This document shows, piece by piece, positions 1 through 16,821 of a stretch of 16,821 nucleotides of DNA. This stretch comes from a virus. Taxonomy: Duplodnaviria > Heunggongvirae > Uroviricota > Caudoviricetes. Below the pieces are notes generated by a model. The model saw only the letters and a list, made by a program, of their open reading frames with translations, did no database searches and was not told where the DNA came from. The stretch lies in IMG/VR virus record IMGVR_UViG_2713896784_000031, one strand, 5' to 3'. The position numbers and the translations under genes are program-made. The stretch's first letter is position 1. The number at the start of each line of letters is the position of its first letter.

Positions 1-1236
1 CTACGATAGCCGCGCATTCAACATGGCTACCTGTTCGTCGTTCATATCATCAATCCACATACCGTAAATTTCATACACCATCTGCGCAGTTTCATGCCCC
101 ATCTGGCTGGCTATAAATGCCGGGTTCGCTCCTGCCGTCAACAGCCAGCAGGCAAAAGTATGCCGCGTATGGTACGGATTACGGCGGCGAATACCAGCAC
201 GTTTTACTGCTGCATTCCACCTTGCCCCCAAACTGCTTACCGAGTAATAAGGTTTCTGTTTTCCGTTACACACCCTGGGCATGAAAACAAAATGCAGTTT
301 TTGCTTTTCGGTTCTGCCGTACTCCCGATGATAAAAGGTGATTTCGCTTTTGCGATGATGCCCGGTCAGTTTGTATTGCACCTTCAGTGCTTCAAGAGCA
401 GGCTGCAGTAATGTTACTGTCCGGATCCCGGCATTTGTTTTTGGGGGACCGAACATATCCAGTATCGTCAGGTTTCTTCTGACATTCACAGTTCCCTTCT
501 CGAAATCCACATCCTCCCACGCCAGAGCTGCCAGTTCCCCGTGACGAAGCCCGGAGTAAACGGCAAATTTCCACAAGTTTTGGCTCTGTCCTTTTTCACT
601 TTCCATTAATGCATTGAATTCTGTTTTAGATAACGGGTCAGGCTTTATTCTGTTTCGCTGTAATTTTTTTACTCCTTCAAATGGTTTGGTTGATATAAAT
701 CCCGACTGATACGCAAAACGTAACAGCGAACAGAGCAGGGCGATATAGTTATCAACTGTGCGCACGGTTCTTCCTTTTTTGTTGGATCTTGGATTATCCA
801 GGTAAAGCGTTTCTCCATGCAGCAGTTCATTCCGGTAGTTTAAGATATCGCTATAACGAATATATGATATCGGGGTACTTTCACAAATTATTATTCTGAG
901 TGTTTTTAATTGTGATTTCGTTTTCTTCATTGTGTTTGTTGTTAACTCTGTCTCTTTAATTTTTGTCCAGATATCACAAAGCTCCCCGAACGTTTTTATG
1001 ACTCTCGTTGTCACCATTTTTGCCCCAGTGCTGGACTGGGGAAAACGTCTTAAATACTCAAATTCACCGGAGTTTATTTCATGAACTATCAGCGCTCTTA
1101 AATTTCCGGCCTTTTTAATATTACTGTTTGTAATCTCCCAGCCTTTTAATGTTTCCCGACATCGTTTTCCTCGAAACATGAACCAGATGCGAATGTTTCT
1201 ACCTCTAATCTCGACACCTGTTGGTAATTTAGACAT
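1..1236 (-). CDS. intR: Tyrosine-type phage integrase, 411 aa, complete; the stop codon is at positions 1-3
   Basis: Full-length ORF; N-terminus MSKLPTGVEIRGRNIRIWFMFRGKRCRETLKGW and C-terminal HTRHTFA...LL...G motifs are typical of lambda-family tyrosine recombinases; position at the prophage end next to an excisionase-like gene. Symbol is from recalled similarity to Rac IntR. Confidence 0.85.
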   Translation of the reverse strand: MSKLPTGVEIRGRNIRIWFMFRGKRCRETLKGWEITNSNIKKAGNLRALIVHEINSGEFEYLRRFPQSSTGAKMVTTRVIKTFGELCDIWTKIKETELTTNTMKKTKSQLKTLRIIICESTPISYIRYSDILNYRNELLHGETLYLDNPRSNKKGRTVRTVDNYIALLCSLLRFAYQSGFISTKPFEGVKKLQRNRIKPDPLSKTEFNALMESEKGQSQNLWKFAVYSGLRHGELAALAWEDVDFEKGTVNVRRNLTILDMFGPPKTNAGIRTVTLLQPALEALKVQYKLTGHHRKSEITFYHREYGRTEKQKLHFVFMPRVCNGKQKPYYSVSSLGARWNAAVKRAGIRRRNPYHTRHTFACWLLTAGANPAFIASQMGHETAQMVYEIYGMWIDDMNDEQVAMLNARLS

Positions 1237-1237
1237 A

Positions 1238-1453
1238 TCATGAGTCTTTGATAAACTGATTTATCTTTGGATAGTTGTACCAGATAATCCCTCGTTTGCT
1301 GTCTGGCTTACCTAAAGGAGATACTCGTTTGAAGTGGAAGCCCTCCACCCAACAGTTCTGGCGGTATGCTTCAATTTGTCTGGCCCCCAGACCAGTGCGA
1401 AGCATCAGGCCGTATTCAACCATCCACTCTTCATTAAAGATTACTTGTGCCAT
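1238..1453 (-). CDS. ydaQ: Small excisionase-like protein (YdaQ/Xis-like), 71 aa from internal ATG
   Basis: Immediately upstream of int on the same strand; the ATG at 1453-1451 is preceded by GAGGTG at about 7 nt; small basic protein ([32 protein letters not shown]...). The ORF track's longer 79-aa version lacks a ribosome-binding site. Confidence 0.6.
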
Positions 1454-1552
1454 CGCATCACCTCTGGCAGGCGCCAATGTTAGACTGAAATTGACGCCTG
1501 ATGTTGATTATTAATAATCAGCTATGAAGTTTTAATTTGTATATAATGCAAC

Positions 1553-1741
1553 TCACGAGGACAGAAGTTTCTCGCAATTAAAATTTATCAGCTTTACTTT
1601 CTGCTCTCTGGACACGCCTGCTTCTTTTTTCCCTGAGAGCATTTTTTCGCATTCTGATTTCGTTAATTTAGATTTTGAATATCTTGTCCAGTTAGTAGGA
1701 GTGCCACCTTCTTTTTCAATAGTGGCAGTTATTTTATACAT
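1553..1741 (-). CDS. Small hypothetical protein, YdaC-like, 62 aa
   Basis: The ATG at 1741 is preceded by GGAGGT at 5 nt; it overlaps the lar/ralR stop by 8 nt, suggesting coupling; position matches ydaC in Rac gene order. Confidence 0.5.
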   Translation of the reverse strand: MYKITATIEKEGGTPTNWTRYSKSKLTKSECEKMLSGKKEAGVSREQKVKLINFNCEKLLSS

Positions 1742-1940
1742 GAACACCTCCATTATTATTTCCAGTAGTTCGTTTATTCCATCTTTCGAGTGCTTCTTTT
1801 TCACTTCCACCATAGCCAGTTCGGGATTCGCATCCGTTGCATTTTGCCCGGTAATATCCTGAAATTGCTTTCACCGTAACAGATGGACAACCACAAAACG
1901 GACATGGTTTAACATCGTCATATCTCATAATTTTTGTCAT
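1734..1940 (-). CDS. ralR: Restriction alleviation protein (Lar/RalR family), about 68 aa
   Basis: CPFCG...C..C zinc-ribbon-like motif (PCPFCGCPSVTVKAISGYYRAKCNGCESRTG) typical of Lar-family proteins; sits directly upstream of recT as in Rac. Start is ambiguous (ATG at 1940 or 1928, no clear ribosome-binding site). Confidence 0.6.
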   Translation of the reverse strand: MTKIMRYDDVKPCPFCGCPSVTVKAISGYYRAKCNGCESRTGYGGSEKEALERWNKRTTGNNNGGVHV

Positions 1941-1984
1941 AAAAACTGTCTCGCGTTGGCGGTGCATTACACCGCCAGGCTGAA

Positions 1985-2794
1985 TTATTCTTCTGAATTA
2001 TCGATCACACTGTATTCCCCGGTTAATACAGAGGAGTCTGCCGGATCGATTGTCAGTGGTTCCTTTTCATCCATTGATACTGCACGCTGGATTTCAATTG
2101 AGACAGGCAGGTATTTAAACAGGCGACGAATAGCCGTTTTTTTTGCCATTTCTTCCCAGTGAGTTACCCATGGCCCGTTATTACCAGCCTTACTCTGGCT
2201 GCGCACCAGTTCAATCTGTTTGCGCGTCATAACTTCAAACTGAGTCCCTCCGTCTTTCAGTCTTGCGACAGCATAGACGTGGGTAACCGGGGCATCTTCG
2301 TTTTCTCCCGGGCGGTGTATTAACTTTTCATCAAGGCCAAATTCGAAGCTAAACTCGTCACCTTCACGGACAACACGGGCTGACAGGCTGGCGATTTGAC
2401 CAGAACGGCGAGCCAGATCAATCATGCCGCGATAGCCAATGATTAGCTGAACGTTTTTTTTACCGCTCTTTTCGTTTTTATTACCAAAAGGCAGTAAATA
2501 TGCATGACCGAGAGCGCTACCGGGCTCAAGCCCGAGCTGTGAACACTGTACGATTGCACTGACAAAACTCATAGTGTCACAGTTTCCTAACGCCGGAACT
2601 TTACGAATTTCTGTGGTGGCGATACGGATCATACGTTCAGCCGTCATATGGCGTGGAAGAGCTGCTGCCAGTTGCTCTTTCATTGATGGCTGGTTAATAA
2701 AACTAATCACGTCGTTATTTTTAATTGCTGCTGGTGCACGGTTTCCCTGAGTTTTTTGCAGATCGGCTTTTGCGATTGGTGGTTGCTTAGTCAT
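1985..2794 (-). CDS. recT: RecT single-strand annealing protein, 269 aa
   Basis: Sequence from [50 protein letters not shown] matches my recollection of E. coli RecT; AAGGA ribosome-binding site upstream; overlaps the recE 3' end by 8 nt. The ORF track's extra 19 N-terminal residues are probably not translated. Confidence 0.9.
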
Positions 2795-5336
2795 TTGCAT
2801 ATTCCTTAGCCCAGCGGGGCAGTGATAACGTCTTAATAGCTGGCCATTCATTGGTATTGAGGCAGTCAGCCAGGGTTCGCAGATTGCGGTGATATTCCAG
2901 CTGACCTGCCAGTTTTGCTTCTTCGCCCATCATGAAAATTTCAACCGGATAACGTCCGCATTCAATAGTTGTGCTGGCAACCAGAAAAACGAAAGTTGGC
3001 TGCACTCCAAACTGTGCTTCATAACCGTCACTGTAGAATGCATCCTGAACGTGATAGCGGTAGTCGTAATAAGCGGTTTTGAATCGTTGAATATCCGCCG
3101 TAGTTTTCACGTCCATGATCCAGTGAAATTCAGGGATAATTTTGTCCGGACGGCACCGACACAAAATTCCTGTTTCAGGATCTTCCCAGTAAATTGATGA
3201 TTCAGCGTGTCCGGCGCTTTCAACAAGCCATTGCCCCAGCGGCAAAGCCATAACGCTTTGATACATGAGTTCAATTTTCAGACCTTCTTCCGCAGTGATA
3301 ACCGTTTTTCCTGTGCTTGCGCATTCCATCAGAAACGCTTTCTCTTCTTCTTTTCCGGCGTTTGTACGGCGGTTAAATTCAGGTGCTACGATAAAGCGGT
3401 TACTGAATTCTTCCGGTTCAAGTACCCGGCAGTGGAAAGCGGTTCCTAAATCGAGCGTTTTTGTCTTTGTGTTGTCCACGGGGGCATTTTTACGCCACAA
3501 ATACAGTGCCGGAGTATCAGCAATGTCATCGAGCTGAGACTTACTGACACCGGGACCTACGTGGTAATTCTCATTCGAAATTCCGTAATAAATACCTGGC
3601 TCTATGTCTTCTACGATTACGGGATCTGCGACTTCGCCAGTTTCATCACTGCAATCGCGATGCGGATCGCTGCCAGCATTCTCATTGTGCGGATGTTCAG
3701 CGCCTTCCATTTCCTCCGGATCATTTTCCTTAGCTTCAACCTGATTCTCTTCATCGAATGTTTCCTGGTATGTTGCGTCGCCCATCACCGCGCCACAATC
3801 AGGGCAGTTGCCNNNNNNNNNNNNNNNNNNNNNNNNNNNNNNNNNNNNNNNNNNNNNNNNNNNNNNNNNNNNNATCCATTTCGGATCATTCGGGTCGCTA
3901 ATCCCTTCAACAAATTCTCCGCGAGAGGCAGCCAGCAATTTGTCGGCATCGACAGGATTTTTGGGCGGAATGGTTTTCCGGGCTTCATGGAGTTCTGCCC
4001 GCAGTTTCTGATATTTCGCATCAACAGAATTTACCTGTGACTGAGCATCCAGCGGCTGCGTGTCCTGATGATGTTCAGTTGCATCCGGTTCCACTGTTTC
4101 AGCCGTTGCCTGTTTATCTGCCATTGCGCAAGATGGTTGCGGTTTTTCTTCACCATCGTGTTTTCCTTCTTCTGTTACACGCTGCGGCATCGGGGCAGAG
4201 GAACGACCGCAGGCAATATCCACGATTTCCGGATCAGGGTTGGCATGATCGGTTTCAATCAGCACCTTGTTCAGATATTCAGTGACATGCGCAGGGATAA
4301 CCTCGATCCCAATTGGTGCTTCTTTTACGGACGCAACCACGATGGCGCGGGAATAATCCAGCCCGCCAGGCATGGTGATGAATTTGTCGCGGAAAACAGA
4401 AAAGGGCGGTTTATTTTCAGCGATAATTTCCTCGACACGTTTAGCGTGTGCCGGATGAAGGTTATAAATATCCACATCCATTGAACGGGCCAGAACGCCG
4501 GTGGCTACATCTCGTGCGAGTGATGTCTTATCATGTTTGAATCCTTCACCACGATCGGTAATATTTCCGCCGCCAGCGTTAGCGCCGGATGGCGTGCGGC
4601 TGATGCGTGAAACACGATTTCCTTTCATCCACTCTTTTGTAAGCAGACCGCGATCGGTGTAGTCAGCGCCCAGGTATGCTTCGATAAAAGAGGTCATCAG
4701 TCCCAGGTCCGAATTTACGGGGGCGGGGAAAACTTTGTCAGTGTCTCGCACCAGTTTGTACAAATCCCGAATCTCCAGCGGTTCGAGTTGCACTGCTTTA
4801 TTTGAGATGGCCAGCGCGGTAACGGCGGGAAGTTTTTCATCCTGTGCGTTATGTAATGCGCGCAGTTTGTCCAGTGAAACGTGCGTGAGCGGTTTTTCGC
4901 TGTTGTGTTGCGCCAGCCAGCGAACAGGCAGAATCTGACCTGAAACCGGAAGAAGCATATTCTCCTCAATCTTAGCCATGTCTTCGCCGTTGACGTTGGT
5001 ATTGTCAGTACTGGCTGGTTTGTCCGGAACAGAGGGCGCGATAAGTATCATTGTGATACCATCTTCTCCGCCTTTTTCGTATCGGTTGCAGAATTCAGTA
5101 TCAAACACACCTTCCGGTGGAAGGTCATTCACAACGGGTAAATGGACGCGGATGGGTTTTTTAAAATCCTCTTCGTCAAATCCGGCATCGTCCATTGCAG
5201 CAATGCAGCGTGAAACCGCAACAGAAAGTTTTTTTGCCTCTGTCCAGAAAAAGCCGCCTTTGATGCCGAGGCGTTTTCTGGTTTTATCATTTTTCGCGTC
5301 GCAATACAGAGCGTAATTTTCTTTATCAGTACTCAT
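2787..5336 (-). CDS. recE: RecE exonuclease VIII-like 5'-3' dsDNA exonuclease, interrupted by an N-run at 3813-3873; the N-terminal region differs from the K-12 protein as I recall it
   Basis: The C-terminal two-thirds ([17 protein letters not shown]...[13 protein letters not shown]...[15 protein letters not shown]) matches recalled RecE; GAGGT ribosome-binding site 6 nt before the ATG at 5336; recT follows, overlapping. Confidence 0.85.
3813..3873. other. Run of 61 N (assembly gap or masked bases) inside recE
   Basis: Literal n characters in the sequence; recE stays in frame across the run, but the true length is unknown. Confidence 0.99.
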
Positions 5337-5416
5337 TGATAAACCTCATAACTATTTTAAGGTTGAGCGAACCCCTGCCATTGCTGGCATAAATTCAGTT
5401 TCGAATAGTCAGTTAG

Positions 5417-5587
5417 TTAAAGTTCGTGTGCCATCTGGTCTTTTTCGGCACAATTTTCACTACAATATTTTTTCATTTCCGTCGTTGGGATAACTCCACG
5501 CATGAAATGAAGTGGTCTTTTAATACTTTTGCTTTCTTCAATTCCTTTATTGCAAAGGTGGTAAGCACATTTTATTTTCTTAGTCAT
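5417..5587 (-). CDS. ydaE: Small Cys-rich zinc-binding protein YdaE-like, 56 aa (not in the ORF track; found by manual translation)
   Basis: Manual translation gives [56 protein letters not shown], with TAA stop at 5419-5417; the ATG overlaps the kilR stop (ATGA); CxxC...CxxxC pattern. Confidence 0.7.
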   Translation of the reverse strand: MTKKIKCAYHLCNKGIEESKSIKRPLHFMRGVIPTTEMKKYCSENCAEKDQMAHEL

Positions 5588-5808
5588 CACCATGACTCCG
5601 CCTTTACAGGTAAACCATCACGACCGAGGAAGACTTTAATCATGCAGTCAGAAATGCATGTTTTTGTAGTCAGGCTACGAATATAAAGTTTTCGCTTTTT
5701 AATATTGTTTGCCGAGGCGATATATGTCCGACCTTCATGAAGAACATAATCGCCAGGAGTCACACACTGACGTGGTATTTCATCAGTTCCGAAGTGATGA
5801 GCAATCAT
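5587..5808 (-). CDS. kilR: KilR-like cell-division inhibitor (FtsZ-targeting killing protein of Rac), 73 aa
   Basis: 73-aa ORF with a strong ribosome-binding site (AAGGAG, 6 nt spacing); length and position (upstream of ydaE and recE) match Rac kilR; sequence [29 protein letters not shown].... Confidence 0.65.
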
Positions 5809-5854
5809 AATTATCTCCTTAATAAATTTCTCGTATTAAGAAAATTCCAGAAAA

Positions 5855-6409
5855 CTATTTAATACTCAGCAACTGCTCGACGGTCATATTTTTAATTGCG
5901 CTTCGGTTTACAAGAGTCCAGCCCTGTTTCTCCAGATAAAGGCGGAAAGTGTCCAGGGTACAGACGAGAGCGCCATCAGGAACGGTTTCAGTGAATTCGA
6001 CGTTGCCGAATTTGTCGAAGCGAACAACCAGAGTGCGCCCATCGCCCGGAATGATTTTGTTTGTGGGAGTGGTATTATTCTGGCGTAGCTCTGCTTCCAT
6101 GCGGTCGAACTCAGCGATGTAGGCCTCTTTGAATGCAGCGGCTTTTTTGCCAGTGAAACCCATCACCAGGAAAACGAAGCCGTTTTTGGTGATTTGGTAC
6201 ATTGGGAGTTTGCGCCCGGTTGAGTCGGTGTATTCACTTGGCTTAAAATTAAGCTCAGTGAATTCTGAGGAACATTCCAGAGCTTCAATTTTTTGAATGA
6301 CGTTTTTATGCAGCTTGCGGAAAAACTCTGCAACTGCAACAGACGTAGTGACAGCACGACCATTTTCGATGGTTACGTCAGGGTGAGAAAGGGTAGGGAT
6401 AGTAGCCAT
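5855..6409 (-). CDS. Phage Rha-family regulatory / antirepressor-like protein, about 184 aa from internal ATG
   Basis: From M99 of the track ORF, MATIPTLSHPDVTIENGRAVTTSVAVAEFFRKLHKNVIQKIEA...FKPSEYTDSTGRKLPMYQITKNGFVFLVMGFTGKKAAAFKEAYIAEFDRME fits the Phage_pRha domain consensus. The 98-aa upstream extension contains a terminator hairpin and is probably non-coding. Confidence 0.7.
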   Translation of the reverse strand: MATIPTLSHPDVTIENGRAVTTSVAVAEFFRKLHKNVIQKIEALECSSEFTELNFKPSEYTDSTGRKLPMYQITKNGFVFLVMGFTGKKAAAFKEAYIAEFDRMEAELRQNNTTPTNKIIPGDGRTLVVRFDKFGNVEFTETVPDGALVCTLDTFRLYLEKQGWTLVNRSAIKNMTVEQLLSIK

Positions 6410-6570
6410 GATGGCAGCCTCTAGTGATAAGTTGGTAAACTCACCACCGGAGGTGCAAATCTCATGGGTGGTGAGACGTACAGGGTTTGCACTACCGGTC
6501 ACTAGAGAATCCGGCCCGCCCGAAAACGGCCCCATACGCCCCACCATAATCTGAATGTGGCTGCGCTTTA

Positions 6571-6597
6571 CGCATAAAAAAACCGCTTTGGCGCGGT
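6571..6597 (-). terminator. Rho-independent terminator (minus strand): stem AACCGC/GCGGTT followed by a T7 run
   Basis: Plus strand reads aaaaaaaccgctttggcgcggtt; on the minus strand this is a GC-rich hairpin followed by TTTTTTT. Confidence 0.55.
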
Positions 6598-7114
6598 TAT
6601 GCGCTCTAGTGATCATCGGGGTGCAAATCCCGGCACCCGTTTTATGAGGTGCAGGTGCACTATAATTCCACCCGTTCTGGTTTTCAATAGCTACATCCAA
6701 CATTTTCTCTCACCTTTCATCACTGAAGTGAACTTTGTTGATGCGGTGCCTGGTGCCTCCAGGTGACGTTAACCAGTTAACAATTAACGCCGGATAATCC
6801 ACCCATAACACTGATGCTTTTAACTGTGCCGCGTGCGCTCAGCCGCATTCACCGCATCACAAAATTCACTTTAAAAAGGGGCGGCAGGGCAGCCACGGAG
6901 TAGAACTGATGCCGCCAAGACTACACACAGCAATGTCGTTATTTACAACCGGAGGCGCACTCCCACCATTTAAATTTAACAGACAAGACCGACTCTTTAT
7001 GGATATCGGAAATGCGCCTTCGTGTTGTGCCCGGTTTTATTTCACCACCTCCGGGCTTTGGTGGCCTCGGCTATACCCCTACAGCAAGAATATTGAATTA
7101 ATCCAATAAATGGT

Positions 7115-7267
7115 TTAGCTGGTATTTTTGGCAAGCCAGCGACGTGCGCCAGCTTCGGTTTTAAACGATTTGCTTTTGGTATACGTCATGGCGGTGAATG
7201 TGCCGTCCTGATTGGGAAACACGCCACATACCAGAGATTCGTTGTTGCCAAGATCGATAGTATCCAT
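7115..7267 (-). CDS. Small hypothetical phage protein (YdaF-like), 50 aa
   Basis: The ATG at 7267 is preceded by GAGG at 6 nt; MDTIDLGNNESLVCGVFPNQDGTFTAMTYTKSKSFKTEAGARRWLAKNTS. Similarity to Rac YdaF is from memory and uncertain. Confidence 0.45.
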   Translation of the reverse strand: MDTIDLGNNESLVCGVFPNQDGTFTAMTYTKSKSFKTEAGARRWLAKNTS

Positions 7268-7517
7268 GTTGACCTCATTTCCCCTTAACGCCGGGTGGCG
7301 GAACGTTTTATCTACTGCGCTTTGTATCAATCAACAACTGCCGTCATGTTCGTATGCCTCAGGCTGGCTACTTAGCCCTGTTCAGTGGCTGGATAACTCG
7401 AGGTATTGTCCTGCCGTTCTCTGGTGGGGCGTTGTTTGGATATGCTTATTAAACACAATGCGCTTTCTTGTGTCAACACGAAATGTGTTTTGTGGTGGGT
7501 GTCATATGATGATGGTA

Positions 7518-7542
7518 CAAAAAAAGCCCGCTGATAGCGGGC
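7518..7542 (-). terminator. Rho-independent terminator downstream of the repressor gene (minus strand)
   Basis: Stem gcccgct/agcgggc with a 3-nt loop; on the plus strand it is preceded by an A8 run, which is a T-run after the hairpin on the minus strand. Confidence 0.7.
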
Positions 7543-7573
7543 TGATTGGCATATTACTGTGATAGCAAGATCA

Positions 7574-7993
7574 TTACTCCGGTGGGGGATTATCTTTAAG
7601 CCTGCCTCTCAAATATTTTTCTACATACTCATCGATTTCTTTTAGCCGGACTTCAAATAGCTCAATCATTCGTTGTTGTTCTGAGCCCGGTAGCTGGTTA
7701 AACAACTCAAGAAGTTTTCGTTGGGATTCATTTAACCACAATTCAGAAGATTCCTGTTCTCCAAAGAGGAGCTCAGGAGGAGATATGCCAAGTGCCTTTC
7801 CCAATACGACAGCGTCATGCACTCCAACATTTCTGCTACCCGCCTCATAGTTACCTATACGCGATTGCGTCCATCCGCAGATTTCAGCAAGTTTTCCTTG
7901 AGATAAACCAAGCTTCTGCCTGCGCTCTTTAAGACGCATTGCAATTTTGTCATTGAGCCTACTAGCGGCAATTTTTTCGTTTTCTTTTTCCAT
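7574..7993 (-). CDS. Prophage repressor, XRE-family HTH protein without an S24 peptidase domain, 139 aa
   Basis: HTH motif LGLSQGKLAEICGWTQSRIGNYEAG; divergent from a Cro-like gene with palindromic operators between them; no Ser/Lys LexA-type autocleavage domain recognisable in the C-terminal region. Confidence 0.75.
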   Translation of the reverse strand: MEKENEKIAASRLNDKIAMRLKERRQKLGLSQGKLAEICGWTQSRIGNYEAGSRNVGVHDAVVLGKALGISPPELLFGEQESSELWLNESQRKLLELFNQLPGSEQQRMIELFEVRLKEIDEYVEKYLRGRLKDNPPPE

Positions 7994-8004
7994 TGCATCC
8001 TTGT

Positions 8005-8019
8005 ATCACGAATCGTGAT
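8005..8019. promoter_or_regulatory. Perfect 15-bp palindrome ATCACGAATCGTGAT, candidate operator in the repressor/cro intergenic region
   Basis: Exact inverted repeat seen in the sequence, 12 nt upstream of the repressor start codon. Confidence 0.5.
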
Positions 8020-8040
8020 TTACACAAAACACAAAACAGC

Positions 8041-8071
8041 TTGACCATATAACACAAGATGTGTTTAAAAT
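8041..8071 (+). promoter_or_regulatory. Candidate rightward early promoter (TTGACC -35, TAAAAT -10, 19-nt spacer) overlapping palindrome AACACAAGATGTGTT (8051-8065)
   Basis: Consensus-like hexamers upstream of the Cro-like gene; a second palindrome overlaps the spacer. The spacer is longer than optimal. Confidence 0.4.
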
Positions 8072-8089
8072 TGTCATCGGAGGTTTTCA

Positions 8090-8332
8090 ATGAACAAAAT
8101 TTCAACATATCGAAAACAGCTTGGGCTGTCTCAAAGACAACTTGCTGTTCAGTTAGGGTGGATACAAAGCCGACTGGCAAATTACGAAGCAAATTTTCGT
8201 ACCCCTGGACTAGAGGAGTGCAGAAAAATTGTTTCTACCCTTAATCGGCTTGGCGCTCATTGTGGACTTGACGATGTATTCCCCCCAGACGGTAAGCATA
8301 GCGAAAACAGCATAGGAGCGGTTGATTCATGA
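8090..8332 (+). CDS. Cro-like HTH regulator, 80 aa
   Basis: GGAGG ribosome-binding site 7 nt upstream; HTH LGLSQRQLAVQLGWIQSRLANYE; divergent from the repressor; its stop overlaps the next gene's start (ATGA). Confidence 0.65.
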   Translation: MNKISTYRKQLGLSQRQLAVQLGWIQSRLANYEANFRTPGLEECRKIVSTLNRLGAHCGLDDVFPPDGKHSENSIGAVDS

Positions 8333-8751
8333 AAATCAGGCATGAGCACATCGAATCAGTGCTGTTAGCCCTGGCAGCCGAAAAAGGGCAGGCGTGGGTC
8401 GCTAACGCAATTACTGATGAATATCTGCGCCAGGGGGGCGGCGAATTGCCCCTGGTACCAGGCAAGGACTGGAACAATCAGCAGAATATCTATCACCGTT
8501 GGTTGAAAGGTGAAACGAAAGCGCAAAGGGAAAAAATTCAGAAACTGATCCCTGCGGTTCTGGCAATTCTTCCGCGCGAGCTGCGTCACCGACTCTGCAT
8601 CTTCGATACCCTGGAACGCCGTGCATTACTGGCGGCGCAGGAAGCGTTGAGTACGGCAATTGATGCGCATGATGATGCAGTCCAGGCCGTTTACCGGAAA
8701 GCACATTTCAGCGGTGGTGGGTCGCCCGGTGATTCTGTCGTAGTGCATTGA
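8329..8751 (+). CDS. ydaT: YdaT-like protein (CII-like regulator family formerly called a toxin), 140 aa
   Basis: Position directly after the Cro-like gene with ATGA coupling; length and sequence (MKIRHEHIESVLLALAAEKGQAWVANAITDEYLRQGGGELPLVPGKDWNNQQNIYHRW) agree with my recollection of Rac YdaT. Confidence 0.6.
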   Translation: MKIRHEHIESVLLALAAEKGQAWVANAITDEYLRQGGGELPLVPGKDWNNQQNIYHRWLKGETKAQREKIQKLIPAVLAILPRELRHRLCIFDTLERRALLAAQEALSTAIDAHDDAVQAVYRKAHFSGGGSPGDSVVVH

Positions 8752-8828
8752 TTGAAATTAATCGTGCCGGATTGTTTTGTTCGGTATCAGTTAAATGTAA
8801 CGCTGCGAGCGTTACAAGGTGAAAACAA

Positions 8829-16821: not shown

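Follow-up and report, generated by a model that had tools for sequence, protein, structure and literature searches.

Immunity through a C4-type antisense RNA has been a textbook mechanism since the descriptions of P1 c4 (1990) and P4 CI, and the work on Gifsy-1 IsrK extended it to lambdoid prophages. In P1 and P4, the C4 RNA is cut from a longer transcript by RNase P and others and represses in trans. Covariation between loop and target gives distinct specificities in P1 and P7, and this is the basis of P1/P7 heteroimmunity. The c4–icd–ant organization of immI in P1/P7 was described by Citron and Schuster (1990), as cited in PMC2864571 and PMC7313666; the logic of eta, kil, CI and seqA in P4 is summarised in PMC10111431, and the genetics of isrK–orf45 (STnc1160)–anrP in Salmonella Gifsy-1 was reported by Hershko-Shalev et al. 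(2016; PMC4825925). Gifsy-1 is the one system in which isrK is known to give a short terminated RNA together with read-through mRNA isoforms and to bind Hfq, and read-through of its terminator was demonstrated there. The model published for it stresses a structural switch in cis, with IsrK as activator, over a diffusible C4 repressor (PMC4825925).

In the DNA analysed here, a stretch of 16,821 nucleotides (hereafter the window), a preliminary description had pointed to short repeats at 6410-6620, directly upstream of a Rha-family gene. This region was identified, with a probability of about 0.92, as an IsrK–C4 antisense-RNA immunity cassette (P4 seqA–CI, P1 immI), located on the minus strand before the Rha-family gene. 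The cassette is of the known IsrK–C4 (seqA–CI) type and adds an instance, not a principle; a literature search for it in Stx or Rac-like E. coli prophages returned nothing specific. Its features are as follows.

5855..6703, minus strand: long open reading frame of 282 amino acids, AUG at 6703, with an SD-like sequence AAGGUGAGAG at 6716..6707; Rha CDS of RefSeq.
6659..6687, minus strand: predicted sigma-70-type promoter, -35 TTGAAA (6687..6682), 17-nt spacer, -10 TATAGT (6664..6659); 10 of 12 positions match.
6576..6652, minus strand: IsrK-type leader or small RNA (P4 seqA region) carrying a1 and b1; Rfam RF01394.
6620..6629, minus strand: a1 target site (RNA GAUUUGCACC; core UUUGCAC at 6627..6621), located in the second hairpin loop of IsrK; one GGTGCAAATC copy.
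6604..6613, minus strand: b1 target site (RNA AUCACUAGAG; core UCACUAGAG at 6612..6604) in a single-stranded IsrK linker; one CTCTAGTGAT copy.
6576..6598, minus strand: intrinsic terminator at the end of the leader, with the stem AACCGC/GCGGUU (6598..6581) and a U-run after it, as in the isrK model structure.
6464..6551, minus strand: C4-type antisense RNA (P4 CI RNA; Gifsy-1 STnc1160/orf45 region); Rfam RF01695.
6499..6507, minus strand: C4 loop b' (RNA CUCUAGUGA), which recognises b1 and b2 by complementarity; the inverted copy of the preliminary description.
6486..6492, minus strand: C4 segment a' (RNA GUGCAAA), situated between hairpin 2 and the basal stem, which recognises a1 and a2 by complementarity.
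6452..6461, minus strand: a2 target site (core UUUGCAC at 6459..6453); second GGTGCAAATC copy, beginning 5 nt past the C4 3' end.
6440..6475, minus strand: a2-displaying hairpin, CUCACCACC (6475..6467) paired with GGUGGUGAG (6448..6440), a2 in the loop.
6418..6428, minus strand: b2 target site (UCACUAGAGG at 6427..6418); second CTCTAGTGAT copy, overlapping the Rha Shine-Dalgarno GAGG (6421..6418).
5855..6409, minus strand: Rha-family gene of 184 amino acids, the putatively regulated cargo; Pfam Phage_pRha at 2e-31, PHROG regulator/anti-repressor families.

Comparison with Rfam revealed that the isrK model matched at 6652..6576 over its full length (model positions 1-77 of 77) with 68.6 bits against a gathering score of 50, and that the C4 model matched at 6551..6464 on the minus strand (model positions 1-87 of 87) with 78.1 bits against a gathering score of 45. 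The leader has the two 5' hairpins and the intrinsic terminator of isrK, the latter also found independently of the model. The predicted transcript start at approximately 6652 coincides with position 1 of the isrK model, and the promoter-like site, which is conserved in relatives, is the counterpart of P4 PLE and of P1 P1c4 (P51b). The c4-a1b1 model gave a weak match at 6665..6613 (18.8 bits, under threshold); it is thus isrK, not c4-a1b1, that the leader matches. The C4 RNA has a 17-bp basal stem and two hairpins, and its recognition segments are complementary to the sites downstream: a' (6492..6486) pairs with a2 (6459..6453) over 7 pairs, and b' (6507..6499) pairs with b2 (6427..6418) over 10 contiguous pairs with -14.1 kcal/mol; b2 in turn covers the ribosome-binding site of the gene that follows. 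Upstream on the same transcript, within the isrK match, the targets occur a second time as a1 (6627..6621) and b1 (6612..6604). Between C4 and b2, the 9-bp inverted repeat CTCACCACC / GGTGGTGAG of the preliminary description was confirmed at 6440-6448 / 6467-6475, its start having been given one nucleotide off, at 6441. One arm is the 3' strand of the basal stem of C4, the other its complement downstream, and in unprocessed transcripts the resulting a2 hairpin can form in place of that basal stem. In the close set of relatives, 99.6% of this hairpin was paired and 2 of its pairs differed at both bases; compensatory versions occur in P1, P4, JL22, YYZ-2008 and L063.

The window shares with P1 the order promoter, a1, b1, C4, a2, b2 and start codon, with nearly identical spacings: 16 nt in the window and 14 nt in P1 from a1 to b1, 32 and 29 nt from a2 to b2, and 10 and 11 nt from b2 to the start codon. 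The a2 site begins 5 nt past the 3' end of the C4 model in the window and 4 nt past the annotated mature c4 RNA in P1, and b2 covers a Shine-Dalgarno sequence in both. In P1, however, b2 is followed by the 73-codon icd, whereas in the window no icd-like open reading frame intervenes; the first start codon past b2 is that of the 184-aa Rha gene, and b2 lies on the cargo's own Shine-Dalgarno. The P1 cargo, Ant1/Ant2, is unrelated to the Rha protein of the window, and the long in-frame open reading frame of the window is absent from P1.

The likeness to P4 extends to this open reading frame. In P4, the C4 model matched CI (8507..8420) and the isrK model matched the seqA leader (8692..8615); in both P4 and the window, a and b sites are present upstream and downstream of C4, the start context after b2 is the identical GAGGCUGCCAUCAUG, shared by Rha and P4 kil, and the start codon is at +55 past C4. 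Both also have a long open reading frame with its start above the internal promoter; it spans the RNA genes and joins, without a change of frame, the short gene targeted at its Shine-Dalgarno by the antisense RNA. This is the nested eta/kil design of P4. The nested short gene, by contrast, is the 65-codon kil in P4 (65 codons as counted here, in agreement with PMC10111431) and a 184-aa Rha-family regulator in the window. P4 is a satellite, whereas the cassette of the window belongs to a Rac-like lambdoid prophage, in whose early-left operon it follows DicF and precedes kilR-recET; the leader of the window has 77 nt and lies 25 nt from C4, while that of P4 lies approximately 108 nt upstream.

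In Gifsy-1, Rfam matches to isrK, c4-a1b1 and C4 occur in the same order upstream of anrP. The experimentally supported helix of Gifsy-1 (IsrK nt 18-31 with nt 159-175; PMC4825925) corresponds to a1:a' of the window, and the orf45 AUGs (nt 107 and 120) correspond to positions 6547 and 6535. The Gifsy-1 cassette differs in lying downstream of a Q-like gene, in the late region, and orf45 is a separate 45-codon open reading frame with an AUGA overlap with anrP, while the frame in the window is fused to Rha and extends above the promoter. The cargo AnrP is annotated as antirepressor-like; no similarity of the Rha protein to Gifsy-1 AnrP or to P1 Ant1 was detected, and therefore the cassette, not the cargo, is the conserved part. 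The designation of Rha as an antirepressor follows the Pfam and PHROG family labels and is used here in that putative sense.

Alignment of 30-35 distinct relatives revealed a conserved backbone with the variation concentrated in exactly six patches, namely the a and b segments. Among 30 sequences, pairing was 100% in the a1:a' helix and 91.5% in the b1:b' helix; both partners had changed in 6 of 7 pairs of the former and 6 of 9 of the latter, giving 12 of 16 inter-site pairs. Overall, 96% of cells were paired, compared to 39-46% in controls, and none of 500 shuffles and no slid register came near this value. The stems of C4 itself also covary: both bases have changed in 11 of the 27 internal pairs, of which 7 belong to the basal stem and 4 to hairpin 1. 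Pair counting by column was unusable for a2 and b2, whose register differs by 1-3 nt from type to type (a2 has a 3-nt indel, and b2 is offset by 2); a':a2 and b':b2 were therefore evaluated by alignment-free duplex energies and longest-pairing searches. Cognate duplexes were far more stable than non-cognate ones throughout: -9.1 against -3.3 kcal/mol for a':a2, -17.2 against -7.6 for b':b2, -10.6 against -4.1 for a':a1 and -11.3 against -5.0 for b':b1. The 30 relatives carry 11 b' and 6 a' loop sequences, and loop and target specificities covary between relatives as in the C4 family. The covariation of the patches is three-way and includes G·U wobbles, and therefore reflects RNA pairing, not operators. 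Beyond these relatives, a matching set of sites of its own was present in each of thirteen other modules, Gifsy-1 and P1 among them: a1/b1 near -76/-61, a2/b2 near +5/+36, and b2 overlying the Shine-Dalgarno. P4 and Gifsy-1 have the same layout, as do nine further phages or prophages; in P4 the leader is further upstream, and a1/b1 were located by eye within its isrK match.

From these data and, for use of the promoter, read-through of the terminator, processing of C4 and repression, by analogy with the homologues, we infer the following sequence of events. The promoter at 6687..6659 would launch a transcript at about 6652, most copies of which would end at the terminator (6598..6576) to give an IsrK-like RNA of ~77 nt with a1 and b1. 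Production of C4 and of Rha mRNA would require read-through of this terminator, as in Gifsy-1, and the extended transcript would contain in order C4 (6551..6464), a2, b2, the Shine-Dalgarno and the AUG at 6409. On the Rha mRNA, b2 would then be occupied by the C4 loop b' (CUCUAGUGA) and a2 by the linker a' (GUGCAAA). This pairing would bury the Shine-Dalgarno and block Rha translation; polarity would probably reduce the expression of kilR-recET in turn. The leader sites a1/b1, which have the same sequences as a2/b2, would compete for C4, either locking the long transcript in cis or, as free IsrK, titrating C4 and relieving repression as in Gifsy-1; their role is unsettled even in the model systems. 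The switch identified here would thereby keep an Rha/antirepressor-type gene, and probably kilR-recET behind it, silent in the lysogen. Since it is RNA-based and allele-specific, related prophages of different a/b types should be heteroimmune at this step.

One alternative assigns the whole effect to the cis lock: a1/b1 would pair with a'/b' in the long transcript (the 'structure A' of Gifsy-1), free IsrK would be a trans-activator, and C4 would not be a diffusible repressor. The Gifsy-1 genetics support both the helix between IsrK nt 18-31 and nt 159-175 and the trans activation by IsrK (PMC4825925), the helix positions are those of a1 and a' in the window, and long-range a1/b1:a'/b' pairing is present in the centroid structure predicted for the 253-nt leader. 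The predicted minimum-energy fold of this leader differs from the centroid fold, and computation therefore does not fix the structure in vivo. However, a2 and b2 covary equally tightly, which a purely cis a1/b1 lock does not require, and the longest duplex is b':b2 (10-13 pairs), placed on the Shine-Dalgarno. The processed RNA acts in trans in P1 and P4 (P1 annotation; PMC3632133; PMC10111431), and Gifsy-1 itself has the stable processed species STnc1160. A lock acting in cis alone is thus considered unlikely, the cis-lock and trans-repressor models not being mutually exclusive.

A further alternative takes the region to be plainly protein-coding: it would encode the 'Ash' domain at the N terminus of an Ash–Rha protein with two domains, and the repeats would be incidental to the coding sequence. 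This corresponds to the RefSeq and Pfam view: RefSeq annotates no RNA genes at the locus and calls the 282-aa CDS across both RNAs, residues 14-108 of its product match Pfam Phage_ASH (PF10554) at 2.6e-15, and an SD-like sequence precedes the AUG at 6703. The open reading frame, which begins upstream of the internal promoter, crosses IsrK and C4 and is in frame with the Rha AUG at 6409, is indeed preserved. It was without stops in 33 of 35 variants, compared to 4-12 stops in each other frame, and none of the 54 stop triplets in the variable patches fell in this frame (P~7e-4, counting distinct columns only). The comparison among cassettes, made without L063, showed the long frame to be open also in P4, Stx2a_1447, Stx1_14744, cdtI and Sal3, while no such in-frame open reading frame was present in the P1, Gifsy-1, JL22, YYZ-2008 and Yersinia cassettes.

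The distribution of variable sites by codon position was nevertheless flat in the long frame (51/49/49, p 0.97), whereas the Rha gene of the same genomes, used as positive control, had the pattern of a coding sequence (69/42/128, p 3e-11). The six patches shift radically in amino acids yet keep their RNA pairing, and both a promoter and an intrinsic terminator lie inside the frame. What Pfam Ash matches in P4 is not the epsilon protein but the old 'cI' open reading frame, which overlies the CI RNA gene (C4 match 8507..8420). The purely coding reading was rejected on the codon-position test, with Rha as control, and is regarded as very improbable. The frame is held open without constraint at the amino-acid level, as in the nested eta/kil genes of P4.

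Returning to the antisense cassette, the long open reading frame would be translatable only on transcripts from an upstream early promoter, since it starts above the internal one. If P4 eta is a guide, ribosomes crossing IsrK and C4 would free its expression from the RNA immunity, and the bypass may operate as in P4, where translation of the long frame from a regulated promoter upstream prevents Rho-dependent termination (PMC10111431). The N-terminal 'Ash domain' (PF10554) appears to result from conceptual translation of the RNA genes for IsrK and C4, and the practical value of the analysis lies in annotation, given that RefSeq has no RNA genes at the locus and that the Ash family apparently represents translated RNA genes. 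A broader proposal is put forward tentatively, as one that is possible but doubtful: PF10554 and the thousands of 'ash family protein' and 'Rha/Ash' annotations would represent not a protein domain but translated RNA genes, the frame being open only so that ribosomes from an upstream early promoter disarm immunity, with the a/b patches under a triple constraint (three-way pairing and no in-frame stop). In addition, cassettes of matching a/b type in co-resident prophages might cross-regulate one another, with IsrK as a C4 sponge, and an RNA-based inter-prophage immunity network would then exist in STEC. Up to 5 copies of the cassette occur per E. coli genome, and 973 E. coli genomes carry it; in E. 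coli 2011C-4251 it lies at 976.4-977.4 kb of NZ_CP027388.

In the literature, one Stx-phage paper took Rha/Ash to be protein domains whose function is unknown. PF10554 has served, in at least one published survey, as a marker of P4 epsilon; it does not match epsilon.

The repeats themselves had been interpreted in the preliminary description as arrays of operator or recombinase half-sites. That the motifs are DNA sites for the prophage repressor, Cro or a recombinase accords with short, repeated motifs clustered by a regulatory gene, one of them overlapping its start region, and with HTH repressor genes ~1 kb distant, but this reading is scarcely credible and was rejected on the covariation and the RNA family matches, because protein sites would keep sequence, not complementarity, and reject G·U-type substitutions, whereas here the copies, carried on one transcript in or beside RNAs above Rfam thresholds, are rewritten in relatives (at least 11 b types and 5-6 a types) with complementarity among three positions kept and G·U pairs, which are mismatches in DNA, included, the sites are 170-185 bp apart with the inverted copy within an RNA hairpin loop, and the P1 annotation has the identical layout as antisense RNA targets. 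The CTCTAGTGAT and GGTGCAAATC repeats are mutually complementary recognition sequences of a phage antisense-RNA switch, not protein-binding sites. The conservation of the motifs in related prophages, which had been suggested as a check, accordingly holds for complementarity among the three positions and not for the sequence of the copies. The suggestion that the region is a control point was well founded, the point being one for the Rha/antirepressor-type gene and probably for kilR-recET downstream, with one copy on the ribosome-binding site.

The positions given earlier agreed with the sequence to within one nucleotide. Exact copies of CTCTAGTGAT are present at 6419-6428 and 6604-6613, as described, and its inverted copy GTCACTAGAG is at 6498-6507 instead of 6499-6508. 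The GGTGCAAATC repeat is exact at 6452-6461 and 6620-6629, the first having been placed at 6451 and the second correctly at 6620. The repeats do lie directly upstream of the Rha gene, whose AUG is at 6409 and not 6410; the copy at 6419-6428 overlaps its Shine-Dalgarno GAGG (6421..6418) as had been noted, while the start codon (6409..6407), also said to be overlapped, is outside the motif. Allowing at most one mismatch, CTCTAGTGAT had 3 matches compared to 0.53 expected from shuffling of the whole window, and 5 of 200 shuffles reached 3, clustering not being demanded of the shuffled matches; the best evidence that the repeats are not due to chance is the covariation of the six patches in relatives. 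GGTGCAAATC also has an inverted partner, with 2 mismatches, at 6484-6493, so that each motif is represented by two direct copies and one inverted copy, all on one minus-strand transcript.

An Rfam search of the entire window, run at curated thresholds, revealed an isrK RNA and a C4 antisense RNA ahead of the Rha gene. With the predicted transcription signals, the features are as follows.

6687..6659, minus strand: predicted sigma-70-like promoter (TTGAAA, 17 nt, TATAGT), in front of isrK position 1
6652..6576, minus strand: isrK RNA (RF01394), 68.6 bits (threshold 50)
6598..6581 plus U-run, minus strand: predicted intrinsic terminator, which makes the isrK 3' end
6551..6464, minus strand: C4 antisense RNA (RF01695), 78.1 bits (threshold 45)
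6409..6407, minus strand: AUG of the Rha gene, 184 aa (Pfam Phage_pRha, 2e-31)

The order along the minus-strand RNA is promoter, a1, b1, terminator, C4 (b', a'), a2, b2, Shine-Dalgarno and AUG, where a1 and b1 are target sites in the leader, a' and b' the recognition elements of C4, and a2 and b2 target sites before the Rha start. In the window, a1 is GAUUUGCACC, b1 is AUCACUAGAG, the C4 loop presents b' CUCUAGUGA and its linker a' GUGCAAA (all as RNA). The 253-nt leader is predicted to be strongly stabilised (z -4.65) with alternative structures, which agree with the published two-conformer picture of Gifsy-1. The cassette is a known antisense-RNA immunity cassette, known in kind and found by standard models. 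The name 'IsrK–C4 immunity system' covers P4 seqA and CI as well as P1, P7, N15 and lambdoid Salmonella prophages (PMC3632133), and the motifs C4 and c4-a1b1 were defined in PMC2864571. The isrK and C4 pair adjoins a BRO gene in APSE phages (PMC7313666), and CI and seqA homologues occur within Bro-network genes of PICIs (PMC10111431). The window cassette differs from known IsrK–C4 systems only in its cargo (the Rha gene), its location (a Rac-like early-left operon) and its specificity type; the literature search found no paper describing the cassette in Stx or Rac-like E. coli prophages.

The preliminary description had noticed repeated motifs near the Rha gene and likened them to operator or recombinase-binding arrays that could mark a control point for Rha and kil/recET. 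The repeats are real, several of their coordinates having been off by one: CTCTAGTGAT has exact copies at 6419-6428 and 6604-6613 and an inverted copy at 6498-6507 (three matches in the window vs 0.53 expected), GGTGCAAATC has exact copies at 6452-6461 and 6620-6629 and, at 6484-6493, a partial inverted one, and a 9-bp inverted repeat, CTCACCACC/GGTGGTGAG, lies at 6440-6448 and 6467-6475. The CTCTAGTGAT copy at 6419-6428 overlies the Rha Shine-Dalgarno GAGG (6421..6418). Apart from the 9-bp inverted repeat, each of these items is one of six RNA recognition patches; the inverted repeat combines the 3' strand of the C4 basal stem with a complementary stretch downstream, which presents a2 in a hairpin loop.

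Comparison of 80 loci from viral contigs coding for relatives of the Rha protein yielded 35 distinct upstream regions, in which the backbone is near-invariant and variation sits in exactly six patches that change together. Examples of a-types are UUUGCAC/GUGCAAA, UUGCUAC/GUAGCAA, GUGGAAA/UUUCCAC, UUAGCAC/GUGCUAA and UUGGCCU/AGGCCAA, and of b-types UCACUAGAG/CUCUAGUGA, UCAUCAUGG/CCAUGAUGA, UCACUAACG/CGUUAGUGA and UGAUCAACG/CGUUGGUCA. Pair counts made for a named structure on a 30-sequence alignment showed that the a1:a' helix was 100% paired, with six of seven pairs changed on both sides, and the b1:b' helix 91.5% paired (6/9 changed on both sides), and the C4 stems covaried too. Overall, 96% of cells were paired, compared to 39-46% with the partners slid by 1-3 columns, and the observed values were reached by none of 500 shuffles. 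As the register of a2 and b2 differs between types, alignment-free duplex calculations were used for these sites. Mean duplex energies of cognate and non-cognate combinations were, respectively, -9.1 and -3.3 kcal/mol for a':a2, -17.2 and -7.6 for b':b2, -10.6 and -4.1 for a':a1, and -11.3 and -5.0 for b':b1. Cognate duplexes make use of G·U pairs, and the longest, b':b2, comprises 9-13 contiguous pairs, Shine-Dalgarno included. This pattern is what RNA-RNA recognition would predict. The DNA operator reading was rejected on the RNA family matches and the covarying complementarity, since DNA-binding sites would keep their sequence and not tolerate G·U-type changes; the idea of a control point is retained.

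The a- and b-types reassort independently among close relatives, one of which (L065) has the window's b-type but another a-type. Cassette matches were found in 973 of 5426 complete E. coli genomes, at up to five places per genome and at two in the source strain, so that cross-talk of co-resident prophages is possible. In one variant (L026), an unrelated sequence begins right at the predicted transcription start.

The annotation of P1 immI lists promoter P1c4, a1, b1, c4 RNA, a2, b2 and icd. Spacings in the window and in P1 are, respectively, 16 and 14 nt for a1-b1, 32 and 29 nt for a2-b2, and 10 and 11 nt from b2 to the start codon, and a2 starts, in the window, 5 nt past the C4 model hit and, in P1, 4 nt past the annotated mature c4 RNA. 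Rfam models also detected the isrK and C4 pair in Gifsy-1 upstream of anrP, in the P1-like phage JL22, in P4, where the RNAs matched are the CI RNA and the seqA leader, and in eight more phages or prophages. With the window counted, 13 of 14 modules have their own a'/b', to which a1/b1 (about -76/-61 from C4) and a2/b2 (about +5/+36) correspond; in these, b2 adjoins GAGG and the start codon lies 47-58 nt past C4. The P4 leader is further upstream, and its a1/b1 were found by eye within the isrK hit. In the close set, pairing in the hairpin presenting a2 reaches 99.6%, and compensatory versions of the hairpin occur in P1, P4, JL22, YYZ-2008 and the contig L063.

No similarity was detectable between the window Rha protein and Gifsy-1 AnrP or P1 Ant1; as the downstream proteins differ between cassettes, the RNA cassette can be regarded as a portable module. 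The start context after b2, GAGGCUGCCAUCAUG (6409-6423, minus strand), is identical in the window, P4 (kil start) and the Stx phages Stx2a_1447 and Stx1_14744, and the genes behind it differ, which places the cassette boundary at or just past the start codon. Two IMG/VR contigs (L024 and L064) carry relatives of the window's Rha gene (protein 81-86% identical) preceded instead by sRNA-Xcc1 (67.4 bits in Rfam; L024:1290-1500 and L064). There, AAACAGTTAAG has one copy upstream beside a terminator and a second on the Shine-Dalgarno AAGGAGG, and sRNA-Xcc1 itself contains an inverted copy, CTTAACTG; the logic is the same with a different RNA. Antisense cassettes appear to be exchanged ahead of a single cargo gene. 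In the lambdoid phages Stx2a_1447, Stx1_14744, cdtI and Salmonella 118970_sal3, the isrK-C4-Rha module lies in the rightward early operon directly upstream of replication genes (after cII in Stx2a_1447).

In RefSeq, a 282-aa ORF (6703..5855) is annotated as the Rha protein, and the stretch carries no annotated RNA gene. Its residues 14-108, the translation of IsrK and C4, match Pfam Phage_ASH (PF10554, 2.6e-15). In P4, PF10554 matches the historical 'cI gene product' ORF (8168-8584, minus strand), and this match overlaps the gene of the CI RNA, where the C4 model hit lies at 8507..8420; P4 epsilon is not matched by PF10554 and belongs to PF25738. One Stx-phage study took 'Rha/Ash' to be protein domains whose function is unknown, and PF10554 served as the epsilon profile in one P4-satellite survey. 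This annotation problem around the 'Ash' family is a by-product worth passing on. The frame in register with Rha was stop-free in 33 of the 35 variants (4-12 stops in each of the other two frames), and its indels (window 6410-6703, minus strand, and relatives) were net multiples of three. None of the 54 stop triplets in variable patches was in frame with Rha; by distinct columns only, 18 of 18 were out of frame (P~7e-4). Variable columns were flat by codon position in the RNA region (51/49/49, p 0.97) vs 69/42/128 in the Rha gene of the same genomes (p 3e-11). The frame is thus held open while its amino-acid sequence is without constraint, which suggests that selection favours the passage of ribosomes and not a peptide.

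P4 eta begins upstream of a constitutive internal promoter, overlaps CI and shares its reading frame with the short gene kil; kil translation is under immunity control, and translation of eta from an upstream promoter prevents termination (PMC10111431). The layout of the window's long ORF matches this design. In the survey, the modules with a long in-frame ORF were those of the window, of P4, of three Stx/cdtI phages and of one Salmonella phage; it was absent from P1, Gifsy-1, JL22, a P2-like phage, a Yersinia phage, E. coli U14A and YYZ-2008. The start of the long Ash-Rha ORF overlaps the upstream gene's stop by 4 nt in Stx2a_1447, Stx1_14744, cdtI and 118970_sal3, which suggests translational coupling of the kind described for P4 eta and alpA. 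Gifsy-1 has orf45 in place of the long ORF, with an AUGA overlap with anrP at its end and two AUGs corresponding to window 6547 and 6535. Expression of anrP requires translation of orf45, whose amino-acid sequence is reportedly variable (PMC4825925; PMC12197685).

Anatomy, covariation and frame statistics are what was observed for the window cassette; from P1, P4 and Gifsy-1 we infer how it would operate beyond these. In the lysogen, the internal promoter would give an IsrK-like RNA and, by read-through, a C4 precursor, whose b' and a' would pair with b2 and a2 and close the Rha Shine-Dalgarno. Untranslated Rha would probably mean less transcription into kilR-ydaE-recE-recT, located downstream on the same strand, and a1 and b1 would compete for C4, in cis or as free IsrK. 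When the early-left operon, which has a DUF1391 gene and DicF upstream of the cassette, is derepressed, transcripts would include AUG 6703, and ribosomes starting there would cross the terminator and C4, making expression insensitive to immunity.

Just upstream on the cassette's strand lie DicF RNA (6879-6929, minus strand; 54.7 bits, over threshold) and a sub-threshold STnc100-like match (6720-6889, minus strand; 41.8 bits vs 47), so that an early-left transcript would hold DicF, IsrK and C4 one after another ahead of Rha-kilR-recET. Further matches above Rfam thresholds were RalA, the antitoxin of RalR (1557-1735, plus strand; 219 bits), AgvB, the anti-GcvB sRNA of EHEC prophages (16303-16364, minus strand; 96.5 bits), a sok-like antitoxin RNA (13742-13842, plus strand; 60.9 bits vs 59) and a partial tRNA-like match (16057-16116, plus strand; 37.3 bits).

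Follow-up and report, generated by a model that had tools for sequence, protein, structure and literature searches.

What might explain why about 700 nucleotides (positions 6410-7114) between the Rha gene and its upstream neighbor, in a densely coding phage genome, seem to hold no convincing gene? The window, by which we mean the whole stretch of 16,821 nucleotides analyzed here, shows 100% identity to a Rac-like prophage that STEC/O157:H7 genomes carry at the ttcA site. Its gene order is int, xis, ralR/RalA, recT, recE, ydaE, kilR, Rha, DUF1391, cI-like repressor, cro-like gene and ydaT, and all of the early-left genes are located on the minus strand. The upstream neighbor is a DUF1391 gene, the first gene of a dicBF-like early-left operon. 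In RefSeq, Rha is a 282-amino acid ORF (5855-6703), nothing is annotated in the identical genomes between this extended ORF and the DUF1391 gene (7115-7267), and no RNA is annotated at the gap in any genome that is 100% identical to the window, where the RNA module is instead labeled as a protein N-terminus. We conclude, with a probability of roughly 80%, that the gap is an RNA-dense early-left control region of a Rac-like STEC prophage, consisting of a KilS/DicF-type sRNA, a leader, and an IsrK-C4-Rha immunity cassette. The features are as follows, in the order in which they occur on the minus strand:

7115-7267, minus strand: DUF1391 (ydaF/ydfA-like) gene (Pfam PF07151, E 8e-29; RefSeq CDS; aligns with K-12 ydfA and ydaF)
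6909-7109, plus strand: spurious 66-amino acid ORF, antisense to the 5' region of the sRNA and not called by PGAP
6874-6966, minus strand: KilS/DicF-type sRNA (DicF RF00039; three-way alignment with K-12 kilS and dicF)
6726-6871, minus strand: conserved structured leader of about 150 nt (about 95% identity to K-12 Qin and 87% to Rac; RNAalifold; minimum free energy)
6701-6717, minus strand: Shine-Dalgarno (SD) sequence AAAGGTGAGAG and ATG (6703-6701), start of the annotated 282-amino acid "Ash-Rha" ORF
6659-6687, minus strand: isrK sigma-70 promoter, TTGAAA-17 nt-TATAGT (promoter scan, 10 of 12 matches)
6574-6652, minus strand: IsrK sRNA (RF01394; terminator scan; covariation of a1:a' and b1:b')
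6464-6551, minus strand: C4-type antisense RNA (RF01695, 78.1 bits versus 45, full-length match 1-87)
6407-6459, minus strand: Rha leader with the C4 target boxes a2 (6459-6453) and b2 (6427-6419), and the Rha ATG (6409-6407)
5855-6409, minus strand: Rha-family antirepressor-type gene, 184 amino acids (PF09669, E 2e-31; anti-repressor PHROG matches)

Protein-coding candidates in the gap

A preliminary description made from the sequence had found no convincing gene in this stretch, and had offered a decayed gene at the sieB position of Rac, a small RNA or regulatory DNA as explanations, proposing covariance-model scans as one check. The absence of a gene holds for conventional protein genes only: three Rfam RNA families, DicF, IsrK and C4, match above their gathering thresholds, all on the minus strand, and with at least three sRNA genes and a structured leader the gap goes beyond what had been envisaged for RNA or regulatory DNA. 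The gap does begin at 6410, because the conserved internal ATG of Rha lies at 6409-6407. The 66-amino acid plus-strand ORF, already regarded as weak, has no match in Pfam or PHROG and is frameshifted or stopped in relatives of 93-95% nucleotide identity, and on these grounds it was rejected as a gene. A decayed protein gene, such as a remnant of sieB or another exclusion gene, would fit the neighborhood, as sieB of K-12 Rac sits between kilS and ydaF. However, a tblastn search with K-12 SieB finds nothing in the gap (the best E value, 0.23, falls elsewhere in the window), and in the K-12 Rac alignment positions 6627-7180 of Rac (554 nt, containing sieB) are replaced by window positions 7090-7135 (46 nt) and leave no remnant. 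Conserved RNA elements account for the remaining gap, most of which is homologous to the kilS-kilR and dicF-dicB intergenic RNA regions of K-12. A SieB pseudogene was therefore rejected, sieB being cleanly absent, and we consider any decayed gene at this position extremely improbable.

A mosaic KilS/DicF-type sRNA and the conserved leader that follows it

The DicF family (RF00039) matches the minus strand at 6879-6929 with 54.7 bits versus a gathering score of 48 (K-12 DicF scores 76.7), and the position after the DUF1391 gene, the dicBF-like synteny and the terminator hairpin (stem 6896-6881, followed by a U-run) are all present. From approximately position 6966, the 5' part of the RNA resembles KilS rather than DicF, being identical to KilS of K-12 Rac, an Hfq sRNA verified by Northern blot (PMC8175672). 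The 5' end at about 6966 and the putative promoter, for which an extended -10-like sequence, TGTTAAATT, is found at 6981-6973, are predicted from the K-12 homologue. Three-way alignment reveals a mosaic, in which the upstream flank and the 5' half correspond to KilS, and the loop and 3' hairpin to the DicF of Qin. The ACUCCG loop of DicF is kept in the window copy, and the duplex energy of the whole RNA with ftsZ (-50 to +30) has a z-score of -1.1, compared with -2.0 for K-12 DicF, a measure that does not discriminate. Four copies of dicF have been described in EHEC. The DicF part and 165 nt downstream are about 95% identical to the dicF-dicB spacer of K-12 Qin, and window positions 6726-7089 are 87% identical to the kilR-sieB interval of K-12 Rac, the home of KilS. 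As in K-12 Qin dicBF (ydfABC-dicF-dicB) and Rac kilS-kilR, the DUF1391 gene is followed by an sRNA and then by the same structured leader. Unlike in the K-12 loci, the sRNA is a mosaic, ydfB and ydfC are missing, and the leader is not followed directly by dicB or kilR, because the isrK-C4-Rha cassette lies between.

The leader element, which in K-12 occupies the dicF-dicB interval of Qin and the kilS-kilR interval of Rac, is present in 65 fetched loci. It folds into several hairpins enclosed by a 22-bp closing helix (6871-6850 with 6748-6726), with a minimum free energy z-score of -3.9, and RNAalifold analysis of 18 sequences, K-12 included, supports 46 pairs, with compensatory change in 8. 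A 72-nt DicF species is reportedly made by RNase III just after the DicF terminator, and since the 5' strand of the leader starts a few nucleotides past that terminator, the leader is a candidate for the RNase III substrate giving rise to this species. Identity with STnc100 (RF02076)/PasD was not adopted: the match at 6720-6889 reaches 41.8 bits versus a gathering score of 47, the homologous K-12 spacer likewise has no STnc100 match at the gathering score, and PasD/STnc100 loci elsewhere adjoin Q and lysis genes, unlike the leader. Rfam matches to RprA, Trp_leader and RT-3 (E values of about 0.3-0.9) were taken as chance.

The IsrK-C4-Rha cassette and its hypervariable boxes

Where K-12 Rac passes from the leader to kilR, the window has an insertion of 907 bp (5819-6725), made up of the entire cassette, from ATG 6703 through the isrK promoter, isrK and C4 to Rha. 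ATG 6703 occupies the dicB/kilR start position, just upstream of the isrK promoter. The promoter ends 7 nt ahead of the isrK transcription start site at approximately 6652; its -35 and -10 hexamers and their 17-nt spacing are kept where the flanking sequence differs between lineages, and it aligns with the P1c4 promoter of P1 and the isrK promoter of Gifsy-1. At the isrK promoter neither an operator nor a LexA box was identified and, unlike in P1, no C1-type operator was recognized. The IsrK family (RF01394) matches 6576-6652 with 68.6 bits versus a gathering score of 50. The RNA consists of a first hairpin, a second hairpin with box a1 (6627-6621, UUUGCAC) in its loop, box b1 (6612-6604, UCACUAGAG) and a terminator with a 6-bp stem (6598-6581) and seven U residues (6580-6574). 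This terminator is the minus-strand hairpin that had been noticed earlier at 6571-6597, and it is genuine.

The C4-type RNA adopts a tRNA-like fold of a 17-bp stem and two hairpins (minimum free energy z-score -3.1). Box b' (6507-6499, CUCUAGUGA) forms the loop of hairpin 2, and box a' (6492-6486, GUGCAAA) is a single strand 3' of b'. Two in-frame AUGs within C4, at 6547-6545 and 6535-6533, match the two orf45 starts of Gifsy-1. Boxes a2 and b2 of the Rha leader are identical to a1 and b1 of IsrK, and both pairs are complementary to a' and b' of C4; in the window, C4 can pair with the Rha leader at 7 of 7 positions of a2 and 9 of 9 of b2. The SD of Rha, GAGG (6421-6418), overlaps b2 and lies 10 nt before the ATG, and a further conserved leader sequence, GGUGGUGAG (6448-6440), is complementary to the 3' strand of C4. 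The Rfam c4-a1b1 model scores 18.8 bits in the window, below its gathering score of 46.7, and 48.1 bits in Gifsy-1. Rha-domain homology begins at residue 119 of the 282-amino acid ORF. We predict that Rha is the antirepressor-type cargo of the module and that it would act against the adjacent cI-like repressor (7574-7993).

Translated-region probes recovered 80 related viral loci, and 120 more came from a probe consisting of just a 19-mer from the C4 3' strand. When 28 distinct modules are aligned, the scaffold hardly varies, whereas the six boxes are hypervariable and change in concert, with 5 a-types and 12 b-types occurring in reassorted combinations. Within IsrK and C4 the helices show 97.7% pairing, and the 17-bp stem and both hairpins of C4 are 99-100% paired across the 28 sequences, with compensatory change at three of the five pairs of hairpin 1. 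Box a1 pairs completely with a' (100%), 5 of the 7 pairs showing double-sided change, and b1 with b' at 92%, 7 of the 9 pairs covarying. Overall box pairing is 95.5%, versus 70.2% in shuffles (none of 500 reaches the observed value) and 30-51% in slid controls. With the cognate leader, every a' matches at 7 of 7 positions and every b' at 8 or 9 of 9 (28 of 28 modules); with non-cognate leaders, a' never reaches 7 of 7 and b' mostly matches at 5-7 of 9, a few near-identical b-types cross-matching at 8-9. Because a2 and b2 are identical, not complementary, to a1 and b1, they are selectable only through pairing with a' and b'. In all modules, b2 touches or overlaps the SD, always at -18 to -12 relative to the ATG. 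The downstream cargo types include proteins with Rha, ORF6N (AnrP), AntA and Bro-N domains; one is epsilon-like (Derepression family, with a Pfam score of 23.4 bits, below the cut-off of 27) and another is Icd-like by eye, without a Pfam match. Those cargo genes with family matches are of antirepressor or derepression types, and in the sampled loci the unrelated cargo genes all start at the conserved internal ATG. We propose that the hypervariable a and b boxes are specificity determinants that keep the modules of co-resident prophages orthogonal.

By its sequence, the cassette (5819-6725) is an immunity module of the P1 immI, P4 CI and Gifsy-1 isrK type, predicted to drive a Rha-family antirepressor; the order, RNA families and pairing that it shares with those three systems make it a further member of their family. 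The immI region of P1/P7 is alignable and has the same order: a sigma-70 promoter, a1, b1, a hairpin with a U-run, C4, a2, b2 and the ATG. As in the window, a2 comes right after the tRNA-like C4, b2 lies about 10 nt ahead of the first ATG, the cargo is an antirepressor, and changes in the a and b boxes give rise to heteroimmunity. In P1, however, the first gene is icd (icd-ant) rather than Rha, and the frame closes 14 codons from the C4 AUG (by eye), whereas in the window it is open and fused to the cargo, and the a1b1 segment is a discrete terminated sRNA, IsrK. In satellite P4 the Rfam C4 match is the CI RNA, an isrK match lies at the seqA position, an ORF over the RNA matches Pfam Ash, and the next gene encodes the derepression protein epsilon. 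The P4 CI RNA is described in the literature as acting by transcription termination, unlike the mode proposed for the window module, and P4 also differs in cargo and context.

In Gifsy-1, isrK, c4-a1b1 and C4 lie between antQ and anrP, and IsrK and C4 (orf45/STnc1160) match the same Rfam families. The two AUGs are at +107 and +119 in Gifsy-1 (numbering of PMC4825925) and at +106 and +118 in the window, the a and b boxes have the same places, IsrK is both terminated and read through, and the cargo is antirepressor-like. There are differences: the AnrP cargo has an ORF6N domain in place of Rha; orf45 is a separate 45-codon uORF that begins at an AUG in the C4 5' strand and has a stop codon overlapping the anrP ATG, whereas the window frame is fused to Rha and reaches upstream through IsrK; and the Gifsy-1 locus is beside antQ in the late region, whereas the window module is in the early-left operon. 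When Gifsy-1 IsrK is provided in trans, translation of anrP increases more than 100-fold; the middle of IsrK pairs with orf45/C4 (helix b-I), and G28A/C162U and G31A/C159U are the compensatory mutants described (PMC4825925). The published G28/C162 and G31/C159 pairs map to the a1:a' helix defined here. Hfq binding by IsrK and trans-activation of an antirepressor are known for Gifsy-1 only (PMC4825925).

For the processing of C4 and IsrK, the direction of regulation and the antirepressor activity of the cargo, we follow these homologues. Transcripts from the isrK promoter would mostly end at the intrinsic terminator to give IsrK of about 77 nt, and those that read through would carry the tRNA-like C4 RNA, which RNase P is predicted to release from its precursor as an RNA of about 80-90 nt. 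Pairing of a' and b' with a2 and b2 in the Rha leader would then block translation of Rha, a block we propose because b2 overlaps the SD. As IsrK bears the identical boxes a1 and b1, we propose that it would compete for C4, in cis or in trans, and so relieve the block on Rha, as it does for anrP in Gifsy-1.

C4 could instead act mainly as in P4, its pairing with a1b1 (seqA-like) and a2b2 (seqC-like) causing premature transcription termination rather than blocking the ribosome binding site. P4 has isrK-like and C4 matches at the seqA and CI positions, an intrinsic terminator lies between a1b1 and C4 in the window, and the parallel with P4 was drawn by Hershko-Shalev et al. (PMC4825925). However, the invariable placement of b2 at or over the SD in all modules is the layout of P1, where translational repression is primary according to the P1 annotation, and in Gifsy-1 translation rises 139-fold and transcription only 8-fold (PMC4825925). 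We therefore regard a mainly P4-like action as unlikely, and the two modes need not exclude one another. Constitutive STnc1160, the C4 homologue, increased rather than relieved IsrK toxicity in Gifsy-1 (PMC4825925), so that C4 as a simple repressor is not demonstrated in that prophage. In EHEC EDL933, a homologous C4 copy ranks with the most abundant RNAs while few ribosomes cover it (RCV 0.06). That RNA-seq/Ribo-seq study left out C4 and isrK copies overlapping annotated genes, and so does not bear directly on the window copy.

Might the module be an inactive relic of a defective prophage, conserved only through the kinship of its host strains? Of 5426 E. coli genomes, just 62 share the full 1-kb arrangement, and in 30 of these the identity is 99% or more; the Rac-like prophage is also probably cryptic, and the module could be silent in it. 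Against decay, the a1/a'/a2 and b1/b'/b2 pairings, promoter hexamers, terminator and SD are all intact in the window, and dozens of phage contigs carry homologous modules that differ in specificity and are no less intact. An inactive relic is thus improbable, more so than P4-like termination.

An open frame through the RNAs and the Pfam Ash match

The 98-codon extension that joins ATG 6703 to the internal Rha ATG had been called an artefactual extension running through a terminator, and this description is correct in part. It could be argued that the 282-amino acid ORF is an ordinary gene in which a folded Ash domain is fused to Rha, and that the RNA matches are incidental. Pfam PF10554 (Phage_ASH) matches residues 14-108 with 57 bits, several PHROG families take in the extension, and PGAP annotates the long ORF. 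The Pfam match, however, begins 12 nt before the IsrK +1 and takes in IsrK, C4, the leader and ten codons at the start of Rha, so that it overlies the RNAs, and the ORF contains a promoter as well as an intrinsic terminator. The boxes vary by reverse-complement covariation and not codon-wise; b1 and b2 share their nucleotides but not the frame in which these are read. In other lineages, sampled independently of frame, the C4 3' strand reads PTLYVSPP rather than NPVRLTT and the ORF closes after 14-45 codons. The unrelated downstream proteins beginning at the internal ATG also speak against the fusion, and in P4 the founder ORF with the Pfam Ash match is the one formerly called "cI protein", lying over the gene for the CI RNA; P4 epsilon itself matches PF25738. 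AlphaFold2 predicts no fold for the extension (pLDDT 35, pTM 0.18), a result whose meaning is limited by a shallow alignment of 12 sequences, and the codon-position test found no third-position excess in the extension, a weak test because RNA constraints dominate. We judge a folded Ash-Rha protein to be highly improbable, somewhat more so than an inactive relic. The conservation of the extension is at the RNA level, its amino acid sequence being dictated by the embedded RNAs. PF10554 has served as a marker of P4 epsilon.

Nevertheless, a census of stop codons speaks for the frame itself. In 51 unique Rha-type modules chosen regardless of frame, the 300 nt before the Rha ATG are free of stop codons in its frame (51 of 51), whereas over the same 300 nt stops fall at 36 and 29 distinct positions in the two remaining frames. 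The frame starts with an ATG at -294 to -303, preceded by an SD-like sequence, in at least five unrelated upstream contexts. Given the census, we do not treat the Ash ORF as nothing more than an artefact of annotation: what stands of that view is that the RNAs explain the conservation and that no fold is predicted, and what does not is the dismissal of the frame. A frame that is stop-free in all Rha-type relatives and has an SD and an ATG is probably traversed by ribosomes in that lineage. That the frame stays open across IsrK and C4 points to a further, translational layer, which a simple RNA model does not explain. In some contigs, upstream in-frame extensions reach up to about 400 codons and resemble junk or antisense translations, and we have not accepted them as real domains.

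A tentative explanation, which we hold to be possible but less likely than not, is that the Ash frame of the Rha type is a maintained ribosome track through RNA genes, overriding the RNA switch on transcripts initiated upstream. The track would run from the SD and ATG before the isrK promoter, stop-free through that promoter, IsrK, the terminator, C4 and a2/b2, into Rha. Translation of transcripts from the upstream early promoter would keep the IsrK terminator hairpin from forming and open up C4 and the duplexes with its targets, and with the switch overridden, an N-terminally extended Rha and the downstream kilR, recET, xis and int would be expressed. Transcripts from the isrK promoter, which lack the start codon, would stay under RNA control. 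The Ash amino acid sequence would then be a by-product of the RNAs, constrained only against stops.

The gap is explained by known RNA families in a known arrangement, in a copy that has so far been unannotated. What goes beyond the routine is the three-way covarying specificity code, the evidence on the Ash "domain", and the unexplained, strictly stop-free frame through the RNAs. Pfam Ash and several PHROG families seem to be largely conceptual translations of the IsrK/C4 module, and flagging Ash as an RNA translation would tidy inferences of domain architecture in phage antirepressors. STEC genomes contain many lambdoid prophages, Stx phages among them. With 5 x 12 or more RNA specificities in combination, the code that gates antirepressors could determine which prophages cross-induce, a choice that could affect the release of Shiga toxin, and the specificity boxes can be read straight from the sequence.

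Cassette junctions and other features of the window

Compared with K-12 Rac (L207 6241-6248), the isrK-C4-Rha cassette behaves in its entirety as a 907-bp insertion, occupying window 5819-6725 between the structured leader, an RNA element of about 150 nt, and kilR. The window is also without sieB, in place of which, relative to K-12 Rac, there are 46 nt at 7090-7135. Cassette insertion and sieB replacement show modular exchange at sharply defined junctions. Elsewhere, the window contains the following RNA matches and masked bases.

Other features of the window (RNA matches from Rfam)
1557-1735 (+), RalA antitoxin sRNA, 219 bits
13742-13842 (+), sok, 60.9 bits
16057-16116 (+), tRNA-like partial match, 37 bits
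16303-16364 (-), AgvB anti-GcvB sRNA, 96.5 bits
3813-3873, 13844-13893, 16162-16211 and 16565-16614, four N runs (masked bases)

The RalA, sok, AgvB and tRNA-like ncRNAs are unannotated in the RefSeq record within its share of the window (up to about 15,300). The N run at 3813-3873 interrupts recE, which is why the recE translation contains a run of X.

The Rha leader and the DicF relative of P1

The sequence GGUGGUGAG is almost invariant in the Rha leader (window 6440-6448, minus strand), and the C4 3' acceptor-like strand CUCACCACC is perfectly complementary to it. This complementarity suggests that the unprocessed read-through mRNA could adopt an alternative fold, of which the described structure A/B switch of Gifsy-1 is possibly the equivalent. 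In the P1 record (L203), a 'dicF-like region' is annotated at 23792-23893, downstream of Pban, and therefore P1 too has both kinds of element, a C4 module and, not next to it, a DicF relative.

Ash families and the proteins encoded downstream

The translated IsrK/C4 region matches PF10554 and also PHROGs 995, 821, 6928, 3960 and 29966. P4 epsilon matches PF25738, whereas the Ash match in P4 is the 'cI protein' ORF; PF10554 was taken as an epsilon marker in a survey of P4 satellites (PMC8628076). The proteins encoded downstream of the module vary in their N-terminal domains (Rha, ORF6N, Bro-N and AntA), and by eye these cargo proteins appear to have their C-terminal 60 or so residues in common (...G..V.F.E.VP.....C....F...L...GW.vv.R..l...). 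In these antirepressors the shared segment may be the effector part.

Ash matches and the shared C-terminal segment
Window 6380-6664 (-), PF10554 'Phage_ASH' match, translated IsrK/C4 region
P4 (L205) 8168-8584 (-), PF10554 Ash match, ORF of the old 'cI protein', which overlies the CI RNA gene
Window 5855-6100 (-), shared C-terminal segment, by eye
Comparison locus L204 33513-33700 (-), shared C-terminal segment, by eye

At MANRKQ-type loci (e.g. L090, L097 and L105), the gene after the module is epsilon-like and encodes about 77 aa; there the Ash-frame ORF is unfused to that gene and runs on for about 100 codons (up to 260), overlapping it in a different frame.

Tandem modules

The 'ash family' protein P0072 has an Icd-like start, MATRQHTP...FVWRFLALSAGE. 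After it come a further Ash region, the second, and another MATIPT start, an arrangement suggesting that tandem modules are read as one ORF. One viral contig (L138) has two tandem Rha-type isrK-C4 modules, at about 6915-7185 and 7785-8055 with a spacing of about 870 bp, and their a/b types, the variants of the hypervariable pairing boxes, differ (TTGGCGT/TGACTACC versus GTGGAAA/TCAACATAG). This difference is compatible with the two modules having orthogonal specificities inside one element.

Follow-up and report, generated by a model that had tools for sequence, protein, structure and literature searches.

The window (i.e. the whole stretch of DNA analysed, 16,821 nt) contains a repressor gene and a cro-like gene that are transcribed divergently. 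The cro-like gene is followed by a gene encoding a YdaT protein, and a gene for a Rha-family protein lies on the other side of the repressor gene. These genes and the signals associated with them are:

5855-6703, minus strand: 282-aa protein with Ash and Phage_pRha domains (Pfam).
7525-7543, minus strand: hairpin and T-run resembling an intrinsic terminator, just downstream of the repressor gene.
7574-7993, minus strand: repressor gene, 139 aa; N-terminal XRE helix-turn-helix (HTH) and a short two-helix C-terminal domain, assigned to the DicA / Gifsy GfoR-GtgR class.
7998-8002, minus strand: AAGGA, read from the sequence as the Shine-Dalgarno element of the repressor gene; the ATG follows after 4 nt, and the OR3-position site (see below) is 2 nt away.
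8090-8332, plus strand: Cro-like regulator, 80 aa, HTH_3, with a recognition helix nearly identical to that of the repressor.
8322-8339: YdaT-box TTGATTCATGAAAATCAG with one mismatch; the start codon of ydaT (8329) lies in the spacer of the box.
8329-8751, plus strand: YdaT, a CII analogue (Pfam PF06254), 94% identical to YdaT of the K-12 Rac prophage.

Many E. coli O157:H7 chromosomes match the region between 7400 and 8400 at 99.9% identity, and RefSeq lists the same repressor as WP_000410105.1 in genomes of O157:H7 sharing 99.9% identity with the window. In one O157:H7 chromosome the element adjoins ttcA, and the gene order in one such genome is ttcA-intR-xisR-ralR-recT-recE-ydaE-kilR-Rha-DUF1391-repressor-HTH protein-ydaT-replication genes (ydaV). 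By identity and gene order the window holds the immunity region of a Rac-like prophage located beside ttcA in E. coli O157:H7. The published rac-like prophages Sp10 (strain Sakai) and CP-933R (strain EDL933) occupy the same insertion site and have the same left arm (PMC4632033); judging by insertion site and serotype, we infer that the window is of the Sp10 / CP-933R lineage.

The only Pfam domain in the repressor is HTH_3/HTH_31 at residues 18-75, Peptidase_S24 being absent from the matches, and only about 60 of the 139 residues remain after the HTH domain. The AlphaFold2 model (from an alignment built on 30 homologues) is all-helical with a pLDDT of 87. Its helices span residues 2-27, 32-39, 43-51, 58-68, 72-77, 89-99 and 103-133, i.e. 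a five-helix HTH domain followed by one short and one long helix. A Foldseek search of the PDB with this model returned HTH domains only (those of C.AhdI, P22 c2, the 434 repressor and Cro, SinR, DdrO and Stl), with none of LexA, UmuD or the C-terminal domain of lambda CI among the matches. The PDB sequence search also matched the HTH domain alone, and this domain is a distant homologue of the N-terminal domain of lambda CI. By Pfam, AlphaFold2 and Foldseek the repressor is not of the self-cleaving S24 class, which combines a C-terminal beta-fold bearing a Ser/Lys dyad with a cleavage site of Ala-Gly type. An earlier note on this DNA, made from the sequence, had described a 139-aa repressor with an XRE HTH and without an S24 domain, and had proposed a search for an S24 peptidase fold as a check. 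The description is confirmed and the search was negative. Its suggestion that RecA-stimulated self-cleavage is improbable is likewise supported; because the repressor has no S24 domain, we consider such cleavage very unlikely. The architecture (an HTH and then two C-terminal helices) also resembles that of SinR, which is antagonised by its partner SinI (Foldseek match 1b0n); this is a resemblance only.

The repressor aligns over its full length with DicA of the Qin prophage of E. coli K-12 (135 aa, compared with 139 aa here; 29% identity, E 2e-15), including the C-terminal motif LLELFNxLPxSEQ. With the Gifsy-2 repressor (STM1012) there is 46% identity over 35 aa (E 1e-6) and a common C-terminal motif LFNQLPxxE, while the N-terminal domains of these two proteins are not alignable. 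The repressors of the Salmonella prophages Gifsy-1, -2 and -3 (GfoR, GtgR and GfhR) are similar to that of the window in being about 136-138 aa, uncleaved (PMC3121763) and endowed with the C-terminal motif, and these prophages also have a left arm with recE. In 38 homologues the motif LFxQLPxxEQ is invariant or nearly so, including those in which the HTH has been exchanged. The homologues form a large family of 120-140 aa in prophages of the Enterobacterales, in none of which is there an S24 domain. Its size (~130-140 aa for the class), N-terminal XRE HTH and short C-terminal domain with the motif place the repressor in the DicA / Gifsy GfoR-GtgR class, whose studied members (GfoR, GtgR, GfhR and DicA) are inactivated by the binding of antirepressors.

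The two halves of the protein have separate relatives. In the cI repressor of phage mEp213 an HTH of this type, 58% identical over residues 12-80, is joined to an S24 (LexA-family) domain, in place of the short DicA-type helical domain of the window repressor, while in the homologous loci L018-L023 the C-terminal helical domain is joined to a different HTH. Since the same HTH is found with S24 in mEp213, and the same C-terminal domain with another HTH in L018-L023, the repressor is a product of domain shuffling between the cleavable and non-cleavable classes. The window provides a clear example of lambdoid immunity modules built from exchangeable parts.

On either side of the repressor gene are regulatory regions with the following elements:

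7448-7476, minus strand: putative leftward promoter PL, TTGACA (7476-7471), 17-nt spacer, TTTAAT (7453-7448); conserved in relatives.
7452-7466: OL1-position operator AACAC AATGC GCTTT, with one consensus half, in the spacer of PL and 23 bp from the OL2-position site; read from the sequence.
7475-7489: OL2-position operator AACAC GAAAT GTGTT, overlapping the -35 element of PL by 2 nt; the third full copy.
8005-8019: OR3-position operator ATCAC GAATC GTGAT, i.e. ATCACGAATCGTGAT, a perfect 7+1+7 palindrome.
8028-8042: OR2-position operator AACAC AAAAC AGCTT, its left half matching the consensus and its right half degenerate, overlapping the -35 element of PR by 2 nt.
8041-8071, plus strand: putative rightward promoter PR, -35 TTGACC (8041-8046), -10 TTTAAA (8064-8069, 17-nt spacer) or TAAAAT (8066-8071).
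8051-8065: OR1-position operator AACAC AAGAT GTGTT, i.e. AACACAAGATGTGTT, with two perfect arms of 6 bp enclosing a 3-bp centre that lacks symmetry, inside the spacer of PR.

The two palindromes of the intergenic region had been described earlier as perfect and as distinct from each other. Both lie where they were said to be, but the centre of AACACAAGATGTGTT is not symmetric, and the two are closely related. The sole difference between ATCACGAATCGTGAT and AACACAAGATGTGTT is at position 2 and its mirror position (T/A compared with A/T), and they are variants of a single operator family, AnCAC-N5-GTGnT, of which a third copy at 7475-7489 had been missed. A repeat search grouped 7475-7490, 8005-8020 and 8051-8066 as one 16-nt family. 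Three copies of ANCAC-N5-GTGNT are present in the 16.8 kb of the window, compared with an expectation of 0.21, and none of 200 shuffled sequences reached three; all of them fall within the two regulatory regions, one on either side of the repressor gene. The earlier note had also missed the half-sites at 7452-7466 and 8028-8042. In the window the OR2 and OL1 positions each have one good half-site.

The starts of ATCACGAATCGTGAT and AACACAAGATGTGTT are 46 bp apart and the half-consensus site at 8028-8042 lies exactly midway, giving a spacing of 23 bp. The sites starting at 8005, 8028 and 8051 have the arrangement of the tripartite OR of a lambdoid immunity region, and those at 7475-7489 and 7452-7466, around TTGACA-17-TTTAAT, that of the second operator set (OL). 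The correspondence with lambda extends to the divergent repressor and cro genes, the three operators (23 and 24 bp apart in lambda), the 2-nt overlap of the OR2-position site with the TTGAC of the PR -35 element (TTGACT in lambda), the location of OR1 in the PR spacer, and a mirror-image OL at the leftward promoter. In position and spacing, as read from the sequence, ATCACGAATCGTGAT corresponds to OR3 and AACACAAGATGTGTT to OR1 of a tripartite operator of lambda type. There are also differences from lambda. Lacking the S24 C-terminal domain, the window repressor would not be subject to RecA-mediated induction. Its gene has a Shine-Dalgarno element, whereas the lambda mRNA is leaderless; YdaT, the analogue of CII, is a POU-like protein with no relationship to it; and only two OL sites were found in the window.

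The putative promoters PR and PL were read by eye. A simple promoter scan called neither, since A is not the second base of their -10 hexamers. The TTGAC of the putative PR is kept at the same register in the relatives, in mEp213 and in lambda. Neither the scan nor reading by eye yielded a convincing combination of -35 and -10 elements on the minus strand for a maintenance promoter of the repressor (PRM).

The operators were compared between loci encoding homologues of the repressor in Enterobacterales prophages, together with phage mEp213. The sites at the three positions are:

Window (window HTH type): OR3 ATCAC-N5-GTGAT; OR2 AACAC-N5-AGCTT; OR1 AACAC-N5-GTGTT.
Salmonella L005 (window HTH type): OR3 ATCAC-N5-GTGAT; OR2 AACAC-N5-AGCTT; OR1 AACAC-N5-GTGTT.
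Serratia L007, Klebsiella L009, Citrobacter L011 and Dryocola L013 (window HTH type): OR3 ACCAC-N5-GTGTT; OR2 AACCC-, AAAAC- or AGAAC-N5-GT(G/C)TT; OR1 AACAC-N5-GTGTT.
mEp213 (window HTH type): OR3 ATCAC-N5-GTGGT; OR2 TACAC-N5-GTGTT; OR1 ATCAC-N5-GTGTT.
L018-L023 (different HTH, same C-terminal domain): OR3 TAAAC/TAAAT-N5-GTTTA; OR2 poorly symmetric at the fixed register; OR1 TAAAC-like-N5-GTTTA or CTTTA.

All loci with the HTH type of the window have three sites in the same register, and mEp213 has in addition the same type of Cro and CAC-N5-GTG cores. The OL2-position operator at 7475-7489 is conserved in L005-L010. In the relatives with the other HTH type both the OR3 and OR1 positions switch together to TAAAC-N5-GTTTA. 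Between the sites at OR3 and OR1 the best half-site identity is 4.5/5 when both come from one locus, compared with 2.5/5 (maximum 3) when the HTH types differ. Both positions change along with the DNA-binding domain, which is what one operator set would lead one to expect.

The recognition helices of the repressor (GWTQSRIGNYEA) and the Cro-like protein (GWIQSRLANYEA) are near-identical, and BLASTP aligns the two proteins with an E value of 2e-10. The match of the recognition helices holds in the relatives too. The earlier note had taken the two palindromes to suggest separate sites for two regulators, and in its strict form this would make them dedicated sites, one bound by the repressor only and the other by the Cro-like protein or another regulator only. 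The palindromes do differ symmetrically at position 2 and its partner, the difference is kept in Salmonella L005, and in Serratia and Klebsiella the OR3 position is also non-A there. The site beside the repressor gene is thus systematically distinct, and some discrimination is plausible. Yet the recognition helices of the two proteins are almost the same, the palindromes have the CAC-N5-GTG core and the lambda register in common, and relatives with the other HTH carry the same palindrome at both positions. Operators are shared by both proteins in lambda, in DicA/DicC, which have three operators at each promoter (PMC10448788), and in PaaR2/YdaS of prophage CP-933P, where the footprints of the two proteins overlap (PMC8630535). 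The annotated lambda operators lie in the same register as those of the window, and since OR3 there is ATCAC..GGGAT and OR2 is AACAC..GTGTT, half-sites of both the ATCAC and the AACAC type serve a single pair of proteins in lambda. We therefore think dedicated sites improbable. With near-identical recognition helices, and with both positions changing together, one operator set common to the repressor and the Cro-like protein is the best reading. The site beside the repressor gene may be the preferred Cro site by analogy with lambda OR3, which would be a difference in affinity and not in regulator. In mEp213 the ATCAC half-site is found at OR1 as well, so that the T/A difference at position 2 is no universal mark of OR3.

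A third regulator is encoded immediately downstream. YdaT is assigned by PHROG as a CII-like activator and matches 8bt1 and 3c4r in the PDB. It is a YdaT_toxin/POU-like protein encoded after cro, with its box at the cro/ydaT junction. The window box TTGATTCATGAAAATCAG matches the footprinted YdaT-boxes of Rac (ATGATTCATGAAAATCAA; PMC11879457) and of CP-933P (TTGATT-N6-AATCAA; PMC9986795). In Rac the YdaT-box activates a reverse promoter inside ydaS, raising the expression of racR. The layout, the YdaT regulator and its box are common to the window, to PaaR2/YdaS/YdaT of CP-933P and to RacR/YdaS/YdaT of K-12 Rac, and Rac has in addition the insertion site and left arm of the window. By contrast, the repressor and Cro-like protein of the window are unrelated to RacR and YdaS, and no toxin-antitoxin genes follow the repressor gene in the window. 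The homology to Rac starts right at the YdaT-box, and this marks a mosaic joint, upstream of which the repressor and cro-like genes are unrelated to racR and ydaS. Among more distant relatives the YdaT-box was found only in Rac and in one Serratia type.

YdaT might be considered as the protein for which ATCACGAATCGTGAT is the site, given that YdaT of K-12 Rac binds the racR-ydaS intergenic region as well and lowers racR expression. Footprints of YdaT in the Rac intergenic region are reported (PMC11879457), the window protein is 94% identical to that of Rac, and the right arm of ATCACGAATCGTGAT with its flank reads GTGATT, close to the half-site TTGATT. However, the half-sites face the wrong way (AATCA..TGATT, compared with TGATT-N6-AATCA in the box) and are spaced by 5 nt where the YdaT-box has 6, and there is no copy of the box with two or fewer mismatches in the intergenic region. 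The ATCAC..GTGAT palindrome is found also in Salmonella L005, where YdaT is a different protein of 164 aa and the YdaT-box is missing. Orientation, spacing and conservation lead us to reject binding of the ATCAC palindrome by YdaT, which we regard as exceedingly improbable.

We consider it very probable that the locus is a lambda-like switch in which a non-cleavable repressor and a Cro-like protein act on one operator family, with a YdaT-driven reverse promoter and induction that does not involve RecA. The repressor would bind the 15-bp operators AnCAC-N5-GTGnT at OR1, OR2 and OR3 (23-bp spacing) and at OL1 and OL2. Binding to OR1 and OR2 would shut PR and keep the cro-like gene, ydaT and the replication genes off, while binding to the OL sites would shut PL, which is predicted to drive DUF1391, the Rha/Ash gene, kilR, recET, xis and int. 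The Cro-like protein would bind the same sites, most likely with a preference for the OR3-position site next to the ribosome-binding site of the repressor gene, and so turn off repressor synthesis. YdaT would bind the box over its own start codon and drive a reverse promoter for the repressor gene. Because the C-terminal part of the repressor is a short helical domain and not an S24 peptidase, switching would occur without RecA-stimulated self-cleavage; induction might then proceed by stochastic bistable flipping, by an antirepressor protein, or by both. Of this scheme, the analysis demonstrates the domain content, where the sites lie, their register and kinship, the likeness of the two recognition helices and the covariation in the relatives, while we infer the site preference of each protein, the promoter assignments and the route of induction.

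That induction may need an antirepressor had been suggested in the earlier note, and this is supported by the class to which the repressor belongs, i.e. by the alignment with DicA and the C-terminal motif common with Gifsy-2 (PMC3121763, PMC10448788). Control of this repressor class by antirepressors is already known from the literature. Lemire et al. (PMC3121763) found that the uncleaved Gifsy repressors are inactivated by small antirepressors under LexA control, and counted DicA and RacR in this group. Ragunathan et al. (PMC10448788) found that Rem relieves repression by DicA, and that the bistable DicA/DicC system switches spontaneously in a subpopulation, mitomycin C being without effect. 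DicA differs from the window repressor in its recognition helix and in its operators, which are of TTAG..CTAA type, and DicC is unrelated to the Cro-like protein of the window.

The window was searched for components of this kind. There is no LexA box (TACTGT-N8-ACAGTA) with two or fewer mismatches in the window, and matches with three mismatches are at the level expected by chance. No homologue of Rem or GftA was found by tblastn in the window or in L001, a difference from Qin, which has Rem. Nor is dinI among the annotated genes, so the dinI-LexA box-antirepressor module of the Gifsy prophages is not present within the 16.8 kb. A further difference is that the Gifsy prophages are induced by mitomycin C while Sp10 is reported not to be. 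The absence of the LexA box, Rem/GftA and dinI from the window fits an SOS-blind switch. Two other genes were considered and rejected. The 70-aa ORF at 14153-14404, at the position of rem in Qin, corresponds to PHROG 1813 and has no similarity to Rem. The HTH and M78 peptidase protein at 12575-13732, considered as an ImmA/IrrE-like protease acting on the repressor, matches together with the gene upstream of it RmrT/RmrA of the RosmerTA defence system.

The remaining candidate is the Ash-Rha protein, which the earlier note had named as a possible antirepressor and which would inactivate the 139-aa repressor through its C-terminal domain. In favour of this, the C-terminal 84 aa of Ash-Rha match PHROG 340 (E 8e-5), to which Rem, a proven antirepressor of DicA, belongs with an E value of 4e-21, and also PHROG 2379 ('anti-repressor'; E 1.8e-6). 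A precedent is the antirepressor FsoA of Fels-1, which is itself subject to control by a repressor and has other prophages as its targets (PMC3121763). But direct comparison of Ash-Rha with Rem gives a BLASTP E value of 0.09 and an hhalign probability of 0.8%, and there is no similarity to GftA. The AlphaFold2 model of its C-terminal domain has a pLDDT of 57, too poor to be used, and the set of homologues is shallow. The gene lies downstream of PL and is preceded by a terminator-like hairpin; neither a LexA box nor a convincing separate promoter was found for it. Since the repressor itself would silence the leftward operon, Ash-Rha would be silent in the lysogen and could not start induction. 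None of the five related loci examined has the gene in its left arm, and in K-12 Rac sieB takes its place. So while the PHROG matches stand, the direct comparisons, the operon position and the absence from relatives leave the case weak, and we think it unlikely that Ash-Rha is the antirepressor of this repressor.

A protein made only after derepression could still act later, and it is conceivable, if improbable, that Ash-Rha with a Rem-like C-terminal domain locks the flipped switch by positive feedback and acts in trans on the other short DicA-type repressors, those of Sp4, Sp6 and Sp9. If so, the conserved C-terminal domain of these repressors would be the common target of Ash-Rha in the pool of O157 prophages, and the derepression of several SOS-blind prophages would be coupled through this protein.

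For Sp10, which we take to be the prophage of the window from its insertion site and serotype, both the peptidase-less repressor and the failure of mitomycin C to induce have already been published. What is added here is the map of sites for one prophage and not a new principle, the operator layout being that of textbook lambda; it bears on how O157:H7 prophages respond, or do not respond, to DNA-damaging antibiotics. The Sp10 repressor was reported to contain no peptidase domain or motif, and circular Sp10 DNA was present in untreated cells and did not increase with mitomycin C (PMC2669165). In the same study Sp10 was able to transfer to K-12.

The 139-aa XRE repressor (7574-7993, minus strand) is a case of domain shuffling. 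In the cI protein of phage mEp213 the same type of HTH is fused to an S24 peptidase. Other Enterobacterales prophages (at the related loci L018-L023, L028 and L030) combine the repressor's C-terminal helical domain with another type of HTH, and this helical domain is also present in the Gifsy-2 repressor and in DicA.

There is a mosaic joint at 8320-8340, coinciding with the YdaT-box. Rightwards from ydaT the sequence is Rac-like, and the YdaT protein is 94% identical to that of K-12; to the left of the joint the repressor, the operators and the Cro-like gene are unrelated to racR and ydaS.

We note an inverted repeat resembling the YdaT-box, TTGATTATTAATAATCAG at 1504-1521, which has one mismatch to the consensus TTGATT-N6-AATCAA. 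The start codon of xis is at 1453 on the minus strand, and the repeat precedes it by approximately 50 nt. Through this repeat YdaT, the CII analogue, may control xis-int in a CII/PI-like manner. The repeat is not mentioned in the paper on Rac YdaT (PMC11879457).

Elsewhere in the left arm, recE (2787-5336, minus strand) encodes 849 aa, compared with 889 aa in NZ_CP066753, and the difference in coordinates between these sequences shifts by 120 bp over the gene. Two further features are found close to the DUF1391 and Rha genes:

6881-6896, minus (leftward) strand, terminator-like hairpin between DUF1391 and the Rha gene
6909-7109, plus strand, ORF of 66 aa, on the strand opposite to the DUF1391 and Rha genes

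The 66-aa ORF gave no match in Pfam, PHROG or PADLOC. In K-12 Rac, sieB is found at the place of the hairpin and this ORF.

On the right, 13845-13893 is masked by a run of N, and in closely related O157:H7 genomes the hokD toxin gene is annotated at this position. It is followed by a small ORF:

14153-14404, plus strand, small ORF of 70-83 aa, PHROG 1813, unknown function

In prophage Qin the corresponding place is occupied by the antirepressor gene rem; comparison of the ORF with Rem found no similarity.

At 11932-13732 (plus strand) lie two overlapping genes with matches to both components of RosmerTA, an anti-phage defence system: to RmrT at E 1.7e-18, and to RmrA, a protein with HTH_3 and Peptidase_M78 domains, at E 6e-107. 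The prophage carries this pair as defence cargo in its nin region.
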